From Patescibacteria group bacterium (GTDB lineage: Bacteria > Patescibacteriota > Patescibacteriia > SG8-24), in assembly GCA_041667185.1 (NCBI GenBank), contig JBAYFM010000002.1, forward strand, positions 23,432 to 87,431: a stretch of 64,000 nt of DNA, written 5' to 3'. Position 1 is the first letter of the stretch. The number at the start of each line of letters is the position of its first letter. The notes beneath the pieces are model-generated. The model was not told where the DNA came from. It saw only the letters and a list, made by a program, of their open reading frames with translations, and ran no database searches. Positions 1-64,000 of this stretch are shown here, piece by piece. Both the position numbers and the translations under genes were made by a program.

Positions 1-529
1 CGACTGGCTGAACCAATGGCGCGGCCGCCGGAGGCTGCGAAGCCTGGCCGAAACCCGCCGGCAGAATCTGGATGCTCTGAGCGGAAACACTGCCATCCTG
101 ATTCGAACTACCCATGATGCGGACGGAAACGCCAGCCGCCAGATCAGCGACTCCTGCCGGCTCAGTCTTCGTCACCTGCGTTTTTTCGGATAGGAACACC
201 AACCTGGTTCCGCTGTTGGCGACCTTGACCGTGACGCTCTGTTCATCGAGTTTCAGGATCTCGCCGAGAATATTACCACCCAGCATCCGGCCGGTCGCGC
301 GGGAGCCATTACCGCCGTCCATGCGGTCAAAAGTCATGTCGCCGCCAGCACCGCCTTGTAACCCGCTGCCGCGGACAAATAATCCGCCACGATCGCCGAC
401 GAAGCCAGCCAGTGATCTTTTGGCTGCTGTCCGCCCCAGAGCCCAACCTCCAGCAAAACTCCCGGCCGCCACGACGAGACAAACCGCTACCGCCGCTAAC
501 AGACACTTCCTATGATTTTTCAGGTCCAT
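1..529 (-). CDS. Partial (5' end only; runs off window) exported protein with a DUF5666-like beta-rich domain. It is a paralog-like match to the 4340-4837 protein
   Basis: Manual minus-strand translation from ATG (cat at 527-529) gives MDLKNHRKCLLAAVAVCLVVAAG... (signal-peptide-like), then ...VTVKVANSGTRLVFLSEKTQVTKTEPAGVADLAAGVSVRIMGS..., similar to the 4340-4837 product. It lies just downstream of the MacB permease on the same strand. The supplied ORF track shows only an implausible plus ORF here. Confidence 0.4.
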   Translation of the reverse strand, partial: MDLKNHRKCLLAAVAVCLVVAAGSFAGGWALGRTAAKRSLAGFVGDRGGLFVRGSGLQGGAGGDMTFDRMDGGNGSRATGRMLGGNILGEILKLDEQSVTVKVANSGTRLVFLSEKTQVTKTEPAGVADLAAGVSVRIMGSSNQDGSVSAQSIQILPAGFGQASQPPAAAPLVQPV

Positions 530-567
530 ATCGGTCAGGGGCGCCGACGAGCGGAACCCGGTAAATA

Positions 568-1791
568 TTATTCGTAGCGCAGGGCCACGATGGCGTTGAG
601 TCCCGCCGCGCGGCGAGCCGGATAAAAACCGAAGATGATGCCGATGGCCGCCGAAACCCCGAAAGCCAACGCCACTGACTGGAAAGTGATCGTGGTGGTC
701 AGGCCGCCGAACTTGGCGATCAGGATCGAGAGCAGCCAGCCGAAGAACACTCCGAACAAGCCGCCCAGGAACGTCAGGGTCACGGATTCGGCCAGGAATT
801 GGGCGCTGATGGCCCCGCGCTTGGCGCCGATCGCTTTCCTGAGGCCGATCTCGCGGGTCCGTTCAGTGACGTTCGTGAGCATCATGTTCATGATGCCGAT
901 GCCGCCGACGAGGAGCGAGATTCCGGCGATGGCCGCGAGCAGTAACGTGAATGTGTTGGTCACCGAAGAGGCCGTGGCCACGATGTCCGCCTGGTTCATG
1001 ATGCTGAAGTCGGCGAGCGTCGGGTCGGAAATATTGTGGCGCGCCAGCAGCAGGTCGGTAACCTGGGTCTGAAGGTCCGCCATCGACGCCTGGTCCGGAG
1101 CCTGGATGCTGATCTGGGTCACGTAATCTCCGCCGCCCAAGAAACGTTGCGCGGCGGAAAGCGGCACATAGATCATGTCATCCTGGCTGCCGAAGCCTGT
1201 GCCGCCCTTGGCCGCCGTCACGCCGATGACCTTGAACTCGACCTTGTTGATCCGGATCATCTTGCCGATGGACTCCCCGCCCTCGCCGAAGAGATCGTCC
1301 CTGGTCGTCGGGCCGATGACCGCCACTTTGGAGTAGCTCTGGACGTGCTGCTCGGTGATGAACGAACCGTCTTCGACCTCGATACTGCGGACGATCGCGT
1401 AATCCGGGACCGTGCCGACGACCTGGGTGTTGGTGTTCGTGCCCTTGGCCGCGATCTGATAGCGCTGCGAAACCTCCGGCGCCACCGCCTGAGCCTGGGC
1501 GATCTCACGTTTGATGGCGTCCGCGTCCGCCTGCGTGAGCGTCGTGGCCGAACCGCGGCCCGATCTCACTTCCATGCCGGCGCCGCGCTGGAAGCCCGGC
1601 GTCACCAGGATCAGATTGGAACCGATGGACTGGATGCGGCTTTCGATGGAACCTTGCACGCCCTGGCCGATCGAGACCATGGCGATGACCGACCCGATGC
1701 CGATGACGATGCCGAGGATCGTGAGCCCGGAACGGACCTTGTTGACGACGAGCGACGCGTAGATCTCCTGTAACAGATCAAGCGGGTTCAT
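568..1791 (-). CDS. ABC transporter permease, FtsX/MacB family (N-terminal TM, large periplasmic domain, C-terminal FtsX 4-TM bundle)
   Basis: 407 aa. N-term MNPLDLLQEIYASLVVNKVRSGLTILGIVIGIGSVIAMVSIGQG and C-term ...NVTERTREIGLRKAIGAKRGAISAQFLAESVTL... match the MacB/LolE-type permease architecture. A 4-nt overlap with the upstream ATPase gene indicates an operon. Confidence 0.85.
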   Translation of the reverse strand: MNPLDLLQEIYASLVVNKVRSGLTILGIVIGIGSVIAMVSIGQGVQGSIESRIQSIGSNLILVTPGFQRGAGMEVRSGRGSATTLTQADADAIKREIAQAQAVAPEVSQRYQIAAKGTNTNTQVVGTVPDYAIVRSIEVEDGSFITEQHVQSYSKVAVIGPTTRDDLFGEGGESIGKMIRINKVEFKVIGVTAAKGGTGFGSQDDMIYVPLSAAQRFLGGGDYVTQISIQAPDQASMADLQTQVTDLLLARHNISDPTLADFSIMNQADIVATASSVTNTFTLLLAAIAGISLLVGGIGIMNMMLTNVTERTREIGLRKAIGAKRGAISAQFLAESVTLTFLGGLFGVFFGWLLSILIAKFGGLTTTITFQSVALAFGVSAAIGIIFGFYPARRAAGLNAIVALRYE

Positions 1792-2510
1792 ACGGCGCGG
1801 TGGATATGGCTTAAAGGTCCTTTGGGGTTGGCCGTATCCTTGATGATACGCCCGTCCTGGATAGTGATGATCCGGTCGGCATGTTCGGCAACGTAAGGTT
1901 CGTGGGTGATCAGGATGATGGTGTGATGGCCGTCGCGATTCAATTTCTGAAAAGTATCCAGGACGATGTCGCCGGTCTTGGTATCCAGATTCCCGGTGGG
2001 TTCATCGGCGAAAATGATGCTGGGATTGTTCACGAGCGCCCGCGCGATGGCGACGCGCTGCATCTGACCGCCGGACAACTGGTTCGACAGATGATGCCAG
2101 CGGTCTTCCGGCAGTCCGGCCGCACTCAGCGCCTTGGCTGCCCGCGTCCGGCGCTCGGACCGAGGCACGCCGGCATAAATGAGCGGCAAAATAACGTTCC
2201 TGAGCACCGTCGCCCGCGGCAACAGATTGAACGACTGGAAGACGAAGCCGATCTGATCGCGGCGGATCTCGGCCAGTTCATCGTCGGTCTGTTTCGAGAC
2301 GTCGCGTCCGTTCAGTTTATAGGTCCCGGAAGTGGGGCTGTCGAGCGCACCCAGGATATGCATCAGGGTCGATTTGCCGGAACCGGAAGGACCCATGATG
2401 GCCACGAACTCGCCGGCCTCCACTTGGAAAGTGACGTTTTTCAGGACCTGAGTATCGACATCGCCGGAAACGTAGGCCTTACAGATCTTGTCGCATTCGA
2501 TGAGGGCCAT
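1788..2510 (-). CDS. ABC transporter ATP-binding protein (MacB/LolD-type)
   Basis: 240 aa. Walker A GPSGSGKST, ABC signature LSGGQMQRVAIARAL, Walker B IIFADEPTGNLD and H-loop HTIILITH are present. Confidence 0.9.
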   Translation of the reverse strand: MALIECDKICKAYVSGDVDTQVLKNVTFQVEAGEFVAIMGPSGSGKSTLMHILGALDSPTSGTYKLNGRDVSKQTDDELAEIRRDQIGFVFQSFNLLPRATVLRNVILPLIYAGVPRSERRTRAAKALSAAGLPEDRWHHLSNQLSGGQMQRVAIARALVNNPSIIFADEPTGNLDTKTGDIVLDTFQKLNRDGHHTIILITHEPYVAEHADRIITIQDGRIIKDTANPKGPLSHIHRAV

Positions 2511-2513
2511 AGG

Positions 2514-4322
2514 TCAGTTTCCGAATCCGCCTACGCCCGGGATCCGCACGCCGCCGCGCGACTGGTTGCTCGCCGCACCCGCGGCGCCCGCAGCGGCGCT
2601 GGTCACGGTCCGCGTGACGATGATGTCGCCCTCTTTGAGGCCGCTCAAGATCTCGGTCGAGGTATCGTTGGCGAGGCCGATCTCAACGCTGCGGCGTTCC
2701 GGCGCCGCCGTCGAAGTGACGGTCCCGACCTCGGTCGCGCCGGGAAGGATCTCGACGTAGCGGCTGCCGTTGCTGCTCTTCACGGCCGCGTTCGGCGCTA
2801 ACAGCACGTCCGGTCTCATGTCGATGACGATCGCTACGGAAACACTCATGCCCGGCTTGATCCGTTCGTCCTGATCGTCGAGCGCCACCTGCACGCCGTA
2901 ATTGACGACGCCCTGGGTCGTGGTGCCGAGGGTGTCGATCTCCACCACCGCTCCGGTCATGGTGAGATCCTCGATGGCATCGAAGGTCACCGTCGCTTTC
3001 TGGCCGAGCTTGACCTTGGCGATGTCGATCTCATTGAGCGTGAGCGTGGCGATCTTCTGCGGCGTCACGAGCACGGCCAGGACCGCGCCCGACGAGACTG
3101 CGCTCCCTTTCTTGGCCGTGTCGCTGACCGAAGCGATGACGCCGTCGAACGGCGCCCGGATGCTGTAGTTGGCGACCTGTTCCCGCGCCGCACTCAAGGC
3201 ATCTTCCTTCTGCGCCACGACATTGCGCTGTGACCTGATCTCCTGGGCGGTGTAACCGTCGCGCAGATCGGCCAGGGCGGCGCGCTTGGCCTCCAATGTT
3301 TCGGTAGCCACTCTGAAGGACCAATCGGCATCCGAGATGAGTTTGGGGGCGTTCTTCACAGCATCGTCGATCGCCGTCCTGCGGTCGCGCAATGCGCCCA
3401 GATCGGCATAAGCGGCCGTGATGTCAGCCTCAATCTTGGGCCGCATAGCATCGATGGTGGCGGCGATCTTCAGCGAGGCGTAATCATGCGCCACGATCGC
3501 GTCGTACATGCGCCGGGCGCTTTCCAGAGCCTGAGTGACGGAATCGGTCGTAGTCACCATCTGGCCGATGAGTCCGTAAATGGCGTCGCGCGGACTATCG
3601 CGCTTGATGCCGTTGAAATAAGCCGTGGTCTCGTCGAAAGCGTCGCGCGCGGCATAATAATCATCAACCGTATCCTGCACGAGCGTCGAATCGGATCCCA
3701 GGATCAGCCGATAAGAACGGACGTGTTCCTGTTCGCCCTGCGCATTTCCCAGGACATCCTTCAGATCCGCGAGGTAGTCGGCCAATTTGAACAAGGTCGT
3801 GGAAGTACCGTCGTAAGCGTTCTCATAAGCGGTCTGCAGCGCCTGGACGCCAATGGTCTCGGCATCGACCCGGTCGGACGCGGCCTGGCTCAGATCGCGT
3901 TCCGCCTGGGCGACGGCGGATTCGGCCGCGAGCAGCGTCTGGGCGTTCGGCGGAGCCAGCATGTCATCCAATTTGGCCTGGGCGTCGTCGAGCGAAACTT
4001 GGGCGTCGCGGATCGATTTCTGAGCGGTGCGGGAATCGAACGCGAACAGCAGATCACCGGTTCTCACCTGCTGATCCTTGACCGCGTACGTTCCAGTCAG
4101 GTCTCCGGAGACCTCGGCCTTGAGATCAACCTGATCTTTCGCCGCGATCTGGCCGGTGCCGGAAACGGAAATCACGAGCGTGCCGCGTTCCACGGCAGTG
4201 GTGGCGTACTTCACGCCGGCCGCCGACCCGCCGCCGAACCAGCGATAGCCGCCGTAGCCCAGAATAACTAGCACGACAGCGACCAAGGACGCGATTTTAA
4301 ATTTACTGATCTTGAGCATCAT
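2514..4322 (-). CDS. HlyD/MacA-family periplasmic adaptor (membrane fusion protein) with an unusually long coiled-coil region
   Basis: 602 aa. N-terminal TM anchor, long Ala/Asp/Glu-rich coiled coil, and C-terminal beta-barrel/lipoyl-like motifs (ATVTFDAIEDLTMTGAVVEIDTLGTTTQGVVNYGV). Its position immediately upstream of the ABC ATPase and permease is the classic MacAB arrangement. Confidence 0.8.
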   Translation of the reverse strand: MMLKISKFKIASLVAVVLVILGYGGYRWFGGGSAAGVKYATTAVERGTLVISVSGTGQIAAKDQVDLKAEVSGDLTGTYAVKDQQVRTGDLLFAFDSRTAQKSIRDAQVSLDDAQAKLDDMLAPPNAQTLLAAESAVAQAERDLSQAASDRVDAETIGVQALQTAYENAYDGTSTTLFKLADYLADLKDVLGNAQGEQEHVRSYRLILGSDSTLVQDTVDDYYAARDAFDETTAYFNGIKRDSPRDAIYGLIGQMVTTTDSVTQALESARRMYDAIVAHDYASLKIAATIDAMRPKIEADITAAYADLGALRDRRTAIDDAVKNAPKLISDADWSFRVATETLEAKRAALADLRDGYTAQEIRSQRNVVAQKEDALSAAREQVANYSIRAPFDGVIASVSDTAKKGSAVSSGAVLAVLVTPQKIATLTLNEIDIAKVKLGQKATVTFDAIEDLTMTGAVVEIDTLGTTTQGVVNYGVQVALDDQDERIKPGMSVSVAIVIDMRPDVLLAPNAAVKSSNGSRYVEILPGATEVGTVTSTAAPERRSVEIGLANDTSTEILSGLKEGDIIVTRTVTSAAAGAAGAASNQSRGGVRIPGVGGFGN

Positions 4323-4339
4323 AATGTTGGCGGTCCGCT

Positions 4340-4837
4340 TTAGCGCGGCGGCAGACGCCGTTCGAAGAACGGACCCGGCGGCGGTTCCTGCGGGAACACC
4401 CGGATGAATTTAGCAGCGATCTGGCCGGCCGTATCGGGCTCGCCGATGACCACGACCGAATCCTCGGTCGTCAGATCCTCCGCCCTGACCGTTTCGCGTC
4501 CGGCTCTGATGACGGTGGTGTCAGCGAGCAGCACGACCAGCTCCGCGCCGTCAACGCCGCGGATCACGAGCGTCCGGCCGTCGATCTTGATGATCGCGCC
4601 GGCGACGCCGTTCGCATTCATGAAATCACGCCCCTCGAAATCGCGGCGGAAATCCCCGGCGAAACCGCCCTGCGGACCGCCGAACATCTTGTGATAATTC
4701 TCGCCCCACTGATAAGAGAACCGCGCCTTACGGAATCCGACGGCCATGCCGGCCTGGAAGATAACGATCAGCAGGATCAGTCCGCCGATGGCGGCCGCGC
4801 CGATGCGGAACGACCGTTTTTTTAATAATTCATTCAT
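4340..4837 (-). CDS. Membrane-anchored DUF5666-like protein (beta-rich periplasmic domain)
   Basis: 165 aa. N-terminal TM segment (IGAAAIGGLILLIVIF), then ...IIKIDGRTLVIRGVDGAELVVLLADTTVIRAGRETVRAEDLTTEDSVVVIG... . Its start overlaps the stop of the upstream anti-sigma gene by 4 nt. Confidence 0.5.
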   Translation of the reverse strand: MNELLKKRSFRIGAAAIGGLILLIVIFQAGMAVGFRKARFSYQWGENYHKMFGGPQGGFAGDFRRDFEGRDFMNANGVAGAIIKIDGRTLVIRGVDGAELVVLLADTTVIRAGRETVRAEDLTTEDSVVVIGEPDTAGQIAAKFIRVFPQEPPPGPFFERRLPPR

Positions 4838-5268
4838 AGGGTCAAAAATGATGAACGCTGCTTAAGACGCTCGATGGCGATCGCGCCGAGTCCGGCGACA
4901 AAAGCGAAGAGCGACAACATCGTCAAGGAAACGGCCGCCAAAGAACCGGCCAGACTCGTGACCGGCAGGGCTTCGAGCAAGGCGGACGAAAAGATCCCGA
5001 AATTATTCAGGACCATATCGGCATCAGTCGCGAGCAACGACAGGAACGACGTAACGCCGGCGGCAGCGGAATCGACCATGAGCTTGTTCATAGCTAAGAC
5101 CGCGAGAGGCGCGGCTATCAAAAGACCGGCTGAACCCAGGATCAAGCGCCGCTGCACGGCCAAAAGCCGCTCTTCCCGGCGAATGCGGCTAATGATCCGA
5201 TCGGCCAGAGCCGGCGGCGGCTCGACCGTTACATTGCGGCTGAATAAGGTCGCAAAGTCGTTCGACAT
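4834..5268 (-). CDS. Putative anti-sigma factor (single-pass membrane protein)
   Basis: 144 aa. Directly downstream of the ECF sigma gene. Cytoplasmic N-terminal helix (ALADRIISRIRREERLLAVQRRL), then hydrophobic TM and C-terminal segments. This is the typical small anti-sigma partner. Confidence 0.5.
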   Translation of the reverse strand: MSNDFATLFSRNVTVEPPPALADRIISRIRREERLLAVQRRLILGSAGLLIAAPLAVLAMNKLMVDSAAAGVTSFLSLLATDADMVLNNFGIFSSALLEALPVTSLAGSLAAVSLTMLSLFAFVAGLGAIAIERLKQRSSFLTL

Positions 5269-5327
5269 AGGCTTATATCACTAATACGACCGGCGTCGTC
5301 TTTTTGGTGCGCCGATCCCGGCAAGAA

Positions 5328-5891
5328 CTATTGATTTTGGTCCGCCAGCAGCTTTTTCAATCTGAGCAAGCCGCGCTGATAACGGCTTTTGACGGTATCC
5401 AGAGGCTCGGCCAGGATCTCGGCGATCTCGCGGAACGTCAATTCGCCGCGGTGGTGCAGGTCGATGACCTCCTGGAACGGCAGCGGCAGCCGACCCAGAG
5501 CCTCACGAAGCAGCCGCGCGTCGAGTGCCCGATCGAACAGCTCATCCGGCCAGGGCTCGGGATCTTCCGTAGTCTCGATCAAGACATTGCCGCCGTCTTC
5601 GGACTCGAACTCCGCGAAAGACACGGTACGCCTCTTCTTCAGCAGATCGAAGGTCGCGTTGCGGGCCACGCGATAAATCCAGGTCCTGAACGAGCGCTGC
5701 TGATCGAACCGGCGCAGCTGCCGCCACGCCTTGAGAAAAGTTTCCTGCACGGCGTCCTCGGCCTGTCCCTTGTCGCCGGCCAGACTCAGCGAATAATTGA
5801 ACAACGGCCGCAGATAACGCCGGACCAATTCGTCAAAAGCTTCGGCACGGCCGGATAAATAGTCGGCAACGAGTTGTTCATCGGTTACCAT
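5328..5891 (-). CDS. ECF (extracytoplasmic function) sigma-70 family RNA polymerase sigma factor
   Basis: Start set at the internal Met (MVTDEQLVADYLSG...), because the longer ORF would overlap the upstream kinase gene. Region 2 (FDELVRRYLRPLFNYSLSLAGDKGQAEDAVQETFLKAWR) and region 4 (LREALGRLPLPFQEVIDLHHRGELTFREIAEILAEPLDTVKSRYQRGL) motifs are present. Confidence 0.85.
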   Translation of the reverse strand: MVTDEQLVADYLSGRAEAFDELVRRYLRPLFNYSLSLAGDKGQAEDAVQETFLKAWRQLRRFDQQRSFRTWIYRVARNATFDLLKKRRTVSFAEFESEDGGNVLIETTEDPEPWPDELFDRALDARLLREALGRLPLPFQEVIDLHHRGELTFREIAEILAEPLDTVKSRYQRGLLRLKKLLADQNQ

Positions 5892-5997
5892 GGGCGGAAT
5901 TCTCGCATAAAAATCGGCCTTCAACAAGAAAAATCCGGATGACTCGCGCCGGCCGTGCATCAAAAACAGGGCCGCTAGCCCTGTTTTCTGACGCGTT

Positions 5998-8184
5998 TCA
6001 ACTGAGGCGCACCATGCCTGACCGAGCTTTGCTGCCGACGAGCGGCAGACTGAAGTAGAAAGTCGTGCCCACATCCTCGGTGGATTCTAACCAGATGCGG
6101 CCGCCGGAGACCTCGACGATCTGTTTGGCGAAATATAATCCAAGACCAGTCCCCTCCTCGGACTTGCCGACGATGTTACTCGCACGGAAAAATTTGTCGT
6201 AGATGCGTTTTTGATCGCTCAACGGAATGCCGTAGCCATTATCCTTGATCAGCGAAATCAGTTCTTCGCCTTTTTTCTCCAGCCGCACTTCTATTTGCGC
6301 GCCCAGCGGCGAATATTTGATCGCGTTCGTCAACAGATTCTTATAGACCTCCCGAATCAACAGCGGATCGACGCTGATGACCGGCAAACCATCCTCGGAT
6401 GTGAAAGCGATATGTTGCTTCTTTTTCGCAGCCGCCGCAGTATTTTCCCTGATCACGCCCACGGCCAGCGCGGCCAGATCAGTGGGTTTGGGATCGATCG
6501 TCAGCCGCCCGGATTCGATGCGCGTAATGTTCAGCAGTGACTTCACGAGCTCGGTCAGCCCCCGGGTCACGTCGGCGATATCGTTGATTGCCTGCGTTTC
6601 CTCCGGCTTCCGCGCAGACGACGCTTCGCTCAGCATTTCCACCGCCCATTTCAAAGCCGTGAGTGGCGTCTTCAGCTGGTGGACGGCGATATTGATGAAG
6701 TCCGTCTTCATCTGGTCGATCTTCACCTCCTGCGTGATATCGCGAACCGTCGCCTGCAAGACGTCCATGCCCTCATGGCGCATAGGCGTCAACAGCACGT
6801 TGGCGAAAAAATCAGTGCCGTCGGCTCGCTGGTGGATCCAGTTGAAAAAGTTGTGCCCCTCTTTGAGCGCCGTCGCGATCTTCTCATTGGCGGCGATGTG
6901 GGATTCGCGGCCATCGGCCTGATGAGGCGGCGAAACGTCGCCTGGATGTTTACCGAGGAATTCCTCCCGGGTCTTGTAGCCGAAGATCTTCAGGGTGGCG
7001 TTGTTGCAATCAACGAATTTCTCCGGCGTCAGCAGCATCATGGCATCCTCGGAATTCTCGAACAGGACGCGATATTTTTTCTCGCTCTCGACCAAGGCAT
7101 CCTCGAATTTCACGCGCTCGGTGATATCACGGAAGACCATGAGAGCGACAAGTTCGCCAGTCTCCAGGTCCGTTTTAACGATCGATATTTCGACCGGAAA
7201 TACCGCTCCGTCCGGCCGCTTGAGATAAGGGTGGTCATGTCCGGCATGCGAGGACGACTTGTGTTCGGATAGCACACCGGGCCCGAATACCGCGAGTGGC
7301 TGATGCTCCTCCGGCAAGGCGACGCCTTTCTGGTCAACGATCATCCAATGGATGCGGTAATCCTGACCGAGACATTCGGCCTCATTCCGACAGACCGAAT
7401 CGACCGCGAATTTATTGGCGAAGAGGATCTTGCCCGATTCGTTGAAAGCGACCACTCCTTCGCCGATGTTCATGAGTAATTTTTCGCGTTCTTCGGCCCG
7501 GTGCAATTCATTGAGTTCACCGGTGCGTCGCAGCCTCCTGGCCGACAACAAGCGTTCGATCACGAAAAAAATCAGCGGATACAGCCCCAGTAGAATAATG
7601 CTGATTGTCCGGACCTCATCCAAATCGTTGCTATATAATTTCTTGAACGCGTTGATCTCGATGTCAGTGGCTATAAAAGCGACGATCTGGCCACTCTTGT
7701 CGTACTGCGACGCGAAAGCGGAATAGAACGATCCGAATTCGTCGGTATACGGGCCGTAAAGCTGCGGTGTGCCGTAGCGGATGGTGTCTAACAAGGCCTG
7801 AGGAGGCCGCTCATAGATGGTTCCAGGCTCGTGACGAGACGGATCAGTGGGCATCGAAGAATCAACAATGAATTTGATTTCGCCATCGACCACTTTCATG
7901 GCATAGATGTTCCGAATCCCATACTCTTTCTGCATCACGCCAACCAGCTTCATGTAATGCTGTTGCAACTTGTCGTAGTTGGAATTCTGACCCTCGACGA
8001 CCGGCAGACCGGTAAAAAGTTCGGCATCAGTAGCGGCTACGACCAATTCGTTATTAGCCAGAAGCTCCTCTCCGGCGTATTCATTCAGCTCATTTCCGAC
8101 GTTGAACATCCAAAAAAGACAGGCCGCGATCAACATGACCAGTCCTATCGTAAAGATTGCTGCCAGCTTGAATTTTCTATTCAT
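5998..8184 (-). CDS. Sensor histidine kinase: N-terminal TM + extracytoplasmic sensor domain, two PAS domains, HisKA, HATPase_c. No adjacent response regulator
   Basis: 728 aa. H-box IAVHQLKTPLTALKWAVEMLSE, N-box LLTNAIKYSP, G-boxes DNGYGIP and GTGLGL. PAS-like segments (EGVVAFNESGKILFANKF..., SEDAMMLLTPEKFVDCNNATLKIFGYK...). Confidence 0.85.
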   Translation of the reverse strand: MNRKFKLAAIFTIGLVMLIAACLFWMFNVGNELNEYAGEELLANNELVVAATDAELFTGLPVVEGQNSNYDKLQQHYMKLVGVMQKEYGIRNIYAMKVVDGEIKFIVDSSMPTDPSRHEPGTIYERPPQALLDTIRYGTPQLYGPYTDEFGSFYSAFASQYDKSGQIVAFIATDIEINAFKKLYSNDLDEVRTISIILLGLYPLIFFVIERLLSARRLRRTGELNELHRAEEREKLLMNIGEGVVAFNESGKILFANKFAVDSVCRNEAECLGQDYRIHWMIVDQKGVALPEEHQPLAVFGPGVLSEHKSSSHAGHDHPYLKRPDGAVFPVEISIVKTDLETGELVALMVFRDITERVKFEDALVESEKKYRVLFENSEDAMMLLTPEKFVDCNNATLKIFGYKTREEFLGKHPGDVSPPHQADGRESHIAANEKIATALKEGHNFFNWIHQRADGTDFFANVLLTPMRHEGMDVLQATVRDITQEVKIDQMKTDFINIAVHQLKTPLTALKWAVEMLSEASSARKPEETQAINDIADVTRGLTELVKSLLNITRIESGRLTIDPKPTDLAALAVGVIRENTAAAAKKKQHIAFTSEDGLPVISVDPLLIREVYKNLLTNAIKYSPLGAQIEVRLEKKGEELISLIKDNGYGIPLSDQKRIYDKFFRASNIVGKSEEGTGLGLYFAKQIVEVSGGRIWLESTEDVGTTFYFSLPLVGSKARSGMVRLS

Positions 8185-8230
8185 ATATATATAATAGCAT
8201 TTTTTTCAACATCCGCACAACCTGCAGCAA

Positions 8231-8260
8231 AAACTAAAAACCCGGGCTCCAGGGCCCGGG
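8231..8260 (-). terminator. Rho-independent terminator (GC hairpin CCCGGGCTCCAGGGCCCGGG with flanking A/T runs)
   Basis: Perfect 8-bp GC stem at 8241-8260 with an A-run at 8231-8240 (a T-run on the minus strand). It sits between the Zn-ribbon gene end and the kinase gene start. Confidence 0.6.
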
Positions 8261-8273
8261 TCAGATATTATTT

Positions 8274-8525
8274 TTAACGCTCTTTCAGCAGGCCGATGAT
8301 CTCATCGAGTTTGAGTTCGATGGCGACGAGCCGATCCGGCTGCCCCGGAGCCATTACCGGTCCGGCCGCCGCCGCTTCGCCTTCGGCGCGGGCCGTGGCT
8401 CCGCAGCCGCCGTTGCGTTTGTCGCAGGACCAGAAAGCCGAATATGGCTTGTTCTTGGCCCGGCTGAATCCGGCGGGAATGAGCTTCATTTCGGAATCGC
8501 ACTTTTCACAGATCTTCGTGATCAT
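8274..8525 (-). CDS. Small stand-alone C4 zinc-ribbon protein (topoisomerase-type zinc-finger-like)
   Basis: 83 aa. CEKCDSEMKLIPAGFSRAKNKPYSAFWSCDKRNGGCGAT follows the C-x2-C...W-x-C...C pattern of TopA C-terminal zinc fingers. It is followed by a terminator. Confidence 0.4.
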   Translation of the reverse strand: MITKICEKCDSEMKLIPAGFSRAKNKPYSAFWSCDKRNGGCGATARAEGEAAAAGPVMAPGQPDRLVAIELKLDEIIGLLKER

Positions 8526-8689
8526 ACACGGATAACCGATGATTTTGATTTAATCGTCGAACTTGCGGAGACGCCGTGGGCGCGCGCTCCGACAGGAACG
8601 GGCAAAAACATAAAGGAAGGCCTGGCTGCTGTCAAATGGCGTGGCTCTTCCGCCGAACGAAACTTTTTTTGCGCCGCCCGGCGGCCGAT

Positions 8690-9595
8690 TCAGGAATTGA
8701 TCAGCGCGACGCCGACGGCAACCAGAACCGCGCCGGCGCCTTTTTGCAACAGGTTCCGCCGCGAAAGATCCTCTCTTCCCAGCGACGGCCAAAACACGGT
8801 GATCAGCACGCCGAACAGGAAGACGAACAGCGTCGTCGTGCTGACGATGGCCTGGACCAGAGCGACCGGCGCCAGCATCAGCGCGTAGCGGGCGCCCAAG
8901 CCGCCGCCCAGGTTGATCAGTTCGTTCGTGCCGTTGACGGCCAGGAGCGCCGCCGGACTCGCGCGCAGCAGCCGAAACATCTGACGCGCATAGGCCGGGA
9001 TCGCCATGATCGCCATGCCCAGCACCGCCTCGCCGGCGAAGGTCCAGAAGACCGTGCTCCAGAATTCGTCGTTCACGGCAAAATATTTGAAGATGACCGA
9101 GGAAAGCGCCAGTGCCAGCGTGCAGGCTCCCATGCGCAAAACGAGACCGATCTTGATGCGCCCGAACCTCATCGACTTATCGAGCGACAGGATCGCGCCG
9201 GCGACCAGGACGATGGCACCGCCGGCCAGTTGCGCGGGCGTCAATTTCTCGCCGAGCAAAAAATACGCCAGCGCGCCTCCCCACACCGCCGAAGCCTGGA
9301 ACAGCGGTGCCACGACGGAAGCTTCCTCCGTCTGGATAGCCTGGAGATAGAGCAGCATGGCTCCCATGTACAGGATGCCGGACGCCATCATCACCGCGAT
9401 CGCCGTCCGCGGCAGCGCCAGCACCTGAGGCTGATGCAGCCAGATGAACGGCAGCGCCACGAGGCCGATGAGCGACGTGAAGACCATGAGCACGGCCGTG
9501 CTTGAATTCTTGAAATATTTCTCAACCAGGTATTTGTCGATGTGCGTGGAGACCGCCCACAACACCGGACTGGAAAAAGCGAAAAGAAGCCACAT
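8690..9595 (-). CDS. EamA/DMT-superfamily transporter (10 TM)
   Basis: 301 aa, hydrophobic throughout, with a duplicated EamA-like architecture (...FLLGEKLTPAQLAGGAIVLVAGAILS... and ...LFGVLITVFWPSLGRE...LLQKGAGAVLVAVGVALINS). Confidence 0.8.
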   Translation of the reverse strand: MWLLFAFSSPVLWAVSTHIDKYLVEKYFKNSSTAVLMVFTSLIGLVALPFIWLHQPQVLALPRTAIAVMMASGILYMGAMLLYLQAIQTEEASVVAPLFQASAVWGGALAYFLLGEKLTPAQLAGGAIVLVAGAILSLDKSMRFGRIKIGLVLRMGACTLALALSSVIFKYFAVNDEFWSTVFWTFAGEAVLGMAIMAIPAYARQMFRLLRASPAALLAVNGTNELINLGGGLGARYALMLAPVALVQAIVSTTTLFVFLFGVLITVFWPSLGREDLSRRNLLQKGAGAVLVAVGVALINS

Positions 9596-9685
9596 AATCA
9601 GGAATGATCCTTTGCCTCAGTATAAGATTTTTCCGCAAAAACGTACACCGCGCCGGAGCGGATCCGGGATCGCTTGCTGCCGCGG

Positions 9686-10366
9686 TCAGGACCGATCCGT
9701 CAGACGGGCGACCCGGGCTTTCAAAGAGGCGGCAACCGGCCAGAGGCGCAGATCCTGCCGCAGATGGGCGTAGATGATGGCGCTCAAGATAGCGGAAAAG
9801 AAACACCACGTGGAATAGAACGCTTCCTGGTAAGCCCACAAGGCCAGCGACAGCGCCCCCATGGCCGCCCAACCGAGAACTCGGATGAATTTATGGCTGG
9901 AGATCAGGCAGGGAAAACAAGTGGCGAACACGTACGCCGCCAGGCCGTACGGGATCGGCGGCAAGGTCATGTCGTAAATGACGCAGCCGGTGGCCAGCGA
10001 AGCTGTGATCGGTCCGCGAACCACGTAAGCAGCCAGCCAGGAGCTGAGCGCGACCCCGAAGATCAGCAGGACCCGGAGCGCTGATTTTCTCCGCCCCGGA
10101 GGCTCCAGCGCGCCGACCGCCAGAGGAACATAGAACGGCCACAGCACGTGGGAGAACATGATGTACACGAAAGCCGCTCCCGTCTGCAACCAGGGTGATC
10201 CGGAAGACAACCAGACGACCCCTTCCACGGCTTGTTGAACGCCGAAAAGCAGCGGCATGGCCGCGAGCGGCAGCTGGGACGCGGACTTGGCTTCACGTAT
10301 CGTCAGGACGCCGACGGCGCCGAGTCCGGCGGCGGCAGCGAAACTGGCCGTAGCTGAAAAACACAT
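9686..10366 (-). CDS. Hypothetical polytopic membrane protein
   Basis: The track ORF (9686-10966) overlaps the plus-strand 10610-11776 gene. It was trimmed to the internal Met MCFSATASFAAAAGLGAVGVL... (cat at 10364-10366). Multiple TM helices; no recognisable motif. Confidence 0.45.
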   Translation of the reverse strand: MCFSATASFAAAAGLGAVGVLTIREAKSASQLPLAAMPLLFGVQQAVEGVVWLSSGSPWLQTGAAFVYIMFSHVLWPFYVPLAVGALEPPGRRKSALRVLLIFGVALSSWLAAYVVRGPITASLATGCVIYDMTLPPIPYGLAAYVFATCFPCLISSHKFIRVLGWAAMGALSLALWAYQEAFYSTWCFFSAILSAIIYAHLRQDLRLWPVAASLKARVARLTDRS

Positions 10367-10609
10367 GGCGGAAGTATGACAGATTTTTGATACATCCGCT
10401 ACTCTGAACCGATTCACTGACGATGACGCGCCAGCTAAAAACCAGCATCGCGCCAGCGATCCGAAAAACTGAAAATGACCGCCGCTAGAAATAACCCAGC
10501 CGGGAGCGGGCGTTAACACGGACTTGAAACTTCCGGGCGGCCCGATTAAGGTTGCGGATAGCGTTCTTTTCACGCGGCCGCCGAAGCGGCTGGAAAGGTT
10601 TGGCTGCCC

Positions 10610-11776
10610 ATGACATCCAAGAAGCGCAGATACGCCCTCGTCGGCGCCGGTCTTCAGGGACAAGCGATCGCTTATGACCTGCTGCAGGATGCGAAAACGT
10701 CCGGTCTGACCATCGTCGACCGCGACCTCGCCGCTCTCAAAGAGATCGGCAAACATCTGCGATGCGGCTCCGATTGCGACCACCGCGTCGCCCTGATCGA
10801 GGCCGACTGCCGCGACCAGCAGGCCATGGCTGAGATCTTCCGCGGCCACGATGTGGTCATCGCCGCGGCGAGCTACGAGCTCAATCTCGGACTCATGCAG
10901 GCTGCTTTCGAAGCCGGCGCCCATTTCTGCGACCTGGGAGGCAACAACGACGTCGTCGAGCGGCAATTCGCCCTGGACGATGAAGCCAAACGGCGTGGCC
11001 TCAAGGCTGTGCCGGACTGCGGCGTGGCCCCCGGAGCGGTCAGCATCATCACGCGCCTCGGGATCGACCGCTTGGGACAGATGCCGGACACGGTCAAGAT
11101 CCGCGTCGGCGGTTTGCCGGCCTCGCCCGAAGGGCTGCTCAAGTACGCGCTAGCCTTTTCGGTGCGCGGCCTGTTCAACGAATGCCTGGAGCCGACCGAG
11201 ATCCTGCGCGGCGGCCAGCTCGTCAAAGTGCCGTCGCTCACCGGACTCGAGCGCCAGCGCTTCGAAGGCTTGGGCGCACTGGAAGCGGCTTTCACTTCCG
11301 GCGGTTCCTCGACGCTCGCCAAAACCTTCGCCGGCCTGATCGAGAACCTCGACTACAAGACCCTGAGGTATCCCGGCCACTGGCGGATCTGGACGATGCT
11401 GCGGGAACTGGGCTATCTCGGCGAACAAGAGATCCTGGTCGACGGCGCAGCGGTCAATCCGCGCCGGCTGTCCGAAGCTCTTTTCGAAAAGATCCTGCCG
11501 CACGCCGTCGAAGATCTGCTGGTGCTTCGGGTCATCCTGAAACACGGCCGACAAGAGGTCCGCTATGACATGATCGACCGCCGCAGCAGCGCGGCCCCCG
11601 GCCACTCGGCCATGCAGCGGACGACCGGCTACTCCGCGGCCATCATCGCCAAGATGCTGGCCACCGGCGAGATCGCCGACCTCGGCGTGCTGCGCCAGGA
11701 ACTCAGCGTTCCGGCCGCGCGTTTCGCCGAAGAATGGCGAGCACGAGGCCTGATCCTGCAGGAGATCATCAAATAG
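10610..11776 (+). CDS. Saccharopine dehydrogenase-family NAD(P)-binding oxidoreductase
   Basis: 388 aa. N-terminal Rossmann motif ALVGAGLQGQAIAYDLL and the saccharopine dehydrogenase-like body (VVIAAASYELNLGLMQAAFEAGAHFCDLGGNNDVVERQFALDDEAKRRG). Confidence 0.8.
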   Translation: MTSKKRRYALVGAGLQGQAIAYDLLQDAKTSGLTIVDRDLAALKEIGKHLRCGSDCDHRVALIEADCRDQQAMAEIFRGHDVVIAAASYELNLGLMQAAFEAGAHFCDLGGNNDVVERQFALDDEAKRRGLKAVPDCGVAPGAVSIITRLGIDRLGQMPDTVKIRVGGLPASPEGLLKYALAFSVRGLFNECLEPTEILRGGQLVKVPSLTGLERQRFEGLGALEAAFTSGGSSTLAKTFAGLIENLDYKTLRYPGHWRIWTMLRELGYLGEQEILVDGAAVNPRRLSEALFEKILPHAVEDLLVLRVILKHGRQEVRYDMIDRRSSAAPGHSAMQRTTGYSAAIIAKMLATGEIADLGVLRQELSVPAARFAEEWRARGLILQEIIK

Positions 11777-11812
11777 ATATCGCGCCGTCCTCACCACGGC
11801 GGCTAAAAACCA

Positions 11813-11839
11813 GACCCCCGGCTTCGGGGGTCTTTTTTT
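11813..11839 (+). terminator. Rho-independent terminator (AGACCCCCGGCTTCGGGGGTCT + T7)
   Basis: A 9-bp GC stem and U-tract immediately after the 10610-11776 stop. Confidence 0.65.
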
Positions 11840-11941
11840 GTCGGCCGACCGATACCCCGCGCCCCCGATGACTTGGTCAACAGGACTTTAAGGTGTATAC
11901 TCACTGCAGATTTATTATTGAAGAGGGAATCAATCAAATCT

Positions 11942-12301
11942 ATGGATTCTTCTAATTCTCCGAGCACGAAACCTCTCTACCGCGGCATCCAGATCGTCTG
12001 GTACATCTTCGGGGCCATTGAAGTCCTGTTGGCGTTCCGTTTTGTCTTGAAGCTATTGGGGGCGAACCCTCTCGCCGGCTTCACCAGTTTTATTTATGGC
12101 GCGACCTACGTTTTTGCCGCTCCCTTCCTCAAGGTCTTCCGGATATCGACAGTGGCGGACAATATCTTTGAATGGACGACGCTTCTGGCGATGTTCGTCT
12201 ACTGGGTGCTGGCCGTCGGCATCATCAAACTGCTCCTGATCGGCAAGACAGTATCGACGCCGGAAGCCGCGGCGAAACTTAACGAACAAGAGAAGAAATA
12301 A
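11942..12301 (+). CDS. YggT-family membrane protein
   Basis: Start at the internal ATG (MDSSNSPSTKPLYRG...); the track ORF begins at an upstream TTG. The characteristic YggT segment WYIFGAIEVLLAFRFVLKLLGANPLAGFTSFIYGATYVFAAPF is present. Confidence 0.7.
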   Translation: MDSSNSPSTKPLYRGIQIVWYIFGAIEVLLAFRFVLKLLGANPLAGFTSFIYGATYVFAAPFLKVFRISTVADNIFEWTTLLAMFVYWVLAVGIIKLLLIGKTVSTPEAAAKLNEQEKK

Positions 12302-12312
12302 GATCAGGATCT

Positions 12313-12654
12313 ATGCGATTACTCATTCGTTGGATCATCGCGGCTCTGGCCATTCTGGCGACAGCCTACGTGCTGCCTGGCGTGACCGTCAGCAGTTTCT
12401 TCGTCGCCATGGTCGTGGCGGCGATGCTCGGCGTCGTGAACGCTTTCATCCGGCCGGTACTGCTTCTACTGACGCTTCCGATCAACATCCTGACCCTGGG
12501 TCTCTTTACCTTCGTCATCAACGCGCTCATGGTCATGCTGGTGGCGAACATCGTCCCCGGATATAAGATCGCGAGTTTCTGGTGGGCGCTGGCGTTCAGC
12601 CTACTGCTCTCGCTGATCATGAACGTACTCGACGGAGTTCTGGAACGCAAGTGA
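12313..12654 (+). CDS. DUF360 / phage-holin-4-like 4-TM membrane protein (YvlD-like)
   Basis: 113 aa. IRWIIAALAILATAYVLPGV...NAFIRPVLLLLTLPINILTLGLFTFVINALMVMLVANIVPGYKI matches the DUF360 architecture. Confidence 0.7.
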   Translation: MRLLIRWIIAALAILATAYVLPGVTVSSFFVAMVVAAMLGVVNAFIRPVLLLLTLPINILTLGLFTFVINALMVMLVANIVPGYKIASFWWALAFSLLLSLIMNVLDGVLERK

Positions 12655-12693
12655 CACCGCCGGGCGGACAGAAACGGCAAAATTCAAGAAACG

Positions 12694-12718
12694 AAAAAGC
12701 CCCGCCAAGGGGCTTTTA
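12694..12718. terminator. Bidirectional terminator hairpin (AAAAGCCCCGCCAAGGGGCTTTT)
   Basis: GC stem flanked by an A-run and a T-run, between the convergent genes 12313-12654 (+) and 12756-13895 (-). Confidence 0.55.
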
Positions 12719-12755
12719 TCGTCGATGGCTCCATGACCGATCGTCCAGCCGTCGA

Positions 12756-13895
12756 TCACTGGAACTGGATGAATGACGGCTGCGGCGTCAGCGTCAGGAT
12801 CTCGGCCGGCGTGAGCAGCCGCGACCCCGGCCGCAAAATATCGTTCTTGTAGAAGAGTTTGAATCCCGTGAATTGCACCGGCTCAGGAGCGATACAGGTA
12901 TTATAAGTGCCGAACTTTTTGGCTTGCGGTCCCCAACCGTCCATGTCCATCACGATCTGCACCTCCGGCAGCGGCGTGATCTTCCGGGCGTTCGTCACCA
13001 TCTCCTTCGTATAACGATGCACCACCAGCACCTTGGGCGGCAAGCCGTTGGTCCGCACCAGTCCGGCCAGATACTCCGCGGCGGCATTCACGTCCGTGGC
13101 GTCCACCGTCCCCACCCGCGTGCCGGGCGGCGCGCCGGTCTTCATGGAAAATTCCGGATCAATGGCCAGATGCACCTGCGGCAGGCGGAGATACGGTTCT
13201 AGAGCCTTGATCTCCCCCATCAGGTCGGCCAAGCCCGGCTCAACCTCCAGAATGACGATGCCGTCGATCTTGGCGGCGATCGCCAGCGCTTTGTCGATCT
13301 GCGCGGGCGGCATGCGCAGCCGATATTTGCCGTCCTTGCCCGCGCTCTGCTGGGCGGTGACGGCGATATAGTCGATGCCCGGCTGCACCGGCGTGGTCGG
13401 ATCAGCGGCCTCCCAGGCCCGTAACTCCTTGGTCAGTTTTTCGATCACCACGGCTTCGGGATACTCGCCGAGCACGCCCATGCCTTTGGAAAGAAAATTG
13501 CCGTAGTAGGCCACGATGCGTTTGAACGGCAGGATGGCGCCGTACTCGGGATAAGCGGCTTTGACCGGCCAGAGTCGGATCTTTTCCGGGGTCTCGGCGG
13601 CGGTATCGGTAGCGGCAGCGGTGACTGCGGTCCCGGCGAGATCAGACAAATGCGCCAACTGCAGCAGTTTGCGGTCATACGCCTCCCGGTCGAGCGTCGG
13701 CTTCGGAGGAACGGGCGCCACCGCAGGATCACCTGCCGCGCCCGGCTGGCCGCTGGCGCTCGAAGACAGATCTACACCCAATATCACCGATCCTAACAGG
13801 ACGCCAAAAACCAAGACCGCTACGAGCGCGATGAATTTTCCGGTCCGCTCGCCCAGAACGCTTTTTATCCTGACCAAATATGATTCAAATGACAT
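12756..13895 (-). CDS. Hypothetical membrane-anchored exported protein, possibly a glycoside-hydrolase-like TIM-barrel lipoprotein (function uncertain)
   Basis: Start set at MSFESYLVRIKSVLGERTGKFIALVAVLVFGVLLG (signal/TM). Mature part contains ...DYIAVTAQQSAGKDGKYRLRMPPAQIDKALAIAAKIDGIVILEVEPG...VLVVHRYTKEMV...MDMDGWGPQAKKFGTY... . No confident family assignment. Confidence 0.5.
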   Translation of the reverse strand: MSFESYLVRIKSVLGERTGKFIALVAVLVFGVLLGSVILGVDLSSSASGQPGAAGDPAVAPVPPKPTLDREAYDRKLLQLAHLSDLAGTAVTAAATDTAAETPEKIRLWPVKAAYPEYGAILPFKRIVAYYGNFLSKGMGVLGEYPEAVVIEKLTKELRAWEAADPTTPVQPGIDYIAVTAQQSAGKDGKYRLRMPPAQIDKALAIAAKIDGIVILEVEPGLADLMGEIKALEPYLRLPQVHLAIDPEFSMKTGAPPGTRVGTVDATDVNAAAEYLAGLVRTNGLPPKVLVVHRYTKEMVTNARKITPLPEVQIVMDMDGWGPQAKKFGTYNTCIAPEPVQFTGFKLFYKNDILRPGSRLLTPAEILTLTPQPSFIQFQ

Positions 13896-13984
13896 AACAA
13901 TCGAACTGTACCTGATGTTCAGCGGCAAAACAATCTGGCCTGCGTCGATCTTGGAGCAGAGGCGCGATGAACGCCGCCGATCTT

Positions 13985-14380
13985 TCACTTCTTATCCGGA
14001 TTTTTATTCGCAATGCTGACTTTGCGGACATAGTAAGGGACGACCAGAGCGTGCCCGGGCGCGTGCCAGACCGCAACCGCCTGGCCAGCCGCGCGGGCCG
14101 CGAATCTTGCAGCGTCCGTTCTGGCGGCACGAGCCGCCGCGTGGGCGGCGAGCGAGAGTTTACGCGTCTCGACCATACTGAGTTCCAGCTTGCCCCGCGC
14201 CCAAGCTTCGATCGCTGCCAGCGCCTGGCGCGGACGATCATCATCAGGATGTTCTTTTTCAAAAACAGGCAGGACCCGTCTGGCTTGGCCGGCGGCCTTG
14301 AGCGCCAACGCCCGATGCACGCGCGAATTCCGCGCCACGGAATGCTGGTCTTTCGGTTTCGGGATCATTCTAGATTTCAT
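13985..14380 (-). CDS. Small Ala/Arg-rich helical protein of unknown function (immunity-protein-like composition)
   Basis: Trimmed to MKSRMIPKPK... (cat at 14378-14380), 12 nt downstream of the helicase stop with an AGGAAG RBS. The tail ...AAIEAWARGKLELSMVETRKLSLAAHAAARAARTDAARFAARAAGQAVAVWHAPGHA... is distinctive. The upstream part of the track ORF overlaps the helicase and was rejected. Confidence 0.45.
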   Translation of the reverse strand: MKSRMIPKPKDQHSVARNSRVHRALALKAAGQARRVLPVFEKEHPDDDRPRQALAAIEAWARGKLELSMVETRKLSLAAHAAARAARTDAARFAARAAGQAVAVWHAPGHALVVPYYVRKVSIANKNPDKK

Positions 14381-14391
14381 GAGAAGCTTCC

Positions 14392-15945
14392 TCAGGCCGC
14401 TTCTTCCTTGACGAGCCCGAGCTTCTTGAGGCGCGAGGCGATGCCGCCGCGCTGCCGCTCGAGACGTCGGGCGATCTCTTTCATCGCCACACCCTCGTTG
14501 AACAGCGCGACCAATTCTTTTTCTTCCCGCTCCGTCCAGCGCGCGTAGGCTTTCGGATGTTTGGCGCGCTGAGCGGCTGCTGAAAGATCTTTCTCTTCCA
14601 CAAGCTTCGTTTTCGCCGCGTCCGGATTTCCGCCACACAAGACAATGAAGCTGCGCTCGGCCGCCGCCCGTTTCTCGGCGGAGACCTGCGTGTCAAATTC
14701 CTCCGCGCCCTGCGACACGGCGCGGAATTCGCCGTCCTGCTCCAGGATAGCAGGATGCACTTCAAGGGCGCGCGCGTTGCAGCCGAGGAGGAACAATCCG
14801 GCCAGCCGGCGGACGCGCGAGAGCGCCACGTAACCCTGGCCGAACTCGAAAGCCGCGCCGAGATCCATGAGAGCGGCGTCAAGGCTCATCCCCTGGCTTT
14901 TATGGACCGTCATCGCCCATGCGAGCCGCAGCGGCACTTGTTTGGTGGACGCGAGGACCCGGCCCTGATCCTCGATCTTCCATTCCATCGGTTCAGCGGC
15001 GATACGCGCGCCGGTGCTGGTCCGGACGAGCGGGAAGCCATTCTCACCGGCCGCGTCGATGACCGTGCCGAGCGTGCCGTTCACGAAGCCGGCCTGCGGA
15101 TTATTCCGCGTGAACATGACGGCCGCCCCCGGCTTGAGCCGCAGCGTTTCCGGCGACAAGCAGCCGCGTTTCAGCGACGTCACGAGCTGCTCGGGCCCCT
15201 TCGTTTCCATCGCAAACACCCGCTCGACGCCAGGCAGCCGCAGCAGCTCCTGTTCGTTGATGCGATCGACGTCGGCATTGTGCGAAAAAAGTTTGACCGC
15301 GCCTTTCGCCGCGCCGACGCGCGCCGCCGCCCGCGATTCGAGGATGCGGAGATGATCCTCGCCTACCGCGTTCGAACGGATCGCCGACAGGACAGAGAGG
15401 AATTCGGGATCATCCTGCCGATACTGCCCGGACAGATAGCAGACGGCGGGCCGGAGTTCCGCCCAGGCGGAAGACCGGAACGCGAATTCCGCCGTCCGGC
15501 CGTCGCGCGCCACCGGCGGCAGCTGGAAAAAATCTCCGACCAGCACCGTCTGCAGGCCGCCGAACGGCATCGGGTTCCGCCTGGTCTCGCGGCATACGGC
15601 ATCCACCATGGCCAGCGTCCGCGCATCCAGCATCGAGACCTCGTCGATGACGAGGATCTTCGCTTTCATGAGGCGCTTGTAGATGCGCTCGTTGCTGGCG
15701 ATGCGGTCGAGGTCGTAGGGCGTCAATTCATCCGCGATCCCGATGCCGCACCACGAATGGATGGTCATGCCGCCGATGTGAGTCGCCGCGATGCCGGTCG
15801 AGGCGGTCAGCGCTGGTTCGATGCCGCGCGCCCGAAGATACGCCACGTACCGGTTGATGGTGTGGGTCTTGCCCGAACCCGGCTCGCCGGTCAGGAACAC
15901 GTTCGCGCCAGTCTTCAATATCGCCAATGCCTGTTCTTGGGTCAT
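14392..15945 (-). CDS. PIF1/RecD-like SF1B DNA helicase with a C-terminal HTH-like tail
   Basis: 517 aa. Walker A GEPGSGKTH, Walker B ILVIDEVSML, PIF1 signature GDFFQLPPV, motif VHKSQGMSLD. C-terminal ...MKEIARRLERQRGGIASRLKKLGL resembles sigma-70 region 4. Confidence 0.85.
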   Translation of the reverse strand: MTQEQALAILKTGANVFLTGEPGSGKTHTINRYVAYLRARGIEPALTASTGIAATHIGGMTIHSWCGIGIADELTPYDLDRIASNERIYKRLMKAKILVIDEVSMLDARTLAMVDAVCRETRRNPMPFGGLQTVLVGDFFQLPPVARDGRTAEFAFRSSAWAELRPAVCYLSGQYRQDDPEFLSVLSAIRSNAVGEDHLRILESRAAARVGAAKGAVKLFSHNADVDRINEQELLRLPGVERVFAMETKGPEQLVTSLKRGCLSPETLRLKPGAAVMFTRNNPQAGFVNGTLGTVIDAAGENGFPLVRTSTGARIAAEPMEWKIEDQGRVLASTKQVPLRLAWAMTVHKSQGMSLDAALMDLGAAFEFGQGYVALSRVRRLAGLFLLGCNARALEVHPAILEQDGEFRAVSQGAEEFDTQVSAEKRAAAERSFIVLCGGNPDAAKTKLVEEKDLSAAAQRAKHPKAYARWTEREEKELVALFNEGVAMKEIARRLERQRGGIASRLKKLGLVKEEAA

Positions 15946-16134
15946 GAGATTCCGGTTGTTAGATGATGAGACCGCGAACGAAATACCACGGAACGGGTTG
16001 CGGCGTCAACTGGGCCGCGGCCCGTGGACGCGAAGCGTCTTTACGGGCTTCACGGAGCGGCTCAAGCGTACACAAATCATGACCGTCTGACCACCGGCTA
16101 AAAAACAGGCACCGCTCGTAGCGCCCGCTTTTTG

Positions 16135-17340
16135 TCATTTTATTTCCGACGGAGCGTTCGCGGTCTTGCGCGCGTGCGCGAAAAACGCGGCGGCCAAGAT
16201 CAAACAGGAAAGCAGCGATCCAGCGGACGAAAGCCGAAAAGCGAACTCCGGCGACACGGCGTCCCAAATATGGCCCAGGCCGTATCCGCCGGCGATCACG
16301 GCGAGACCGGTCAGCGTATAATAGGCGGCGTACGCGGTGCCGCGCGAACCATACGGAACCGCCTCGGCGATAAAAGCGCGGGCGGAGCCCTCGGTCAGGG
16401 CGTAAAAAACGCCGTAGAAACCGAAGAGGACGAGCGATGAGGCGAGCGGAATGCGGAAGGAAAAACCGAACTCCACGGCCGCGAGCGTCAGCCAGCCACC
16501 GACGATGAGCGGCATCTTGCCGATCCTGTCGCTCCAAATGCCGATGGGATAAGACAGCAGCGCATACAGCAGGGTGAAGCCGGCGAAAATGACGGGAACC
16601 CAGACCGGCGGCATGCCCAGATGCCCGGCGCGGACCAGGAATAACGAATCATTGATCTTCGTCAGCATCGCGACAGTGACGCCGCTGGTGAAGATCCAAA
16701 AACTCCAGGGCAGCGCCCGCTGCCCGGCCGCCGGCGCCTGGGCCGGGGCTGATTCACGAATGCCGAAAATGATCAGCGCGAGCGCTACGGCGCCCGGGAT
16801 CACGGCCAGAAAGAAAATTAACCGGTACGACGCGAGCGATGGCGTCAGTATCAGCAGCACTCCGGCCGCGATGAGCGGGCCGATGACGGAGCCAGCCGTG
16901 TCGACGAGCCGGTGGAACCCGAACGCGCGGCCTTTCGTCCCCGCGGCCGCCGAATCCGCGACCAGCGCGTCCCGCGGCGCGTCTTTCGAACCCTTGCCAA
17001 CGCCATCCACGAGCCGTAGTCCGGCGATCGCGCCGAACGACGAGGCGAACCCGAGCAGGGGCCGGGAGACCGATGACAGCGCATACCCCAAGAAAACTAG
17101 GCGCTTGCGGTTGCGGAACTTGTCCGAAAGGATGCCAGAGACCAGGCGGAAAACACTGGTCGAACCCTGCAACAAACCATCGATCAGGCCGATGCCGGCG
17201 GAAGTGAATCCGAGCAGCCCGAGATACGCCGGCAGCACCGGCGTGATGAGATCCTGTCCCAAACCTGAAGCCAGCGCGACGAACGCGATGACCAGGATAT
17301 TGCGCGGGATCTTCGGTTTTTCGCCAGTGGCGTGGTCCAT
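16135..17340 (-). CDS. MFS transporter
   Basis: Trimmed to MDHATGEKPKIPRNILVIAFVALASGLGQDLITPVLPAYL... (cat at 17338-17340). Twelve predicted TM helices. MFS motif region GILSDKFRNRKRLVFLG. Confidence 0.85.
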   Translation of the reverse strand: MDHATGEKPKIPRNILVIAFVALASGLGQDLITPVLPAYLGLLGFTSAGIGLIDGLLQGSTSVFRLVSGILSDKFRNRKRLVFLGYALSSVSRPLLGFASSFGAIAGLRLVDGVGKGSKDAPRDALVADSAAAGTKGRAFGFHRLVDTAGSVIGPLIAAGVLLILTPSLASYRLIFFLAVIPGAVALALIIFGIRESAPAQAPAAGQRALPWSFWIFTSGVTVAMLTKINDSLFLVRAGHLGMPPVWVPVIFAGFTLLYALLSYPIGIWSDRIGKMPLIVGGWLTLAAVEFGFSFRIPLASSLVLFGFYGVFYALTEGSARAFIAEAVPYGSRGTAYAAYYTLTGLAVIAGGYGLGHIWDAVSPEFAFRLSSAGSLLSCLILAAAFFAHARKTANAPSEIK

Positions 17341-17455
17341 GTCTGAATTATAGCATTCCGGTGGCGCCGCCGCACCTGGTAATCGAAGTGAAAATGATCG
17401 TCTTGTCCGTCGAACCGCCATCATTTTCCTGACTGGACGCCGCGAAGCCGCCGCA

Positions 17456-17493
17456 GATAAAAAAGCCCCCGAGTCGCAACGCGACTCAGGGGC
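17456..17493 (-). terminator. Rho-independent terminator for gene 17523-18359
   Basis: Imperfect GC hairpin GCCCCCGAGTCGC-AAC-GCGACTCAGGGGC followed (on the minus strand) by a TTTTTTAT tract. Confidence 0.5.
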
Positions 17494-17522
17494 CAAAGAC
17501 CCGACTTTCACCAGACCGTCTC

Positions 17523-18359
17523 TCATCCATTCCAAGAACTCGCGCTGACCTCCACCGGAGCGATTTCCAGGATCTCGTCCGGATCGACCTTCCAAAGGAC
17601 ATGACTCTCGACTCGCCTGTCCCAATCATATCGGACTTTCCGGCCGTCCACGGCGACAGCCAGCATCATCTGATGATTCCGAGAAAACACCGACGGCTTC
17701 CTGACCCCGTGGTCGGTGTAGTAGACGATGTCGATCTCAGGCACTCTCATCCGCAACAGATAGAAACGCGCGCCTTCTTGCCGCCGGCCGAAATGCCGTC
17801 CGACAGCGATCGCCACATCCCGATGATCCGTGACGGAGATGAACGGCGTCTTCTCATTCTCATGATGAAAATGCCTTTCCGCCAGATTGCGTATCTGCAC
17901 CGACAAGTACCGGCGGTCGAATTCTCCAGCCCGGTCATCCTGGCTGCCCAGATGCGAGGCCAGGCCCGACAAGACGCCACTGCACTTCACTGTCTCCGCG
18001 CCCTCGTCCGTCAGCATCATCCCGCGCCAAACCTCTCGGCAACCCAGCTTCCGCTCTGCGATCTCTCTCGCGGCCAAGCAGCCGGAGCCGTCAGCCGAAA
18101 GTCCGAGAAGCTCGTCCGCTATTTCCGGCAGATGAGTGATGAACCCCGGGTCCAGACTCAGCTGATCCAGGTCGGGCCGCAGTTCCCGGAGCCGGCCATA
18201 AACAGTCGGGATCTCCGGCGTAGTCCAGCCGCCAGTGCTCTTCAGCCAATTCGCGTCGCCGTAGTCCGCGCCGCGGCAGTGTTCGAAGACCGCCATCAAG
18301 AACTGCCGGCGGGTTCCGGCCGTCGCCGAACCAAGGATCGTTGGGAATGTACTGGTCAT
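17523..18359 (-). CDS. Hypothetical cytoplasmic protein (no recognised family)
   Basis: 278-aa ORF with normal codon usage, a terminator downstream and a divergent neighbour upstream. No motif identified. Confidence 0.5.
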   Translation of the reverse strand: MTSTFPTILGSATAGTRRQFLMAVFEHCRGADYGDANWLKSTGGWTTPEIPTVYGRLRELRPDLDQLSLDPGFITHLPEIADELLGLSADGSGCLAAREIAERKLGCREVWRGMMLTDEGAETVKCSGVLSGLASHLGSQDDRAGEFDRRYLSVQIRNLAERHFHHENEKTPFISVTDHRDVAIAVGRHFGRRQEGARFYLLRMRVPEIDIVYYTDHGVRKPSVFSRNHQMMLAVAVDGRKVRYDWDRRVESHVLWKVDPDEILEIAPVEVSASSWNG

Positions 18360-18599
18360 CTTCGCAACCTCCCGGATGGTGACATCCGTCTGAAATATGA
18401 AAAGAACCGTTGAGGATACGGCGAAAACCGGCTTTTGTCAATATATCCGGAAAGGAACGGGGGTTGGCATTTGGACGAGGGATGTCGGATGCCGTGCCTC
18501 GCACCGCGCGCGCCGATTGCGACTGAAGCTTTCGAAATAGGCCGCTCTGCGCATGGTTCAGGCTTGTCACGGCTGCCGGCCTTTGATACGTTCCTGGTC

Positions 18600-19673
18600 A
18601 TGAACACCGCCAAGATACAACAGGTACTCGCCGCCGCCGGGATCAACAAGCCCTACCGCCTGAAGCAGGCCGTGCGCGCCGCCTACCGCGACCTCGTCCC
18701 CTCCTGGGAAGCCGCCGCGGAGCTGCCGCCGGAACTGCGCACCCTGCTCGACCGCGAGGCACCGATCATGTCGCTCACGCTGGAACGCGAGGCGGTCTCC
18801 GCCGACGGCCGCACCGTGAAAGCCGCGCTCAGGACAACGGACGGCAAGACGATCGAAACCGTGCTGATGGCGCACGAAGACGGCCGGCGCACGGTCTGCG
18901 TCTCGTCGCAGGCCGGCTGCGCCATGCGCTGCGCTTTCTGTGCGACCGGCGCGGGCGGCTTCAGCCGCAACCTGACCGCCGAGGAGATCAGCGATCAGGT
19001 CCTGCACTTCGCCCGCCGTCACGTCGTTCGCGAACGACGTGACGCTGCCTCCGCTGTAGACAAGAAGACCGTCACCAATGTGGTCGTGATGGGCATGGGC
19101 GAACCGATGAACAATTACGACGCCGTGCTGGCCGCCATCCGCGAACTCAACCGCGCTGACGGGCTCGGCATCGGCATCCGGCATTTCACTGTTTCCACCT
19201 GCGGCGTGGTCCCGGGCATCGAGCGCTTCGCGACGGAGCCGGAGCCGCTGAACCTCGCCGTCTCGCTCCACGCGCCGAACCAGGCCCTGCGCGAACGGAT
19301 CATGCCGGTCGCCGCCGCCTACCCGCTCGACCAGCTTCTGGCCGCCTGCCGCGCGTACGTCGAGCAGACCGGCCGCAAGATATTTTTCGAGTACCTGTTG
19401 CTCGATGGCGTGAACGACGGCGACGAACAGGCCGACGAGCTGGCGCGGATCATGGACCACGAGCTCTATCACGTGAACCTAATCAAATACCACGCGACCG
19501 GCGCTTTCCGCGCCTCGCCGCCGGAGCGCTGCCGCGCTTTCCAGCGCCGGCTCTGGGACCAGCACCGCGTGCCCGTGACTTTCCGCGTCGACTTCGGCGA
19601 AGACATCAGCGCCGCCTGCGGGCAATTGGCGGGACAGAAACCGAAAGACCAACCCCGAGGCGCAGCGGTGTGA
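18600..19673 (+). CDS. rlmN: 23S rRNA (adenine2503-C2)-methyltransferase RlmN (radical SAM; RlmN/Cfr family)
   Basis: Start at the internal Met MNTAKIQQVLAAAGINKPYRLKQAVRAAY. Radical-SAM Cys triad CAMRCAFC, plus MGMGEPMNNYD, LAVSLHAPNQALRERIMP and the C-terminal catalytic Cys region GEDISAACGQLA. Confidence 0.9.
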   Translation: MNTAKIQQVLAAAGINKPYRLKQAVRAAYRDLVPSWEAAAELPPELRTLLDREAPIMSLTLEREAVSADGRTVKAALRTTDGKTIETVLMAHEDGRRTVCVSSQAGCAMRCAFCATGAGGFSRNLTAEEISDQVLHFARRHVVRERRDAASAVDKKTVTNVVVMGMGEPMNNYDAVLAAIRELNRADGLGIGIRHFTVSTCGVVPGIERFATEPEPLNLAVSLHAPNQALRERIMPVAAAYPLDQLLAACRAYVEQTGRKIFFEYLLLDGVNDGDEQADELARIMDHELYHVNLIKYHATGAFRASPPERCRAFQRRLWDQHRVPVTFRVDFGEDISAACGQLAGQKPKDQPRGAAV

Positions 19674-20134
19674 TACGATATGACGACCTTATGACCGCGA
19701 CCTCTCGTCCCACGCCCGCTTTCGGACCACAAGGGATCTTCCTGATCTTCTTGTTCGCGCTCATCTTCAACGCGATCTGGGAAAACCTGCACGCTCCGCT
19801 GTATATCAGCTACCGGGGCCAGACCATCACCGAACTCATCCTGCTCCGGGCCGCGGTCGTGGACGCCGGCATGATCACGCTGCTCGCCCTGCCTTTCATC
19901 TATAATGCGGGCTTCAGGCGCCGTTCCTGGCTCATCATCCCCCTCGGCATCCTGATCGCGGTCTTCCTGGAACTTTACGCCCTGAACTCCGCGCGGTGGG
20001 CTTATACCTCCGATATGCCGCTCGTCCCGTTCCTGGCGGTCGGTCTGACGCCGACGCTCCAGCTCGGGCCTCTCGGTTATCTCGCTTTCTGGATCGTCGA
20101 AAATCTGATGAAGCGCGATGCTCGGATCGGCTGA
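19670..20134 (+). CDS. Hypothetical membrane protein (4-5 TM)
   Basis: 154 aa. Its start overlaps the rlmN stop (ATGA). Hydrophobic segments FLIFLFALIFNAIW, MITLLALPFIY, LIIPLGILIAVFL. Confidence 0.5.
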   Translation: MIRYDDLMTATSRPTPAFGPQGIFLIFLFALIFNAIWENLHAPLYISYRGQTITELILLRAAVVDAGMITLLALPFIYNAGFRRRSWLIIPLGILIAVFLELYALNSARWAYTSDMPLVPFLAVGLTPTLQLGPLGYLAFWIVENLMKRDARIG

Positions 20135-20157
20135 CTGCTCCCAAAACTGACGCCTAC

Positions 20158-20186
20158 AAAAAAACTCCAGCTAGGCTGGAGTTTTG
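20158..20186. terminator. Bidirectional terminator hairpin (AAAAACTCCAGCTAGGCTGGAGTTTT)
   Basis: Between the convergent genes 19670-20134 (+) and 20209-20550 (-). Confidence 0.6.
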
Positions 20187-20208
20187 CGAAAGCTGGGAAA
20201 GACGCGGC

Positions 20209-20550
20209 TCAGTCTTTATGCAGCACCTTTTCCGCAGCGCGAAGACGAGGCACGCCGTTCACCGCGGTCACGATCGCATAGACCTGCCGGCGCGAGGTCC
20301 AGCCGTTCACGCGGCCGTGGTTATTGGCGATCTGCACCTTGTCGCCCTGAACGGCGCTCACCTTGTGGGTGAAAAAACGGCCGCGAACCTTGGCCAGCAC
20401 GATATCGCCCCTCTCGAGTTTGGACGCGTCCACCGGAGCCAGGGTCACTGGCTCGCGATGCCTGATGAGAGGCGCCATCGAATTCCCCGGCTCCCGGTGA
20501 TTCTCTATGGTCTCGCCGCGGGCAAGACGTTCAAGGATCAATGCGTTCAT
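20209..20550 (-). CDS. Small S24/S26-family peptidase-like protein (LexA / signal-peptidase fold)
   Basis: Trimmed to MNALILERLARGE... . Contains GNSMAPLI (the G-x-SM Ser-nucleophile motif of LexA/signal peptidase) and a downstream Lys-containing segment GDIVLAKVRGRFFTHKV. Confidence 0.5.
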   Translation of the reverse strand: MNALILERLARGETIENHREPGNSMAPLIRHREPVTLAPVDASKLERGDIVLAKVRGRFFTHKVSAVQGDKVQIANNHGRVNGWTSRRQVYAIVTAVNGVPRLRAAEKVLHKD

Positions 20551-20759
20551 GCTGCTCTCCTTCTGTTGGCGCGAACGTAACAAGATTTTACGTCTTTGTC
20601 AATCATCGCGCCCGCGGATCCTCCGCCCAGTGCCCTTCAGGATACCGATCGCCCGCGATCTTCTCGCTCCACGCAAGTTGCGGCTGGGCCGCTGGCGACG
20701 AATTGACTTTTCTTATATTATCATATATAATCATACATAAGAGATATATCAGATGATCT

Positions 20760-21815
20760 ATGCCTGATTTCAACAAGAGGATGGACAACCTGCCGCCGAG
20801 CCTCTGGGGCGTCATCGCCAAAATCGATGAGCTGAAGGGTCGCTGGATCCAGGGCGAGTCTCTGCACCCGTATCAGCTCGCCCAGCTCAAGAAATACGTG
20901 CTCGTCACCTCGACCGGCGCCTCGACGCGCATCGAGGGCGCGACCTTGAGCGACGCCGAAGTGGAAAGGCTGATCCGCGGCGTCAGATCCAAAAAGACCG
21001 CCGAACGCGACGAACAGGAAGTCCGCGGCTACTTCGAACTCCTGGAGCGGATCTTCGAGTCCCCTGCCGCCGTCCCCTTCACCGAATCGTCGATCCTGAC
21101 CCTCCACCAAAAGATGCTCAGATACGTCGACAGCGCGGAGCCGCACCGTGGCAAGTACAAGACGGCGGAAAACGTGATTACGGCGATCGGCTCGACCGGC
21201 GGAGCGGCCGTGGTCATGAAGACGACGCCGCCGTACCTCGTCCGTAAAGAGATGGAGTCGCTTCTCGACTGGACCCGTGAGCGGCTGGCGGCCGGGGACA
21301 TTCACCCGCTCGCGGTCATCGCCAACTTCGTCGTCGAGTTCCTGAAGATCCATCCGTTCCAGGACGGCAACGGCCGCCTGTCGCGCATCCTCACGAATCT
21401 CCTGCTCCTCCGGTCCGGCTACGCCTTCGCACCTTGTGTTTCACACGAGAAGATCATCGAGCGCCGGCGGCCGGACTATTATCTGGCCCTGCGCCGCAGT
21501 CAGGCCACCATCGGCACCGGCAAAGAGGACATCGTCCCCTGGGCAGAATTCTTCCTGTCTGTCATCCTGGAGCAGGCCGAGAAAGCCGCCGCGCTCATGG
21601 AAAAGACGGGCATCGAGGAAGTCCTTTCCACCAAGCAGCTCGAGGTCTACAACGCCGTACTCGGCGGCAAGGGAGTGAGCGCTGGCGAGATCGCGGCTTC
21701 GACAGGCGTCGCCAGGCCGACGGTGAACCAGGCGCTCAGCAAACTGATCCGGTTCAAGAAGATCAGCAAGATCGGCATCGGGCGCGGGACCAAGTACTGG
21801 CCGACGAGGAAATAA
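20760..21815 (+). CDS. Fic-family protein (AMPylator/adenylyltransferase fold) with a C-terminal winged-helix domain. An intramolecular inhibitory helix motif is present (class II Fic)
   Basis: Canonical Fic motif HPFQDGNGRLSR. The N-terminal S-T-R-I-E-G segment fits the (S/T)xxxE(G/N) inhibitory motif. C-terminal HTH-like segment AGEIAASTGVARPTVNQALSKLI. An AT-rich promoter-like stretch lies at 20690-20758. Confidence 0.9.
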   Translation: MPDFNKRMDNLPPSLWGVIAKIDELKGRWIQGESLHPYQLAQLKKYVLVTSTGASTRIEGATLSDAEVERLIRGVRSKKTAERDEQEVRGYFELLERIFESPAAVPFTESSILTLHQKMLRYVDSAEPHRGKYKTAENVITAIGSTGGAAVVMKTTPPYLVRKEMESLLDWTRERLAAGDIHPLAVIANFVVEFLKIHPFQDGNGRLSRILTNLLLLRSGYAFAPCVSHEKIIERRRPDYYLALRRSQATIGTGKEDIVPWAEFFLSVILEQAEKAAALMEKTGIEEVLSTKQLEVYNAVLGGKGVSAGEIAASTGVARPTVNQALSKLIRFKKISKIGIGRGTKYWPTRK

Positions 21816-21828
21816 GCGGAGCACAAAA

Positions 21829-21857
21829 ACACGGGTCGATCGCGACCCGTGTTTTGA
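21829..21857 (+). terminator. Rho-independent terminator after the Fic gene
   Basis: ACACGGGTCGATCGCGACCCGTGT hairpin followed by TTTTG. Confidence 0.6.
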
Positions 21858-21937
21858 TTAATCAGATGAACCACCGGCTTGAGTCGGATAAGGTCAGACT
21901 ATTCGGTCAACCGACGCGTCGATATCTCCCTCCGGTG

Positions 21938-22333
21938 TCAGGCACGGCTAACAGTCACAAAAAGTTTGCCGCCGAGCCAGACGAACAGCGGACCAGTGGC
22001 CGCCAACAGCACGGGATACCAGTGATTGCCCAGGTTCCATCCGGATACGGCTCCCGCGACGCCGCCGATGCCACCCAGCACCATCAGCCCCGCCACATGC
22101 CGCATGGGGCGGCTCTTGGCCAGCCGAGCGGTGAGGTAGCCGCCGGCGATCGTATAGATGCTGCGATAGCCGAGCGCAAGCGCGAGCATCCAGGCGGTAT
22201 AGGCCTCGGGATGGACGGCTGGCGGAAACACGCCGGTCGCTTCCAAGGTGCGATCCGTGATCACGGACAAGGCTGCCACGGTGATGAACCCGGCCAGAAC
22301 GACACCGATACTTCGGAAAATTGATCTGATCAT
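21938..22333 (-). CDS. Hypothetical small membrane protein (4 TM)
   Basis: 131 aa, hydrophobic, Gly-rich TM helices (LMVLGGIGGVAGAVSGW). Confidence 0.5.
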   Translation of the reverse strand: MIRSIFRSIGVVLAGFITVAALSVITDRTLEATGVFPPAVHPEAYTAWMLALALGYRSIYTIAGGYLTARLAKSRPMRHVAGLMVLGGIGGVAGAVSGWNLGNHWYPVLLAATGPLFVWLGGKLFVTVSRA

Positions 22334-22360
22334 ACTGGATGCTGAATGGCGCTCGGGATC

Positions 22361-22807
22361 TTAGCTCTCGAGCCTTTTTCTCAGTTCGTCTATGACGGCT
22401 TTCTGCCAGTACTTCATGGAATACCGGCTGATCAGTGGCTGTGCGACTAGGCGGAGCCAGCGTTTATGGATGACGACCTGATAAGTGTAATCGATCAGGG
22501 TTCCTTCCGGGTGTTCGGAGAGCAGCACTTCTTCATGGCCGGAAGTCCCGAATTTCGGGCTTTCATTGTCCGAAACATACCCCTTGCCGGAGAGGATCTG
22601 GGTCTTCATTTTGACCGGGAACTTTTGGCCGAACGATCTGACGGTCGCCTCCATTTCCAGATGATCTCCCTCGCGCCTCACGACTCGTATGGATTCCGCG
22701 ACTTTCGGAAAATACTCAGGAAATTTTTCAAAGTCAGTCATTATGCCAAACACCTCCGTCAAAGGAGCCTTGACGAGCCACTGGGCATGAAGAGCGAGGT
22801 CTTTCAT
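22361..22807 (-). CDS. SRPBCC (START/Bet v1/polyketide-cyclase-like) family protein
   Basis: 148 aa with the typical SRPBCC layout (APLTEVFGIMTDFEKFPEYFPKVAESIRVV...KFPVKMKTQIL...). Confidence 0.65.
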   Translation of the reverse strand: MKDLALHAQWLVKAPLTEVFGIMTDFEKFPEYFPKVAESIRVVRREGDHLEMEATVRSFGQKFPVKMKTQILSGKGYVSDNESPKFGTSGHEEVLLSEHPEGTLIDYTYQVVIHKRWLRLVAQPLISRYSMKYWQKAVIDELRKRLES

Positions 22808-22845
22808 GCAAGAACTATATCAAAAATATCTGTGTCGGGCACGGA

Positions 22846-22925
22846 TAACGTCAGTCAGTCTAAGCCAAAAATGTGCAATTCTTAGGCAACCCGCGGGCAA
22901 CCGAATACGTTATCTAATCAATTTA
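22846..22925. repeat. Copy 1 of an ~80-bp direct repeat that brackets the R-M module (pairs with 27000-27078)
   Basis: cgtcagtcagtctaagccaaaaatgtgcaattcttaggcaacccgcgggcaaccgaatacgttatctaatcaattta versus tgtcagtcagtctaagtcagaagtgtacaattcttgggcaacccgtgggcaaccgaatatattgactaatttaata. About 85% identity, same orientation. Confidence 0.7.
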
Positions 22926-23498
22926 CGAACCAAGAGTCTCTAAAGGATTGTCAGAAATCTCTTCTGCTGTAAAACGTTCATTTGATGCCAAAAAAAACAT
23001 CTGCAAATTTTTGGGTACAAATATCTTTTGTTTCGGCAACTTAATGTGGTGTCTGTAGAGATTGAGGGTCTCAGAAAACAAGTCGTCGAGTATCCTCAAA
23101 CTCCAGAGGCAATCAATGCTTAGTCCGCTCTCTCCAAAACGTGTTGAATCATAAATTTTTGTCAGTTCATTCAAAAAGTCTTTCTTTTGGGAGTCATCTA
23201 GTATCTTTTTGTACTCCGGAATATATGGAAGCGCCCTGCGCATCAACCCGACTAAATTATGTCCTCGCACAAAGTTATCGATATCCTTTCCCGTCGACTC
23301 TTTAATCTCCCTCCAATATATTCGAAGGGCTGCCTTAATACATGATTCCAAACATTGTTGTGCCAATAAACAACCTGTGTCGCAAAGACCCTCAATCAAA
23401 CCTACTCGTGCCAAAATATATGCCTCGCGAGCATTCCTGACTGCGAGCAAAAAAGCAAATATTTTTGTGTCCGGCCCATTCTTCAGTGGTTTTTCCAT
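22923..23498 (-). CDS. HEPN-like helical protein (putative; defense-island context)
   Basis: 191 aa, low GC. All-alpha composition with an R-x4-6-H-like motif (VRGHNLVGLMRRA). It sits directly upstream of the restriction endonuclease gene on the same strand. Confidence 0.4.
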   Translation of the reverse strand: MEKPLKNGPDTKIFAFLLAVRNAREAYILARVGLIEGLCDTGCLLAQQCLESCIKAALRIYWREIKESTGKDIDNFVRGHNLVGLMRRALPYIPEYKKILDDSQKKDFLNELTKIYDSTRFGESGLSIDCLWSLRILDDLFSETLNLYRHHIKLPKQKIFVPKNLQMFFLASNERFTAEEISDNPLETLGS

Positions 23499-23602
23499 AA
23501 CCGCCCCTTTTCTTTTCTAAATCATTGCTGGTATTACTTGAGCAATTCTTGGTCAACCGATGGTCAACCGGACCGGGAAATAACGCGGCTAGGATTTATA
23601 CG

Positions 23603-25012
23603 TCAATTCGATTGCGAGGCTGCTACGATATCTGCTATGAATTTCCTATTTAACCAGAAGCATTTCCTCACATACCTCTTCCCGTCTGGAGCGATGTCTG
23701 TGTCTGCCGCATTACGTGCATGTGGTCGGACATGACAGACCGGGCTCTCGGATTCACGGGGTAAATCATCTATTCTTCCCGCCTTGATCATCTTCACTGT
23801 TTTCTCCCAGACCTTTTTTACCTCGCCCTCAAGGGCGTCTGTCGGCATTGTCCAAAACAATACTTTTTTCAGGACCAATCGACCCGACTCATTCCTCTGG
23901 AAGACGACGAAAAAGAACCGCTGCTGAAATAAGCGTCTTAAATCTGAGTCATCCCAAGTCTGCGCGATGAGATCATTGTAGCGAAATGCGGGGAAAGACA
24001 TGGATTCCTTTGGTGCCCCATGCCGCTCTAACCTGATGGTTTTCATCAGTACTCCTGCCTTTTCGAACTCTTCGATCTTCTTCTTCCGAACACCCAAAAT
24101 AGCTCTCGTGAGGACTGCGATGTAATTTTTTGCGCTCGGATCAAGGATCAACTGCAATTCCGCGTTGATCTCATCAGTGGTCATCCCGATGAATGTCTTG
24201 AATCGTCTGGCGATATATTCCTCGAAGGTCTCGCCGCCCCTATAGGCATTAGAGGCCTTAACGGCTGGCTCCAGCTCTTTCCGTGCGAGCCTCGGGGCCA
24301 GTAGCCGTTCCAATATCGTTGTCACGTATGGCTGCTTGAGGGTCAGCGATCGCTGTTTGGCGTCAGGCCCACGAGGTTGTTTTCTCAACTTCGAGCCCTT
24401 CTGACCAGAGGTGGCGGCACCAAGATACAAGGTATCACCTTCTGATATCTCGTGTGCCCTTCCACCCCTCACCTTCTCGACGATCAGATTCCAATCATCC
24501 CGTATGATCTTCAGGTCGCCGTCGGGATAATCCCAGAGATGTGCGAGCCTGATGAGCGCATCACGATAATCAAAACCTGTCGGTCGGGAACCCCTGCGGT
24601 CTCGCAGGTAAGCGACCAGCAGGAGAAGGGCGTTCTTCTTCAAGAACGAGCTCGTCTCCCATTCTTCAGTGGCCATTTGCTCATAGTCTATGCTGCCCAA
24701 CTTGATCCGCTCCCCCGCGACCAGTTTGTTGTTCTTTCGCTGGTCGATGGGAAAGGACTTCAGCTCCACCCCTGCTTCGGTGAAGTCCGGCGCTGAAATG
24801 TTTCCTGGCGATATCTTGAAGTAATATTCTTCAAGGTCCTGACCAAAACCACCCTTCCCGGCACGTTTCGTGTCAGGAAGGTCAACGGCAATCTTTTCCC
24901 TGAGGCTATGCCCGAGAAGTTCTTGCGCGTAAGCTTCTATTGATTTTGGATCGGTTTGATCGTAATTCATATGTCTGATACGATTATGACGGATGTGGAT
25001 AAGTTCGTCCAA
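23603..25012 (-). CDS. Type II restriction endonuclease of the Sau3AI/MutH family
   Basis: 469 aa. N-terminal KRAGKGGFGQDLEEYYFKISPGNISAPDFTEAGVELKSFPI is collinear with the MutH/Sau3AI catalytic core (KGW-GQLLE...PDF...GIELK). The long C-terminal domain is consistent with the Sau3AI allosteric domain. Paired with an adjacent C5-MTase and Vsr. Confidence 0.7.
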   Translation of the reverse strand: MDELIHIRHNRIRHMNYDQTDPKSIEAYAQELLGHSLREKIAVDLPDTKRAGKGGFGQDLEEYYFKISPGNISAPDFTEAGVELKSFPIDQRKNNKLVAGERIKLGSIDYEQMATEEWETSSFLKKNALLLLVAYLRDRRGSRPTGFDYRDALIRLAHLWDYPDGDLKIIRDDWNLIVEKVRGGRAHEISEGDTLYLGAATSGQKGSKLRKQPRGPDAKQRSLTLKQPYVTTILERLLAPRLARKELEPAVKASNAYRGGETFEEYIARRFKTFIGMTTDEINAELQLILDPSAKNYIAVLTRAILGVRKKKIEEFEKAGVLMKTIRLERHGAPKESMSFPAFRYNDLIAQTWDDSDLRRLFQQRFFFVVFQRNESGRLVLKKVLFWTMPTDALEGEVKKVWEKTVKMIKAGRIDDLPRESESPVCHVRPHARNAADTDIAPDGKRYVRKCFWLNRKFIADIVAASQSN

Positions 25013-25081
25013 TGGCGAAGTTGATCTTCTGTCGATGACCGTCTATAATGATATGGCTATGTTCACCAGTAATACTCTCTT

Positions 25082-26497
25082 ATGATCAAGGGCAAGAAAA
25101 GCAACAAGATCCTCCGCGCAGCAGAATTATTCGCTGGTGTCGGCGGTTTCCGCATCGGACTCGACCGAGCGTCGTCCAGGAACAAACGGTTCGAGACTGT
25201 CTGGGCCAACCAGTGGGAGCCGTCGTCAGGCAAGATACAGCACGCGGCCTGGGTTTACGAACAAGCGTTCTTCAGGTCGCGAGACAAGACGGAGGCCGAG
25301 ATGAAGAAAGGATTCTCTAACATCGACATCAACAAGGTCGTGAACAGCGATGTGAGCATCGCCGACGACATTCCCCCGTTCGACCTGTTGACCGGCGGCT
25401 TTCCCTGCCAAGACTATTCGGTGGCTCGTCCACTCAGCCAGGCCGCCGGACTCAAGGGCAAAAAAGGTGTCCTCTGGTGGAGCATCTATGAAATCCTGCG
25501 GCACAGGATAGACTCTTCGAAGGAAGGGCCTGTCCCCTACCTGTTCCTGGAGAATGTCGACCGTCTCCTGAAATCTCCGGCATCGAATCGGGGGCGCGAT
25601 TTCGCCATCATGCTTTCGACATTGTCCGAACTCGGCTATGTGGTCGAGTGGCGTGTGATAAACGCTGGAGAGTACGGCCTGCCCCAACGCCGTCGTCGCA
25701 CTTACATAGTCGGCTACCACAAGACGACCAGGTTGGCCCAGGAGGCCAGAGCGGCCAAAAATCATCTTGAGTGGGTGCTGCGGAGCGGTGTCGTCGCCAA
25801 AGCCTTCCCGGTGGAGAAGACGTTCGTGCGCGGCGGATTCTTTGGCCTGTCGACCAGACCAGAGGACATCACGAAGCGCTTCGTCCCGCTGGACCCGGAG
25901 GTAGACGTGGATTTCTCCGCTCCATTCCAGAATGCCGGTCTGATGATTGAGGGACGGGTCCATACCGCCAAGACCTCGCCCGTCTTCCATGGCAAACCCC
26001 AGACCTTGGGTGACATCCTGCAACCAGAGGATACGGTTCCGAAGCAATTCTATATCCCTGCGTCAGAGGTAAAGAAATGGGAGCAGCAGAAGGCGGCGCA
26101 TCGATTCGAGAGGACTCACAAGGACGGGCATAAGTATCTGTACGTCGAAGGCAGGCTCCCCTTCCCTGATCCGTTGGATAAGCCCTCGCGCACGATCATA
26201 ACCAGCGAAGGAGGCCGGTCATCATCGCGGTTCAAACATGTCATCGGCGTGCGACAGCGCCCTGGATATCCCAAGGGCCGCACTATCGACGGACAGACTT
26301 ACCTGTACAGACGACTTACGCCGATAGAATTAGAGAGACTCTGCATGTTCGAAGATGACCACACCAGACTGATGTTCAATCCTCTCAAACAGGAGATCTC
26401 TGAGGTGCCGGATACGAAAAGAGCGTTCTTCATGGGGAACGCCCTCGTGGTCGGAGTCATCACCAAGATAGGCCGGGAACTACTTAAACGAGTCTGA
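25082..26497 (+). CDS. DNA (cytosine-5)-methyltransferase (Dcm-type; motif I FxGxG, motif IV PCQ, motif VI ENV)
   Basis: 471 aa. ELFAGVGGFRIGL (motif I), GGFPCQDYSVA (PC motif), LFLENVDRLL (ENV), and the C-terminal target-recognition/motif IX-X region (...FMGNALVVGVITKIG). Confidence 0.9.
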   Translation: MIKGKKSNKILRAAELFAGVGGFRIGLDRASSRNKRFETVWANQWEPSSGKIQHAAWVYEQAFFRSRDKTEAEMKKGFSNIDINKVVNSDVSIADDIPPFDLLTGGFPCQDYSVARPLSQAAGLKGKKGVLWWSIYEILRHRIDSSKEGPVPYLFLENVDRLLKSPASNRGRDFAIMLSTLSELGYVVEWRVINAGEYGLPQRRRRTYIVGYHKTTRLAQEARAAKNHLEWVLRSGVVAKAFPVEKTFVRGGFFGLSTRPEDITKRFVPLDPEVDVDFSAPFQNAGLMIEGRVHTAKTSPVFHGKPQTLGDILQPEDTVPKQFYIPASEVKKWEQQKAAHRFERTHKDGHKYLYVEGRLPFPDPLDKPSRTIITSEGGRSSSRFKHVIGVRQRPGYPKGRTIDGQTYLYRRLTPIELERLCMFEDDHTRLMFNPLKQEISEVPDTKRAFFMGNALVVGVITKIGRELLKRV

Positions 26498-26905
26498 ACT
26501 GTCGCGCAGCAGATCCAAGACCCTGAGCACCGCCCGCTCGGGGTCTTTTTTGATGTCATGCTCCCAAATTCTCAGCACCCGCCATCCGTGGCGTCGCAGA
26601 CCGGCCGTGTGACGCCGATCCCGTGCCCGATTCCGCTCGATCTTATCTCTCCAGAACTTCAGCCGAATCTTATGTTTCCATGCCGGGTAACGATACCCGT
26701 GCCAAAAATCTCCGTCGATGAATACTGCTATTTTATTTTTCGGCAAGGCGATGTCCGGAACCCCGAAAGCGGTGTGATAATGCCGCCGGAACCTGATACC
26801 GACTGCTGATAGTGCGCGAAACATGACCAGTTCCAACGAGGTATTTTTACCTCGAATCTTTGACATGATGATGCTCCGGACCTCTTTTGAAAACCTGTCT
26901 GGCAT
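26480..26905 (-). CDS. vsr: Very-short-patch repair endonuclease Vsr
   Basis: 141 aa. MPDRFSKEVRSIIMSKIRGKNTSLELVMFRALSAVGIRFRRHY...IAVFIDGDFWHGY...WRDKIERNRARDRRHTAGLRRHGWRVLRIWEHD is highly characteristic of Vsr. It overlaps the MTase 3' end convergently. Confidence 0.9.
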   Translation of the reverse strand: MPDRFSKEVRSIIMSKIRGKNTSLELVMFRALSAVGIRFRRHYHTAFGVPDIALPKNKIAVFIDGDFWHGYRYPAWKHKIRLKFWRDKIERNRARDRRHTAGLRRHGWRVLRIWEHDIKKDPERAVLRVLDLLRDSSDSFK

Positions 26906-26999
26906 CGGAGTAATGGTTCGAGACTAGGGCTCGAACCCATGAATCCTTAATTCTTGATCTGACCTATCGTCAGCGGAAACTTCGTCCGTCAGCACTCGT

Positions 27000-27078
27000 C
27001 AGTGTCAGTCAGTCTAAGTCAGAAGTGTACAATTCTTGGGCAACCCGTGGGCAACCGAATATATTGACTAATTTAATA
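27000..27078. repeat. Copy 2 of the ~80-bp direct repeat (pairs with 22846-22925)
   Basis: See copy 1. It carries a plus-strand sigma70-like TTGACT-17-TATCAT arrangement at its 3' end that copy 1 lacks. Confidence 0.7.
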
Positions 27079-27092
27079 TTCATTGATATCAT

Positions 27093-27824
27093 TTAGTCGT
27101 GCTCCGCAAGGGGTGCCCTGCCTGTGGATACAGGTCCGATGTCAAGACCCTCCCCGCCTAACGGCGCGTTGGGTCTTTTGATAATAGTTATATATTTTTT
27201 GATTCTTTGAGCGTTGATTGTAATATCGGCTTTGCGTTTGAATTCGATTCTAGTACTACTGCCGTGAATAAGAATCACGTTCTTTTTAGCTCGCTTCTTT
27301 ACGTGTTCGAGCAGCCCGCCGAAGTCATTATCGCTAGAAAATAAGCATAGAGTATCGAACTTGTCGGCCATCCTTGTAACATCGAGACAAAGTTCGACAT
27401 CGAAATTGCATTTTTGAATCACGATAAATCTATGTCCTTGATCATCGACTTCCGTCGTTCGTGATGTGGCTTTATCATCAGTTTGAATGTAATGGCGTAT
27501 CAGCTGGATGGGTTTTGTTATTGTCGACGAAAACTGATTCCTTGCCTTTTTAATGAGGTGGAGCGACGACGGCCTACTTTCGTCCAGGCCGTAATAGAAT
27601 AAACTTCGGGTCGAAAACCGATTTACGAATTCGCCCAGTCGATTGATGCTTACGACAATTTTTTCTTCCTCTCGTAAAGCTGCACCGGAATCATCGCGCC
27701 TATCTTTTTCGTACCAATAATTTACATTACCAAAATCAATGTACGTATAAATTCGACCCAGTTGGGTTAAATCAATGCGCAAGTCGTCTAAAATAATTTT
27801 AGTTTTTGCTTCATCAAGATTCAT
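27093..27824 (-). CDS. NYN-domain (PIN-like RNase fold) protein
   Basis: Start set at the Met that overlaps the upstream gene's stop (MNLDEAKTKII...); an earlier in-frame Met at 27863 is an alternative. NYN signatures YIDFGNVNYWY and CLFSSDNDFGGLLEHVKK, with acidic residues in VIQKCNFDVELCLDV. Low GC. Confidence 0.65.
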   Translation of the reverse strand: MNLDEAKTKIILDDLRIDLTQLGRIYTYIDFGNVNYWYEKDRRDDSGAALREEEKIVVSINRLGEFVNRFSTRSLFYYGLDESRPSSLHLIKKARNQFSSTITKPIQLIRHYIQTDDKATSRTTEVDDQGHRFIVIQKCNFDVELCLDVTRMADKFDTLCLFSSDNDFGGLLEHVKKRAKKNVILIHGSSTRIEFKRKADITINAQRIKKYITIIKRPNAPLGGEGLDIGPVSTGRAPLAEHD

Positions 27825-28339
27825 AACATCGGGCCCGACTTTTGGCTGATATGCTCGCTGCACCTAAATTCACCAAGTAATTTTAGATATTCCGACTGGC
27901 GACTAGTTTCTACCCACCCATCGGTTAATTTTCCGATGCGTTGCTCGCCGGCAATTACGCTGCACGGTGAGCAATAGAAAGCTTCGGGTGTTGCAACAAA
28001 TAACCAGGAGGGGTTCCAGCGATCGAGCAATTTGGATGCATGCGCGACTATTTGCTCAATATCAAATCGAGTCTGATATTTTACCTCGACAAGATACACT
28101 TCCTTTTTGTTACTCGAAATGAGGACAAAATCTGGGGCGTCCGAAATATTGTTTATTACTTGTTCAATCTCCACAAAATGCCGATACTGCGCCAACGTGG
28201 GCAGGGTGTGTTCGTACCCAAAAGGAATCACGGTATACCGGCCTTCCTTACGAATCATTTGCTCGAACAACACCTCGGCTATGCGACCCCGAATTAATTT
28301 GCGGGCGTAGGATATTTCGTCTGAAAATTTTTCGTCCAT
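27821..28339 (-). CDS. PD-(D/E)xK-like nuclease-fold protein (putative)
   Basis: 172 aa. APDFVLISSNKKEVYLVEVKYQTR gives D...E-V-K spacing typical of the PD-(D/E)xK core. Its stop overlaps the NYN gene start. Low GC. Confidence 0.5.
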   Translation of the reverse strand: MDEKFSDEISYARKLIRGRIAEVLFEQMIRKEGRYTVIPFGYEHTLPTLAQYRHFVEIEQVINNISDAPDFVLISSNKKEVYLVEVKYQTRFDIEQIVAHASKLLDRWNPSWLFVATPEAFYCSPCSVIAGEQRIGKLTDGWVETSRQSEYLKLLGEFRCSEHISQKSGPML

Positions 28340-28357
28340 AAATAGCTGTCAGCGCCC

Positions 28358-29311
28358 CTACATCGCTGGAGGCTCAATTTGTTTGGTCTCTGGCGTTTCA
28401 GCGGTATTTAGCGCATGAATCTTTTTGTAGTCAATCTGCAATTGCCCGCCCTGCTCTGTGGCATATGACGGTGGGTTTAGCGACAGGTGAAATTCGGCTC
28501 CGTCACCAAGTATTGCTACGAGGTCTTTGGTGGCGATAACAAGCTGAGTGTGCAGCTCGGCGTTTGCTCTCCCGTTTAGTTCCTTGATATCATTGATGAT
28601 ATTTTTAATGCGTTCTTTAAGTTCGAGATCTAACAGATTATCGATATATTTAATCAGCCCTTTTTCAGTGAATTCTTTTTCTTTTTCAAGTGCTGCCAGA
28701 CTGGCCTTATAATTTAACTCCGCACTTTTTGATTCATAATACGCCTTCTTTGTCTCCAAATACTTTATTGCGCCATCCAAACAGCCAAGAAAGTACTGAT
28801 AAGTTAAAGTACCGGCTGCTAATATTGCGTACCAATTGGTTCCTCGGTCAAAACCCGCAAATGTAAATTCGCCGTCGACGTTAAATTTTTTGAGAGTAGC
28901 GCCCAATTTAGTATTAAACGCGGTCAACTCGTCTAAGTTTGCTGTAGTTTTTGGTAAAAGTACGTTGATGATTTGCGCCGCTTGATCTTCAACAGCATCC
29001 GTAAGCATCGCATAAAATAGCGGGGCCGTTTTATTGAGCTGATCGACGTAGGATTTAAGGAACGAGAATTCGTCTTGCGGCAACAAAACTGGATTAGCGG
29101 CGGTTTTGTGAGCTTCAAGAACCTTCGCCACTGATTCACTTGGCAACTTATTCCATGACATTGATATAAACTTTTCGAGCGCAGTTGATATCTCAACAAA
29201 ATTTTCTACTTCAGAGGCTTGTCCGCCATATACGGCACGTGATTTGAGAGTAATCACGCCGACATCACTAACTACCTCTTTGATAATTTTTCGTAGTTCT
29301 CCTAATCGCAT
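28358..29311 (-). CDS. Hypothetical all-alpha protein, first gene of the three-gene low-GC cassette
   Basis: 317 aa, K/E/L-rich helical composition, no recognisable catalytic motif. 18-nt gap to the downstream PD-(D/E)xK-like gene. Confidence 0.55.
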   Translation of the reverse strand: MRLGELRKIIKEVVSDVGVITLKSRAVYGGQASEVENFVEISTALEKFISMSWNKLPSESVAKVLEAHKTAANPVLLPQDEFSFLKSYVDQLNKTAPLFYAMLTDAVEDQAAQIINVLLPKTTANLDELTAFNTKLGATLKKFNVDGEFTFAGFDRGTNWYAILAAGTLTYQYFLGCLDGAIKYLETKKAYYESKSAELNYKASLAALEKEKEFTEKGLIKYIDNLLDLELKERIKNIINDIKELNGRANAELHTQLVIATKDLVAILGDGAEFHLSLNPPSYATEQGGQLQIDYKKIHALNTAETPETKQIEPPAM

Positions 29312-29629
29312 ACAAGTTGCATTTATTTAATATTTTATGTAAGTTTAGCGCCATGAAGCTCATAATTCAAGAGCTAGAGCGCCGCTTTGACGCGATTAAA
29401 TTCAAACCGCGCGATTTTGAATTTTGATGGACTGAACGACTCCCCTCGCTCCGACTCGGGCCGGGGTTGGCGCGAGTCAATGAGCGCCAACGGGCGACAT
29501 GGGTCGCCCGGGGTCAGCCGAGGCCTTCATTACTTTGCCGAGGCTGACTGCGCACCGCCCCGCAATGTTGCGGGGCTCTCGCGTCCTTCTCGCCCCAGTT
29601 CCGCAGCTAAACAAAATTCGCCACGCCTC

Positions 29630-30394
29630 CTATTTCCGAGCCTCAACCTTCAGACTCTCCAACGGAATACCCTGATATTGCCGCTTACTGATGTCCTTGT
29701 CCTCGGATAAGATCTTCACTTTGAAACCTGCGCGAGCAATCTTCTTCAGATATTCGTCCCGGAGGACGGCCCCGCCGACGCAGCCCGCGATCAATTCTTC
29801 GTCCCCCCTCTGCTCAGCGGTCAAGTCCTCCAGAAGCACGATATCTGACAAATACATCCGGCCGCCGTCTTTCAGCACCCGCCAGGCCTCTTCAAACACT
29901 TTTGACTTGTCCGGGGCCAGATTGATGACGCAGTTGCTGATGATGACGTCGACCGAGCCGCTATCGACGGGTAGGTCCTCGATGTCGCCCAGCCTGAATT
30001 CGACGTTTTTGTAACCTTGCCTGTCGGCATTCATCCTGGCCTTGTCGATCATCTCCTGGGTCATGTCGACGCCTATGACCCGGCCGGTCCGGCCGACCTT
30101 CCTGGCGGCCAAAAAACAGTCGAAGCCGGCACCTGACCCAAGATCCAGAACAGTGTCGCCTTCCTTGATCTCGGCCATCCCCGTCGGGTTGCCGCAGCCC
30201 AGACCCAGATTGGACCCCGCCGCCGATCTGATCTCCGCAGCCGAATAACCGATGCTTTCGGCTATCCGTTCGTTTTCCCCGTCACCGCCACAACTACAGC
30301 TGCAACAACAGCCTTTACCGGCGATCTTGCTGTAGTGTTTTTTTACGATCTGCTTGACTGACTTGCCTGCGGTCATGTGAGTTGGGTCAAACAT
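29630..30394 (-). CDS. arsM: Arsenite S-adenosylmethionine methyltransferase ArsM (Cys-rich N-terminus)
   Basis: 254 aa. SAM motif [13 protein letters not shown], conserved ArsM cysteines ([12 protein letters not shown] and GLGCGNP), and IISNCVINL. Confidence 0.85.
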
Positions 30395-30484
30395 TAATAC
30401 GAATATGGTATCACAATGGGGTCGCTCCGTGGCAGGAATTACAGAGAAGCGGAACCAACGCTCGGCGAACTGTCGATTCTACTC

Positions 30485-30577
30485 AAAAGCCAGCCAAGAA
30501 ATTGGCTGGCTTTTGACTCTGAACGCATGTTGATCTCCATATATGTTCACTAAAACCGCAGACGAGCTGCGGTTTTT
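30485..30577. terminator. Two consecutive intrinsic-terminator-like hairpins (30485-30514 and 30552-30577)
   Basis: AAAAGCCAGCC-AAGAAATT-GGCTGGCTTTT and AAAACCGCAG-ACGAGC-TGCGGTTTTT. Both are flanked by A- and T-runs, so they could act in either orientation. Confidence 0.5.
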
Positions 30578-30580
30578 ACA

Positions 30581-30600
30581 TGGCTCCGAGGCTGGGGCTC
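30581..30600 (-). repeat. 20-nt exact copy of the 3' end of tRNA-Asn (att-like direct repeat)
   Basis: tggctccgaggctggggctc at 30581-30600 is identical to 30853-30872 (CCA, discriminator, acceptor 3' strand, T-stem). Similarity stops exactly after the T-stem. The two copies are 272 bp apart. Confidence 0.6.
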
Positions 30601-30814
30601 CTCTTCCCCCGCCGCTCGGGTCTTGGGGCCCCTCGACCTCGGCAAAATATTGAAAGCCTCGGTCGAGCCGCGGTCGCCGTTGCGACCGTTCGCTGCTTCG
30701 CTGGCTTGCGGCTCACCCCAAGCCTCGTGGCTCCTCCAGAGCCCGGGTCATCCGGCGAGTGCCATTCAAGGCACTCGCCGGATGTACCCTTCTCGCCCCA
30801 GCCTCGGTACAATA

Positions 30815-30850
30815 AAGAAGAGGCGGTGCCGTATGGGCACCGCCTCTTCT
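30815..30850 (-). terminator. Strong rho-independent terminator abutting the tRNA-Asn 3' end
   Basis: AAGAAGAGGCGGTGCC-GTAT-GGGCACCGCCTCTTCTT is a perfect 16-bp stem with a U-tract on the minus strand. Confidence 0.7.
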
Positions 30851-30852
30851 TA

Positions 30853-30927
30853 TGGCTCCGAGGCTGGGGCTCGAACCCAGAACAAATGGATTAACAGTCC
30901 ATTGCTCTACCATTGAGCTACCTCGGA
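30853..30927 (-). tRNA. tRNA-Asn (anticodon GTT), CCA encoded
   Basis: Manual fold of TCCGAGGTAGCTCAATGGTAGAGCAATGGACTGTTAATCCATTTGTTCTGGGTTCGAGCCCCAGCCTCGGAGCCA. 7-bp acceptor stem, D-arm GCTC/GAGC, anticodon stem ATGGA/TCCAT with loop CTGTTAA, T-arm CTGGG-TTCGAGC-CCCAG. Confidence 0.9.
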
Positions 30928-31176
30928 ATAATGATTTCCAATGAACGCTTTAACAAATTCGCGGCCGCATCCTGACTTCAACCATTTTTCCCGTTTTCTC
31001 GCTGTTGGCCGATCTGGTGTTTCCTCGCTATAGACCATGACATATGGCCTATGGTTCTTAGTCCACCTGACGTATCCGGAATTATGTTCCTTGAGACGCC
31101 GTGCGAGATCAGAAGTTAAACCAATATATAACGTCCGATCAACCAGACTCCGTAAGACATAAACCTTGTATTCCAT
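30907..31176 (-). CDS. Small GIY-YIG nuclease-domain protein (YhbQ/UPF0213-like). Its last seven codons are the 5' end of tRNA-Asn
   Basis: 89 aa. KVYVLRSLVDRTLYIGLTSDLARRLKEHNSG fits the GIY-YIG core (Y-x-L...YIG, Arg, Glu). The C-terminal ...SEVAQW* is encoded by TCCGAGGTAGCTCAATGGTAG, which is tRNA-Asn positions 1-21. Confidence 0.7.
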   Translation of the reverse strand: MEYKVYVLRSLVDRTLYIGLTSDLARRLKEHNSGYVRWTKNHRPYVMVYSEETPDRPTARKREKWLKSGCGREFVKAFIGNHYSEVAQW

Positions 31177-31179
31177 AAG

Positions 31180-31232
31180 CAGTCCATTGCTCCCTGCCTA
31201 CCGGCAGGCAGGTACCATTGAGCTACCTCGGA
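31180..31232 (-). pseudogene. Duplicated 5' half of tRNA-Asn (acceptor 5' strand, D-arm, anticodon-stem 5' strand) with a 20-nt hairpin inserted in the D-loop
   Basis: Minus-strand TCCGAGGTAGCTCAATGGTA[CCTGCCTGCCGGTAGGCAGG]GAGCAATGGACTG matches tRNA-Asn positions 1-20 and 21-33 around the bracketed insertion. It lies immediately 5' of the GIY-YIG start. Confidence 0.6.
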
Positions 31233-31320
31233 ATATAAACGTATTCCTTGACGGGAATAAGGCTGGCCAAAGAACTGACCGAAATAGTTTAGCACAAGAA
31301 ATAAATTTGGCAACACCGGG

Positions 31321-31600
31321 AGCTGAAAGATCCATTAAAAAGAGAGTGCGGGAGCCACGTCGTTCGCGAACGACGTGGCGGAGTGTGGGAGAGGCTGGAT
31401 TCCCGCTGGAGTGAAACCCCGCACTTGCTGCGGGGCGGGAATGACAATAAAAAGAGGGTGGATTATAAAACCACGAGCTGATCCCCCTTCGCTAAAGCTT
31501 CGGGGGACAAGTCGGAGGATTCGCGAATTATAAAACCCCGAGCTGGCGCTCGGGGTTACATATTGGAGGCGAAGAAGCCGGCCTCATGATCCGATCTCGA
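31321..31600. repeat. Composite intergenic repeat element, copy R1 (GGAG-rich tract, 24-nt perfect palindrome, conserved hairpins)
   Basis: Contains GAGTGCGGGAG, the palindrome CCACGTCGTTCGCGAACGACGTGG (31355-31378), GGGCGGGAATGACA, GGATTATAAAACC plus a hairpin, and ATTATAAAACCCCGAGCTGGCGCTCGGGGTTA. The modules are shared with R2 (32222-32440) and R3 (37125-37440). Confidence 0.6.
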
Positions 31601-31602
31601 TC

Positions 31603-32127
31603 TCAGATGATCCCCGCGGTCATCGCCACGGTGAAATTGCACAACGCGTGAACGAAAACGCAGGAAAAATACGCTGCGAACTGATTCTGGCTGTTCCGGA
31701 GATAAAGACCGCCCAGGATCATGCCGCCGACACCCTGGATAAGCATGCCCTGCGGCACGGCTTGAGCCAAACCGAAGAGGACGCCGCAGACAATGATCAC
31801 GACCACACCTGCCGCTTCCGGCCGCTTGTTCCGGACGATCTCCAGAGGCAGCATCCGGAAAAGCGCCTCCTCGACGATCGGCGCGCAGAACAGGACGAAG
31901 AAGAGGACCAGTGATGGGCGTCCGACTAGGAAATCGTCGCCGCAGAATCTGACGAGCAGCCAGAAGCTCGCCGAAAAATACGGCAAGGAGTACGGCAACA
32001 GCGACTGGCCGGCCACGGCTCCCAAAAGACAGAACACCACCATGACCCAGATCCAGTTGGCGCCGTAAGCGGCCAAAAGATCAAGCGCCATCCGGCGCCA
32101 AGACAACACCTGTCTGCTTCCGTCCAT
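31603..32127 (-). CDS. CPBP-family (CAAX protease / Abi) intramembrane metalloprotease, paralog 1
   Basis: Start at MDGSRQVL... with RBS GGAGGtctgtgATG. Motif 1 VEEALFRMLPLE, motif 2 FGLAQA, motif 3 VHALCNFTVA. Confidence 0.75.
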   Translation of the reverse strand: MDGSRQVLSWRRMALDLLAAYGANWIWVMVVFCLLGAVAGQSLLPYSLPYFSASFWLLVRFCGDDFLVGRPSLVLFFVLFCAPIVEEALFRMLPLEIVRNKRPEAAGVVVIIVCGVLFGLAQAVPQGMLIQGVGGMILGGLYLRNSQNQFAAYFSCVFVHALCNFTVAMTAGII

Positions 32128-32221
32128 CACAGACCTCCATTCGGCGCTAAGCCGACGATCTGAACCGTTTGAATGAGCTGAACGAAAATTAACAAGCAAG
32201 ACGCGGGAAGTCAACTGGGCG

Positions 32222-32440
32222 AGATAGATGAGAGAAACGAAGTCATGGAGTGCGGGAGAGACGGAGTCACGTCGTTCGCGAACGACGTGGCGGAGAGTGC
32301 AGGAGTGCGGGAGTGCGGGAGTAAAGAGGATGGATTATAAAACCCCTGGCTCAATCCCCCTCCGCTGAAGCTGCGGGGGATTCACGAGTCATAAAACCCC
32401 GAGCTGACGCTCGGGGTAAAATTAAGGTGGCGAAAAAAAA
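32222..32440. repeat. Composite intergenic repeat element, copy R2
   Basis: GGAGTGCGGGAGAGACGGAG, the palindrome TCACGTCGTTCGCGAACGACGTGG (32267-32290), GAGTGCAGGAGTGCGGGAGTGCGGGAG, GGATTATAAAACC, and CATAAAACCCCGAGCTGACGCTCGGGGTAAAA. It lies in the 5' region of CPBP paralog 1. Confidence 0.6.
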
Positions 32441-32490
32441 TCGGGCCTGCCAGCTGAGTGGCAAAACCCGATCAAGATGCTGCTGGACGA

Positions 32491-33003
32491 TCATCCGCCC
32501 ATCGCGACGATGGTGAAGTTGTACAGCGCATGAACGATCACGCAAGAAATATAGGCGGCTTTCTGCGACGTGTTGTTCTTCACGTAGAGCCAGCCGAGCA
32601 TGAGGCCGACGAAGCCCTGGATGAAGACGTTCAACGGCGAGCCGTGCGCCCAGCCGAAGATGATGCCGCAGATGACGATGACGACCGCGCGCACCCGCTC
32701 AGGATGCTGGCCGATGACGAAGGTCAGCGGCAGCATCCGGAAGATAGCTTCCTCGATCACGGGAGCGAAGACGAGCGTCATGAAGAGGCTCAGACCCACG
32801 CTGGCCTTGATCGCGGTAGCCATATCCGGGAAGTGGTCGATCCAGGCGCCGAAAACGGACAGTACCGGCAGTTCGGAACTGATGACGGCTTTCGGCAGCA
32901 AAGCCTGAAGGATATTCGAGACAATGACCACCCAAACCCAGGACAGCCCGTAGGCAGTCAGGATGTTGCGCACATGGCGCAACCCAAAAGTCCTATTTTC
33001 CAT
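32491..33003 (-). CDS. CPBP-family (CAAX protease / Abi) intramembrane metalloprotease, paralog 2
   Basis: Start at MENRTFGLRH... with RBS GGGAGGctgtcATG. Motif 1 IEEAIFRMLPLT, motif 2 FGWAHG, motif 3 VHALYNFTIVA. Confidence 0.75.
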   Translation of the reverse strand: MENRTFGLRHVRNILTAYGLSWVWVVIVSNILQALLPKAVISSELPVLSVFGAWIDHFPDMATAIKASVGLSLFMTLVFAPVIEEAIFRMLPLTFVIGQHPERVRAVVIVICGIIFGWAHGSPLNVFIQGFVGLMLGWLYVKNNTSQKAAYISCVIVHALYNFTIVAMGG

Positions 33004-33134
33004 GACAGCCTCCCTTGTTTCTTGACGGATATCAAAGACCGCTATTGTTACCATAGCGGTCTATGAAATTGGCGTCAAATACGCTCCGGGCCGCCGGCGG
33101 CCAAGCCAGAATAGAGGCTCAACCCAGCGACGGA

Positions 33135-34433
33135 TCAATAATCGCGGAGTTTGGAGATGCCCTGGTGATGCTGGATCTTTTCGAGCGCCTTAGCCTCGAT
33201 CTGGCGGATGCGCTCGCGGGTGACGTCGAACTCCTGGCCGACCTCTTCGAGCGTGTGGCTGACCCCGTCCGTGAGTCCGAACCGCATCTCGAGGATCTTC
33301 TGTTCGCGCGGGCTCAGGTCCTTGATGACGTTCCTCACGTAATCGCGCAGGAGCTGGAGCGCGGCGGCGCGGTCCGGAGCGATGTTCTTCACGTCCTCCA
33401 CGAAATCCACGAGCGTCGAATCCTCGTCATCCTCGCCGACCGAGGTCTCCAAGGAAACCGTGTCCTGCGAGATCTGGATGATATGGCGGACCTTCTCGAC
33501 GTCCTCGCCCATCTCGGCGGCAATCTCCTCCGGCAGCGGTTCGCGGCCGAGGTCTTGGATGAGCTGGCGCTCGATCTGTTGGAAGCGGTTGATGGTCTCG
33601 ACCATGTGAACCGGGATGCGGATGGTGCGCGACTGATCGGCTAAGGCGCGGGTGATGGCCTGGCGGATCCACCAGGTGGCGTAGGTCGAGAACTTGAAGC
33701 CTTTGCGGTATTCGAATTTCTTCACGGCGCGGAAGAGGCCGATGTTCCCCTCCTGGATGAGGTCGAGGAGTGACAGCGACTTACCGACGAATTTCTTGGC
33801 GATGGAGACGACGAGGCGCAGGTTGGCTTCGATCAGGCGCTTCTCGGCCTCGCGGTCGTTGCGCTCCTTGCGTTTGGCGAGCGCGATCTCCTCTTCGCTC
33901 GTGAGCAGCGGGATCTTGCCGATCTCGCGCAGATACATCTGGATCGAGTCCGTGGAGATGTCCGTGAGATCGAACCGCTTCTTTTCCTTGGTGGAACGGA
34001 TCTGATTGAGCAGATTTTCCTGCTCTTCGCGGCGGCCCAGGAGACCCTCTTTCATCTCCACGAGCTTCATGCCGATGGCGTCGACCCGGTCGAGGAAGTC
34101 GATATAAAGCGGCAGATACTCCTCCAGGTCGGCGAACGTATGCAAAAGTTCGGTCTCAGTGATGAAACCGCGCGAGCGGCCCTTGGCCAAGAGCGCGTCG
34201 ACGACTTCCGGCGGCGGCGGCAGGGCTTTGGCGCGCTTGATCGGCACCATCGGCGCCGGTTTCTTGCCGGAACCTTTGGCGGGCTTGGCGCCTTTTTTCG
34301 GAGCGATCTTCTTGGCCGGCCGTTTGGCCGGTCTCTTTACGATCTTCTTCAGCGGTTTCTTGGCGATCTTCTTGGGCGCGGCCTTCGCGGCCGGCTTCTT
34401 CTTCGCTTTCTTGGTCGCAGTCTTCTTGGACAT
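33135..34433 (-). CDS. rpoD: Primary sigma-70 factor RpoD with a lysine/alanine/proline-rich histone-H1-like N-terminal tail
   Basis: Start at [22 protein letters not shown]... . Region 1.2 ([10 protein letters not shown]), region 2 ([16 protein letters not shown]...[35 protein letters not shown]), region 3 and region 4 ([15 protein letters not shown]...[24 protein letters not shown]). Confidence 0.9.
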
Positions 34434-34501
34434 AAATGGTGCGGCGAGCGCTGGCCTGACAAAAATGCCGGCCTTCCGTCTCAAAGGACGGAATGTCGCG
34501 T

Positions 34502-36304
34502 CTACAACATGAGTTCGCTGAGCTGCCGCTGGATATCCTGGATACTCGTGGCATCCCCGGCCTTTTCGGCGCGGGACATCGCGGCAGTAAGTTCGCGTTG
34601 GCGGCGGCCGATGTGGAGTCGTTTGATTTCTCCCATCAAAGCGGTGAGCGTGTCCCTGCGCTGGTCTTCCGGAAAATCGCCGAGCTCCTTTTCGGACAGG
34701 AGCTTCATGATAGCGATAGTTTCCGCGGTTTTTGGATCACCGTTGCCAGCGAACCGGGATAACGAGGCCGAATTTTGTGGACCGCCTGTCCGTTGCTCAT
34801 TATAGAAGACGACGTATTCCGTGTAAAGCTGCCGGAGGGGCGCGGCCAGGAATTCCGGCTTGACCGCGGCGAACACGGTTTCCGCCAGATCAGGCCAATT
34901 TAAGGCTGCGCCGAAGATGGTCCGGGAGACCAGATCTTCGCGATCCTGGGGCTGCGATGGCAAGGCGACCGGCGCTGCTGGCTGAGCTCCGGCCGGCGAC
35001 GGCTTGGCCAGCTTCTCGAACTCCCGGCGCAGGTCGCCTTCCGGGGTTTCCACGAGTTCCGCCAGCTCCCGCAGCCAGTGCGCGCGCTCGGCGGCCGACG
35101 GCAATTTGGCGATCTCGGCCAGGATCTCCGCGGAGGTCTTGCGCTTGGCGTAGGGATCTTCGGGTTTCAGTCTCTGCCGCGCGAGATCCAGATACCACTG
35201 CATGAACGGCGCCGCGTCGGCGATGGCCTGCTGCCACATCTTCACATCCTTGCGGATGCAGTCGTCGGGATCCTTGCCGGCCCCGGGCGGCAGACGCAGC
35301 ACGCGGACCTCGAAACCGTGCGAGACCGCGAGATCGATGCTCCGCCGCGCGGCCTGCTCGCCGGCCGCGTCCATGTCGAAAGACAGCACCAGTTTGTCGG
35401 TCTTGTGTTTGAAGAGAGCCAACTGCTCCTCGGTGAAAGCCGTGCCGGAACTCGCCACGACATTCTTCACGCCGGCCTGGTGCGAAGCGATCGCGTCCAT
35501 GTTGCCCTCGACGACGACCGCGAAGCCTTGCTTGCGGATCTCGGACTTCGCTTTGTCGAGCAGGAAGAGGATCCGGCTCTTGCGGTAGACGGCGGTCTCC
35601 TGGGTGTTCACGTACTTGCCTTCTTTGGGCGGGTCCTTGCCGTCGGGACCGGGCATGACGCGGCCGGTGAAACCGACATGATTGCCCTGGGCGTCAGTGA
35701 TCGAGAACATCAGGCGGCCACGGAACCGGTCGAAATAACCGCCGCCGCGCTCTTTCTTGGAGACGAGCCCGGCCCGGAAGATCTCGTCGTCAGTGAATTC
35801 TTTCTTGCGCAGGAAATTCAGCAGGGCGTCCCAGGAGTCCGGCGAGTAGCCAATCAAGAAATCCTCGAGCGTCTCTTCTTTCAGTTCCCGCTTGGCGCAG
35901 TAAGCGCGCGCCCGCTCGGCCTGCGGCGAACGCATCAGCACCTCGTGGTAATAACGCGCCGCCCAGCGGTTGGCGTCATGCAGGCGCTGGCGGCCCTTGT
36001 CTTCGGACAGATCGACGTGCTTCAGGACCACGCCGGCTTTCTTGGCCAGATGCCGCAGCGCTTCCACGAAATCAACCCCGTCGATCTTCATCACGAAAGT
36101 GAAGATGTCCCCGTCCTCGCCGCAGCCGAAACAGTGCCAGCGCTGGCGGTCCGGCGTGACGTAGAACGACGGGTCCTGCTCGTGATGGAACGGACACGGC
36201 GCGCGAAAATTGACCCCGGCTTTGCGGAGCTGGATGTATTCCGAGATCAACTGGACGATGTCGATCTTGGATTTGATCTCTTCAATAACGCTGTTGTCGG
36301 ACAT
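34502..36304 (-). CDS. dnaG: DNA primase DnaG
   Basis: 600 aa. Zinc-binding domain [13 protein letters not shown]...WHCFGCG, TOPRIM region ([28 protein letters not shown]...[12 protein letters not shown]), and a C-terminal helical domain. Located upstream of rpoD on the same strand. Confidence 0.9.
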
Positions 36305-37121
36305 AATTCGGCGTCAGCAGGTCAGCGATCCATTCCAGGGTCAATTTCGAGGTCCGGACGTTCTTCGTCAGATCGCCGCCGCAGATGATCATCTTCTTCG
36401 AATGATGCAGATACCAATTGGCCTCCGGTTCGACCTGCATGATCTGCTGATAGACCGGCGTCAGATCGATGCGCGACCCGGCGAAAGCACGGATGTTGTG
36501 GTAATTGCGCTCCTTGTTGACGTAGACGATCAGATCGAAGCCGCGCTGAAAGGCGAAAGCCTCGATGTCGCGGGCCGAGGTGCTCACGGCCGCCGCCGGA
36601 CCGTAGATCGACTCGAATTCGATGTGAGTCTTCCAGTCGTCCTCCAGGACCGCTTCGTTCTTCTGGGCCGCGAACAACGCATCGCAGACGGTCAGTCCCA
36701 GCGACATCAGGGCTTCGTCGCTGCCGGTGAGCTGTCGATGGAACGCCAGGATGGCGTGCAGGCTGAAACTGTGATGCGGAATCTTGTGGAGCTGTCCAGT
36801 GTCGTCCAGCTTGACCCAGTCGATGAGTTTGTCGAGGCCGCGCGTTTCCAGCGCGTCTGATTTGACACCGCTCTGCCGCAGGTGTTTCAGGATCAGCGAG
36901 GCCGCGCATTCGCCGACGTCGCCCTTGTGCTCGTCGAACTCGCCGCTGCCGACGCCGACGCTGATCCTGTCGGCTGCCGCGCCATCGCTGCTGTCGCGTT
37001 CGTTCGCGGCGACATACTCGATCTTGGCGTCGCGATATTCCTCAGGCAAAAAACGCTTCAGCAGCCAGATGGCAGCCACCTCGTCGAGATGCGGACGGAC
37101 GTGCGTGACGATGGTCTTCAT
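36282..37121 (-). CDS. Putative MYG1/UPF0160-like metal-dependent hydrolase (weak assignment)
   Basis: 279 aa. The N-terminus VTHVRPHLDEVAAIWLL resembles the MYG1 T-H-x-G-x-F-H-x-D-E-x-x-A start. It overlaps the dnaG start by 23 nt. Confidence 0.35.
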   Translation of the reverse strand: MKTIVTHVRPHLDEVAAIWLLKRFLPEEYRDAKIEYVAANERDSSDGAAADRISVGVGSGEFDEHKGDVGECAASLILKHLRQSGVKSDALETRGLDKLIDWVKLDDTGQLHKIPHHSFSLHAILAFHRQLTGSDEALMSLGLTVCDALFAAQKNEAVLEDDWKTHIEFESIYGPAAAVSTSARDIEAFAFQRGFDLIVYVNKERNYHNIRAFAGSRIDLTPVYQQIMQVEPEANWYLHHSKKMIICGGDLTKNVRTSKLTLEWIADLLTPNYVRQQRY

Positions 37122-37124
37122 AGT

Positions 37125-37440
37125 GCGGGAGTGAGGGGGGGGGTTGAGAGTGCTGGAGTGCTGGAGTGCTGGAGAGACGGAGTGGAATGTCGGAGTGTCG
37201 AAGAGGCGGAGTAATGAGAGGTGTATTCTTCGCTTCTCCCCTGCTTCTGAGTTGGCCGTATTTTACCTTAAACCGGCGCAAACATCAAAATAAACAGGCT
37301 AAAAGTTCTGGAGTGCGGGAGTCAGGGAGAGACGGAGTCAGGGAGTGCTGAAGTACTGGAGTTCTGAAGGGCGGGAATGACATGTGTTAAATGCACGCGT
37401 CAGCTAAAGCTGATGGTTTATGGGGGAATAATAAAAGGAC
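37125..37440. repeat. Composite intergenic repeat element, copy R3 (octamer-periodic GGAGTGCT repeats)
   Basis: AGTGCGGGAGTGAG-G10-TTGAGAGTGCTGGAGTGCTGGAGTGCTGGAGAGACGGAGTGGAATGTCGGAG..., then CTGGAGTGCGGGAGTCAGGGAGAGACGGAGTCAGGGAGTGCTG and GAAGGGCGGGAATGACATG. The last matches GGGCGGGAATGACAAT in R1. Confidence 0.55.
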
Positions 37441-37465
37441 GCGATTTCGCGCCCTTAGGGTGTTC

Positions 37466-38008
37466 TCAGCAGCCGATAATGGACCGCCAATCGTCCCAGC
37501 GGACCAAGCGCCGCTTGTCGGCCACGGTACGATTATAAGGAACATCGAAGATCACGTGCTCCCACACGGGCGGCAAAGCGCCGGTGATCGCGGGGTTGTC
37601 GTCGATGAGAATGTCGCCCCGCACCAACGTCTTATCGCCGGTCAGGATGATCCGGCCGACCAGATCCGGTCCCAGGTTTTGCCCGACCCACTGGAATTTC
37701 TCCGTCGCGCAGGTCGGACAGCCCGGCATCGGCGCCGTGCAGAAGAAGACCCGGTGTCCGTGCGTCAACATCTCGCGAACAGCCGCCTGGCCGCCGGCGA
37801 TCGGCGGGAGTCCCAGGAAAAATCCCGGCTCGCGGATCAGCTCCTGGATCGGATCGCGGCACCAGGATGGATATTGCTTGTGCATCCCGAAGACCGTGCG
37901 CTGATCGCGAGTGATGCAGGGATACGACGGGTGGCGTTGGCGCCAGCGCTCCAGGAAACCGCCTTCGAAATCAGCCAATACGTCATCCAAGTCGATGAGG
38001 ATGATCAT
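37466..38008 (-). CDS. 5'(3')-deoxyribonucleotidase-like HAD-superfamily phosphatase (NT5C family)
   Basis: Start at MIILIDLDDVLADFEGGF (DxDxV HAD motif I) with RBS GGAGG. The rest resembles the NT5C-type fold (FFCTAP..., ILIDDNP). Confidence 0.65.
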   Translation of the reverse strand: MIILIDLDDVLADFEGGFLERWRQRHPSYPCITRDQRTVFGMHKQYPSWCRDPIQELIREPGFFLGLPPIAGGQAAVREMLTHGHRVFFCTAPMPGCPTCATEKFQWVGQNLGPDLVGRIILTGDKTLVRGDILIDDNPAITGALPPVWEHVIFDVPYNRTVADKRRLVRWDDWRSIIGC

Positions 38009-38084
38009 CTCAGACCTCCGGTCCAAAAAAAAGAACCGCAGGCAACTTAACACAGCCTCCGGTCGGTGACAACTGACGGTCGGT

Positions 38085-38738
38085 TCACAGCCCCAGCCGT
38101 TGCGCTAATTCAGGGTAAGTATCCACGACCGGATTGGCCGACAATTCCAGAAGCCGTTCCCTGGGAAAAGTGGTAGTGATCCCAGCGGCGCGGCAGCCGG
38201 CGGCCAGGGCCGAGCGGATGCCGTTGTCCGAATCCTCGATGACCAGACAGGCGGCGGGTTCGATCTTCAGGCGCTTGGCGGCGAGCAGGTACGGTTCGGG
38301 GTGCGGCTTGCCGTGCATCACGTCCTCGGCCGTCACCACGGCGTCGAAATAATCATGGAGTCGGTAAGCATCGAAAATGGCGCGCTGGACCGGCGCGAGA
38401 CTGGAGGTCGCTAGGCCGATCTTGGCGAACTTCGGACGGGCGAGCCTGATGAATTCGACGACGCCCGGCACGAGCGGCAGTCGCTCCGACGTGAGCCGGA
38501 AATAATGCACCAGCTTGCGCTCGATGAGATCGGCGATCGGGATGTCGCGGCCGGCGTATTCCGCGACGGCTTTCCTAAAAATAGCGGCGTCGGTCAGCCC
38601 TTTGAACGCGTGCCACTCCGACCGCGGCACTTCAAAACCGAAATCCAGACAGGCCAGGTGCTCGGCCTCGGCGTGCAAAGGCTCGGTGTCAGTGATGACG
38701 CCGTCGAGGTCGAAGATGAGCGCTTGGAGTTCGCGCAT
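38085..38738 (-). CDS. HAD-IA family hydrolase (beta-phosphoglucomutase/phosphatase-like)
   Basis: 217 aa. Motif I LIFDLDGVITDTE, motif II GLATSS, motif III/IV K...LVIEDSDNGIRSALAAG. Confidence 0.8.
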   Translation of the reverse strand: MRELQALIFDLDGVITDTEPLHAEAEHLACLDFGFEVPRSEWHAFKGLTDAAIFRKAVAEYAGRDIPIADLIERKLVHYFRLTSERLPLVPGVVEFIRLARPKFAKIGLATSSLAPVQRAIFDAYRLHDYFDAVVTAEDVMHGKPHPEPYLLAAKRLKIEPAACLVIEDSDNGIRSALAAGCRAAGITTTFPRERLLELSANPVVDTYPELAQRLGL

Positions 38739-38755
38739 AACGGATCTGCGGTGGC

Positions 38756-39238
38756 CTAAGGAGCCGGTTCGGCCGCGGCCGCCTTTTTGATCAACAACAA
38801 TCTGACCACGCCGTAGGTCCCGTCAACGTTCTTATGGCCCTCGATGCGCACATCATCATCCGCTCCGAGCCGGGTCAGGTCGCAGGCCTGGAATTCAGCC
38901 CCGAAACGACAGAGACTGTCCTCAGCGAAACAGAGCGGCGCGAATTGCAGCGGCTTGCGCAATTTTTTGTAGACCAGCGACCAGCCGGTGCCGGGTTCAG
39001 CGGCGGCCTCGTTTTTATTGTTGAGCCACCCCGTCTCGAACAGATCCGGCTCGCCGAGTTCGCAGACCGGCTTCGGAGGCAGTGGCGCGATTACGCCCGA
39101 TCCCGTGGCCGCTGGCGAGACTGTGGGCGCCAGGACCTGCCGGCCGGATAACCAATAGACGACCGCGATGACCGCGAGCGCGATGGCCGCTGACGCCGCC
39201 GCCTTGATGAGAAGATTGCCGCTCTTGGTCTGGGCCAT
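38756..39238 (-). CDS. Hypothetical membrane-anchored protein
   Basis: 160 aa. N-terminal TM segment (AAASAAIALAVIAVVYWL), Pro-rich linker, and a Cys-containing C-terminal domain. Confidence 0.45.
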   Translation of the reverse strand: MAQTKSGNLLIKAAASAAIALAVIAVVYWLSGRQVLAPTVSPAATGSGVIAPLPPKPVCELGEPDLFETGWLNNKNEAAAEPGTGWSLVYKKLRKPLQFAPLCFAEDSLCRFGAEFQACDLTRLGADDDVRIEGHKNVDGTYGVVRLLLIKKAAAAEPAP

Positions 39239-39385
39239 AATTTTGGTCAGGTATTCAATAGCTGTATCTTAGCTAATTTCCGGCTCTTTGAGTAGCGACA
39301 GCGGCGGCTTGGTCAGATGACGTTGATATCCTAATATATTACAAAACCGCCCTTTAGCAGGACGGTCTGTAATCTGTCAGCAAGA

Positions 39386-39838
39386 TTAGATATCGGATCG
39401 CGTCATCCGTCCGGATGCAGCAGACTCAAACCTGACCGACAGGGAGACGACCAGGATAATGATGAAGAACACCAGGCCGTAAGCACAGGTTGACAGGCCG
39501 AGTCGTCCGAAGGCGCGAAAACCCGAGGTAAACCAGGTCGCGATCTCGCCGACAGTGAACGAACCGGCGAACATGACGCCCAGGCTGGCGATGAGAGTGT
39601 TCACCGCGACCGGCCATTTGGCCCTAACCCCGAACGCCCAGGCGTAGGCGGTCGAGACGAACATCGTGGAGAACAGGGCGAATCCGAAGTAACAGGCTGG
39701 AAAACCCAGGAAGACCGGGCAGCCTTCCCGGAACGCGCAGACGCCGCTGAAGAATCTTGTGCCGGCCAAGTAGCCGGAGAACATCGTGCCGGCCAAAGTG
39801 ATGGAAAGGGCGAATTTGAGGTAACGGTTGGGGTTCAT
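39386..39838 (-). CDS. Hypothetical 4-TM membrane protein with a CxxxxxxC pair (possible thiol-redox/VKOR-like; uncertain)
   Basis: 150 aa. SGVCAFREGCPVFLGFPACYF is followed by several TM helices. Immediately downstream of copA. Confidence 0.4.
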   Translation of the reverse strand: MNPNRYLKFALSITLAGTMFSGYLAGTRFFSGVCAFREGCPVFLGFPACYFGFALFSTMFVSTAYAWAFGVRAKWPVAVNTLIASLGVMFAGSFTVGEIATWFTSGFRAFGRLGLSTCAYGLVFFIIILVVSLSVRFESAASGRMTRSDI

Positions 39839-39847
39839 ATGTGGTGT

Positions 39848-42800
39848 TTACAGCCGAAAGTCGGCCGAGACGTAATGCAGTTCGTCCATGATCGTGCCGG
39901 TCGCGGGCAGAATGTCGATTATGACCGCGCGGTTGCCGAAGAAGTTGTCGAGCGTATCGCCGACTTTGGTGAACAGTTTTTCACTAATCATCATCTCGGC
40001 CTCGCGGCTGCCGACGGCGACCGGTTGATAGGATTGTCCGCCGAGTTTCAGCGGCGCAAAGCTGTCAAAGCCGATCCGGTCAGCGAAGCTGTCGGGCAGG
40101 GTGCCGGCAGCGATCGGGTAGAAGACCTTGAGTTGGTTGCCGGCGACCGCGAAGCGGAGGTCCGCGACGGCGGTCAGCCGGGCGTAGGTCGCGGCATTCA
40201 GCAGATGGAACCTGTCGAGCAGAGTATCCGTCGGTTCCAGGATGCCAGCGACAGTGATCTGCGGCAGACCGAAGAAGTTCTTGACGACGTCGCCGGGTTT
40301 GGCGAACAGTTTTTCGGCAATCATCATCGCCGCCTCATCGGAGCCGATCAGCATCTCGTTGTCATTGAGAGCCGCGATACCTTGTTTGGCTTTGATGACC
40401 ACCGGGTCCACGGAGTCGATACCGACGAATAATTTCGGGCTGCCTTCAGAGAAACCGATTTTGGCTTTTTGTCTGGCCAGGTAGCTGATGACCGGCACAG
40501 CAGCTTTTAGAGTCGTTTCCGCCTTTGAGTCGACGTTCATGCCGACCGATACAGTGGTCTTGTCCTGGACCGCAGCCACCGCCGGCATCTTGGCCGGCGC
40601 CTCGCCCATCGCCGAACTGAACTGCGCGAACTTCAGGAACAGGAAGCCGAACACCAGCACCATGACTGCCGGAGCGGCCAAGGACAACCAGTTGCGCCGC
40701 CGCGGCCTGAAAGTCTTGAGCAGCAATGAATTGGAGACGACCGAGACCGAACTTAGGGCCATGGCCAGGCCCGCCAGTTCAGGTTTAAGGATCAGTCCGA
40801 GCGCGACGAAGACTCGCGCCGCGATCGGGATGCCGACGACGTTGTAGAACAGGGCAAAGAACATGTTCTGCCGGATCTTGCCCATGGTCTCCCGCGACAG
40901 CTCGATGGCCGTCACCACGTCGTTCAGATCGTTCTTCATGATGACGATACCGCCGGTCTCCATGGCGACGTCCGTGCCGCCGCCCATGGCGATGCCGAGG
41001 TCGGCCTGGGCCAGCGCCGGCGCGTCGTTTATGCCGTCGCCGACCATGGCGACCTTCTTGCCAGCCTCCTGTAGACGTTTCACTTCGCGCGCCTTATCCT
41101 CGGGCAGGACCTCCGCGAGCACCGAGGTGATGCCGACCTGCGAGGCGATGAACCGAGCCGTCCGCTCGTTGTCGCCGGTGATCATCCAGGTCTCGATGCC
41201 CATCTTCTGGAGCTTCTCCACGGCTGCATGCGAGGTCTCTTTCACCTTGTCGGCCACGGCCAAAGCCCCGACGACCCCCTTGACGTCGGCGAGCAGCATG
41301 ACCGTCTTGCCCTGGTCCTCCAGTCTGGCGATCTTGCGCTCGTACAGCGCGATGTCATGTCCGACGATCTCCGTCATCAGCTTGCGGTTGCCGAACCAGT
41401 AAGCAACGCCGGCGACCTTGGCCGTGACGCCGTGTCCGGGGATCGCTTTAAAATCACCCGCTTCTTCCGTTCCGTAAGCCTCCTCTTCGGCGTAGTTGCA
41501 GATGGCTTCGGCGAGCGGGTGTTCGGACAGCTTCTCGATGCTGGCCGCGATGCACACGACCTCGTCCGCCGGCAGACCTCCGAACGTCAGCACTTCGGTG
41601 ACCTCGGGTTTGCCCTTGGTCAGCGTGCCGGTCTTATCGAAGATGACGGCCTTGATCTTGCAGGCCGCCTCGAGCGGTTCGCCGCCCTTGATGAGAATGC
41701 CATGTTCCGCTCCCTTGCCGGTGCCGACCATGATGGCCGTAGGCGTGGCGAGTCCCAAAGCGCAGGGACAGGCGATGACGAGCACCGCCGTGAACGCCAT
41801 GAGCGCGAAGGACAGGCTGGCGCCCAGGAGCAGCCAGACCCCGAAGGTGACCGCGGCGATCACCAGCACGATGGGAACGAACCGGGCTGAGATGCGGTCG
41901 GCGAAGGCCTGGATCGGGGCCTTGGAGCCCTGGGCCTGTTCGATGAGCTGGATGATCTGCGCCAGAGCCGTTTCGGAACCGACGCGCGTGGCGCGGAACT
42001 CGAAACTGCCGTTCTTGTTGATCGTGGCGCCGATGACCTTGTCGCCGGCGCCCTTATCCACCGGCAAGCTCTCGCCGGTGATCATCGATTCGTCGACGGC
42101 CGAGGAACCGGAGACGATCTCGCCGTCCACCGGCACCTTCTCGCCGGGACGGACGATGACGATGTCGCCCTTCACGACCTGATCGGTCGGGATGTCGACC
42201 ATCGAGCTGCCGCGCTTGACTCGCGCCGTCTTGGCCTGCAGCCCCATGAGCCTTTTCAGCGCCTCCGAGGTCTTGCTCTTGGTGCGCGTCTCGAGCCATT
42301 TGCCCAGCATGACGAAGGTGATGAGGAACGCCGACGTCTCGAAGTAGAGTTCCGGTATCTTCGCGCCGCCGAGGCCGATCAGGCTGTTGTTGGCTAGGGC
42401 GTAGAGGACGAAGTTGACGACGCTGTAGACGAAGGCTGTCGTCGTGCCGATGGCGATGAGGCTGTCCATGTTGAATGTCCTCATCTTCAGGCTGGACCAC
42501 ATGCCGCGGTAGAAGCCTGCACCGATGACGAACTGGACCGGCGCCGCGAGGACGAACGATACGAGCCCGGCCCATGGCCACAGGAGGGCGCGTCCGGGCA
42601 CCCAAGCAAAGAAGTCGAAGAGCATGAACCAGAGCATCGGCAGGCTCAAGACCAGGCCAACCAGGAACCGGTTGCGGTAAGAGGCGGTTTCGGCCGCTCG
42701 CCGGCGGCGTTCTTCTTCGGGATCGGTCTTGTCAGCAACCTGGGCGCGGTAGCCGGTCTTCCGGATGCGCTCGACCAGGGCGTTGACGTCCGTCATCTGC

Positions 42801-43561
42801 CCGTCAAAGACAACGTGCGCCTTTTCGGCCGCGAAGTTGACGTAGGCTTCCTTGACCCCCTTTTCATTCCGTAAGCTCCGTTCGATGAGGCCGGCGCAGG
42901 ACGAGCAGTGCATCCCGCTGATCGTGAAAGTCGTCCGGCGCTCGCCCGCGGCCTCTTCCGGCCGCTGAACCGGCGCTTCTTGAAGTTCGCGGCTCTTTGA
43001 AGCCGGTTCAACGATGGTGTGGCCGGGATCGCCGTCCAAAAGCAGGCCGGAATGAAGCACCCGCGCCAGGCTTTCGACCAATTTTTCGAGTTCGGGAGCG
43101 CCTTTAGGGTATTCGATCGCGCTCTGCCGCCGCGCAGTGATCTTGCCGGAGAAATACGGGCGGCCGGCATCATCGCCGCGCACTTCGCCCTCGGCTTCGG
43201 TCACGGTCTCGTAACTGAGTTTCAATCTGGCACCCCGGCTGACTTCGTCCGCCTCCGCGCGCTGGTCCGCCGGACTTTCCGGTCGAACCGCGGCGACCGC
43301 CGGATCGGGAACAACAACCAGTGGCGCTGCGGCGACCGCTACGCCCGCAGTCATGCTCTCCGAGACGATGCCGTACCCAAGATCCTTGATAGCGGCCTTG
43401 ATGGCCGTGGTCGACGTCCCCTCGTTGGCTTCGACGCGACACTCGCCAGTGGACGCGTCGACACTGACGCCGCGAACCCCGGCCAAGCCGCTCAACGCCT
43501 CGCGGATCAGGGTCTCGCAGGAGCTGCAGTGCAGGCCGCTGAGTTTGAGATCAATGGTCAT
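39848..43561 (-). CDS. copA: Copper-translocating P1B-type ATPase CopA with two N-terminal HMA domains and an unusual ~310-aa C-terminal extension (extra TM plus two tandem repeats)
   Basis: 1237 aa continuous [14 protein letters not shown] and [11 protein letters not shown] (HMA x2), TGES, CPC in TM6 ([13 protein letters not shown]), [17 protein letters not shown]. After the last canonical TM (...[10 protein letters not shown]) the protein continues with a further hydrophobic helix and two ~45-aa repeats ([43 protein letters not shown] and [43 protein letters not shown]). Confidence 0.9.
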
Positions 43562-43565
43562 ATCT

Positions 43566-43775
43566 TTAAGCCTCGCGGACCTGATAACCCTTCTCCGCGA
43601 GTTTGGCGCGGATGTCTGCGAGGGCGACCGGCTGTCCGGCGGTGACCTTGATCAGGCCGCTGGACTCGTCGGTCAACACCTGTATGACCCCGCTCATTTT
43701 CATGAGAAGCAGGTTGATCATTTTGGAGCAGGCCGAGCATTTAATGTTGGTGACGGTGAATTGCTGTTGATACAT
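43566..43775 (-). CDS. copZ: Copper chaperone CopZ (single HMA domain)
   Basis: Start at [17 protein letters not shown] (M-x-C-x-x-C). 70-aa ferredoxin-like HMA fold ending ...[12 protein letters not shown]. Confidence 0.7.
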
Positions 43776-43800
43776 ATGGATATTAGATTCATCGAGGCCA

Positions 43801-45552
43801 TTATTCGACATGGATCGTGGCCCGCCACATGCCCATGGCGCAGGTGACGTCGTAGTCGCCGGGTTCGGTCGGAATGAACTCGATGACCGTCGGGTCGGGA
43901 TAATTTTCGCGGACGCCGATGCCGAGATCCCGATTCACGAAAGCGACCATGCAGCCGGCGGGCGGCGCGTCCGGCGTGATAGTCCACTCGACCGGCTGGC
44001 CGGCCTTGACGGTGAATTCGTTCGGGGACAGGCCGTAATTATCGCGCGCGTCGATCCGCTGCACCCCGGCGTCGGTTTTGACCGAACCGGTGACCGGAGC
44101 CTTGGGCTGTGCGCCACCGCCGCAGCCGCAGCCGCCTCCGCCGCAGGAACTGCCCGAAACGGGCGGCGGCGCCGGTGACACAGCCGTCGGACCGGCCGCC
44201 GTCGCACCGTTCGAGGCCCCGTCCGTGACATTGAAGACGCCCCGATACATGCCCATGCTGCAGGAGAACGGGATGTCGCCGGCGCTGGTCGGCGTGAATT
44301 CGATGATGTTCTCCCCCTTCCTCAGCTGCCGGGAGATCTTGAACGCCGGCATCGAGATCGAGGCCGCGCAGGATAGTTCAGTTTCCGAAGTGATGATCCA
44401 CCTGACCGGCACGCCTTTCCGGACCGAAAAAACGTTGGGCGCGTAGCCGCCGGCCTTCTGGGTCATGCGCACGGTCTGGACCCCGTTCTGTTCGGTCGCG
44501 GCGGTCGCGGGTCGTTTCAGCTGCGCCGCGGCAGGATCGAAACCGGCGAGCGCCAGGCCATTGCCGAAATTGAGCACTCCGAAGATCAGCACGGCGAGAC
44601 CGACGACCGCGTAGAACAACTTGGCCGCGGCCCCTTTGATGACCGAGGTCAGTCCGCCGATGCCGAGCAGGGCCGGCGCGGTACCCAGCGCGAATAGAGC
44701 CATCACCGCGCCGCCGCGCCAGAAACTGCCGGTGCTGACGGCGTAGAGCTGCGTGGCCTGAGTGAAGCCGCAGGGCAGGAAGAAGGTCAGGGCCCCGGTG
44801 ACCAGCGCCGATGAATGGCTGTACTCCTTGTTGTGGTGGTTCAGACCGAGTCGGCGGCCGATCCAGGAAGGCAGCATCGGTCCGCCCTCCTTGAGCCGTG
44901 GCGACAGGCCGGACAATTTCAGCCCCATGACGATCATGACGGCGCCGACCGCCAAAGTCAGGACCGACAGCAGGCCGTTCGAGAGCTTGAAGACGCTGCC
45001 GGCCGCCCCGAGCAGGCCGCCGAAGAAGGCGTAGCCGGACACGCGTCCCGCGTTGAAGTAGAGGTGCGGCCGGAATTTCTCCCAGGCGGTGGCTTCCGGA
45101 TGACTTTCGGCGTGGCTCGCGGACAGTCCCAGGATGAGGCCGCCGACCAGAGCCATGCAGGTGGAGATGCCAGCGATAAGACCCACGACCAGAGCCATGG
45201 CCAGAGAGACGTTCTTCGTGTCGACGCTGAATCCCAGGGACCCCAGGGCGCGAACGGCGAAATAGAGTACGCCGACGATCAGGACAGCCTTGCCTATATT
45301 GCGGTAATCCTCGTGGTTGTCGGAAATCCAGGGCAACGGTCCGGAACTACCGATCTCATAACCGCTTTCCTTGACCGCCCGGATGATTTCCTCACGGCTC
45401 GGTATGTCGGCGCCATGACGGATCGATGCCTCGCCTTTCCGATAATCGACTTTGACATGATCGACCCCCTGAACTTGCCCAATCTTATCCTCGAGCAACA
45501 GTTCGCAGGAGCGACAATGCATTCCTTTAATTGGTATAACAAAATGCTTCAT
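43801..45552 (-). CDS. HMA-domain membrane protein of the TauE/SafE / DsbD-TM type, with two C-terminal cupredoxin-like Cys-x-MGM(Y/W)R domains separated by a Cys/Gly-rich linker
   Basis: N-terminal HMA (GMHCRSCELLLED), then ~8 TM helices containing a conserved Cys pair region (GISTCMALVGGLILG ... FFLPCGFTQATQ). The C-terminus carries two repeats ending FSCSMGMYRGVFNV and VTCAMGMWRATIHV, separated by GSSCGGGGCGCGGG. Confidence 0.65.
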   Translation of the reverse strand: MKHFVIPIKGMHCRSCELLLEDKIGQVQGVDHVKVDYRKGEASIRHGADIPSREEIIRAVKESGYEIGSSGPLPWISDNHEDYRNIGKAVLIVGVLYFAVRALGSLGFSVDTKNVSLAMALVVGLIAGISTCMALVGGLILGLSASHAESHPEATAWEKFRPHLYFNAGRVSGYAFFGGLLGAAGSVFKLSNGLLSVLTLAVGAVMIVMGLKLSGLSPRLKEGGPMLPSWIGRRLGLNHHNKEYSHSSALVTGALTFFLPCGFTQATQLYAVSTGSFWRGGAVMALFALGTAPALLGIGGLTSVIKGAAAKLFYAVVGLAVLIFGVLNFGNGLALAGFDPAAAQLKRPATAATEQNGVQTVRMTQKAGGYAPNVFSVRKGVPVRWIITSETELSCAASISMPAFKISRQLRKGENIIEFTPTSAGDIPFSCSMGMYRGVFNVTDGASNGATAAGPTAVSPAPPPVSGSSCGGGGCGCGGGAQPKAPVTGSVKTDAGVQRIDARDNYGLSPNEFTVKAGQPVEWTITPDAPPAGCMVAFVNRDLGIGVRENYPDPTVIEFIPTEPGDYDVTCAMGMWRATIHVE

Positions 45553-45597
45553 AGTCTCAGGTATTGAATGAGGACGAACTGAACCTGAACTATGAAG

Positions 45598-46053
45598 CTA
45601 TTCGTTCTTGATGGTCGTGCCGGTGAGCTTCGGAGCGCGATCAAAATGAACTTTTTGGCCGGAAGGATCGGACTCGTTGCTCAAAAGCGACGCTGGCGGG
45701 GACGCGGCCGCGGCGGCAGGAGGCGGGGTGATCGTAAAGGTCCCGCCGGACCGTGACTCGACGTTCGCGTAACCGGTCATATTGTGGCCGTCGGAGTCGC
45801 CGCCCATCGGACATTCCGAAGCCGGCGGATACTGCGATCCGACCATGATTGCGCTTGCCGCATCCGGTACCATCGGAACGTCGACGGACGCGTCCGAAGC
45901 AACCGCTTCATCCGCGCATTCATCGACCGCCGGTAACGAATGATCTTCGGCGGCGAAAGCTATCGGGCCCATCGTCGGGCAGACTAAACAATTGCCGCCC
46001 AGGATGACGGCGGCCGCGACGAACTTCAGCGCTAGTCGATGACTGGAGGACAC
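45598..46053 (-). CDS. Hypothetical secreted protein (possible GTG start, signal peptide) within the cop operon
   Basis: The track ORF overlaps csoR by 62 nt. An in-frame GTG at 46053 yields MSSSHRLALKFVAAAVILGGNCLVCPTMGPIAFA|AEDH... . The mature part has Met/His/Cys/Asp residues (PMVPDAASAIMVGS...ECPMGGDSDGHNMTG) compatible with metal binding. Confidence 0.35.
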   Translation of the reverse strand: MSSSHRLALKFVAAAVILGGNCLVCPTMGPIAFAAEDHSLPAVDECADEAVASDASVDVPMVPDAASAIMVGSQYPPASECPMGGDSDGHNMTGYANVESRSGGTFTITPPPAAAAASPPASLLSNESDPSGQKVHFDRAPKLTGTTIKNE

Positions 46054-46057
46054 AGGA

Positions 46058-46333
46058 TCATTTCTTGCGCCAAACGTTGCAGACGCGCAATATTTCCTTG
46101 ATGAACCGGTCGCGTTCACCCTTGCTCTTCGACGCCAAGGCGACGCCGCACGTGCGAAGATGACTTTCGAGGATCAGGTTGTTGGCCTGCTGCAGGATGC
46201 CGATCACGGCGTTGTTCTGCTGGATGATGTCCATGCAATAACGATCGGCTTCCGCCATCTTAATGACGGTGTCCAGCTGGCCGCTGGCTTTTTGCAGGCC
46301 TTTTTTCACCTGACCGGCGTATGGTTCGATCAT
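46058..46333 (-). CDS. csoR: CsoR/RcnR-family metal-sensing transcriptional repressor (copper-sensitive operon repressor)
   Basis: 91 aa. The DUF156 helical bundle with the conserved C-H-C ligand set (RYCMDIIQQNNAVIGIL...ESHLRTCG). Confidence 0.8.
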   Translation of the reverse strand: MIEPYAGQVKKGLQKASGQLDTVIKMAEADRYCMDIIQQNNAVIGILQQANNLILESHLRTCGVALASKSKGERDRFIKEILRVCNVWRKK

Positions 46334-46359
46334 AGGTCTGATGATTAATGTTGTGGAGG

Positions 46360-46383
46360 ATACCCCAACCTATGGTATAGGTT
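46360..46383. promoter_or_regulatory. Candidate CsoR operator: inverted repeat ATACC-N9-GGTAT overlapping the perfect palindrome AACCTATGGTATAGGTT
   Basis: Located 27-50 nt upstream of the csoR start codon (minus strand). The ATACCCCAACCTATGGTAT symmetry resembles known CsoR operators of the TACCC...GGGTA type. Confidence 0.4.
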
Positions 46384-46860
46384 ATCAGTTGTGCTCGGAC
46401 GCGTCAACACCCATACCCCCGACCAAACGATGTCATATATTCAATCCCGGATCGAAAATTACAGAAACAATAAATGACCGTTTTAGGGCAACAACGGGCA
46501 GGATCAGCCTGGACTTCCTTTGAGTTATCCAGCATCCCTTGTCTTCCTATGAAGCCAATACCCTTTCAGGGGCCTTCAGAAGCCGGGGCCCAGACCCAAA
46601 CTCAGCAGCTCCCTATTAAAATGAAGCACTGCCTGTAGGGGGAGGGATTTCTGCTCCCCCACTTTGTCCGTGATTCACATCGCGGACTGCGGTTCCTCCG
46701 GTTTCGCTCGCGTAGGATTAGAGATCGCTTGCAAAACCCCGGGCGGCCCTTGCCGCCCGTGCGACACTCGCTAGCTTGCGTCGCACCCCGGGTCATCCGC
46801 TGCGTGCCATACCAGGCACGCCGCGTCTGTACCCTTCGAATCCCTCTTATATAAAGAACC

Positions 46861-46885
46861 GCCTTCCGCCTGAAAGGCGGAAGGC
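46861..46885 (-). terminator. Terminator hairpin immediately 3' of tRNA-Ser
   Basis: GCCTTCCGCC-TGAAA-GGCGGAAGGC is a perfect 10-bp stem followed on the minus strand by GGUUCUUUAUAUAA. Confidence 0.6.
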
Positions 46886-46891
46886 AGTTCT

Positions 46892-46979
46892 TGGCGGAGG
46901 GGGAGGGATTCGAACCCTCGATACCTTGCGGTATACTCGCTTTCCAAGCGAGCGCACTCGACCACTATGCGACCCCTCC
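46892..46979 (-). tRNA. tRNA-Ser (anticodon GGA), long variable arm, CCA encoded
   Basis: Manual fold of GGAGGGGTCGCATAGTGGTCGAGTGCGCTCGCTTGGAAAGCGAGTATACCGCAAGGTATCGAGGGTTCGAATCCCTCCCCCTCCGCCA. Acceptor GGAGGGG/CCCCTCC, anticodon stem CTCGC/GCGAG with loop TTGGAAA, 16-nt variable arm, T-arm GAGGG-TTCGAAT-CCCTC. Confidence 0.85.
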
Positions 46980-47089
46980 AAAGGTGCTGGTCGAGACGTC
47001 AAAAATTGTTCGTGGGGATATTATACGCTTCTCCCCTATTCTTTCAACTCGCGTGCCCGAAAAACGGCAGACAAGGCCATCAGCCGAGC

Positions 47090-47563
47090 TTAAGGTCCGT
47101 GCCGCAGGAACAGCACGCCGACCGCGAACAGATACAAGATATAAGTCGTAGTCAGGGCGGCGATCCAATTCTGGCTGACCGGCTGCTTCGAGCGTTGATT
47201 GGCCGAAACGAACAGCGCCAGACAACCGCCGATGAGACCAGCATCACGGACAGTCGCGTCGCTGACGCCGGCGAACAGACAGATGAGGATCAGGTAGATG
47301 GCCGCAGCCGCCGCGATGACCCGCGGCCTCCGTCCGGACAGGAAAAAGAAACCCATGGCCAACTCCAGGGAACCGATGCTGAACATGACCAGACTCGGAC
47401 CAAGCAGGGTGATCGGCCAGATCCACAGATCGAACCAGGCCTGCCAGGCTCCGGGATGAACCCACTTGTCCAGGCCGAACCACAGAAAGACGCTACCGAC
47501 GGCAAAACGCAATATCGTCACCAGGAAATCTTCTTTGTAGCGGCGAAACGGAAAGATGTTCAT
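47090..47563 (-). CDS. DoxX-family membrane protein
   Basis: 157 aa. TILRFAVGSVFLWFGLDKW matches the DoxX N-terminal signature. Four TM helices. Confidence 0.6.
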   Translation of the reverse strand: MNIFPFRRYKEDFLVTILRFAVGSVFLWFGLDKWVHPGAWQAWFDLWIWPITLLGPSLVMFSIGSLELAMGFFFLSGRRPRVIAAAAAIYLILICLFAGVSDATVRDAGLIGGCLALFVSANQRSKQPVSQNWIAALTTTYILYLFAVGVLFLRHGP

Positions 47564-48360
47564 GTGCGTGAAGATGCGGCCGCGGCTTCAGGAGCCGCGA
47601 TCCCGATCCGCGGCAAGACCCGTCTCAGTGCGATGACGCCGCTGACGCAGGCTGCCAGGGACAGATATTGGGCGGGTGTCAGGAACCAGAGACGCGCGTC
47701 GGACTGCGGCAGATCCCAGACGCGCAGAAAATCCAAGCCGAACCGCGTGGCGCCGTAGATCGCCAGATACCAGAACAGCCACGGCTCCGCTGATCCGGAT
47801 CGCGAGCGGCTGCGCGCCAGGAAAAACAGGAAGATCCCGAGATTCAGGAGCGCCAGCAGCAACCCGTGGTCGAGGCGACCGCCGCCGGGATAAGCCACGG
47901 CCAGGAACGACGCCGAGCGGATCCCGGGATGGTCGTGGATCAGGAAGCAGCCGATCCGGCCGATCGCGCAGCCGAGCGGCAGAGCGAAAGCGATCAGATG
48001 GGCGTAAGGCAGGAACGCGACCCGGTGCCGGCGGCAGTACCACCAGCCGGCCAGGGCGCCGCCAAGGAAGCCGCCGTAGATCGACATGCCGCCCTGCCAA
48101 ACGCGGACCGCCAGCAGCGGATCAGCGAACCAAGCCAACGGATCGTAAGCGAGCAGATAAAGCAGCCGCCCGCCGAGCAGTCCGCCGAGCAGCATCCAGG
48201 CGGCGAGGTCGAGCGCGAAACCGCGGTCCAATTTATAGCGACCGGCCAAACGATAGATCAGAGCCAGCGCCGCGGCGATGCCGGCGGCCACGAACAAGCC
48301 CCAGACCTGGATGGTCAGCGGGCCGACGGCAAAATTAGTTCGATCAAAATACGGGATCAT
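47560..48360 (-). CDS. lgt: Prolipoprotein diacylglyceryl transferase Lgt
   Basis: 266 aa. The Lgt signature region GGMSIYGGFLGGALAGWWYCRR and the conserved LGCAIGRIGCFLIHDHPG are present. Confidence 0.9.
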   Translation of the reverse strand: MIPYFDRTNFAVGPLTIQVWGLFVAAGIAAALALIYRLAGRYKLDRGFALDLAAWMLLGGLLGGRLLYLLAYDPLAWFADPLLAVRVWQGGMSIYGGFLGGALAGWWYCRRHRVAFLPYAHLIAFALPLGCAIGRIGCFLIHDHPGIRSASFLAVAYPGGGRLDHGLLLALLNLGIFLFFLARSRSRSGSAEPWLFWYLAIYGATRFGLDFLRVWDLPQSDARLWFLTPAQYLSLAACVSGVIALRRVLPRIGIAAPEAAAASSRT

Positions 48361-48392
48361 TCGGGTTTCGCCCTCGCGGGATCAGATCAGGG

Positions 48393-48851
48393 TCAGATGG
48401 CGCCGAGCCGCCTCAAGGCCCGCCCGTACTGTTTGACGGCCTTATAGGCCAGGCCGCCGTCCAGATGATAAGTGGCTTCGTGGACGAGCTGATTGCGGAT
48501 CCTGTGCGCCCACCAGACCTCTTTCAGTTCCGGATGCTTGTAGCAGACGAATTTCAGGCGCTCGCCCAGGGTCTCGCCGGGCATGGCGAGCGACTTCAGG
48601 GCCTGATCGAGCAGTTTGTCGGCCTCGATGATGGCGAGTTTGTGGCTCACTTCGCCCGGCGCCTTGAGCAGGACGACGATCTCCCGCCAGCGCCGGCGCA
48701 TCGCCTCCAGATCATTGCGTTCGAAACGGTGCGAGGCGATGAAATTCCTGACCTTGCCGACGATCATCACGAACAGGAAAATACCGACCACGGCGAAAAG
48801 GATGCCCGGCAGGTAGCGCCAGACCGAAATGAAGTCGATGGTCAGGGTCAT
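48393..48851 (-). CDS. Hypothetical membrane-anchored protein
   Basis: 152 aa. N-terminal TM (LPGILFAVVGIFLFVMIVG) and a helical cytoplasmic domain. Confidence 0.5.
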   Translation of the reverse strand: MTLTIDFISVWRYLPGILFAVVGIFLFVMIVGKVRNFIASHRFERNDLEAMRRRWREIVVLLKAPGEVSHKLAIIEADKLLDQALKSLAMPGETLGERLKFVCYKHPELKEVWWAHRIRNQLVHEATYHLDGGLAYKAVKQYGRALRRLGAI

Positions 48852-48857
48852 AGGATC

Positions 48858-49382
48858 TTAGATGCCGGCCTGCCAGCGGACCCGGACCAATTTATCGCCT
48901 TTGGACCAGATGATGCTCAGGCGGCCGCCTTTCCGGGCGCTGTCCAGCTGTTTGCCGATGGAGACCGCGAGCTGGTTCTCCGAGGTCAAGACGCGCAGTT
49001 TGCCGGCCGACTTCTCGATCTTGACGATGCGCTCTTCGGGATCGCGCGACGCGGCGCGCCGGCCGACGTTCTCGACGAGCTGGACGATCTCCGCGAGCAA
49101 AGCCTTGTCTTTGACACCCTCAATCATGACCTCGCCGGCGTAATCGCCGCGCTTCTGTCTCTTGAGTTTGCATTCGCTGCACAACATCTCGGGCAGCTTC
49201 GAAACACTGATCCCGGCCGGAGCGCGGAACTGCGAGTACCACTGCTTGTTGGAATAGACCGCCCGGCAATCCGGACAGACAGCGCTGTGGGCGCCGGCTG
49301 TTGCCGGACCATTGGAACGAAGACGCCGCCCGCCGGCGATGCCGCGGCGGCCTTTCTGAACCCTGTTCGGAGAGACTGACAT
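48858..49382 (-). CDS. Zinc-ribbon protein (CxxC...CxxC), possibly NMD3-like (weak)
   Basis: 174 aa. AVCPDCRAVYSNKQWYSQFRAPAGISVSKLPEMLCSECK then a ~100-aa alpha/beta domain. Confidence 0.4.
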   Translation of the reverse strand: MSVSPNRVQKGRRGIAGGRRLRSNGPATAGAHSAVCPDCRAVYSNKQWYSQFRAPAGISVSKLPEMLCSECKLKRQKRGDYAGEVMIEGVKDKALLAEIVQLVENVGRRAASRDPEERIVKIEKSAGKLRVLTSENQLAVSIGKQLDSARKGGRLSIIWSKGDKLVRVRWQAGI

Positions 49383-49416
49383 AAGGTTTGGTAACGATTA
49401 ATAACGAATTGATCGA

Positions 49417-50862
49417 TCATTTGATGGCCGTGGCTGCCTCATACGCCCGCGCGGCCCGGAGCACGGTCGCCTCGTCGAAATGCCGGCCGATGATCTGCAG
49501 GCCGACGGGCAGGCCGGCCGCGGTGTTGCCGCAAGGCACGCTCACCGCCGGCAGGCCGGCGACATTGACCGAGACGGTGTAGACATCAGCCAGATACATC
49601 GACAGCGGATCGTCGGTCTTGGCGCCCAGGTCCCACGCCGGAATGGGCGAGGTCGGCGTCAGGAGACAATCAACCTCGGCGAAAACCTTCTCGAAATCGC
49701 GCAGGATCAGCTGGCGGACCTTCTGAGCGCGCAGATAGTAAGCGTCGTAATAACCCGAGGAAAGCGCGTAAGTACCGAACATGATGCGGCGCCGCACTTC
49801 CTGGCCGAAGCCCTGGCCGCGAGTGGCACGATAGGTCTCTTCGAGCGTCGGGCCGGCCGCGCGCAGCCCGTAGCGCATGCCGTCAAAGCGGGCCAGATTG
49901 GCGCTGACTTCGCAGGGCATGAGGATGTAATAGACCGCGAGCGCGTAATCCGCGTGCGGCAGGCTGACCTCGCGGATCTCTGCGCCGCGTTCTTTGAGGA
50001 CCTCGATGGCTTTTCTCACGGCGCTTTCGACCTCCGGATCCATGCCCGAGACGAAATATTCTTTGGGCAGTCCGATCTTCAGGCCTTTGACGTCGGCGGT
50101 GATCTCCGGCGGCAATAACGCCTCCGGCTTCAGGACGACGCTGGTCGAGTCATGCGGATCGCGGCCTTCGATGGCCGCGAGCAGCAGCGCGGCATCGGCA
50201 ACAGTGTTGGCGAACGGACCGATCTGATCAAGACTGGAAGCCATGGCCATGAGGCCATAACGGGAAACGCGGCCATAGGTCGGCTTCAGGCCGACGACGC
50301 CGCACATCGCCGCCGGTTGGCGGATCGAACCGCCGGTGTCCGAACCCAGCGCCAGCAGCGCCGAGCCTTCGGCCACGGCCGCCGCCGAACCGCCGGAGGA
50401 ACCGCCCGGGATCTTGCCCAGAGCCCGCGGATTCCGCGTGGGTCCGAAATGCGACGACTCGGTCGACGAACCCATGGCGAACTCGTCCATGTTGGTCTTG
50501 CCGATGATGACCGCGCCCGCGGCTTTGAGCTTTCCGATGACCGTGGCGTCATAAGCGGCCGCATAGTCTTTCAGGATCGCCGAACCGGCCGTGGCCCGCT
50601 GGCCGGCCACGAGAATATTGTCCTTGATCGCGACCGGGATGCCGTCGAGTCCGGAGAGCGGCGCGCCCTGGGCGAAACGTTTGTCCGACTCAGCCGCCGC
50701 GGCCAGCGCGTCTTCGGAGCACAGCGTGATGTAGGCGTTGGTGGTCTTTTGCCCGGCCTCGGCGATCTCAAGACAAGCCCGCACCGCCTCGGTGCTGCTG
50801 ATCTTGCGTTCTTTCAACCGCGCGGCCAGATCGGCGGCGGAACTCAATTCCGGTCTCTTCAT
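49417..50862 (-). CDS. gatA: Glutamyl-tRNA(Gln)/aspartyl-tRNA(Asn) amidotransferase subunit A
   Basis: 481 aa. Amidase signature GGSSGGSAAAVA and the Ser-cisSer-Lys triad context (KDNI..., GKTNMDEFAMGSS). Confidence 0.9.
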   Translation of the reverse strand: MKRPELSSAADLAARLKERKISSTEAVRACLEIAEAGQKTTNAYITLCSEDALAAAAESDKRFAQGAPLSGLDGIPVAIKDNILVAGQRATAGSAILKDYAAAYDATVIGKLKAAGAVIIGKTNMDEFAMGSSTESSHFGPTRNPRALGKIPGGSSGGSAAAVAEGSALLALGSDTGGSIRQPAAMCGVVGLKPTYGRVSRYGLMAMASSLDQIGPFANTVADAALLLAAIEGRDPHDSTSVVLKPEALLPPEITADVKGLKIGLPKEYFVSGMDPEVESAVRKAIEVLKERGAEIREVSLPHADYALAVYYILMPCEVSANLARFDGMRYGLRAAGPTLEETYRATRGQGFGQEVRRRIMFGTYALSSGYYDAYYLRAQKVRQLILRDFEKVFAEVDCLLTPTSPIPAWDLGAKTDDPLSMYLADVYTVSVNVAGLPAVSVPCGNTAAGLPVGLQIIGRHFDEATVLRAARAYEAATAIK

Positions 50863-51164
50863 ATTTGCTGCTGATCAAAAACAGCTTGGACCTTGAGCAG
50901 ATCGCCTTCGCGTTCGGGAAATGCTTCGATCAGCCGGCGGCGGACGGCTTCGTCCGCAACCGCCAACTCGTCGGGCCGCAGCACGTTCACGACCGGAACG
51001 ACATGCGCCAAAGGCTCGACCCCGGCGATATCGGCCCGGGCCAGCACTTCGACATATTCCAAAATATCCGAAAGCTGGCGGCTGAAACGCTCCGCTTCCT
51101 GGCCGCCGAGCTGGAGCCGGGCGAGTTTCGCGATATGTTCGACCTGGACGGCCGTGAGCTTCAT
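50859..51164 (-). CDS. gatC: Glu/Asp-tRNA amidotransferase subunit C
   Basis: 101 aa. VEHIAKLARLQL...ILEYVEVL is the typical GatC pattern. 4-nt overlap with gatA. Confidence 0.85.
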   Translation of the reverse strand: MKLTAVQVEHIAKLARLQLGGQEAERFSRQLSDILEYVEVLARADIAGVEPLAHVVPVVNVLRPDELAVADEAVRRRLIEAFPEREGDLLKVQAVFDQQQI

Positions 51165-51176
51165 AAGACAAGCGCG

Positions 51177-54138
<2,962 letters not shown>

Positions 54139-54144
54139 ATTTTA

Positions 54145-54747
54145 TCAGCGTCCGTAACCGCGGCTTTCCGTGGTCGTCTGCAGATAGACGATCGAGCGTT
54201 CGCGCGGATCCTGGCCGGCGCTCTCGAGCACCAGCACGACCGTGACGTGAGGCTGCACATCGGCTTCGAACCTGCCGGAAACACTGTTGAAGACCGACGG
54301 ATCGACATCGGGCATGACGTAAAATCTGAGATTGCGCAGGATCACTCCCTGGGGCGTCGCGGTCACCGGTTCGCCGCCGTCGACCGCGAGGCGCAGGCAC
54401 GGACTGCTCACGGGATCGGCGCAATTCTCGGTACTCGAAAAAAACCTGATCTTGCGTCCGAGGCTGTCGATCAGCGCCAGGGCCTCCACCGGACCGGACG
54501 CCGACAGATCCATCTCCGCGTAATCGATCTGCCCGGTCCGCACCACGCGCGAGATTGTCTCCATGGTGAACCGGGCGTCGGCCTGGGCCCGCTCGAGCGC
54601 CACGACCTTCCGCTGCGAGCGGCTCGACATCATGAAGATATCCGTCGCCGAAATGACCACCGTGGAGAAGATGCCCAAAACGACCAGCATCTCCATCAAG
54701 GTGAAGCCGCGCGCCGCCGCCGGACGTTGGTGTCTGCCATGATCCAT
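54145..54747 (-). CDS. Type IV minor pilin / pseudopilin (prepilin N-terminus)
   Basis: RGFTLMEMLVVLGIFSTVV is the class III signal peptide cleavage/methylation motif (G|FTLxE). Confidence 0.65.
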   Translation of the reverse strand: MDHGRHQRPAAARGFTLMEMLVVLGIFSTVVISATDIFMMSSRSQRKVVALERAQADARFTMETISRVVRTGQIDYAEMDLSASGPVEALALIDSLGRKIRFFSSTENCADPVSSPCLRLAVDGGEPVTATPQGVILRNLRFYVMPDVDPSVFNSVSGRFEADVQPHVTVVLVLESAGQDPRERSIVYLQTTTESRGYGR

Positions 54748-54749
54748 GT

Positions 54750-55415
54750 TCAGCGCCAGTTATACATCTGCTCGACGATCTCGAGCCGCCGGGGCCGGCT
54801 GCTCGACAGCCACTGGACCCGGGACCTGACCCGGACGCCGATCTCTTCGCCGGCGCAAACGACGCCGGATTCCAGGATCGTCACCATCCCCGCGACGTCG
54901 CACAGGACATCCGTGGTCACGAGCCGGCGAAACGGCGAGACGACGGTCCCGGCGGGCTGTTCCGCCGCCTGGACATAAAGTCCGACCGTCGCCGCCGGCT
55001 CGGCGGAATTGGAAACATAACGATAGACCTGGGCGGCGTCGTCTTCGATCGCGACGACCGCTCCGTAATCCAGCGACCAGCGGCGATCAGCGGGCGAAAA
55101 AGCCGGGATCGCCGTCCGATCGGCCGCCGCTCCCGCGAGCCCAAGGCTCCATTCTTCCCCGGCCAGCCAGTTGGAGTCCCGAACCATGCGCGCGATCTCG
55201 ATCCCCTCGCGCGCCAGATTGGCGGCGATGATGCCGGACTCGCTTTCTTTTTCCGCACTCACCGACGCCGAAACCAGGGTCAGCGAGGACGACACGGCGG
55301 TCGCGATGATGCCGCTCGCGATGATGGCCTCGATCATGCTCTGGCCGAAACCGCGGCGCCGGAACGGCGTCTTTCCCTTTGCGGTCATCCTGCGCAGGTC
55401 GAACATAATGATCAT
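54750..55415 (-). CDS. Type IV minor pilin / pseudopilin (degenerate prepilin N-terminus)
   Basis: RRGFGQSMIEAIIASGIIATAV has prepilin-like G|F...E spacing. Confidence 0.55.
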   Translation of the reverse strand: MIIMFDLRRMTAKGKTPFRRRGFGQSMIEAIIASGIIATAVSSSLTLVSASVSAEKESESGIIAANLAREGIEIARMVRDSNWLAGEEWSLGLAGAAADRTAIPAFSPADRRWSLDYGAVVAIEDDAAQVYRYVSNSAEPAATVGLYVQAAEQPAGTVVSPFRRLVTTDVLCDVAGMVTILESGVVCAGEEIGVRVRSRVQWLSSSRPRRLEIVEQMYNWR

Positions 55416-56029
55416 TCGGCGCTTATCTGTCCGGACAAGCTGTTGATGAAGACCCGCTTGGTCGCGCCCGTCTGGCTGTGGCGCAGGGTGACGGTGGCGA
55501 TGGCCGTTTCCACGGTCTGGTTGAAATAAACGGTCGTGGCGTTGGGCGCAAAGACGATATCCAGGTTTCCGCCAGCCTCCGGCGCCAGCGCGCTGACGCC
55601 GACGAGCGCTCCCGACGACACCGGCTCGCGCCGGATCTCTTCGCCGTCGTCAAAACCGTAGTCGCGATCCAGATCGGCGAAAGTGATGATGACGCGCTCG
55701 GACCCGGCGACGGTCGAAAGCCGGATGCCGTAACCGCCCGGCGGAACCTCTTTGACGCAGGAACCTTCCAGGCACTCCGCGCTCGCGCCCGACGGGCACA
55801 GCCGCGTTCCGGTCGATTCGCCGTCCTTGCGGCAATAAGAAACCGTCTGCCCGGCCACAGCCATGGTCTGGATCCGACGGACTGAACTCGCCACGAGCTG
55901 GCTCGACAGGCGCAATTCATCGCCCTGGCCGCCGACGCGCAGATTCGCCATCACGAAACCGGTGATCACCGCAAAGATCGCGAGTGACACCAGCATTTCT
56001 ACAAGAGTGAAACCGGACCGGTCGTTCAT
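55412..56029 (-). CDS. Type IV minor pilin / pseudopilin (GspH-like)
   Basis: Start at MNDRSGFTLVEMLVSLAIFAVITGF (prepilin motif). Confidence 0.65.
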   Translation of the reverse strand: MNDRSGFTLVEMLVSLAIFAVITGFVMANLRVGGQGDELRLSSQLVASSVRRIQTMAVAGQTVSYCRKDGESTGTRLCPSGASAECLEGSCVKEVPPGGYGIRLSTVAGSERVIITFADLDRDYGFDDGEEIRREPVSSGALVGVSALAPEAGGNLDIVFAPNATTVYFNQTVETAIATVTLRHSQTGATKRVFINSLSGQISAE

Positions 56030-56796
56030 AGCAGCAGGCCGAGATACCAATCAACCAGCGGCTGGCCGTAAAGCAAGGTGACCAGCGTCGCGGCGGCGAG
56101 AAACGGCCCGAAAGGCAATTGGCTCTTGAGTTGTTTGCGCTTGGCGGCGAGCAGGACGAGGCCGACGGCGGCGCCGGAAACATAAGCCAGAAGCAGCGCC
56201 ACGAGCACCATGGGCCAGCCCAGGATAGCGCCCATGAGCAAGCCGATGTACATGTCCCCGCCTCCGACCCAGCGCCCCTTGGACAGTGTGTGCTGGAGCC
56301 AGAAAAAACCTCCCGCCACGATCATGCCGATGGCGAGCAGGCTCCAGCGGTAGCCGAGCCACAGGTTGCCCAGGGCCAAGATGACGGTGGCCGGCAGGGT
56401 CACCGAGCGCAGGACCAGGAAATACCGCAGGTCATAGACGAAAACCACGGTCAGGATAGCGATGGCGTACCAAGCCAACAGCAGGTGCGAGATTCCGAAC
56501 GCGGCGACGGGCGGCCAGACCCGGGCGGCCAACAGGAAAGCGGCCGCTACGGCCAATTCGACCCAGAGGTACTGCGGCCCGATGGCCTTGCGGCAATGAC
56601 GGCAGCGGCCGCACAGCATGAGGTAGCTCACGATCGGCACGAGATCAACGGCCTCCAGCGTCTCGCGACACTGCGGACAATACGATCGTCCGACGATGAA
56701 ACTTTCTCTCGTCCGCAGACGCCAGATCACGGCATTCAAAAAACTGCCGATCACCGCGCCAAAGAAGAAAATGAAGACCTGTTCGGCGATGCTCAT
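56026..56796 (-). CDS. pilD: Prepilin peptidase (A24 family, PilD)
   Basis: Start at MSIAEQVFIFFFGAVIGSFLNAVIWRL. N-terminal Cys tetrad (CPQCRE...CGRCRHC) and the catalytic Asp regions in TM segments (...GGGDMYIGLLMGAILGW). Confidence 0.85.
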   Translation of the reverse strand: MSIAEQVFIFFFGAVIGSFLNAVIWRLRTRESFIVGRSYCPQCRETLEAVDLVPIVSYLMLCGRCRHCRKAIGPQYLWVELAVAAAFLLAARVWPPVAAFGISHLLLAWYAIAILTVVFVYDLRYFLVLRSVTLPATVILALGNLWLGYRWSLLAIGMIVAGGFFWLQHTLSKGRWVGGGDMYIGLLMGAILGWPMVLVALLLAYVSGAAVGLVLLAAKRKQLKSQLPFGPFLAAATLVTLLYGQPLVDWYLGLLL

Positions 56797-56935
56797 AGGC
56801 CTTAATAATAGCACCATCAACCGGTTTAAAATAGGTCCGGAGACAAAAACCCTCCGTTTTGAACGGAGGGTTTTTGCTTGCTGAATTCAGCTTGGTCCAA
56901 GACGATCCCGAAAGACCATCGAGAACCTAGGAACT

Positions 56936-57433
56936 TTAACGGATACCGGTCGGATCAGCCGTCCGGACGCCGCTACCCAAACCGCCAACCTTGTTGCCAA
57001 GGCAGAACGCGATGGAGTAAGAAGTCCCGTCAGTGCTAGCGTACACGTACGGATTGTTGTCCACAGTGCAGTCCCCATCCTGAGGCGTCGGAGCGCTCGG
57101 GACAAGGCCCATATAGACGGTGTCGGTGCCGGCGCAAACGGATTTGAAACCGCAATCGCCCGCGGCCGCACACGCGTTATCGCTGCAGATCGCCTTCATG
57201 TTGGTATCCGTACCGAGGAGCGACTCGCCGGTCGGCGGCAGCGGATAGCCGTTAAGATCGGCGAAGTACAGCTCGAGGGCTGTCTGAACCTGCTTGGTAT
57301 CGGCAACGCGCTTCGAATCGCGCGACTTCTGCCGGGCGCTGTTCAAGGCGACGACGGCGAGGGTCGACAGCAAACCAATGATGGCGATGACGACGAGCAG
57401 TTCGATCAGTGTGAAACCTTTCTTGTTGTTCAT
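56936..57433 (-). CDS. pilA: Type IV major pilin (PilA-like)
   Basis: KKGFTLIELLVVIAIIGLLSTLAVVALNSARQKSRDSKRVADTKQVQTALELYF is a canonical type IVa pilin N-terminus. The C-terminal part has Cys pairs for disulfides. Confidence 0.8.
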   Translation of the reverse strand: MNNKKGFTLIELLVVIAIIGLLSTLAVVALNSARQKSRDSKRVADTKQVQTALELYFADLNGYPLPPTGESLLGTDTNMKAICSDNACAAAGDCGFKSVCAGTDTVYMGLVPSAPTPQDGDCTVDNNPYVYASTDGTSYSIAFCLGNKVGGLGSGVRTADPTGIR

Positions 57434-57576
57434 AGTTACACCCCCCCTCGTGTTAAAGATAACCCCTGATATCAGGGCCGTATCATTGTGGGCTTATCCA
57501 CAAAAATACGCACATATATTATATCATCTATGCGCGCAGGCTACAATCAATTTCCGCTTATTTGGCCAAGCGAACG

Positions 57577-58785
57577 CTAAAACTGCGTGGCTAAACTGTA
57601 CATCGGCATGATGATCGCCGCGACCATGACGCCGACGGCCGCGCCCATGACCATCATGATCAGCGGCTCGATGGCCGAAACCAGCGTGGAAACGAGATTC
57701 TGCAATTCACGAGAATAGAAAGAAGTGAGCTTTTCGAGCACGTCATTCAGCCGCCCGGTCTCCTCGCCCACAGCCATCATCTGCGAGACCATGGTCGGAA
57801 TGGTCCGCTCTTTGGCGAAGACCATGGTGATCGAATTGCCGTCCATCACCTCTTTTTTCGTGGCCAGGATCTGCTCGCGATATTTGGCGTTGCCGACGAT
57901 ATCGGCGCAAACATCCAGACTGCCGGGAATGTCGACGCCGCCGGCGAGCAGGGTGGAAAGACTCTGGGTGAAGCGCACCAGATAGATGCGCTGAAGCATC
58001 ACTCCGAAGACCGGAAGATACAGGATGAACCCGTCCCAGTGGCGCTTGCCGTTCGGCGTCTTGATCCACCACATCAGGCCCGCGAGGCCCAGGACCACGG
58101 TGACGACGATCTGGATGACGTATTGTTTGGCGAAACCGCTGACGAAGATGAGCATGCGCGTCGGCAAAGGCAGGGCGGCGCCGGATTCCGACAGCACGAC
58201 GGTCAATTTCGGGACCACGAAGGTCAGCATGATGAAGCCGACGATCACGAGACCGATGATGATGAAGATCGGGTAGGTCATCGCGCCTTTGATCTTGGAC
58301 ATCAGATCGTAATCCTTCTCCATCTGGTCCGCGAGATAATTCATGACATCCTCGAGGCGGCCGGTCGTCTCGCCGGACCTGATCATGTTCACGAAAAAAT
58401 TGCTGAACGCATCCGGATACTTGGCCATTGCCATGGACAGCGACGTGCCGGATTCGACCTCGTCGGCGATGGAGACGATCATCTTCTGCAGGCGCTTGTT
58501 CTGCGTCTGCCGGATCATCGTCTTGAGCGAGGTCACGATCGGCATTTTGGCGCCCATGAGCACCGAGAACTGGCGGGAAAAAATGACGATGTCCTTGATC
58601 GGGATCTTGTTGAAGAACGGGATCTCAAAAGCCAGGAGACCGCCGCCGGCCTCCTGTTCGATCGAAACCACCGTGAGATCCTTGTCTTTCAAAGTATCGG
58701 TGGCGATCTCCAAATTATCGGCTTCCACGAAGCCGACTTTGGTCTGTCCCATTTGATCGTTGGCCCGATATTTGAAACGCGGCAT
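57577..58785 (-). CDS. pilC: Type IV pilus platform protein PilC (GspF family)
   Basis: 402 aa with duplicated GspF domains (FSRQFSVLMGAKMPIVTSLKTM... and FTQSLSTLLAGGVDIPGSLDV...). Confidence 0.9.
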   Translation of the reverse strand: MPRFKYRANDQMGQTKVGFVEADNLEIATDTLKDKDLTVVSIEQEAGGGLLAFEIPFFNKIPIKDIVIFSRQFSVLMGAKMPIVTSLKTMIRQTQNKRLQKMIVSIADEVESGTSLSMAMAKYPDAFSNFFVNMIRSGETTGRLEDVMNYLADQMEKDYDLMSKIKGAMTYPIFIIIGLVIVGFIMLTFVVPKLTVVLSESGAALPLPTRMLIFVSGFAKQYVIQIVVTVVLGLAGLMWWIKTPNGKRHWDGFILYLPVFGVMLQRIYLVRFTQSLSTLLAGGVDIPGSLDVCADIVGNAKYREQILATKKEVMDGNSITMVFAKERTIPTMVSQMMAVGEETGRLNDVLEKLTSFYSRELQNLVSTLVSAIEPLIMMVMGAAVGVMVAAIIMPMYSLATQF

Positions 58786-58837
58786 GAACTTCGATGTCGC
58801 TGGCCGGGCCGCAAAAACGCCCCCGACCGCTCCCTTT

Positions 58838-59227
58838 TTAGGCCATCTTGAGAACCTTCTTGATCTTGGCCACGGCCTCGGCCGGCACGAAATGAGCTTT
58901 GATCAGATAATCGGCCGCGCCTTCCTGAAGACCCTTCTCCACGTCTTCTTTCTGGCCCAGATTCGTCAACATGATGACCGGGATGTTCTTGGTCGTTTCT
59001 TCGGCCTTCAGCCGCTTCAGGACCTCGAAACCGTCCAATTTGGGCATGAGCACGTCTAGCAGGATCAGGTCCGGCAACTCTTTCAGGGCGGCTTTGATGC
59101 CCTCGTCCCCGTCCCGGGCCGACACGACGGCAAAACCGTCGAGTTCCAGCTTGGTGGCATAAATACCCGAAAGGAACGCGTCGTCATCAACGATCAGGAC
59201 CTTGATCTTCTTGGCTTCGTCTGGCAT
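58838..59227 (-). CDS. Single-domain CheY-like response regulator (REC) embedded in the pilus cluster
   Basis: 129 aa. Acidic pocket VLIVDDD, phospho-acceptor Asp in LILLDVLMP, T/K residues (IPVIMLTN..., YLIKA). Confidence 0.8.
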   Translation of the reverse strand: MPDEAKKIKVLIVDDDAFLSGIYATKLELDGFAVVSARDGDEGIKAALKELPDLILLDVLMPKLDGFEVLKRLKAEETTKNIPVIMLTNLGQKEDVEKGLQEGAADYLIKAHFVPAEAVAKIKKVLKMA

Positions 59228-59260
59228 AGGCGGTTGGTTATTCCCGAAAATTTACGATCT

Positions 59261-61006
59261 TCATTTAACTGATGATATCCTCATCACCTCTTCAATTGTA
59301 GTCGAGCCCTCCAAAGCTTTCAATATGGCGTCCTGGCGGATATTCATCAGCTTCTGTTTCTTGATCTCTTCCTGGACCTTGTCGATGGGGAAACCCTGGG
59401 TGATCAGCTGGCGGAAATCATCGTTGAAACGGATGAGTTCGGCCACCGCCACGCGACCGCTATAACCGGTGTCGTTGCAGCGCAGACAGCCTCTTCCTTT
59501 ATAGAACGTGAGCTTGGGAGCCGAAAGGTCGATGTGAGCGCGATGAATGTCCGGGATCTCCAGAATCTCCTTGCGCAGGCCCGCCTCCACTTCGGGCGGC
59601 ACGTTGACCTGGCCCTTGCAGCGTTCGCAGATCTTCCGGGCCAGACGCTGCGCGATGGCCATGTTGAGGGTCGCGGCCAGCAGGAATGGTTCGATATGCA
59701 TGTCGATGAGGCGCGGCACCACGCCCAAAGCATCGTTCGTGTGCAGGGTCGAGAAAATCAGGTGGCCGGTCAAAGCCGCGTGGACGGCCAACTCCCCCGT
59801 CTCCACGTCGCGGATCTCGCCGACCATGATGATGTTCGGATCCTGGCGCAAGAGAGCTCGCAGGCCGGAAGCGAAAGTGAAGCCGACCTCAGCGCGGATC
59901 TGCGACTGGTTGACGCCCCGGATGGTGTACTCGACCGGATCCTCGAGAGTCGAGATGTTCACCACCTCGTCGTTGCGCATGTTCAGGATGGTGAAGAGCG
60001 TGGTGGATTTGCCGGAACCGGTCGGACCAGTGATCAGGAAGATGCCGTGCGGTTTGCGGATATCCTCCTTGATGATGTCGACATAATGTTTGCGGAAACC
60101 GAGCTGTTCGAGAGCCGGGACGCCTTTCGTGGTATCCAGGATGCGCATGACGACCTTCTCAGCGTCCTGCAGCGGCAACGTCGAGACGCGAAAGTCGATG
60201 ATCTTCTCGCCGAAAGTCTCCCGGATGCGCCCGTCCTGCGGGATGCGAGTCTCATCCAGTTTCATGTTCGAGAGCACTTTGATGCGGGAGACGATCGAAT
60301 TGTGGATGTATTTCGGCAGGCGCAACGAAGTGCGCAGCACGCCGTCCACGCGGTAACGCACGCGCGTCTCCTCGCCGTAAGGTTCGAGGTGGATATCCGA
60401 GGCGCCGCCGTCGACGGCGTGGCGCAGGATGACCGACACGATGCGCGAGACCGGCGCGCCCTTGATGATCTCCTCCAGCTTCTCCTCTTTCTCGTCTTCT
60501 TTCGGTTTGGGGACGTACCGGTCCTTGGCGACCTCCAGCGCTTTGGCGACCTCCTTGCCGATCTCCTCGTATTTCTTCAGCGCGTAATTGAACGAGGGAT
60601 TGGAGATGACGAAATATTTGACCGCGAAACCGGCGTTCTGCGCCAGGAAACCGATCGCCTGGACCGCGGCGGGATCGCGAGGATCGAGCATGCCGATACT
60701 GACGACGCCATCCTGCTTATCGAAAGCCACGGCCTTGTTGTTCTCAGCGACCGGTTTGGGGATCAGGTTCACCACTTGGACGTCGATCTTCTTGCCGACC
60801 AAATCGGCAAAGGGCAGGTTCATGACCAGGCCCTTGGCTTTGACGATCAGTTCCTCGTCCACCAGGCGCTTCTTGATCAAAAGCGCGTCGACCGGCAGAC
60901 CGGAATCAACGTGTTCTTTCTGGACGAGGCGATAATTATCTTCCGTGATATGCCCCGCTTCGAGCAAGATATCCAATAATTCGGAATTGTTGTTCATGCG
61001 CTTCAA
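59261..61006 (-). CDS. pilB: Type IV pilus assembly ATPase PilB (GspE family)
   Basis: 581 aa. N-terminal GspII-like domain, Walker A GPTGSGKSTTLF, Asp box, Walker B IIMVGEIRD, His box, and the tetracysteine motif CERCKG...CLRCNDTG. Confidence 0.9.
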   Translation of the reverse strand: MKRMNNNSELLDILLEAGHITEDNYRLVQKEHVDSGLPVDALLIKKRLVDEELIVKAKGLVMNLPFADLVGKKIDVQVVNLIPKPVAENNKAVAFDKQDGVVSIGMLDPRDPAAVQAIGFLAQNAGFAVKYFVISNPSFNYALKKYEEIGKEVAKALEVAKDRYVPKPKEDEKEEKLEEIIKGAPVSRIVSVILRHAVDGGASDIHLEPYGEETRVRYRVDGVLRTSLRLPKYIHNSIVSRIKVLSNMKLDETRIPQDGRIRETFGEKIIDFRVSTLPLQDAEKVVMRILDTTKGVPALEQLGFRKHYVDIIKEDIRKPHGIFLITGPTGSGKSTTLFTILNMRNDEVVNISTLEDPVEYTIRGVNQSQIRAEVGFTFASGLRALLRQDPNIIMVGEIRDVETGELAVHAALTGHLIFSTLHTNDALGVVPRLIDMHIEPFLLAATLNMAIAQRLARKICERCKGQVNVPPEVEAGLRKEILEIPDIHRAHIDLSAPKLTFYKGRGCLRCNDTGYSGRVAVAELIRFNDDFRQLITQGFPIDKVQEEIKKQKLMNIRQDAILKALEGSTTIEEVMRISSVK

Positions 61007-61272
61007 TCGAAGAATTTTGACGAGCCGGATTCAGTGACAACGATGGGAATCTCACCGAAAGCCTTCAACTCCTTATAATCCTGACGGCCAAACAACCGCT
61101 GGGCTTCGCCGGACGGCAGCGTGAAACGGACAACTGCCGGCAACAGCTTGCCGCCCGCTGACGGCGACGGCACGAAACGGTCTCGAAAAATGAAAACCGC
61201 CACCAAGACACACACGACGACGAACCCGGCCAGGAATTTGATCTGTTTGCTTTCTTTGCTGCCTAAAGCCAT
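61003..61272 (-). CDS. Small membrane-anchored protein of the pilus cluster (function unknown)
   Basis: 89 aa. TM segment FLAGFVVVCVLVAVFIF. 4-nt overlaps on both sides. Confidence 0.4.
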   Translation of the reverse strand: MALGSKESKQIKFLAGFVVVCVLVAVFIFRDRFVPSPSAGGKLLPAVVRFTLPSGEAQRLFGRQDYKELKAFGEIPIVVTESGSSKFFD

Positions 61273-61273
61273 A

Positions 61274-61882
61274 TTATTTGGCGCCGGATTTAGCGGCCGC
61301 GACAGCCGGTTTATCCAGGAAGTACGCCGTCAGGATCAGATTATACGTGGTCGAGCCGCGAATCACGGACACTGACTGAACATCGAAGAGGCGGAGCGAA
61401 CGTTCGATGTCCTTGAGCAGCAGTTTGAACTGGCTGTAAGTGCCGCCTTCGAAAGTGGCCGACACGCGGACCGGTTTTCGCCCCAGAGCCGTGACCAGCT
61501 TTTCGTTGGCGACCGCATCAACCCCTTTCAGGCGCATGTTGTTCGCCCGAGCCACTTCGTCGAGCTGGACAAAAATACCGGGAACATCGAGGTCGGCGAG
61601 CGGCACGATCCGCGAAGCGCGACGGCGATTCTCGGCACTGAGCTTGGAATATTTAGCGAGCGCCGTCTCGGCGTCGGCTAAAAATTTCTCATCCTCGCTG
61701 ATGCGCGTCGTGATTCCGGTCAGATCATATTCGCCGCCGGGCATGAGCTGGCTGATCTTCGGCAGCAAAAACAGGTAGTAGCCGGCCGCAGCATATGCCA
61801 GGCCGACAATGACGGTGATGGCCGGCAGCCAGGCCGCGAGCATCTTGGTCCCCCGTTCGGTTTTAGCGGTTGAAGCCGGCAT
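61274..61882 (-). CDS. PilO-like pilus assembly protein
   Basis: Start chosen at MPASTAKTERGTKMLAAWLPAITVIVGLAYAAAGYYLF (TM), followed by a coiled coil and an alpha/beta domain. This is the typical PilO topology. Alternative starts exist at 61921 or 61843. Confidence 0.5.
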   Translation of the reverse strand: MPASTAKTERGTKMLAAWLPAITVIVGLAYAAAGYYLFLLPKISQLMPGGEYDLTGITTRISEDEKFLADAETALAKYSKLSAENRRRASRIVPLADLDVPGIFVQLDEVARANNMRLKGVDAVANEKLVTALGRKPVRVSATFEGGTYSQFKLLLKDIERSLRLFDVQSVSVIRGSTTYNLILTAYFLDKPAVAAAKSGAK

Positions 61883-61883
61883 A

Positions 61884-62615
61884 TCATTGAGTAGCCTCCG
61901 CCACCGGACGTTTCCAGACATCCGGCTTGGCTTTCACGATCAACGAAAAGAAAATCCCTTCGATCGCCCCATTCTGACCGAGTTTTTCAGATGCGCTCGA
62001 AACTTTGACCGAAACGATCGCGGGGTGGTCTTTGATGTTCACGACCTGCTCGGCCATGTCGCGATAACTTTTGGCGACCGCATCGACCGTGAACAGGCTG
62101 TTCTCGACATCGCCGGAAAACTTATCGTAGATCACTGTTTCTTTCGTGACGCTCTCCAGGAAAGTAAAGAAATTGGTCCAGTAAACGTGAGCGTCCAGAG
62201 TTTCCGCCACAACCTTGGCCTGCCGTTCGAAATCGATGGCCTCGGCGCTGGCGACCTTGCTCTCCTGGAGGACCTTGGTCAGGGCTTCGACCCGCGCCCA
62301 CTTTTGTTCGCGAACAACAGTCTTATTGGAAATCTCGCCGGACAAATAAAAATTTGCCCCGCCGATCGCAAGCGTGACCAGGATCAGGACCAGGATCAAC
62401 GCGAACAGCCGCCGTCCGAAATTCGGACCTTCGCTTCCGGCCAGTTCCGTCGGCATGAGCGAAACGCGCAACGCCGCCAGACCGCCGGTGGAAGCGGCCG
62501 CTCCGGACGACGATTGCTTCGAGACCGCTGATGGTCGCGAAGCTGGAGGCGTCGGCGATGACTGAGCCGCCGAGCGCGGACTTGTTCCGCCAAGATTAGT
62601 CGGATCAAAAGCCAT
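61884..62615 (-). CDS. PilN-like pilus assembly protein
   Basis: 243 aa. Low-complexity Ser/Ala/Pro N-terminus, a single TM (LFALILVLILVTLAIG), and a periplasmic domain. Lies between pilM and pilO. Confidence 0.55.
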   Translation of the reverse strand: MAFDPTNLGGTSPRSAAQSSPTPPASRPSAVSKQSSSGAAASTGGLAALRVSLMPTELAGSEGPNFGRRLFALILVLILVTLAIGGANFYLSGEISNKTVVREQKWARVEALTKVLQESKVASAEAIDFERQAKVVAETLDAHVYWTNFFTFLESVTKETVIYDKFSGDVENSLFTVDAVAKSYRDMAEQVVNIKDHPAIVSVKVSSASEKLGQNGAIEGIFFSLIVKAKPDVWKRPVAEATQ

Positions 62616-62621
62616 AGGTTC

Positions 62622-63755
62622 TCATTCGATATCGCGCATCGCCAGACCGGTCGCGACCGCGAAACGATAACCGATCTCGTCGAGGATCGGCCTGAGGCCG
62701 TCCGGATAAACTACGCGGGCCCAGGGATCGCCGGCATAGACGCGGACATTGAGCTGTCTGGAGAAATAATCGACGAGTTGCGGCAAAGCGGCCGAACCGC
62801 CGGTCAGGATGATCTTCTCGATGCGTTTCGCGGGCTGCCCTTCCTGCTGCTGTCCGGAATACAGGTTCATGGAATACTGCAGCTCCGTGAGCAGCGGCGC
62901 GACGGTCGCCTCGAAGATCTTCGGCAGACCCTCGCCGGGATAGATCGTGGAGACGCTCTTGATGTCGCATTTCATCTGTTCGGCCGCCTTGAGTTCGATC
63001 GACATGGCGTGGCTCATGGCTTTGGTGAAAGCGATGCCGCCCATGTCGAGGCTCCTGGTCACGAACGGAATGCCGTTCTCGACGATGATGATGTTCGTCC
63101 GCGCCGCGCCCATGTCCACGATCATCGTGGTGGCGCGATCCTTGCCGACGATCGAGCGGATCAGGCCGAAAGTCTCGGACTCAAGACTGATCGGTTCCAA
63201 TCCGGCGGCTTTGAGAGTATTGAAATATTTCATCACCATCGTGCGCGAAGCGCCGGTGATCAGCACCTGCACGGTCTTGGAAGCGTCTTTCTTCTCTTCT
63301 TTGGCGCCCGGAGCCGCGGCCTTGGCTTCCCTCTCAGCTGGCGTCAGCCGGTCTTTCGGACTGTCCGACTGGCTGATGATCTTGGGATCAAGGACCATTT
63401 CTTCGAGCGGCACGGGGATGAGTTTGCGCGCCTGCTGCTGGATGGCTTCGTCCTGCTCTTTGGGCGTGCCTTTGGGGATCGTGATGACCGAACTGAAGAC
63501 CGACGCGATCGGCAGACTGGCGACCGTCTTCACGGTGGTCATGCGGGATTTCTTCCAGATATTCCTCAGGATCTCGGCGGTGCCTTTTGGATCGTCAACC
63601 GGATTGACCGGCTGGACGTCCGGCAGGCGTTCCGTAAAACCGTAGGTCACGAGCCGGGCGCGCCCTTTCTCATTGCGCAGCTCAACCAATTTAAGCCCGC
63701 CAACGCCAAGATCGGCGCCGATATAGCTGATCTTTTTTGGTCCGAATAACCCCAT
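62622..63755 (-). CDS. pilM: Type IV pilus assembly protein PilM (actin-like ATPase fold)
   Basis: 377 aa. N-terminal IGADLGVGGLKLVEL (phosphate-1 loop) and the overall PilM/FtsA-like architecture. Confidence 0.85.
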   Translation of the reverse strand: MGLFGPKKISYIGADLGVGGLKLVELRNEKGRARLVTYGFTERLPDVQPVNPVDDPKGTAEILRNIWKKSRMTTVKTVASLPIASVFSSVITIPKGTPKEQDEAIQQQARKLIPVPLEEMVLDPKIISQSDSPKDRLTPAEREAKAAAPGAKEEKKDASKTVQVLITGASRTMVMKYFNTLKAAGLEPISLESETFGLIRSIVGKDRATTMIVDMGAARTNIIIVENGIPFVTRSLDMGGIAFTKAMSHAMSIELKAAEQMKCDIKSVSTIYPGEGLPKIFEATVAPLLTELQYSMNLYSGQQQEGQPAKRIEKIILTGGSAALPQLVDYFSRQLNVRVYAGDPWARVVYPDGLRPILDEIGYRFAVATGLAMRDIE

Positions 63756-64000
63756 AGGCTCATTTTAAGGCTGGTCTCAACTTCAACGGTCGCCCTATTT
63801 CCTCTTTGAATTATACACTTTTTCAGCCAGGAATGACAGTCTCTTCAAGCTTGTTTATCCCCCATCATTGAGCGATCGGCAGATCGCTGAAGGTCGGCAT
63901 GGTCTTGGTGACGTCCTCAAAACCCGGCGGCGGGTTGGCCAAGGCCCGACCGTCATAGACCACGACTTCGGAACCCTGTTCGATGCTCTTGAAAGAGCGG

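Follow-up and report, generated by a model that had tools for sequence, protein, structure and literature searches.

The 64,000-nt (64-kb) stretch of Patescibacteria DNA analyzed here (hereafter, the window) contains a tRNA-Asn gene that is accompanied on one side by a small GIY-YIG nuclease gene and a copy of its own 5′ part and on the other side by a copy of its own 3′ end, raising the question of how both ends of one tRNA gene came to be present twice. A previous sequence-only reading of the locus proposed repeated integration and excision by tRNA-targeting integrases and, possibly, a GIY-YIG-associated duplication of the nuclease's own target. The features of the locus are listed in Table 1.

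Table 1. Features of the tRNA-Asn locus and of the related element at tRNA-Ser, by position in the window.
Feature	Position	Strand	Basis or composition
Ancestral tRNA-Asn promoter	31286..31313	(-)	TTGCCA, 16-nt spacer, TG-TAAACT; promoter scan and alignment to L207
Displaced 5′ fragment, part A (tRNA-Asn positions 1–20)	31213..31232	(-)	Exact 20-nt match
20-nt GC-rich palindrome, CCTGCCTGCCGGTAGGCAGG on the tRNA strand	31193..31212	(.)	In the D-loop of the 5′ fragment
Displaced 5′ fragment, part B (tRNA-Asn positions 21–33)	31180..31192	(-)	Exact 13-nt match
GIY-YIG nuclease ORF, 89 aa	30907..31176	(-)	Pfam PF01541, E = 1.6e-14
Intact tRNA-Asn(GTT), CCA encoded	30853..30927	(-)	ARAGORN; Rfam tRNA, 72.8 bits
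Perfect 16-bp hairpin directly 3′ of the intact tRNA	30815..30851	(-)	Inverted-repeat listing
Non-coding spacer, ~210 nt	30601..30814	(-)	Inverted 13-nt tRNA copy, 15-bp hairpin, shared core
Displaced original 3′ end (tRNA-Asn positions 56–76 plus 1 nt)	30580..30600	(-)	Exact 21-nt repeat
Ancestral terminator-like hairpin GTAAAAACCGCAGCTCGTCTGCGGTTTT	30550..30579	(-)	Now 3′ of the 3′ fragment
Second copy of the downstream element, after tRNA-Ser(GGA)	46637..46891	(-)	Hairpin, inverted copy, core, direct copy

Displaced ends of the tRNA-Asn gene and the same site in relatives

ARAGORN and Rfam agree on a single intact tRNA-Asn(GTT), as had been read from the sequence, and this tRNA was the sole credible match in an Rfam scan of 29.5–32.5 kb; miRNA-like Rfam matches were rejected, as they represent a 76-nt palindrome composed of the tRNA 3′ end, the adjacent hairpin, and the inverted copy. 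The 5′ copy of tRNA positions 1–33, interrupted by a 20-nt D-loop insert, was recovered as previously described, with two exact matches; the match of part A extends 3 nt further upstream, and part B stops in the anticodon loop, 3 nt short of the GIY-YIG ATG. The ORF and the intact tRNA overlap by 21 nt, with the end of the ORF (SEVAQW*) lying within the first 21 nt of the tRNA, as initially noticed, and with the stop codon (TAG) in the tRNA D-loop. The direct repeat of the 3′ end is real (30580–30600 is identical to 30852–30872, 272 bp apart), but it is 21 nt long, not 20 nt. All of these features are far beyond chance; for the 3′ repeat, a 20-mer match was obtained in 0 of 100 shuffles.

The closest relatives lack the fragment–ORF unit (hereafter, the cassette) at the same locus. 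Relative L207, whose RpoD is 89% identical, presented the order rpoD-CPBP-CPBP-promoter-tRNA-Asn, without ORF and without fragment, and its tRNA-Asn is 96% identical to the intact tRNA-Asn of the window. Given the synteny shared with the window, L207 represents the empty site, with the promoter directly followed by tRNA-Asn; the otherwise conserved site presented a presence/absence polymorphism (empty in L207, filled in the window). The sequence 5′ of the uninterrupted tRNA-Asn in L207 aligns with the promoter region of the window, suggesting that the ancestral promoter now serves the 5′ fragment, the GIY-YIG ORF, and the tRNA. On the opposite side, 28 nt comprising the 3′ repeat and its flank (GTAAAAACCGC) are 96% identical to the corresponding tRNA 3′ end and flank in relative L206, where an ortholog of the hairpin at 30550–30579 comes after the CCA of tRNA-Asn; this hairpin was not flagged by a terminator scan. 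Because the 5′ fragment keeps the ancestral promoter and the 3′ fragment keeps an L206-type hairpin, both appear to be displaced ends of the resident gene. Since neither fragment differs from the intact tRNA, the window sequence does not distinguish a foreign copy from a duplication that arose in place, which counts against a cassette that arrived from elsewhere. The hairpin directly 3′ of the intact tRNA looks like a terminator, although not the ancestral one, and its outer stem resembles a hairpin located 3′ of tRNA-Ser.

In two relatives, L206 and L205, tRNA-Asn is interrupted by a group I intron at position 35/36 (RF00028, 52.3 and 36.2 bits, respectively), and L206 also carries arrays of 5′ tRNA fragments with hairpin inserts but without the ORF. 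L205 lacks ~7 kb corresponding to roughly 23.5–30.5 kb of the window, with a HEPN ortholog located ~200 nt after its tRNA-Asn. The suggestion that the adjoining low-GC island entered here is in part supported by the absence of ~7 kb in L205; however, the island lies outside the direct repeats, no distal repeat accompanies it, and no further copy of the tRNA 3′ core that could represent a distal att site was found within 3 mismatches. The only domains found among the ORFs scanned in the neighborhood were of the restriction-modification, Vsr, NYN, HEPN, Fic, and methyltransferase types, with restriction-modification, Vsr, and NYN domains on the island.

A minimal GIY-YIG nuclease and its family at tRNA genes

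The 89-aa window protein matched the Pfam GIY-YIG model with 54.4 bits (cut-off 22.6) over residues 4–67, the remainder consisting of one predicted helix and a low-confidence tail. Residues Y6, Y17, G19, R27, H31, and E63, covering the catalytic positions (Tyr of GIY, Tyr and Gly of YIG, Arg, and the metal-binding Glu), are invariant in an alignment of the window protein with six homologs. A sequence search against the PDB retrieved the UPF0213 proteins 1ywl (1.1e-5) and 1zg2 (2.6e-4) and SLX1 (5.6e-3); Foldseek placed 1zg2 (2.3e-5) and Slx1 (6seh, 3e-4) far ahead of I-TevI (merely 0.45), and NCBIfam yielded just a sub-threshold match to a group I intron endonuclease model. The C-terminal DNA-binding region that marks Seg and I-TevI enzymes (NUMOD, zinc finger, or helix-turn-helix) is absent from the 89-aa protein. 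Sequence and modeled fold place the window protein, a stand-alone minimal GIY-YIG protein, in the UPF0213/Slx1-like branch rather than with I-TevI or UvrC. To our knowledge, no sequence-specific homing endonuclease as small as 89 aa exists, which argues against a cassette driven by such an enzyme; the fold argues in favor of a cassette in that UPF0213 and Slx1 proteins are probably structure-specific nucleases. The window protein shares size, fold, and conserved residues with UPF0213/minimal Slx1-like proteins (PDB 1ywl, 1zg2), for the bacterial members of which we found no functional annotation. This family is described in a 2006 survey of the GIY-YIG superfamily, which is silent on genomic coupling of UPF0213/minimal Slx1 proteins to tRNA genes (PMC1564403).

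The family comprises 5,772 clusters at 50% identity (E ≤ 1e-10); 80 metagenome loci were surveyed, and roughly 100 related loci were examined overall. More than half of the metagenome GIY-YIG ORFs (54/80) end within or just before a tRNA on the same strand, and 48 of these 54 are preceded by a direct 5′ fragment (≥9 nt) of the same tRNA. The GIY-YIG-associated duplication of its own target, initially raised for this locus only as a possibility, is therefore the rule for the protein family and not a peculiarity of the window. The most common offset between ORF and tRNA is -10, such that the GIY-YIG stop falls in the first ten bases of the tRNA (in locus L001, where the sequence was read, TAG represents tRNA positions 8–10). 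The fragment is usually broken in its D- or T-loop by a GC-rich palindrome, and, at other tRNAs, the homologs P0002, P0005, and P0007 follow the layout of the window and share its palindrome; the family layout is [5′ tRNA fragment with palindrome]-[GIY-YIG]-[intact cognate tRNA]. The proposal that all junctions fall in cloverleaf loops held for the palindrome inserts, but was dropped for the ORF junction, as fragment 3′ ends are scattered over positions 15–73 with no single site, which also counts against the cassette reading.

Cassettes were found in at least two phyla, in cellular genomes (only eight loci were viral), and include cases with multiple tRNA targets and tandem arrays. For 48 of 59 nucleases, the nearest neighbor in sequence was located at a tRNA of the same type, as compared to 31% expected by chance. 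For three pairs of loci (L159/L198, L139/L161, and L188/L204), similarity is confined to the fragment, ORF, and tRNA, in otherwise unrelated contexts. In another pair (L143/L163), a tract that begins at fragment position 8 and includes the palindrome and the ORF is 100% identical (dS = 0), between flanks that are 65–90% identical, as would indirectly fit co-conversion after site-specific cleavage of an allele without the nuclease gene. The GIY-YIG gene is under purifying selection (dN/dS 0.05–0.20). Patchy distribution, similarity limited to the cassette, the 100%-identical tract, and the dN/dS values together point to a mobile, functional, tRNA-restoring cassette. Against mobility, two cassette pairs (L156/L192 and L148/L190) were simply inherited vertically, and the closest relative of the window nuclease is at most 59% identical, with no sign of recent movement of the window copy.

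The 20-nt palindrome and the non-coding 3′ element

The palindromic insert in the window (CCTGCCTGCCGGTAGGCAGG) is present in a single copy in the 64 kb and is one G/T mismatch off a perfect palindrome; its earlier description as a perfect hairpin was slightly overstated. It represents a clean D-loop insertion without target duplication, and homologous cassettes located at other tRNAs carry the identical 20-mer at the corresponding position. Inserts across the family are likewise clean and are located in the D-loop (21/22–22/23), the T-loop (55/56), or the anticodon loop (36/37). At least 120 exact matches of the 20-mer were found in genome contigs, and the most common palindrome (CCTGCCTGCCGGCAGGCAGG) does not differ in sequence between phyla, including Patescibacteria, Bacteroidota, Planctomycetota, and Proteobacteria. 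Locus L146 hints that palindrome type (CCTGCC or CCCGCC) varies with nuclease clade. These comparisons suggest that the palindrome is a conserved cross-phylum component of the cassette and not a random insertion, and identity over such a range calls for an enzymatic explanation. In 14 of the top 150 representatives, the called protein includes the translated palindrome, mostly within an N-terminal extension.

Most genomic copies of the palindrome are solo, with no GIY-YIG gene in the respective 8-kb loci, such that nuclease and palindrome may be linked only indirectly. No recurrent neighboring protein family or gene was found near 120 palindrome loci, and neither RAYT/TnpA nor terminal inverted repeats with target-site duplication, as in REP/RAYT or MITE systems, accompany the palindrome. 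The idea that solo palindromes always lie in hairpin loops was rejected; a flanking stem of at least 6 bp was found for 14.6% of them versus 3.1% of controls, a modest enrichment. As a cis element linked to the cassette, the palindrome could serve as a structured nuclease substrate, as a block to deletion by recombination between the repeats, or as an inactivator of the leftover fragment. Literature searches yielded no description of the palindrome, or of GIY-YIG genes with tRNA fragments or in CPR.

The 3′ element, between the intact tRNA and the displaced 3′ end, comprises 252 bp of non-coding DNA; its spacer contains a 15-bp hairpin (30749–30784) and a core (GAAGGGTACA..GGATGACCCGGG) of about 53–55 nt (~30742–30795) that is 81% identical to 46787–46837 after tRNA-Ser, the second tRNA of the window. 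Beyond the features claimed earlier, we observed 13 nt of the tRNA 3′ strand copied in inverted orientation (30795–30807) and the same downstream build at tRNA-Ser, where an inverted 12-nt copy of the T-arm (46835–46846) and a direct 13-nt copy of tRNA-Ser (46637–46649) give the element tRNA-Ser-specific ends, with no GIY-YIG gene present. Rfam yielded no family for the spacer, and a BLAST search of the 252-nt sequence against all fetched loci matched only tRNA-derived ends outside this genome. The 3′ element belongs to a small family of repeats that does not depend on the nuclease.

Origin of the locus and relation to known systems

One explanation holds that both tRNA fragments are attL/attR scars of tyrosine-integrase elements, with the GIY-YIG gene as cargo or bystander. 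The 3′ repeat does have the form of an att pair, as proposed from the sequence, with a displaced 3′ end and a restoring copy that bound an inserted segment; it spans the T-loop to CCA+1, a sublocation that is reportedly typical of integrase att sites (Williams, NAR, 2002), and a foreign island adjoins the locus. However, what the repeats bound is merely the 252 bp of non-coding DNA, with the island outside them, and no integrase or recombinase domain was detected with Pfam in the ORFs at 20.7–28.3 kb with a length of 110 aa or more or in five ORFs between 27.8 and 33.1 kb. The Ser-specific ends of the sister element are not expected from one integrase core site, and the 5′ part of this explanation is contradicted by the recurrence of the 5′ arrangement with GIY-YIG, and without integrase, in dozens of loci; as far as we know, it is the 3′ part of a tRNA, and not its 5′ part, that is restored by integrative elements. 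We found no evidence for repeated integrase-mediated integration and excision, and we regard this explanation as quite unlikely. It is very improbable that the locus is a remnant of a group I intron with a homing endonuclease, in which an ancestor with a Patescibacteria-type intron at 35/36 left the ORF and spacer behind after rearrangement around an intronless tRNA copy. Such introns occupy the same tRNA in L205 and L206, at an insertion site described in Patescibacteria (bioRxiv 10.1101/2025.07.03.662931), and the 5′ fragment in the window ends at position 33–34, beside 35/36; yet RF00028 matched nothing in the window at E ≤ 1, the spacer has no similarity to the L205 and L206 introns, ORF-bearing introns at 35/36 encode HNH and not GIY-YIG proteins (bioRxiv 10.1101/2025.07.03.662931), and fragment ends in the wider family are not tied to intron sites.

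Local tandem duplication could also have combined with domestication of a GIY-YIG host factor that is co-transcribed with tRNAs (e.g., for processing structures at highly transcribed tRNA genes), with decaying fragments and nothing mobile. Strong purifying selection, the tight and conserved coupling to the tRNA and its promoter, vertical inheritance of some cassettes, the arrays of hairpin-interrupted 5′ fragments that lack the ORF in L206, and a fold shared with repair-type Slx1 nucleases are all consistent with this scenario. We nonetheless consider it unlikely, given the absence of the cassette at the same locus in the closest relatives, its occurrence in unrelated contexts, the 100%-identical tract within diverged flanks, the tandem arrays and multiple tRNA targets, and the presence of the same 20-mer across phyla.

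We consider it fairly probable that the resident tRNA-Asn was colonized by two separate insertions, each sparing the tRNA, and that the one on the 5′ side is a selfish GIY-YIG cassette. One insertion would have placed the GIY-YIG gene between the displaced 5′ part (positions 1–33, with the ancestral promoter) and a complete tRNA-Asn, and the other would have placed the ~250-nt non-coding element between the intact tRNA and the displaced 3′ end (positions 56–76). The cassette would be transcribed from the captured tRNA promoter and may spread into cognate tRNA genes through nuclease-stimulated recombination or gene conversion, with tRNA sequence on either side as the only conserved homology for its transfer; it would be tolerated because it always leaves one intact tRNA. 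This same restoration counts against such a cassette, as a nuclease that cleaved the tRNA gene would leave the cassette itself without obvious immunity. A bolder and rather doubtful extension is that the minimal Slx1-like GIY-YIG protein and the invariant palindrome form an unrecognized mobile system, in which a structure-specific nuclease acting on DNA hairpins (the palindrome as well as those formed by the D-, anticodon-, and T-arms of tRNA genes) would insert the palindrome cleanly into loops and drive a promoter-capturing, self-complementing cassette into tRNA genes across phyla. If true, this system would unite a tRNA-gene drive with a GIY-YIG-based equivalent of REP/RAYT.

Several known systems share parts of this organization. 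The GIY-YIG genes of Seg endonucleases of T4-like phages lie among or beside tRNA genes, as at the window locus; SegB has ~220 aa. As a precedent for the proposed cassette, SegB of T4 recognizes T-psi-C, a conserved tRNA-gene motif, and drives the inheritance of its own gene along with flanking tRNA DNA; it carries a C-terminal NUMOD3 DNA-binding motif and is grouped with I-TevI among GIY-YIG homing endonucleases (PMC2330249). SegB also promotes segmental amplification of the loci on which it acts (PMC13096335). The window protein, in contrast, consists of the catalytic domain only, in 89 aa, and is nearer to UPF0213/Slx1; cassettes contain a duplicated, palindrome-interrupted fragment of the target tRNA that is not described for SegB loci, and they reside in cellular genomes of at least two phyla, whereas SegB is a phage enzyme. 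Integrase islands in tRNA genes follow the same logic, in that the element replaces the part it displaces and a terminal fragment is left as a direct repeat; however, they restore the tRNA 3′ end, whereas the cassette replaces the 5′ part and so captures the promoter, in a unit of ~300 bp without integrase (the 3′ element comprises 250 bp and is non-coding). In fungal mitochondria, a mobile GIY-YIG ORF in Allomyces atp6 reportedly carries a piece of its host gene (Paquin et al., 1994). Intron-mediated duplication of host-gene fragments is described in another report (PMC7315562). Fungal mitochondrial GIY-YIG ORFs resemble the cassette in inserting into an essential gene with a replacement segment, the old segment remaining as a pseudogene, but their targets are protein-coding organelle genes, their ORFs are long, and they have no invariant palindrome. 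REP/RAYT systems and the GC clusters of yeast mitochondria are dispersed, short, GC-rich palindromes, sometimes nested, with suspected or known mobilization in trans by a hairpin-recognizing nuclease or transposase; RAYTs are HUH/Y1 transposases, and REP sequences are species-specific. The cassette 20-mer, unlike REP sequences, is identical across phyla, and most of its copies have no GIY-YIG gene nearby.

For tRNA genes, classic insertion sites of mobile DNA, the mechanisms of invasion known to us are group I introns and integrases, the latter restoring the 3′ end. The cassette apparently represents a third, undescribed strategy, in which a ~270-bp nuclease gene is located between the displaced 5′ piece and a rebuilt tRNA and takes over the tRNA promoter, and its recurrence beside many different tRNAs points to a widespread selfish element. 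In genome annotation, cassettes create pseudo-tRNA fragments and ORF calls with inflated N-termini. For the UPF0213/minimal-Slx1 proteins, whose function is unknown, this finding would provide the first biological context.

Structure of the tRNA-Asn locus and its GIY-YIG protein

ARAGORN identified two tRNA genes in the 64-kb window, one of which, tRNA-Asn(GTT), is accompanied by two partial copies of itself. These fragment copies, the insert in one of them and the adjoining GIY-YIG gene had been described in a sequence-only reading of this DNA and were all confirmed; no match to either the 5′ or the 3′ repeat was found in any shuffled sequence. The insert that splits the 5′ fragment is the sole copy of its kind within the window and departs from the perfect palindrome CCTGCCTGCCGGCAGGCAGG by one G/T mismatch, while the final 21 nt of the GIY-YIG ORF are also the initial 21 nt of tRNA-Asn. 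RpoD similarity suggests that the source MAG, a Patescibacteria, is Uhrbacteria-like. Related GC-rich hairpin repeats (e.g., GCCACGTCGTTCGCGAACGACGTGGC; ATTATAAAACCNCGAGCTG occurs twice) occupy two intervals: 31333–31565, on the stretch from the 5′ fragment to the first CPBP (Rce1-like) gene, and 32228–32470, between the two CPBP paralogues.

Positions of features at the two tRNA genes and in adjoining sequence (window coordinates)
Feature	Position	Strand	Evidence or description
tRNA-Asn(GTT)	30853–30927	minus	ARAGORN; Rfam, 72.8 bits
GIY-YIG ORF, 89 aa	30907–31176	minus	Pfam, E = 1.6e-14
3′ fragment	30580–30600		21-nt exact copy of the tRNA-Asn 3′ end (30852–30872)
5′ fragment, 23-nt part	31213–31235		exact copy
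5′ fragment, 13-nt part	31180–31192		exact copy
Insert in 5′ fragment	31193–31212		20 nt
Predicted promoter	31313..31286		TTGCCA-16-TAAACT, upstream of 5′ fragment; promoter scan of window
tRNA-Ser(GGA)	46892–46979	minus	ARAGORN
Element after tRNA-Ser(GGA)	46637–46891		downstream build like that at tRNA-Asn
Low-GC block	about 23500–30500		43–53% GC

By sequence and predicted fold, the encoded protein is a minimal stand-alone GIY-YIG domain of the UPF0213/Slx1 branch. Its sequence matches 1ywl (1.1e-5) as well as 1zg2 and SLX1, and its structure model (pLDDT 79.7) retrieved 1zg2 (2.3e-5) and Slx1 (3e-4) in Foldseek, with I-TevI at only 0.45; Y6, Y17, G19, R27, H31, and E63 are invariant in the alignment, and no DNA-binding domain was found in the 89 residues. 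Because Slx1 is a structure-specific nuclease, the substrate may, by analogy, be DNA hairpins rather than a long sequence. A 2006 survey of the superfamily (PMC1564403) described the Slx1-like proteins of prokaryotes as consisting of a minimal domain with no auxiliary ones and did not mention a linkage to tRNA.

Recurrence of the cassette and of its palindrome

The 5′ arrangement is recurrent and not a local accident. A few close homologs show the same layout beside other tRNAs (tRNA-Arg(CCT) at loci L003 and L004, probably tRNA-Asn at L001, and a class II tRNA at L002), in the order tRNA 5′ part, the same 20-mer in the D-loop, a few tRNA bases, ATG, GIY-YIG ORF, and intact tRNA. A metagenome scan confirmed 518 relatives, and 80 loci were kept; in these, 54 ORFs have an intact tRNA after them on the same strand, starting −40 to +52 nt from the stop codon. 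The commonest offset, −10, puts the ORF stop codon among tRNA bases 1–10; in L001, whose sequence was read, the stop is TAG at tRNA positions 8–10. An upstream direct copy of the locus's own tRNA 5′ part (≥9 nt, within 300 nt) is present in 48 of the 54; its start in most loci is tRNA position 1 or close to it, and it is usually interrupted by a GC-rich palindrome; the insertion is clean, with neither duplication nor deletion of the target, and is located in the D-loop (21/22 or 22/23), the T-loop (55/56) or, once, the anticodon loop (36/37). Most Arg, Asn, Thr, and Leu loci carry a CCTGCC-type palindrome, and Gln loci a longer CCCGCC...GGCGGG-type palindrome.

A profile search of 1.84 billion representatives placed the family at 5,772 clusters (50% identity, E ≤ 1e-10). 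Among the top 150 representatives (P0128–P0277), 96 are at least 95 aa long, the domain often starts at residue 20–60, and called N-termini often correspond to a translated tRNA fragment plus palindrome (e.g., VAELADLPAGRQA), suggesting systematic over-extension of start sites by gene calling. The palindrome itself is translated (as LPAGRQ, PACRQA, and similar) in 14 of these top 150 of 5,772, mostly as part of a spurious N-terminal extension. At another locus (L093, 2751–4892), a GIY-YIG domain of the same subfamily lies within a 714-aa open frame, with a palindrome 40 nt upstream of the domain start; this cassette was apparently inserted in a protein-coding gene rather than a tRNA gene.

The palindrome also occurs outside the cassettes. 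With R/Y allowed at the two central wobble positions, the exact 20-mer CCTGCCTRCCGGYAGGCAGG was found in at least 120 stretches of a species-representative genome collection (L005–L124) and in 48 viral contig stretches (L208–L255), representing Patescibacteria, Bacteroidota (including isolates), Omnitrophota, Planctomycetota, Nitrospirota, Chloroflexota, Proteobacteria, and Bdellovibrionota. Approximately 6% of the genome matches listed (at least 120) lie within tRNA fragments, either with a GIY-YIG ORF (L029, L056, L097) or without an ORF (L007, L010, L025, L048). Most copies are solo and intergenic, with 2–4 copies on some contigs and several nested copies, one near the centre of another (L024, L030, L069, L182); solo copies are moderately enriched inside local stems of ≥6 bp (14.6% vs. 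3.1%) and have no recurrent neighbouring gene. No match to the 20-mer was found in the literature searched. One point that speaks against pure coincidence is that the only copy in the 64-kb window lies exactly in the D-loop of the fragment and most fragments carry such an insert; the palindrome may be mobilised by these nucleases, or it may merely accumulate in dispensable tRNA copies. In L025 (4018–4225), one tRNA gene is nested in another with no ORF present: a different tRNA is split into a 5′ part, which bears the palindrome, and a 3′ part (...GGTTCGATTCCCACCCCTGACACCA), with an intact tRNA-Met in between.

Displaced ends of the resident gene and a separate 3′ element

Comparison with a close relative shows the cassette to be inserted DNA that keeps one intact tRNA and lies behind the tRNA promoter. 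The dnaG-rpoD-CPBP synteny is kept in three relatives, of which L207 (RpoD 89% identical) has an uninterrupted tRNA-Asn approximately 140 nt past the CPBP genes, with neither ORF nor fragment. Upstream of the window's 5′ fragment lies sequence that aligns with the L207 promoter region (TTGCAA ... TGCTAAACT); what precedes the intact tRNA-Asn is GIY-YIG coding sequence and does not align with it. At the other end, the 3′ fragment with 11 further nt (GTAAAAACCGC, where a hairpin starts) matches the tRNA-Asn 3′ end and flank of L206 at 96% identity over 28 nt, whereas the window's intact tRNA-Asn is followed by a different hairpin. These two matches identify the fragments as the resident gene's displaced ends, and the order in the window is original promoter, tRNA positions 1–33, inserted material, positions 56–76, and original hairpin.

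While L207 is empty at this locus, a group I intron of approximately 260–320 nt interrupts tRNA-Asn(GTT) between positions 35 and 36 in both L205 (10736–11078, RF00028 at 36.2 bits) and L206 (10572–10967, 52.3 bits), and L206 also carries ORF-less fragment arrays. This patchy distribution among close relatives is a probable sign of cassette mobility. ARAGORN reported no tRNA at the two intron-bearing genes; the 35/36 insertion site has already been described for Patescibacteria (bioRxiv 10.1101/2025.07.03.662931), and the window lacks the intron. In L206, two successive tRNA-Asn 5′ fragments without an ORF (10300–10570) lie ahead of the gene that contains the intron, one comprising positions 1–12 and the other positions 1–20, a D-loop insert of approximately 90 nt and positions 19–33; each is preceded by a copy of an approximately 30-nt upstream leader, and the D-loop inserts are different GC-rich hairpins.

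The 3′ repeat had been taken as the att-like footprint of a tRNA-targeting integrase. It does resemble an att pair in form, but the DNA that it bounds is all non-coding, and no integrase was found among the ORFs scanned with Pfam (20.7–33.1 kb). The window's tRNA-Ser, which has neither GIY-YIG gene nor 5′ fragment, is followed, immediately past CCA, by a hairpin and then by an inverted repeat of 12 nt from its own T-arm, a spacer of approximately 190 nt, and a direct repeat of 13 nt from its own T-loop/3′ strand, spaced 261 nt from the original (272 nt at tRNA-Asn). Both spacers share a core of approximately 53–55 nt (GAAGGGTACA..GGATGACCCGGG; 81% identity over 53 nt) and a GGGGGA..AG motif beside the direct copy, and an analogous inverted and direct T-arm pair lies downstream of tRNA-Asn in L206. 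A single integrase core site would not yield the tRNA-specific ends of two sister copies; the similarities look like those of a small family of non-coding elements at tRNA 3′ ends with target-specific ends. Because the tRNA-Ser copy lacks a GIY-YIG gene and a direct 3′ fragment is present in only 14 of 54 GIY-YIG loci, we read the window locus as two independent insertions, each preserving the tRNA.

The adjoining low-GC block is a defence/restriction-modification island, for which neither an integrase nor a flanking repeat was found; its products are a MutH/Sau3AI-like endonuclease, a C5 DNA methylase, Vsr, a NYN-domain protein, a SAM methyltransferase, and two proteins without a Pfam match. 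The block is missing in L205, where a HEPN-protein ortholog lies approximately 200 nt past tRNA-Asn.

Mobility of the cassette and a proposed mechanism

Recurrence of the cassette shows target fidelity, and copies move or recombine between genomes. In 48 of 59 cases, the nearest-neighbour nuclease is associated with a tRNA of the same amino-acid type, vs. 31% expected by chance, and the closest relatives of the window nuclease (L001 and L130) share an Asn-type architecture, with the palindrome at position 20–22 and the fragment ending at 33. In three pairs (L159/L198, L139/L161, and L188/L204), nucleotide similarity of 82–84% is confined to the stretch from fragment start to tRNA end, and the flanks are unrelated; other cassette pairs are syntenic, indicating vertical inheritance. 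The cassettes of L143 and L163 share 100% identity from position 8 of the fragment, across the palindrome, to the end of the ORF (dS = 0), while their syntenic flanks are 65–90% identical and compensatory changes in the acceptor stem and T-stem distinguish their tRNA-Arg(TCG) genes, a pattern indicative of recent lateral exchange of the cassette core. In five pairs, dN/dS was 0.05–0.20, which shows purifying selection on the GIY-YIG protein. Tandem [fragment-palindrome-ORF] units were found in L148 and L155, and two adjoining GIY-YIG ORFs in L160 and L179. The sequence-only reading, which combined repeated integrase activity with a possible GIY-YIG-associated target duplication, holds in part: the GIY-YIG/tRNA duplication recurs across loci, but an integrase was not found among the ORFs scanned.

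We propose that the nuclease would stimulate recombination at tRNA genes, with the upstream fragment and the downstream intact tRNA as the sole homology that different genomes share. When a naive cognate tRNA gene is broken, it would be repaired from a cassette-bearing copy, so that the ORF is copied in, and products without an intact tRNA would be removed by selection; if the nuclease acts at tRNA genes, the restored tRNA has no obvious immunity. An experimental precedent is SegB of T4: this GIY-YIG enzyme recognises a motif in tRNA genes, drives the inheritance of its own region (PMC2330249) and promotes local amplification (PMC13096335). The cassette resembles free-standing homing-endonuclease cassettes in its way of working, and both tRNA-integrating islands and fungal mitochondrial GIY-YIG ORFs in that the target is restored. 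However, it belongs neither with Seg/I-TevI-type enzymes, as the protein here has no DNA-binding region, nor with integrase elements, as it lacks an integrase and restores its target on the 5′ side. No description of a GIY-YIG/tRNA-fragment/palindrome cassette was found in the literature, in a search that covered subscription journals thinly, and the family is apparently undescribed so far. The locus is a member of this large family of tRNA-gene-colonising minimal GIY-YIG cassettes, joined by a separate small 3′ element.

What the first reader, a model, noticed from the sequence alone, without database searches (positions are those of the whole stretch)
31321..37440. Three-copy family of composite non-coding elements with GGAG-rich octamer repeats and 24-nt perfect palindromes (candidate ncRNA or regulatory repeat)
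Intergenic blocks at 31321-31600, 32222-32440 and 37125-37440 share ordered modules. (i) Purine tracts built from GGAGTGC(T/G) units (e.g. GTGCTGGA x3, GGAGTGCGGGAG). (ii) A perfect palindrome (C/T)CACGTCGTTCGCGAACGACGTGG, in two copies. (iii) GGGCGGGAATGACA. (iv) GGATTATAAAACC followed by a C5/G5 hairpin. (v) ATAAAACCCCGAGCTG-CGCTCGGGGT hairpins. There is no coding capacity, no CRISPR-like regular spacing, and no IS-like ORF. Multiple GGA/GGAG motifs separated by short spacers and interspersed with hairpins recall CsrB/RsmZ-type protein-sponge RNAs. Alternatively they could be SD/anti-SD sequestering leaders for the downstream minus-strand genes (CPBP protease, MYG1-like), or a lineage-specific MITE.
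Basis: seen in the sequence. Interest (0 to 1): 0.75.

Follow-up and report, generated by a model that had tools for sequence, protein, structure and literature searches.

The report
Mobile palindrome within GGAG octamer repeats
The three "composite elements" are not one RNA gene but a patchwork of transcription terminators, a lineage-specific 8-base tandem repeat, and a 24-base perfect palindrome that behaves like a tiny jumping DNA element spread through the Patescibacteria (CPR), often sitting exactly at the 3' end of tRNA genes.

Summary
They are not a three-copy ncRNA family. They break down into three independent layers.

1. Modules iv and v are Rho-independent terminators of the minus-strand genes.
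2. The GGAG-NNNN octamer arrays are lineage-specific. They are absent from the orthologous intergenic regions of relatives at 57-77% protein identity. They are abundant (53 arrays in about 110 kb) in one sister genome, where adjacent arrays are often convergent, foldback-like pairs.
3. The palindrome is a 24-bp element (N-CACGTCGTTCGCGAACGACGTG-N') inserted with a 4-5 bp target duplication.
 - The exact 22-mer occurs in at least 120 stretches from about 85 assemblies, nearly all Patescibacteria, and in none of 2.9 million viral contigs.
 - 20 of 124 copies sit right after the tRNA discriminator base and rebuild the CCA.
 - One filled/empty pair shows +29 nt with a CGGAG duplication.
 - A third window copy lies in frame inside rlmN.
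 - Variant copies stay perfectly palindromic.

The octamer arrays supply the preferred CTCCG/CGGAG target, which explains the "composite" look. There is no Rfam hit, no CsrA in the DNA sampled, and no predicted plus-strand promoter. The sponge-RNA reading is not supported. I found no description of the palindrome element in the searched literature.

The parts
31354..31379 (.). PAL copy A. A 26-nt perfect palindrome with the 22-nt core at 31356-31377. It sits inside octamer array A as GGAG-C-PAL-G-CGGAG.
   Evidence: Removing 29 nt restores the 8-nt register of the array, read directly from the sequence.
32267..32290 (.). PAL copy B. A 24-nt element (T-PAL-G) flanked by the direct repeat CGGAG.
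   Evidence: The junction is the same as in the filled/empty pair in L066.
19017..19044 (.). PAL copy inside the rlmN coding sequence. It is part of a 30-nt (10-aa) in-frame insertion.
   Evidence: The insertion is absent from 11 of 11 RlmN relatives, including one at about 77% identity.
31341..31399 (+). Octamer array A. It starts AGAGAGTGCG GGAG, is interrupted by PAL, then continues GGAGTGTG GGAGAGGC.
32247..32333 (+). Octamer arrays B. GGAGTGCG GGAGAGAC GGAGT, then PAL, then GAGAGTGCA GGAGTGCG GGAGTGCG GGAGTAAA.
37122..37221 (+). Octamer array C-proximal, including a G9 tract at 37135-37143. It lies between the conserved -10 box and the ATG (37121) of the MYG1-like gene. On the mRNA strand it is a CUCC-repeat 5' leader.
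   Evidence: Relatives have only about 27 nt between the -10 box and the ATG.
37306..37382 (+). Octamer array C-distal (9 units). It ends in GGGCGGGAATGACA and lies between the NT5C terminator and the operon promoter.
31433..31446 (+). The 14-mer GGGCGGGAATGACA. The second copy is at 37369-37382, at the edge of an array.
   Evidence: Not found in the sister-genome loci.
31534..31557 (-). Rho-independent terminator after CPBP-A (stem AACCCCGAGCG/CAGCTCGGGGTT followed by TTTTAT).
31480..31508 (-). Second hairpin (C5/G5) after CPBP-A. It is followed by GGTTTTATAATCC.
32396..32417 (-). Terminator hairpin after CPBP-B. It is the paralogous copy of 31534-31557.
32353..32382 (-). Second hairpin (C5/G5) after CPBP-B.
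32446..32465 (-). First hairpin plus T run directly after the CPBP-B stop codon.
37435..37456 (-). Terminator of the NT5C gene.
   Evidence: A terminator sits at the same place in relatives.
37260..37288 (-). Promoter of the MYG1-like-dnaG-rpoD operon (TTGATG-17-TAAAAT).
   Evidence: The sequence is conserved in L124 and L125.
31286..31313 (-). Promoter upstream of the tRNA-Asn region (TTGCCA-16-TGcTAAACT).
   Evidence: Conserved in L125/L126 and L128.
32186..32214 (-). Probable promoter of CPBP-A (TTGACT-17-TAATTT).
   Evidence: Read from the sequence. A TTGACTT box is also present in L125. It was not called by the scan.

Best explanation
The blocks are intergenic accumulation zones built from three unrelated layers.

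1. Terminators. These are Rho-independent terminators of the minus-strand genes (NT5C, CPBP-B, CPBP-A). They do what terminators do.

2. Octamer arrays. These are tandem GGAG-NNNN units drawn from a small vocabulary (GGAGAGAC, GGAGTGCT/G/A, GGAGTCAG). They form a lineage-specific satellite or foldback-type repeat inserted between terminators and promoters, and once into a 5' leader. I infer that they expand by slippage or unequal exchange. They need no function of their own. Their side effects are longer intergenic spacers and one CU-rich leader without a Shine-Dalgarno sequence.

3. PAL. This is a 24-bp perfect palindrome, N-CACGTCGTTCG|CGAACGACGTG-N', and it is a non-autonomous mobile element. 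I infer that an enzyme acting in trans recognises the dyad-symmetric site and integrates it at staggered cuts 4-5 bp apart in YNN(N)R targets, producing a 4-5 bp target duplication (net +28 or +29 nt). CTCCG/CGGAG is a favoured target. The octamer arrays and tRNA 3' ends both offer this sequence, which is why PAL sits inside the arrays.

Shown: insertion, target duplication, target preference, wide distribution in the CPR, and symmetric variants.
Inferred: the enzyme, and whether the element moves as duplex DNA or as a hairpin.
For: Terminators:
- Stem-loops followed by T runs lie on the gene strand directly after stop codons.
- Relatives have a terminator plus the same promoters at the same places, in only 118-179 nt.

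Arrays:
- They occur only in these blocks within the window.
- They are absent at the orthologous sites in L124 (77% aa identity), L125 (60%) and L128 (57%).
- There are 53 arrays of at least 4 units in 13 loci (about 110 kb) from one metagenome sample (Ga0172379), with runs of up to 13 identical units.
- Adjacent arrays are convergent 13 times and divergent once.

PAL:
- The exact 22-mer occurs in at least 120 stretches and the scan was truncated. I calculate fewer than 0.1 expected in 596 Gb. It has 0 hits in viral contigs.
- Flanks: positions 2-5 of the 6-nt register are direct repeats in 78-88 of 122 copies. A score of 5-6 matches out of 6 occurs 47 times against 3.7 expected.
- The outer pair N/N' is complementary in 107 of 122 copies. 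Chance is about 0.33, calculated from the table.
- At tRNAs, all 20 copies are in one register: 13 are N70-73-C|PAL|G-N70-73-CCA and 6 have a 5-bp duplication.
- A filled/empty pair inside L066 shows +29 nt with a CGGAG duplication.
- The rlmN insertion is absent in 11 of 11 relatives.
- PAL is depleted from long ORFs, 28% against 74% for random positions.
- Copies with two mismatches are perfectly palindromic in 8 of 9 cases.
- In the sister genome PAL sits at CTCCG inside arrays at nine or more places.
Against: - No autonomous element with PAL-like ends was found in 1.39 Mb of held sequence, and no gene family is enriched next to PAL.
- 24 bp is far shorter than any MITE I know of, and it is unclear how a transposase could synapse two abutting 12-bp ends.
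- No presence/absence polymorphism was seen between near-identical strains.
- The arrays often begin with a defined AGAGTGCN unit (16 of 56) and pair convergently. Pure slippage does not predict either feature.
- The origin of the A/B similarity is not resolved. It could be gene conversion or copying of a roughly 200-nt segment.
- About 22 of the 120 PAL loci carry the record title 'uncultured Gammaproteobacteria'. I suspect this label is wrong but did not verify it.
Confidence: 0.75

Rival explanations
1. The blocks encode a CsrB/RsmZ-like sponge RNA. Its repeated GGA/GGAG motifs would titrate an RNA-binding protein or 30S subunits.
For: There are many GGAG motifs on the + strand. They are predicted to be mostly unpaired between hairpins.
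Against: - No Rfam match.
- No + strand promoter-like site.
- The hairpins have their T runs on the minus strand, so they terminate minus-strand transcription.
- The arrays are absent at the same loci in syntenic relatives.
- In the sister genome the arrays occur in both orientations, dozens of times.
- No CsrA homologue in the DNA sampled.
Confidence: 0.03
2. The arrays are cis-regulatory leaders. CUCC repeats on the mRNA strand would sequester SD sequences or recruit ribosomes or S1, tuning expression of the downstream minus-strand genes.
For: Array C-proximal lies between the conserved -10 box and the ATG of the MYG1-like-dnaG-rpoD operon, and that gene has no SD. In the sister genome, CTCC units directly abut the start codon of what I read as a murI-type gene, judged only from the VFDSGIGG motif at its N-terminus (L157).
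Against: - Relatives express the same operon from a leader of about 20-27 nt without arrays.
- Most arrays lie downstream of terminators and upstream of promoters, so they are probably little transcribed.
- Orientation relative to the flanking genes shows no rule (the gene calls there are crude).
Confidence: 0.1
3. Each block is one copy of a single composite mobile element (terminator, octamers and palindrome moving together).
For: Blocks A and B are 80-97% identical over about 190-240 nt, although the adjacent CPBP paralogues are old (68% nt identity, and both paralogues are present in L125). The PAL-in-array combination recurs in the sister genome.
Against: - No TIR or TSD at the block boundaries.
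- Block C lacks both PAL and the hairpin modules.
- PAL occurs without octamers in 120 of 120 CPR loci.
- Arrays occur without PAL in most cases.
- The A/B hairpin motif TTATAAAACC is absent from the sister genome.
Confidence: 0.08
4. PAL is a binding site (operator, or parS/dif-like) for a conserved dimeric CPR protein. It would be kept by selection and would not be mobile.
For: It has perfect dyad symmetry, is conserved exactly across very different genomes (GC 30-64%), and its variants are symmetric.
Against: - Flanking direct repeats and a filled/empty pair.
- Positions are not conserved between relatives.
- One copy lies inside a coding sequence as an insertion.
- Decayed copies exist.
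- The binding protein could simply be the mobilising enzyme.
Confidence: 0.07
5. The octamer arrays are guide-RNA arrays of a TIGR-Tas or CRISPR-like system.
For: TIGR systems are common in the CPR and use short 8-12 nt repeats and spacers (PMC12045711).
Against: - The period is 8 nt (4 constant plus 4 from a small vocabulary), not 36-nt dual-repeat units.
- No Nop-domain or Cas gene lies nearby.
- The arrays are scattered over dozens of intergenic sites.
Confidence: 0.01
6. The octamer arrays are themselves mobile foldback-type elements (terminal inverted repeats made of short tandem units), not passive slippage satellites.
For: - Adjacent arrays are convergent 13 times and divergent once.
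- 16 of 56 arrays start with the same AGAGTGCN unit.
- The same roughly 60-nt centre is found at two loci in L175.
- The arrays are present in two genomes that are only about 72% identical in nucleotide sequence, yet absent at the orthologous sites of closer relatives.
Against: No target duplication was seen at 13 foldback pairs. Many arrays are solo, including all four in the window. Long runs of identical units indicate slippage.
Confidence: 0.3

Closest known systems
MITEs (bacterial miniature inverted-repeat transposable elements, e.g. Correia/NEMIS elements of Neisseria)
   Same: Non-coding, multi-copy and dispersed. Two inverted arms flanked by a short target-site duplication. Mobilised in trans. 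Found mostly between genes.
   Different: PAL is only 24 bp: two abutting 12-bp arms with no internal sequence. It is a perfect palindrome. It is conserved to the base across many CPR classes. No parent IS with matching ends was found. From memory, MITEs are about 50-500 bp.
REP/BIME elements and their RAYT (IS200/IS605-type) transposases
   Same: Short (20-40 nt) extragenic palindromes that form hairpins, are highly repeated, and often lie after genes.
   Different: From memory, REPs are imperfect palindromes with a conserved GTAG-type 5' tetranucleotide and are not flanked by target duplications. PAL has 4-5 bp duplications and no GTAG. The presence of a RAYT gene was not tested.
Rickettsia palindromic elements (RPE)
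   Same: Palindromic repeats that also land in frame inside protein-coding genes and are tolerated there, as with the PAL copy in rlmN.
   Different: From memory, RPEs are about 100-150 bp and restricted to Rickettsia. PAL is 24 bp and has no stop codon in any of the six frames (read from the sequence).
Cyanobacterial STRR (short tandemly repeated repetitive) heptamer arrays
   Same: Genome-wide, lineage-specific tandem arrays of a very short unit in intergenic regions, with no known function. The term is attested in PMC2670836 among others.
   Different: The unit here is 8 nt, with a constant GGAG half and a variable half. The arrays often form convergent inverted pairs. The host is a Patescibacteria lineage.
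Foldback (FB) transposons of eukaryotes
   Same: Long inverted arms composed of short tandem repeats, as in the convergent GGAG/CTCC array pairs.
   Different: No target duplication and no transposase were seen. The host is bacterial. The comparison rests on memory only.
Casposons and other integrating elements that target tRNA 3' ends
   Same: Strong preference for the 3' end of tRNA genes, with duplication of the target (PMC5137440, listed).
   Different: Those are elements of several kb encoding their own integrase, with duplications of about 14-15 bp. PAL is 24 bp, non-coding, and rebuilds the CCA itself.

Membership tests
CsrB/RsmZ-type sponge RNA | Match to a curated family model, or conserved structure with GGA motifs in hairpin loops | tested here: not met
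   No Rfam hit at the gathering threshold or at E<=5. The GGAG motifs lie in unpaired stretches between terminator and PAL hairpins.
CsrB/RsmZ-type sponge RNA | Own promoter and terminator on the strand that carries the GGA motifs | tested here: not met
   All four promoter-like sites, and the terminators in the blocks, are on the minus strand.
CsrB/RsmZ-type sponge RNA | A CsrA/RsmA partner protein in the genome | tested here: inconclusive
   tblastn with E. coli and B. subtilis CsrA found nothing in 251 kb of this lineage or in the 1.39 Mb of loci held. The complete genome was not available.
MITE | Terminal inverted repeats | tested here: met
   PAL consists of two abutting 11-12 nt inverted arms.
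MITE | Target-site duplication of fixed or near-fixed length | tested here: met
   The duplications are 4-5 bp. This rests on flank statistics, on 19 of 20 tRNA cases, and on the filled/empty pair in L066.
MITE | Many dispersed non-coding copies per genome | tested here: met
   3 copies in this 64-kb window. 3-5 or more loci per assembly for at least 9 assemblies, despite a truncated scan.
MITE | A related autonomous IS with the same ends | tested here: not met
   Isolated arms are only decayed PAL copies. No gene family is enriched nearby. Only 1.39 Mb was searched.
MITE | Size about 50-500 bp with internal sequence | tested here: not met
   The element is 24 bp with no internal sequence.
REP/RAYT | No target duplication, and a conserved GTAG-like tetranucleotide at the 5' end | tested here: not met
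   PAL has flanking duplications and starts N-CACG.
REP/RAYT | A RAYT (Y1 HUH transposase) gene in the genome | not tested
   No genome-wide protein search was done.
TIGR-Tas array | Repeat units of about 36 nt with alternating edge and loop repeats and two 8-12 nt spacers | tested here: not met
   The period is 8 nt. The definition is taken from PMC12045711.
TIGR-Tas array | An adjacent gene for a Nop-domain Tas protein | tested here: not met
   The neighbours are NT5C, ChrB_C/MYG1-like, DnaG, RpoD, CPBP and GIY-YIG.
Rho-independent terminator (modules iv and v) | G+C-rich stem-loop followed by a T run, on the gene strand, just after a stop codon | tested here: met
   Sites 31557-31534, 32465-32446 and 37456-37435.
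STRR-like tandem repeat | Genome-wide intergenic tandem arrays of a unit of 10 nt or less, restricted to one lineage | tested here: met
   The arrays are absent in the 120 other CPR loci and at the orthologous sites of relatives. The unit length (8 rather than 7 nt) and the host differ from the cyanobacterial family, so this is an analogy and not membership.
parS/operator-type protein binding site | Conserved position relative to orthologous genes, and no insertion signature | tested here: not met
   PAL is absent at the orthologous sites. The insertion signature is present.

The most novel reading that the evidence does not exclude
PAL may be the smallest self-contained mobile DNA described so far, at 24 bp. 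It may propagate by a mechanism that rebuilds both arms from one. Candidates are a single-strand hairpin or snap-back intermediate, or symmetric templated addition to both 3' ends of a staggered break, joined through the self-complementary TCGCGA tip. The enzyme would be unidentified and shared across the Patescibacteria.

The clue is that the two degenerate positions vary, yet stay complementary between the arms:
- the outer N/N' pair is complementary in 107 of 122 copies;
- at position 8/15 (T:A, C:G or G:C) I count about 12 symmetric copies against 2 asymmetric ones.
Independent evolution of two transposase-binding ends does not predict this.

The N73|CCA junction of tRNA genes would serve as a safe harbour, because the element supplies a new CCA.
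Probability: 0.2. Interest if true: 0.85.

Novelty: new variant of a known kind. Interest (0 to 1): 0.6.

Why it matters
CPR/Patescibacteria genomes are small and gene-dense, and their mobile DNA is poorly charted.

The palindrome:
- A 24-bp palindrome that is identical in roughly 85 species-level assemblies of many CPR classes would be a new, very compact type of selfish DNA.
- It inserts with target duplication, lands precisely after the tRNA discriminator base while restoring CCA, and can sit in frame inside an rRNA-methyltransferase gene.
- It could serve as a practical marker for CPR contigs.
- It points to an unidentified enzyme that recognises the palindrome.
- Its symmetric variants give a testable handle on whether it moves as a hairpin.

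The octamer arrays:
- They show that even these streamlined genomes tolerate rapidly evolving satellite DNA.
- One array has lengthened the leader of the dnaG-rpoD operon about five-fold.

For annotation, the result warns against reading such mosaics as ncRNA genes.

Tried and rejected
- Rfam at the gathering threshold and at E<=5: only tRNA. A SorY 'hit' scored 27 bits against a 111-bit threshold and reflects terminator resemblance.
- CsrA by tblastn: nothing.
- TIGR/CRISPR-like arrays: rejected on period and neighbouring genes.
- HrcA CIRCE half-site resemblance (GAGTGCT) and LexA/Cheo-box resemblance of the PAL centre: I considered both from memory. I dropped them because there is no inverted partner or the orientation is wrong.
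- PAL as a sequencing or assembly artefact: rejected. The copies come from dozens of independent studies, are restricted to one superphylum, have target duplications, keep one register at tRNAs, and have 0 hits in 2.9 million viral contigs.
- A long IS bounded by PAL arms: not found. A gene family co-located with PAL: none; the largest cluster is EF-G in 6 loci.
- A 6-bp TSD model for PAL: rejected. The outer positions of the 6-nt register match only 41% and 30% of the time. At tRNAs, N' is G even where base 69 is not G.
- Strain-level variation in array length: none among L121, L122 and L123.
- A rule linking array orientation to flanking genes: none seen. My ORF-based gene calls are unreliable there because the arrays create spurious ORFs.
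- Target duplications around foldback array pairs: none seen.
- In one search my CPBP-A translation was out of frame, so the protein identities involving it are invalid. I use only the blastn value (68% over 260 nt) and the L125/L128 comparisons.
- The literature searches found no description of either repeat. The PAL core 16-mer and the octamer dimers, searched as exact strings, returned no papers. The keyword searches returned papers, but none that describes these repeats.

Full report
CONTEXT

The window is 100% identical to an ENA metagenome contig (L121, 109.6 kb) and 99.96% identical to a JGI contig (L122). One source names the MYG1-like protein as coming from a 'Patescibacteria group bacterium'.

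All genes around the finding are on the minus strand. Their coordinates come from the gene calls on L121 and the Pfam hits:

| Gene | Window coordinates |
|---|---|
| NT5C | 38008-37466 |
| ChrB_C/MYG1-like protein | 37121-36282 |
| DnaG | 36304-34502 |
| RpoD | 34433-33135 |
| CPBP-B | 33003-32491 |
| CPBP-A | 32127-31603 |
| Promoter, then tRNA-Asn 5' fragment, GIY-YIG ORF and tRNA-Asn | tRNA-Asn at 30927-30853 |

THE OBSERVATION

The motifs are real and non-random.
- GGAGTGCNGGAG occurs 11 times against 1.65 expected, always on the + strand and only in the three blocks.
- The 22-nt palindrome has 0 expected occurrences.
- The hairpin module occurs 6 times against 0.37 expected.
- An 8-nt periodicity scan finds GGAG arrays nowhere else in the 64 kb.

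Three corrections are needed.
- There is a third exact palindrome copy inside rlmN, at 19017-19044.
- Only blocks A and B are collinear, at 80-97% identity over about 190-240 nt. Block C consists of two separate arrays.
- The hairpins of modules iv and v have their T runs on the minus strand, right after the stop codons. They are terminators.

LAYER 1: TERMINATORS AND PROMOTERS

Relatives with the same gene order are L124 (77% identity of the MYG1-like protein), L125/L126 (60%) and L128/L129 (57%). Their intergenic regions are compact, 118-179 nt, and consist of a terminator and a promoter.

The promoter TTGATG-17-TAAAAT upstream of the MYG1-like gene is conserved in sequence, and so is the TTGCCA/TGcTAAACT promoter upstream of tRNA-Asn. 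None of these relatives has octamers or the palindrome at these sites.

In the window genome the extra DNA therefore sits in two kinds of place:
- between terminator and promoter (A, B, C-distal);
- between the -10 box and the ATG (C-proximal). This stretches the gap between the -10 box and the ATG from about 27 nt in L124 to about 138 nt, most of it CUCC repeats plus a C9 run.

LAYER 2: OCTAMER ARRAYS

The signature GGAGTGCNGGAG...AGACGGAGT has no hit in the 120 other CPR loci. A metagenome scan returned 49 stretches. Real arrays are found almost only in 13 loci from a single sample, Ga0172379 (GC 0.59-0.62). That genome is only about 72% identical in nucleotide sequence to the window in the one shared gene.

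Those 13 loci (about 110 kb) hold 53 arrays of 4-13 units. The units come from a small vocabulary: GGAGAGAC 53 times, GGAGTGCT 43, GGAGTCAG 33, GGAGTGCG 18. One array has 13 identical units, which indicates slippage. Two features argue against pure slippage:
- 16 of 56 arrays begin with the same AGAGTGCN unit;
- adjacent arrays are convergent 13 times and divergent once, so they look like foldbacks.

No target duplication was seen at the foldback pairs. Short arrays also occur in two other metagenome samples (L156, L165).

The paralogues CPBP-A and CPBP-B are old. L125 has both, at 55% aa identity, and the window coding sequences are 68% identical over 260 nt. The much higher A/B block identity therefore reflects a later copying or conversion event.

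Two of the four SNPs that separate the window from L122 over 10 kb fall in block B, one of them inside the palindrome.

There is no Rfam match, no + strand promoter, no Tas or Cas neighbour, and no CsrA in the DNA sampled.

LAYER 3: THE PALINDROME (PAL)

Distribution.
- By my count of accession prefixes these come from about 85 assemblies.
- The record titles name Uhr-, Morani-, Peregrini-, Peri-, Doudna-, Woese-, Wirth-, Buchanan- and Kerfeldbacteria, Saccharibacteria, Minisyncoccota and 'Patescibacteria group'.
- About 22 titles read 'uncultured Gammaproteobacteria' (TPA assemblies). I doubt that label. One of these loci (L109) carries the only nucleotide match to the window, its rpoD, and an EF-G comparison was not decisive.
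- Two actinobacterial hits lack the flank pattern.
- I calculate fewer than 0.1 chance occurrences in 596 Gb.
- PAL and its main variant have 0 hits in 2.9 million viral contigs.

Insertion signature. The flanks read x-Y-N-N-R-N | PAL | N'-Y-N-N-R-y.
- The four inner positions are direct repeats in 64-72% of 122 copies.
- N and N' are complementary in 88% of copies, against about 33% by chance.

tRNA 3' ends. 20 of 124 copies lie at tRNA 3' ends, in 8 tRNA types, and all are in exactly one register.
- In 13 the structure is N70-73-C | PAL | G-N70-73-CCA.
- In 6 the duplication is 5 bp (CTCCG type).
- The element CCACG...CGTGG is therefore inserted right after the discriminator base and supplies a new CCA.
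- N' is G even where base 69 is not. The outer pair therefore belongs to the element: it is 24 bp, with a 4-5 bp target duplication.

Direct evidence of insertion.
- A filled/empty pair inside L066: the empty copy reads ...AACGAGCGGAG|CGATT... and the filled copy reads ...CGGAG-T-PAL-G-CGGAG-CGATT..., which is +29 nt.
- Block B in the window has the identical junction. Removing 29 nt from block A restores the 8-nt register of its array.
- The rlmN copy is part of a 10-aa insertion missing from 11 of 11 relatives, including one at 77% identity.

Coding regions. PAL has no stop codon in any frame (read from the sequence). It is nevertheless depleted from long ORFs: 28% of copies lie in a stop-free stretch of at least 200 aa, against 74% of random positions.

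Variants. Copies with two mismatches are perfectly palindromic in 8 of 9 cases, carrying T8>C with A15>G, or T8>G with A15>C. These are found in several lineages. Copies with a single mismatch look like decay. All three forms fold as 10-bp DNA hairpins of -10.8 to -11.9 kcal/mol.

Link to the arrays. In the sister genome PAL or its C:G variant sits inside the arrays at nine or more places, always at CTCCG. This is the same pentamer as at ...CTCCG-CCA tRNA ends. The arrays are therefore a rich supply of a preferred target, and that explains the composite appearance.

MECHANISM

Shown: PAL is an insertion with a short target duplication. It has a YNN(N)R / CTCCG target preference and a hotspot at the tRNA N73|CCA junction. 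It is multi-copy and widespread in the CPR.

Inferred: a dimeric enzyme acting in trans makes staggered cuts 4-5 bp apart. No parent IS was found and no linked gene was found.

The symmetric variation at two degenerate positions suggests that the two arms are copied from one another, through a hairpin or snap-back route. That is the more novel reading, and I give it about 0.2.

For the arrays I favour a selfish or neutral satellite that grows by slippage. A foldback-type mobile origin is a serious alternative (0.3).

COMPARISON AND NOVELTY

PAL behaves like a MITE (inverted arms, target duplication, non-autonomous). It fails the size and parent-IS criteria, and it differs from REP elements because it has target duplications. 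The arrays resemble cyanobacterial STRR and foldback elements by analogy only.

No paper in the searchable library contains the PAL core 16-mer or the octamer dimers as exact strings. Keyword searches found no description of such elements in the CPR.

VERDICT

| Item | Verdict |
|---|---|
| Observation | Partly confirmed |
| Sponge-RNA interpretation | Not supported |
| What is there | A mosaic of ordinary terminators and two apparently undescribed repeat classes |
| Most notable part | The CPR-wide 24-bp palindrome |
| Novelty | New variant of a known kind |
| Interest | 0.6 |

Noticed in passing
window 30853-31235 (minus strand): tRNA-Asn (30853-30927) is preceded by a GIY-YIG ORF (30907-31176, Pfam PF01541) and by a second copy of the tRNA 5' half (about 31180-31235; the 23-nt exact repeat is at 30908-30930 and 31213-31235). 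It looks like a small GIY-YIG element that landed in the tRNA gene and carries a replacement 5' half. In the relatives L125/L126 the tRNA is intact and directly follows the promoter.
   Followed up: partly
L128:13180-13810: In this relative, tRNA-Asn is split in the anticodon loop by roughly 600 nt containing an ORF with Cys/His motifs that I read as HNH-like, without running a domain search. This is an intron-like insertion. It is a different invader at the same tRNA gene as in the window.
   Followed up: no
window 31193-31212; L030:6906; L031:2712: A second short palindrome family, CCTGCCTGCCGGCAGGCAGG. The copy in L030 (a Peregrinibacteria MAG) is perfect. The window copy has one wobble pair and is inserted in the D-arm region of the tRNA-Asn 5' fragment. 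CPR genomes may carry several families of mini-palindrome insertions.
   Followed up: partly
L022:4201-4300; L072:6000-6092: Next to PAL copies at tRNA 3' ends there are tandem repeats of a roughly 29-nt unit: one PAL arm, the tRNA 3' end including CCA, and about 9 nt of trailer. The units are joined at the centre of the palindrome, which suggests breakage at the hairpin tip followed by repair.
   Followed up: no
window 37135-37143: A G9 run (C9 on the mRNA strand) lies 14-22 nt upstream of the ATG of the MYG1-like-dnaG-rpoD operon. Relatives lack it. A homopolymer of this length could vary by slippage. It is identical in the three assemblies compared.
   Followed up: partly
window 37121 and 34433 (minus-strand start codons): The MYG1-like gene and rpoD have no recognisable Shine-Dalgarno sequence, whereas both CPBP genes have GGAGG. 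The MYG1-like orthologues in L124 and L125 also lack one.
   Followed up: no
L122 and L123 (contig ends at window 37251 and 37341): Two independent assemblies of the same organism break inside block C. The repeats probably disrupt short-read assembly. Such arrays, and PAL copies near them, may therefore be under-represented in MAGs.
   Followed up: no
window 33029-33069: A 20-bp inverted repeat (AAGACCGCTAT...ATAGCGGTCTT) lies between rpoD and CPBP-B. Its sequence is conserved in L125 and L128. It is probably the conserved rpoD terminator, in contrast to the unconserved blocks.
   Followed up: partly
window about 25082-26905: A DNA cytosine methyltransferase gene (PF00145) lies beside a Vsr-type very-short-patch repair endonuclease gene (PF03852), according to the Pfam marks on the identical contig L122.
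   Followed up: no
L001-L120 record titles: About 22 PAL-bearing assemblies are titled 'uncultured Gammaproteobacteria' (TPA_asm), yet they show the same PAL target duplications and tRNA insertions as the CPR MAGs. One of them (L109) carries the rpoD closest to the window's. The taxonomic labels are probably wrong.
   Followed up: partly

Follow-up and report, generated by a model that had tools for sequence, protein, structure and literature searches.

Canonical CopA, the Cu(I)-exporting P1B ATPase, ends on the cytoplasmic side a few residues past its last transmembrane helix, M6. To our knowledge, the exit of Cu(I) from such a pump and its receiver are understood for E. coli only, where CopA delivers to CusF, and essentially not for cells lacking an outer membrane; we also know of no accessory subunit described for P1B pumps. 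CusF is an OB-type barrel, and CupA is a cupredoxin that acts on the cytoplasmic side. CopA hands Cu(I) directly to the periplasmic acceptor CusF, whose site comprises one His and two Met (PMC7558416).

The window analysed here, a stretch of 64,000 nucleotides from a Patescibacteria group bacterium (contig JBAYFM010000002.1), encodes a CopA of 1237 residues whose reading frame runs without interruption to a TAA terminus. Residues 1-950 form a complete Cu(I) P1B-1 ATPase with two HMA domains. All P-type core motifs were found (TGES at residue 495, DKTGT at 642, SEHPL at 679, and GDGINDAP at 841), together with the transmembrane Cu(I) ligands, namely CPC at 598 in M4, YN at 906 in M5, and the MxxSS motif MALSS at 934 in M6. 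The core matched the Pfam models E1-E2_ATPase (E 1.4e-62) and Hydrolase (E 9.8e-38). The protein scored 622 bits with the NCBIfam model ATPase-IB1_Cu, above that model's cutoff of 397, and failed the CopA equivalog NF007952 with 668.5 bits against 1316; only subfamily models were passed. The protein departs from the eight-helix architecture with a cytoplasmic C-terminus, continuing after M6 with a ninth hydrophobic helix (TM9) and 256 further residues. It is a P1B-1 CopA by its core and a variant by its architecture. The gene and its operon are laid out as follows.

39848 to 43561, minus strand: CopA with C-terminal extracytoplasmic module, full ORF, 1237 aa (TAA stop at 39848-39850)
43364 to 43555, minus strand: N-terminal HMA domain 1, aa 3-66, GLHCSSC (sequence; Pfam HMA, two stretches)
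42749 to 42931, minus strand: HMA domain 2, aa 211-271, GMHCSSC (best Pfam HMA stretch, 211-271)
40712 to 42694, minus strand: P1B-1 ATPase core with eight TM helices, aa 290-950 (Pfam, NCBIfam, motifs)
43566 to 43811, minus strand: CopZ-like HMA protein, 81 aa, directly upstream of copA in the same operon (Pfam HMA, E 3.9e-4)
43801 to 45552, minus strand: protein with HMA, DsbD_2 membrane domain and two Cupredoxin_1 domains, 583 aa (Pfam)
46058 to 46333, minus strand: CsoR-type copper-sensing repressor, 91 aa, head of the locus (Pfam Trns_repr_metal on the identical gene of contig L005)

These neighbours recur elsewhere. Homologues of the CopZ-like protein lie upstream of fused copA in 27 loci, CsoR-type homologues occur in 14, and at least 34 bacterial loci have a full-length homologue of the 583-aa protein ahead of copZ-copA; this protein is a conserved partner in the operon of the fused CopA. 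A gene with a cupredoxin-like (Cupredoxin_1) domain was present in 54 of 76 loci and absent from about a quarter, partly because contigs end there. Two downstream genes, of 150 and 160 aa, were ruled out as conserved partners, with homologues in one and none of the other loci, respectively. The synteny of the operon points to CPR/Patescibacteria.

Since the CopA/P1B models of Pfam and NCBIfam stop at about residues 949-954, the extension spans about 287 residues (aa 951-1237, nt 39851-40711). The original prediction had put it at about 310, with a start at 40790 that still falls within M6. The extension consists, in order, of a short basic loop, TM9, a linker that contains Met, and two repeats of about 105 aa each, which together make up a 211-aa domain.

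40694 to 40717, minus strand: basic cytoplasmic loop KTFRPRRR between M6 and TM9, aa 949-956 (sequence; comparison with other fusions)
40619 to 40693, minus strand: TM9, aa 957-981, predicted inside-to-outside orientation (Kyte-Doolittle 2.29)
40484 to 40618, minus strand: linker, aa 982-1026, three Met in 45 residues, beginning with the family-typical FSS.M (sequence, family comparison)
40169 to 40483, minus strand: repeat 1 of the predicted extracytoplasmic domain, aa 1027-1131 (AlphaFold2 pLDDT 88.4; conservation in 86 sequences; repeat alignment)
40196 to 40354, minus strand: conserved core of repeat 1, aa 1070-1122, G..EA.MM..E...GD...FFG...G.L..T.T..D..H
39851 to 40168, minus strand: repeat 2 of the predicted extracytoplasmic domain, aa 1132-1237 (AlphaFold2, conservation, repeat alignment)
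39866 to 40021, minus strand: conserved core of repeat 2, aa 1181-1232 (conservation, repeat alignment)

The additional hydrophobic helix noticed at first reading is real. Since the basic loop before it is cytoplasmic, everything that follows the helix is predicted to lie outside the membrane, in keeping with the earlier proposal that this helix carries the remainder across. The N-terminal anchor of a standalone homologue, equivalent to TM9, was modelled as a helix. Other CopA fusions keep the junction motif F(R/K)PG(K/R)(K/R)N(Y/W), and since the loop between M6 and TM9 is both very short and conserved, TM9 would be forced to lie beside M6. Among 83 family members, Met made up 6.0% of linker residues, an enrichment of only about 2.5-fold. 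The tandem repeats noticed at the outset are real, the two halves of the soluble domain aligning to each other with 39% identity over 80 aa (BLASTP, E 2e-14), but in the AlphaFold model the unit measures about 105 aa instead of the supposed 45 or so.

The fusion is genuine. An independent contig (L005, JGI sample 3300037810) is 99.8% identical, with seven SNPs, and matches exactly over the junction and the extension. Through a locus search of GTDB species-representative genomes, based on a seven-sequence alignment, we found the domain and the CopA core within one ORF in 44 of 68 loci, where fused representatives show HMA, E1-E2, and Hydrolase regions and then the domain; one in-frame fusion (L006) comes from an organism in which TGA is a sense codon. 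The frameshift or fusion error against which the original prediction had advised a check is excluded by the independent contig and these fused loci, and the window ORF is a genuine single gene. One contig, L003, carries a 1-nt frameshift exactly at the junction; a second frameshift sits inside its copA core, which identifies it as an error-prone contig.

The domain family is small. A word-index search with the domain returned seven matches, and an exhaustive profile search of 1.84 billion proteins recovered only 199 clusters, formed at 50% identity. Pfam, NCBIfam, and PDB sequence searches with the window domain or extension gave no meaningful match; hits of the extension to Maf (E 0.12) and an anti-sigma factor (E 0.09) were taken as chance. 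Where the genomic context could be read, the domain is fused to CopA in bacteria, mostly CPR/Patescibacteria, whereas in 19 loci of DPANN archaea and Methanoculleus palmolei it forms a separate TM-anchored gene beside copA. In these 19 loci, the gene lies on the same strand as the CopA core and 126-620 nt from it, in the order copA then module or module then copZ then copA; in the cultured M. palmolei, there is an overlap with the copA stop, and a cupredoxin-like gene comes next. No setting other than fusion or same-strand adjacency to copA was seen in any readable context. Some loci are labelled Gammaproteobacteria, Pseudomonadales, or Atribacteria, which may reflect binning or label errors. 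Six fused loci have a one-repeat domain, and in some members further extracytoplasmic domains extend it: L046 has a region resembling a beta-propeller, and P0115 one that contains His and Met.

This constant linkage supports the functional tie to CopA proposed in the original prediction, and since its only settings are fusion to CopA or a position beside it, the module seems to be a partner subunit of the pump that has so far gone undescribed. As for the concern that the extension might be common and already annotated, it is recurrent in CPR bacteria, yet covered by no Pfam or NCBIfam model, and our literature search for an architecture of CopA, TM9, and an outer domain found no description. 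Judged from sequence and gene neighbourhood, the domain is a small, unnamed family and a dedicated CopA partner. We hold the anatomical and genomic part of this explanation to be almost certain.

The fold of the module was modelled with AlphaFold2 for the window domain (pLDDT 88.4, pTM 0.82) and a second, independent family member (pLDDT 84.7). The top Foldseek matches of both models were exclusively periplasmic domains of MacB, LolC, LolE, YbbP, YknZ, and HrtB, with probabilities up to 0.99-1.00; these matches were weak in E-value (about 0.004-0.1) and TM score (0.2-0.36). Matches to a double-psi beta-barrel and p97-N were disregarded at probabilities of 0.25 or less. At the sequence level, 12 of 72 family members matched Pfam MacB_PCD (PF12704; best E 7e-6), with the repeat cores mapping to profile positions 119-198; all 12 fell below the 27-bit gathering score (14.5-24.1 bits in members with listed scores), and the window domain itself gave no match to this model at E<=10. 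The best PDB profile match was the YtrF permease, and several conserved positions (Gly, Ala, and Asp) are ones that determine the MacB_PCD fold in general. The setting differs from that of an FtsX-type permease, a four-TM protein paired with an ABC ATPase in which the domain lies between TM1 and TM2: here the domain is C-terminal with no TM helix behind it, and on its N-terminal side stands either CopA or a lone anchor helix. On these models, the fold appears to be a distant relative of the Porter-type beta-alpha-beta units in the MacB/LolCE periplasmic domain, the similarity being weak, and such a unit may have been rebuilt here as an internal duplication.

Each repeat also carries conserved residues specific to the family, E..MM..E and T.T..D..H, which in repeat 1 are E50, M53, M54, E57, T85, T87, D90, and H93. 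Among 86 sequences, the Asp was kept in 85-86, the second Met and the Glu in 79-80 each, the Thr in 78-83, and the His in 72-76. The domain has no Cys and one His only per repeat. Helical periodicity indicates that the best-conserved Met (M54/M165), which takes the place of a Leu in the 'lAkkL' helix of MacB, probably faces the core, and because six fused loci have one repeat only, a two-repeat site is not obligatory. No match to a known metallochaperone fold or family (CopZ/HMA, CusF, CopC/PcoC, PCuAC, Sco, CupA) was found in Pfam, NCBIfam, PDB sequence, or Foldseek searches. The original reading of a fused periplasmic metallochaperone, regulator, or delivery module is supported in its genuine fusion, its outside topology, and its tie to CopA, but not in any similarity to a known metallochaperone fold.

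The family-specific residues, the Met-rich linker, and the co-conserved cupredoxin-domain gene suggest a role for the module in accepting exported Cu(I) or handing it off. In the mechanism that we favour, the module would be held beside M6 at the pump exit and would take Cu(I) on its release through the linker and the exposed candidate residues E..M(M)..E and T.T..D..H. It could then clear copper from the membrane surface or pass it to the cupredoxin-domain proteins of the operon; in cells lacking an outer membrane, it might fill the role that CusF has for E. coli CopA. Taken whole, with this mechanism included, the explanation of a CopA with TM9 and an outer tandem-repeat partner domain that captures Cu(I) at the exit is one on which our confidence is evenly balanced.

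A somewhat unlikely alternative is that the module binds no metal and serves as a structural or regulatory accessory resembling a beta subunit, with TM9 packed on M5/M6 and the outer domain stabilising, assembling, or gating the pump, by analogy with Na,K-ATPase beta, KdpC, and CDC50; it might also relay E1/E2 movements outward in the manner of MacB periplasmic domains. Such a role would suit a single-pass anchor with an extracytoplasmic domain that occurs either fused or as a separate adjacent gene, the short loop that places TM9 against M6, the scarcity of His and lack of Cys, and the fact that the only detectable relatives are the mechanotransmitting periplasmic domains of MacB/LolCE. However, P1B ATPases normally function without a subunit of this kind, which most CopA proteins lack, and the family-specific Met, His, Asp, and Glu are of the kind that typically ligate copper outside the cytoplasm; against this alternative also stand the richness of the linker in Met and the co-conservation of cupredoxin-domain genes with the module. 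A bolder proposal, to which we assign a low probability, is that P1B pumps of CPR bacteria and of DPANN and methanogenic archaea possess a dedicated extracytoplasmic subunit, hitherto unrecognised and either fused or free-standing, that was derived from a MacB/FtsX-type periplasmic domain, with TM9 on M6 coupling the E1/E2 cycle to Cu(I) capture at the exit and hand-off to cupredoxin-domain acceptors. If true, this would place a MacB-style mechanotransmission element on a P-type ATPase and give the P1B class its first 'beta subunit'.

It is very doubtful that the module is instead a docking platform that binds no copper itself and recruits an envelope protein, with the operon's own cupredoxin-domain protein and components of the surface layer or of host contact as candidates. 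MacB-family extracytoplasmic domains often bind partner proteins, as LolC does LolA and FtsX does EnvC, and both the Cupredoxin_1 proteins in most loci and the further extracytoplasmic domains of L046 and P0115 are consistent with docking; nevertheless, about a quarter of loci lack the cupredoxin partner, in part through contig ends, and the conserved residues resemble ligands more than an interface. That the extension arose from a hidden frameshift or stop in assembly or sequencing, or is what decay has left of a neighbouring FtsX/MacB-type permease gene and has no function, is effectively refuted and carries a negligible probability: the junction frameshift of L003 and the separate archaeal gene would fit it, but L003 is error-prone, the window ORF is unbroken and identical in an independent assembly, 44 in-frame fusions exist in other genomes, conservation is strong among sequences only 25-45% identical, and in no member does an FtsX TM bundle follow the domain.

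Collectively, a module of about 200 clusters, unannotated in databases and genetically locked to copA in two domains of life, emerges as a candidate exit-side partner. In the P-type ATPase superfamily this domain architecture is new, as is a setting outside ABC transporters for the MacB-type periplasmic fold. Its role is directly testable, because one carrier, M. palmolei DSM 4273, is cultured.

Compared with the canonical CopA of E. coli, A. fulgidus, and L. pneumophila, residues 1-950 share the N-terminal HMA, the eight TM helices, and the TGES, CPC, DKTGT, HP, GDGxNDxP, YN, and MxxSS motifs, and copZ and csoR are likewise operon neighbours of the gene; the window protein differs in adding TM9 and an extracytoplasmic region of about 255 aa, and in the unannotated spacer of about 140 aa that separates its two HMA domains. 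With Na,K-ATPase beta, KdpC, and CDC50, the module has in common a single- or few-pass anchor with an extracytoplasmic domain that serves one pump, and in archaea it is a separate gene; it has no sequence or fold relationship to them and, unlike them, is covalently fused in bacteria. Two independent models yielded no structural neighbours other than the MacB_PCD domains of type VII ABC transporters (MacB, LolC/LolE, YbbP, HrtB, YknZ, and FtsX-like permeases). These domains share the preceding TM anchor and the outward-facing position, and each repeat core (a strand, the 'G..EA..M..LF' helix, 'GD', a strand, and the 'V.GiL' strand) fits the C-terminal beta-alpha-beta part of their profile. In contrast to these Porter domains with a Sabre insert, the CopA module appears as an internal duplication of its 105-aa unit, superposes poorly overall (TM 0.2-0.36), has neither the FtsX three-helix bundle after it nor an ABC partner, and carries its own conserved E..MM..E and T.T..D..H residues. 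To CusF and CupA the module is unrelated in fold. It would nonetheless resemble CusF and the other extracytoplasmic Cu(I) acceptors of CopA in its proposed role of handling copper straight from or for CopA at the membrane, and CusF-type acceptors in candidate ligands of the Met/His type rather than Cys; like CupA, it is membrane-tethered.

The ORF at 39848-43561 (-) encodes an uninterrupted protein of 1237 aa ending in a TAA stop, the CopA core of which matched Pfam E1-E2_ATPase (1.4e-62) and Hydrolase (9.8e-38) and scored 622 bits against NCBIfam ATPase-IB1_Cu (cutoff 397). Judged by these matches and its motifs, aa 1-950 is a textbook Cu(I) P1B-1 ATPase, and the pump part is by itself ordinary. 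The spacer between the HMA domains (aa 67-210, window 42932-43363 (-), ~140 aa) had no Pfam match; many fused homologues reach a comparable total length (~1200 aa, versus ~1020 aa for single-HMA forms). Every CopA model stopped at aa ~949-954, so the true extension comprises ~287 aa (aa 951-1237) rather than the ~310 aa of the original prediction, whose start still lay within M6, the last canonical helix. The protein contains the following parts:

aa 3-66, minus strand: HMA domain 1 of CopA
aa 211-271, minus strand: HMA domain 2 of CopA
TGES 495, CPC 598, DKTGT 642, SEHPL 679, GDGINDAP 841, YN 906, MALSS 934: CopA signature motifs
KTFRPRRR: basic loop of the extension
aa 957-981: TM9, the ninth helix, strongly hydrophobic (Kyte-Doolittle 2.29)
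45 residues, including three Met: linker of the extension
211 aa: extracytoplasmic domain

The additional helix that had been predicted is thus present, and its proposed placing of the remainder across the membrane agrees with the topology: because the C-terminus of CopA is cytoplasmic and positive charges precede TM9, the protein after this helix must lie outside the cell. The 8-TM topology of CopA is summarised in PMC7558416. The domain halves share 39% identity over 80 residues (BLASTP E 2e-14), so the two predicted tandem repeats are real, but the unit in the AlphaFold2 model is ~105 aa and not ~45 aa. Six fused CopA genes (L056, L058, L065, L069, L070 and L071) carry a single repeat only (HMM positions 2-107 or ~100-211), suggesting that this unit may function alone or through pump dimerisation.

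The fusion to CopA is genuine. A second contig, L005 (JGI sample 3300037810), matches the window at 99.8% identity across 9.5 kb, with 7 SNPs and a scaffold N-gap within the ATPase core, and is identical across the junction and extension. The domain shares its ORF with the CopA core at 44 of 68 loci from GTDB species-representative genomes, and in seven full-length fused representatives from the protein library it follows HMA, E1-E2 and Hydrolase. The short contig L006, from an organism in which TGA is a sense codon, reads in frame from the M6 end (VVTNSLLLKNFHPKRMN) through TM9 to the domain. Five family loci (L006, L038, L061, L063 and L066) translate properly only with TGA as sense (code 4/25-type, e.g. 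Absconditabacterales/SR1), so the fusion is present in recoded CPR lineages too. Contig L003 (1-1919) has at least two frameshifts in copA, a 1-nt one exactly at the CopA/TM9 junction and another inside copA; the latter marks the contig as error-prone. These frameshifts probably reflect indel-prone sequencing or, less probably, a pseudogene. Given L005 and the 44 fused loci, it is highly improbable that the extension in the window is itself an artefact or pseudogene.

Searched by itself, the extension matched no Pfam or NCBIfam model and no PDB sequence. A word-index search through 5.8 billion proteins returned 7 matches, and an HMM search run exhaustively over 1.84 billion cluster representatives returned 199 at E<=1e-3, 173 of them at <=1e-10. 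Among the best 154 of these 199, at least 25 were visibly fused to the CopA C-terminus, sharing the junction motif SNSLLL(R/K).F(R/K)PG(K/R)(K/R)N(Y/W).S..AP..M, and ~76 were proteins of 245-280 aa with an N-terminal anchor helix. Two seeming standalones, P0002 and P0004, were fusions split by the gene caller; the fused count is therefore a minimum. The extension is recurrent in CPR bacteria, but no Pfam or NCBIfam model annotates it. In the family protein P0115, the module is lengthened by a 262-aa region (aa 377-638) with H.HP/HTHPM motifs, and in a Woesearchaeota gene (L046, 5875-7674) by a ~350-aa beta-propeller-like repeat region.

Linkage to copA was observed at every locus long enough to display it, the loci without CopA context being contig-end fragments only. 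All 44 fused loci are bacterial, nearly all labelled Saccharibacteria, Parcubacteria, Microgenomates, Doudna-, Peri-, Falkow-, Collier-, Shapiro-, Morani- or Magasanikbacteria, or Absconditabacterales; a few bear 'Gammaproteobacteria/Pseudomonadales/Atribacteria' labels, which may reflect misbinning or mislabelling. At 19 archaeal loci (Woesearchaeota, Micrarchaeota, 'Methanosarcinales' MAGs and the cultured Methanoculleus palmolei DSM 4273), the module is a separate TM + domain gene, X, on the same strand and 126-620 nt from the CopA core, in the order copA->X or X->copZ->copA. The M. palmolei module gene (275 aa) and the stop codon of copA overlap, and a cupredoxin-like gene (146 aa) comes next; upstream of copA (L047, CP137641, 2627-3649) lies a 340-aa protein that combines an HMA domain with a Met-rich membrane region (MTGMMTGMTFGMAGG...MGVMEGMMGGLMAGTMGAM). 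Because the linkage is exclusive and fused and separate forms alternate, these data show that the module works together with CopA.

The operon in the window runs csoR, a 173-aa ORF, HMA-DsbD_2-2xCupredoxin_1, copZ and copA with the extension, and its backbone from the HMA-DsbD_2-cupredoxin gene onwards agrees with CPR loci. This synteny suggests a high-GC genome of Patescibacteria type as the origin of the window. The operon and its surroundings include:

43801-45552, minus strand: 583-aa protein with HMA, DsbD_2 (CcdA-like) membrane domain and two Cupredoxin_1 domains (C.MGM motifs)
39386-39838, minus strand: predicted 4-TM protein of 150 aa, separated by 9 nt from copA upstream of it and containing several Cys (GVCAFREGCP, FPACYFG)
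46892-46979, minus strand: tRNA-Ser(GGA), just past the csoR end of the cop locus
30853-30927, minus strand: tRNA-Asn(GTT), farther from the cop locus

Homologues of the 583-aa protein lie directly upstream of copZ-copA at no fewer than 34 bacterial loci (E down to 1e-162), a conserved position suggesting that it partners the pump in copper and thiol-redox chemistry at the envelope. A cupredoxin_1-like domain gene occurs at 54 of 76 loci, 18 of them archaeal. Pfam gave nothing for the 150-aa protein, which has a homologue at one other locus only (L064), and apart from the two tRNAs no Rfam family reached gathering score within the window.

An AlphaFold2 model of the 211-aa domain, built on an alignment of seven sequences only, reached pLDDT 88.4 and pTM 0.82, and consists of two equivalent units, each a hairpin and strands followed by strand-helix-strand-strand-short helix-strand. 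In Foldseek against the PDB, the first twelve matches and most of the top thirty were type VII ABC transporter periplasmic domains (LolC/LolE, MacB, HrtB, YbbP and a P. gingivalis permease domain), with probability up to 0.99, E 0.009-0.1, TM 0.28-0.36 and ~120-130 columns aligned. The archaeal standalone P0006 (31% identical), modelled independently (pLDDT 84.7), gave such domains for all of its first 43 matches (best E 3.9e-3, probability 1.00). Scanned individually, 12 of 72 members matched Pfam MacB_PCD (best E 7e-6), all under the 27-bit gathering score, either repeat core mapping to profile positions ~119-198 of 207; the best PDB profile match was the FtsX-type permease YtrF (E 0.056). 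On these matches, we take the domain to be related to the MacB-type Porter unit, but distantly and in rearranged form. Membership in MacB_PCD itself was ruled out by the absence of an FtsX bundle after the domain, the sub-threshold Pfam score and poor global superposition. The model is confident and resembles no known chaperone fold.

Across 86 full-length domains, each repeat follows the pattern G..EA.MM..E...G(D)...FFG...G.L..T.T..D..H. Counts out of 86, in window domain numbering, were G47 84, E50 79, A51 75, M53 66, M54 80, E57 69, T85 83, D90 85 and H93 76 in repeat 1, and E161 80, M165 79, T195 78, D200 86 and H203 72 in repeat 2. Of the conserved positions, G, A, GD and V.G belong to the generic fold determinants of MacB_PCD, and E..M(M)..E (helix) and T.T..D..H (following the long strand) are features of the CopA-linked family alone. 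Cys is essentially absent from the domain; Met makes up 6.0% of the linker behind the anchor helix (83 members), often within an FSS.M motif at the membrane surface.

Outside the cytoplasm, copper is usually bound by Met, His, Asp and Glu, and the module is extracytoplasmic and tethered beside M6, which carries Cu ligands. We rank first, at close to an even chance, the candidate function of a tethered Cu(I) acceptor or hand-off unit. Along with these ligand types and the co-conserved cupredoxin genes, this reading draws on the precedent that copper pumps pass Cu(I) directly to an acceptor, as E. coli CopA does to CusF, the site of which is one His and two Met (PMC7558416). However, the most conserved Met are probably core-facing by helical periodicity, and the fold is unlike that of any known chaperone. 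The main rival, a beta-subunit-like structural, gating or mechanotransmission accessory without metal binding, is less probable but carries real weight; a pure docking role for partner proteins appears improbable.

Neither a P1B ATPase extended by a ninth helix plus a MacB-like extracytoplasmic domain nor the standalone archaeal module gene has a Pfam/NCBIfam model or a description in the literature searched; what is new is the accessory module, together with its architecture. Compared with known systems, the module involves none of the folds of known copper chaperones and differs from MacB_PCD proteins, in which the domain is followed by an FtsX bundle.
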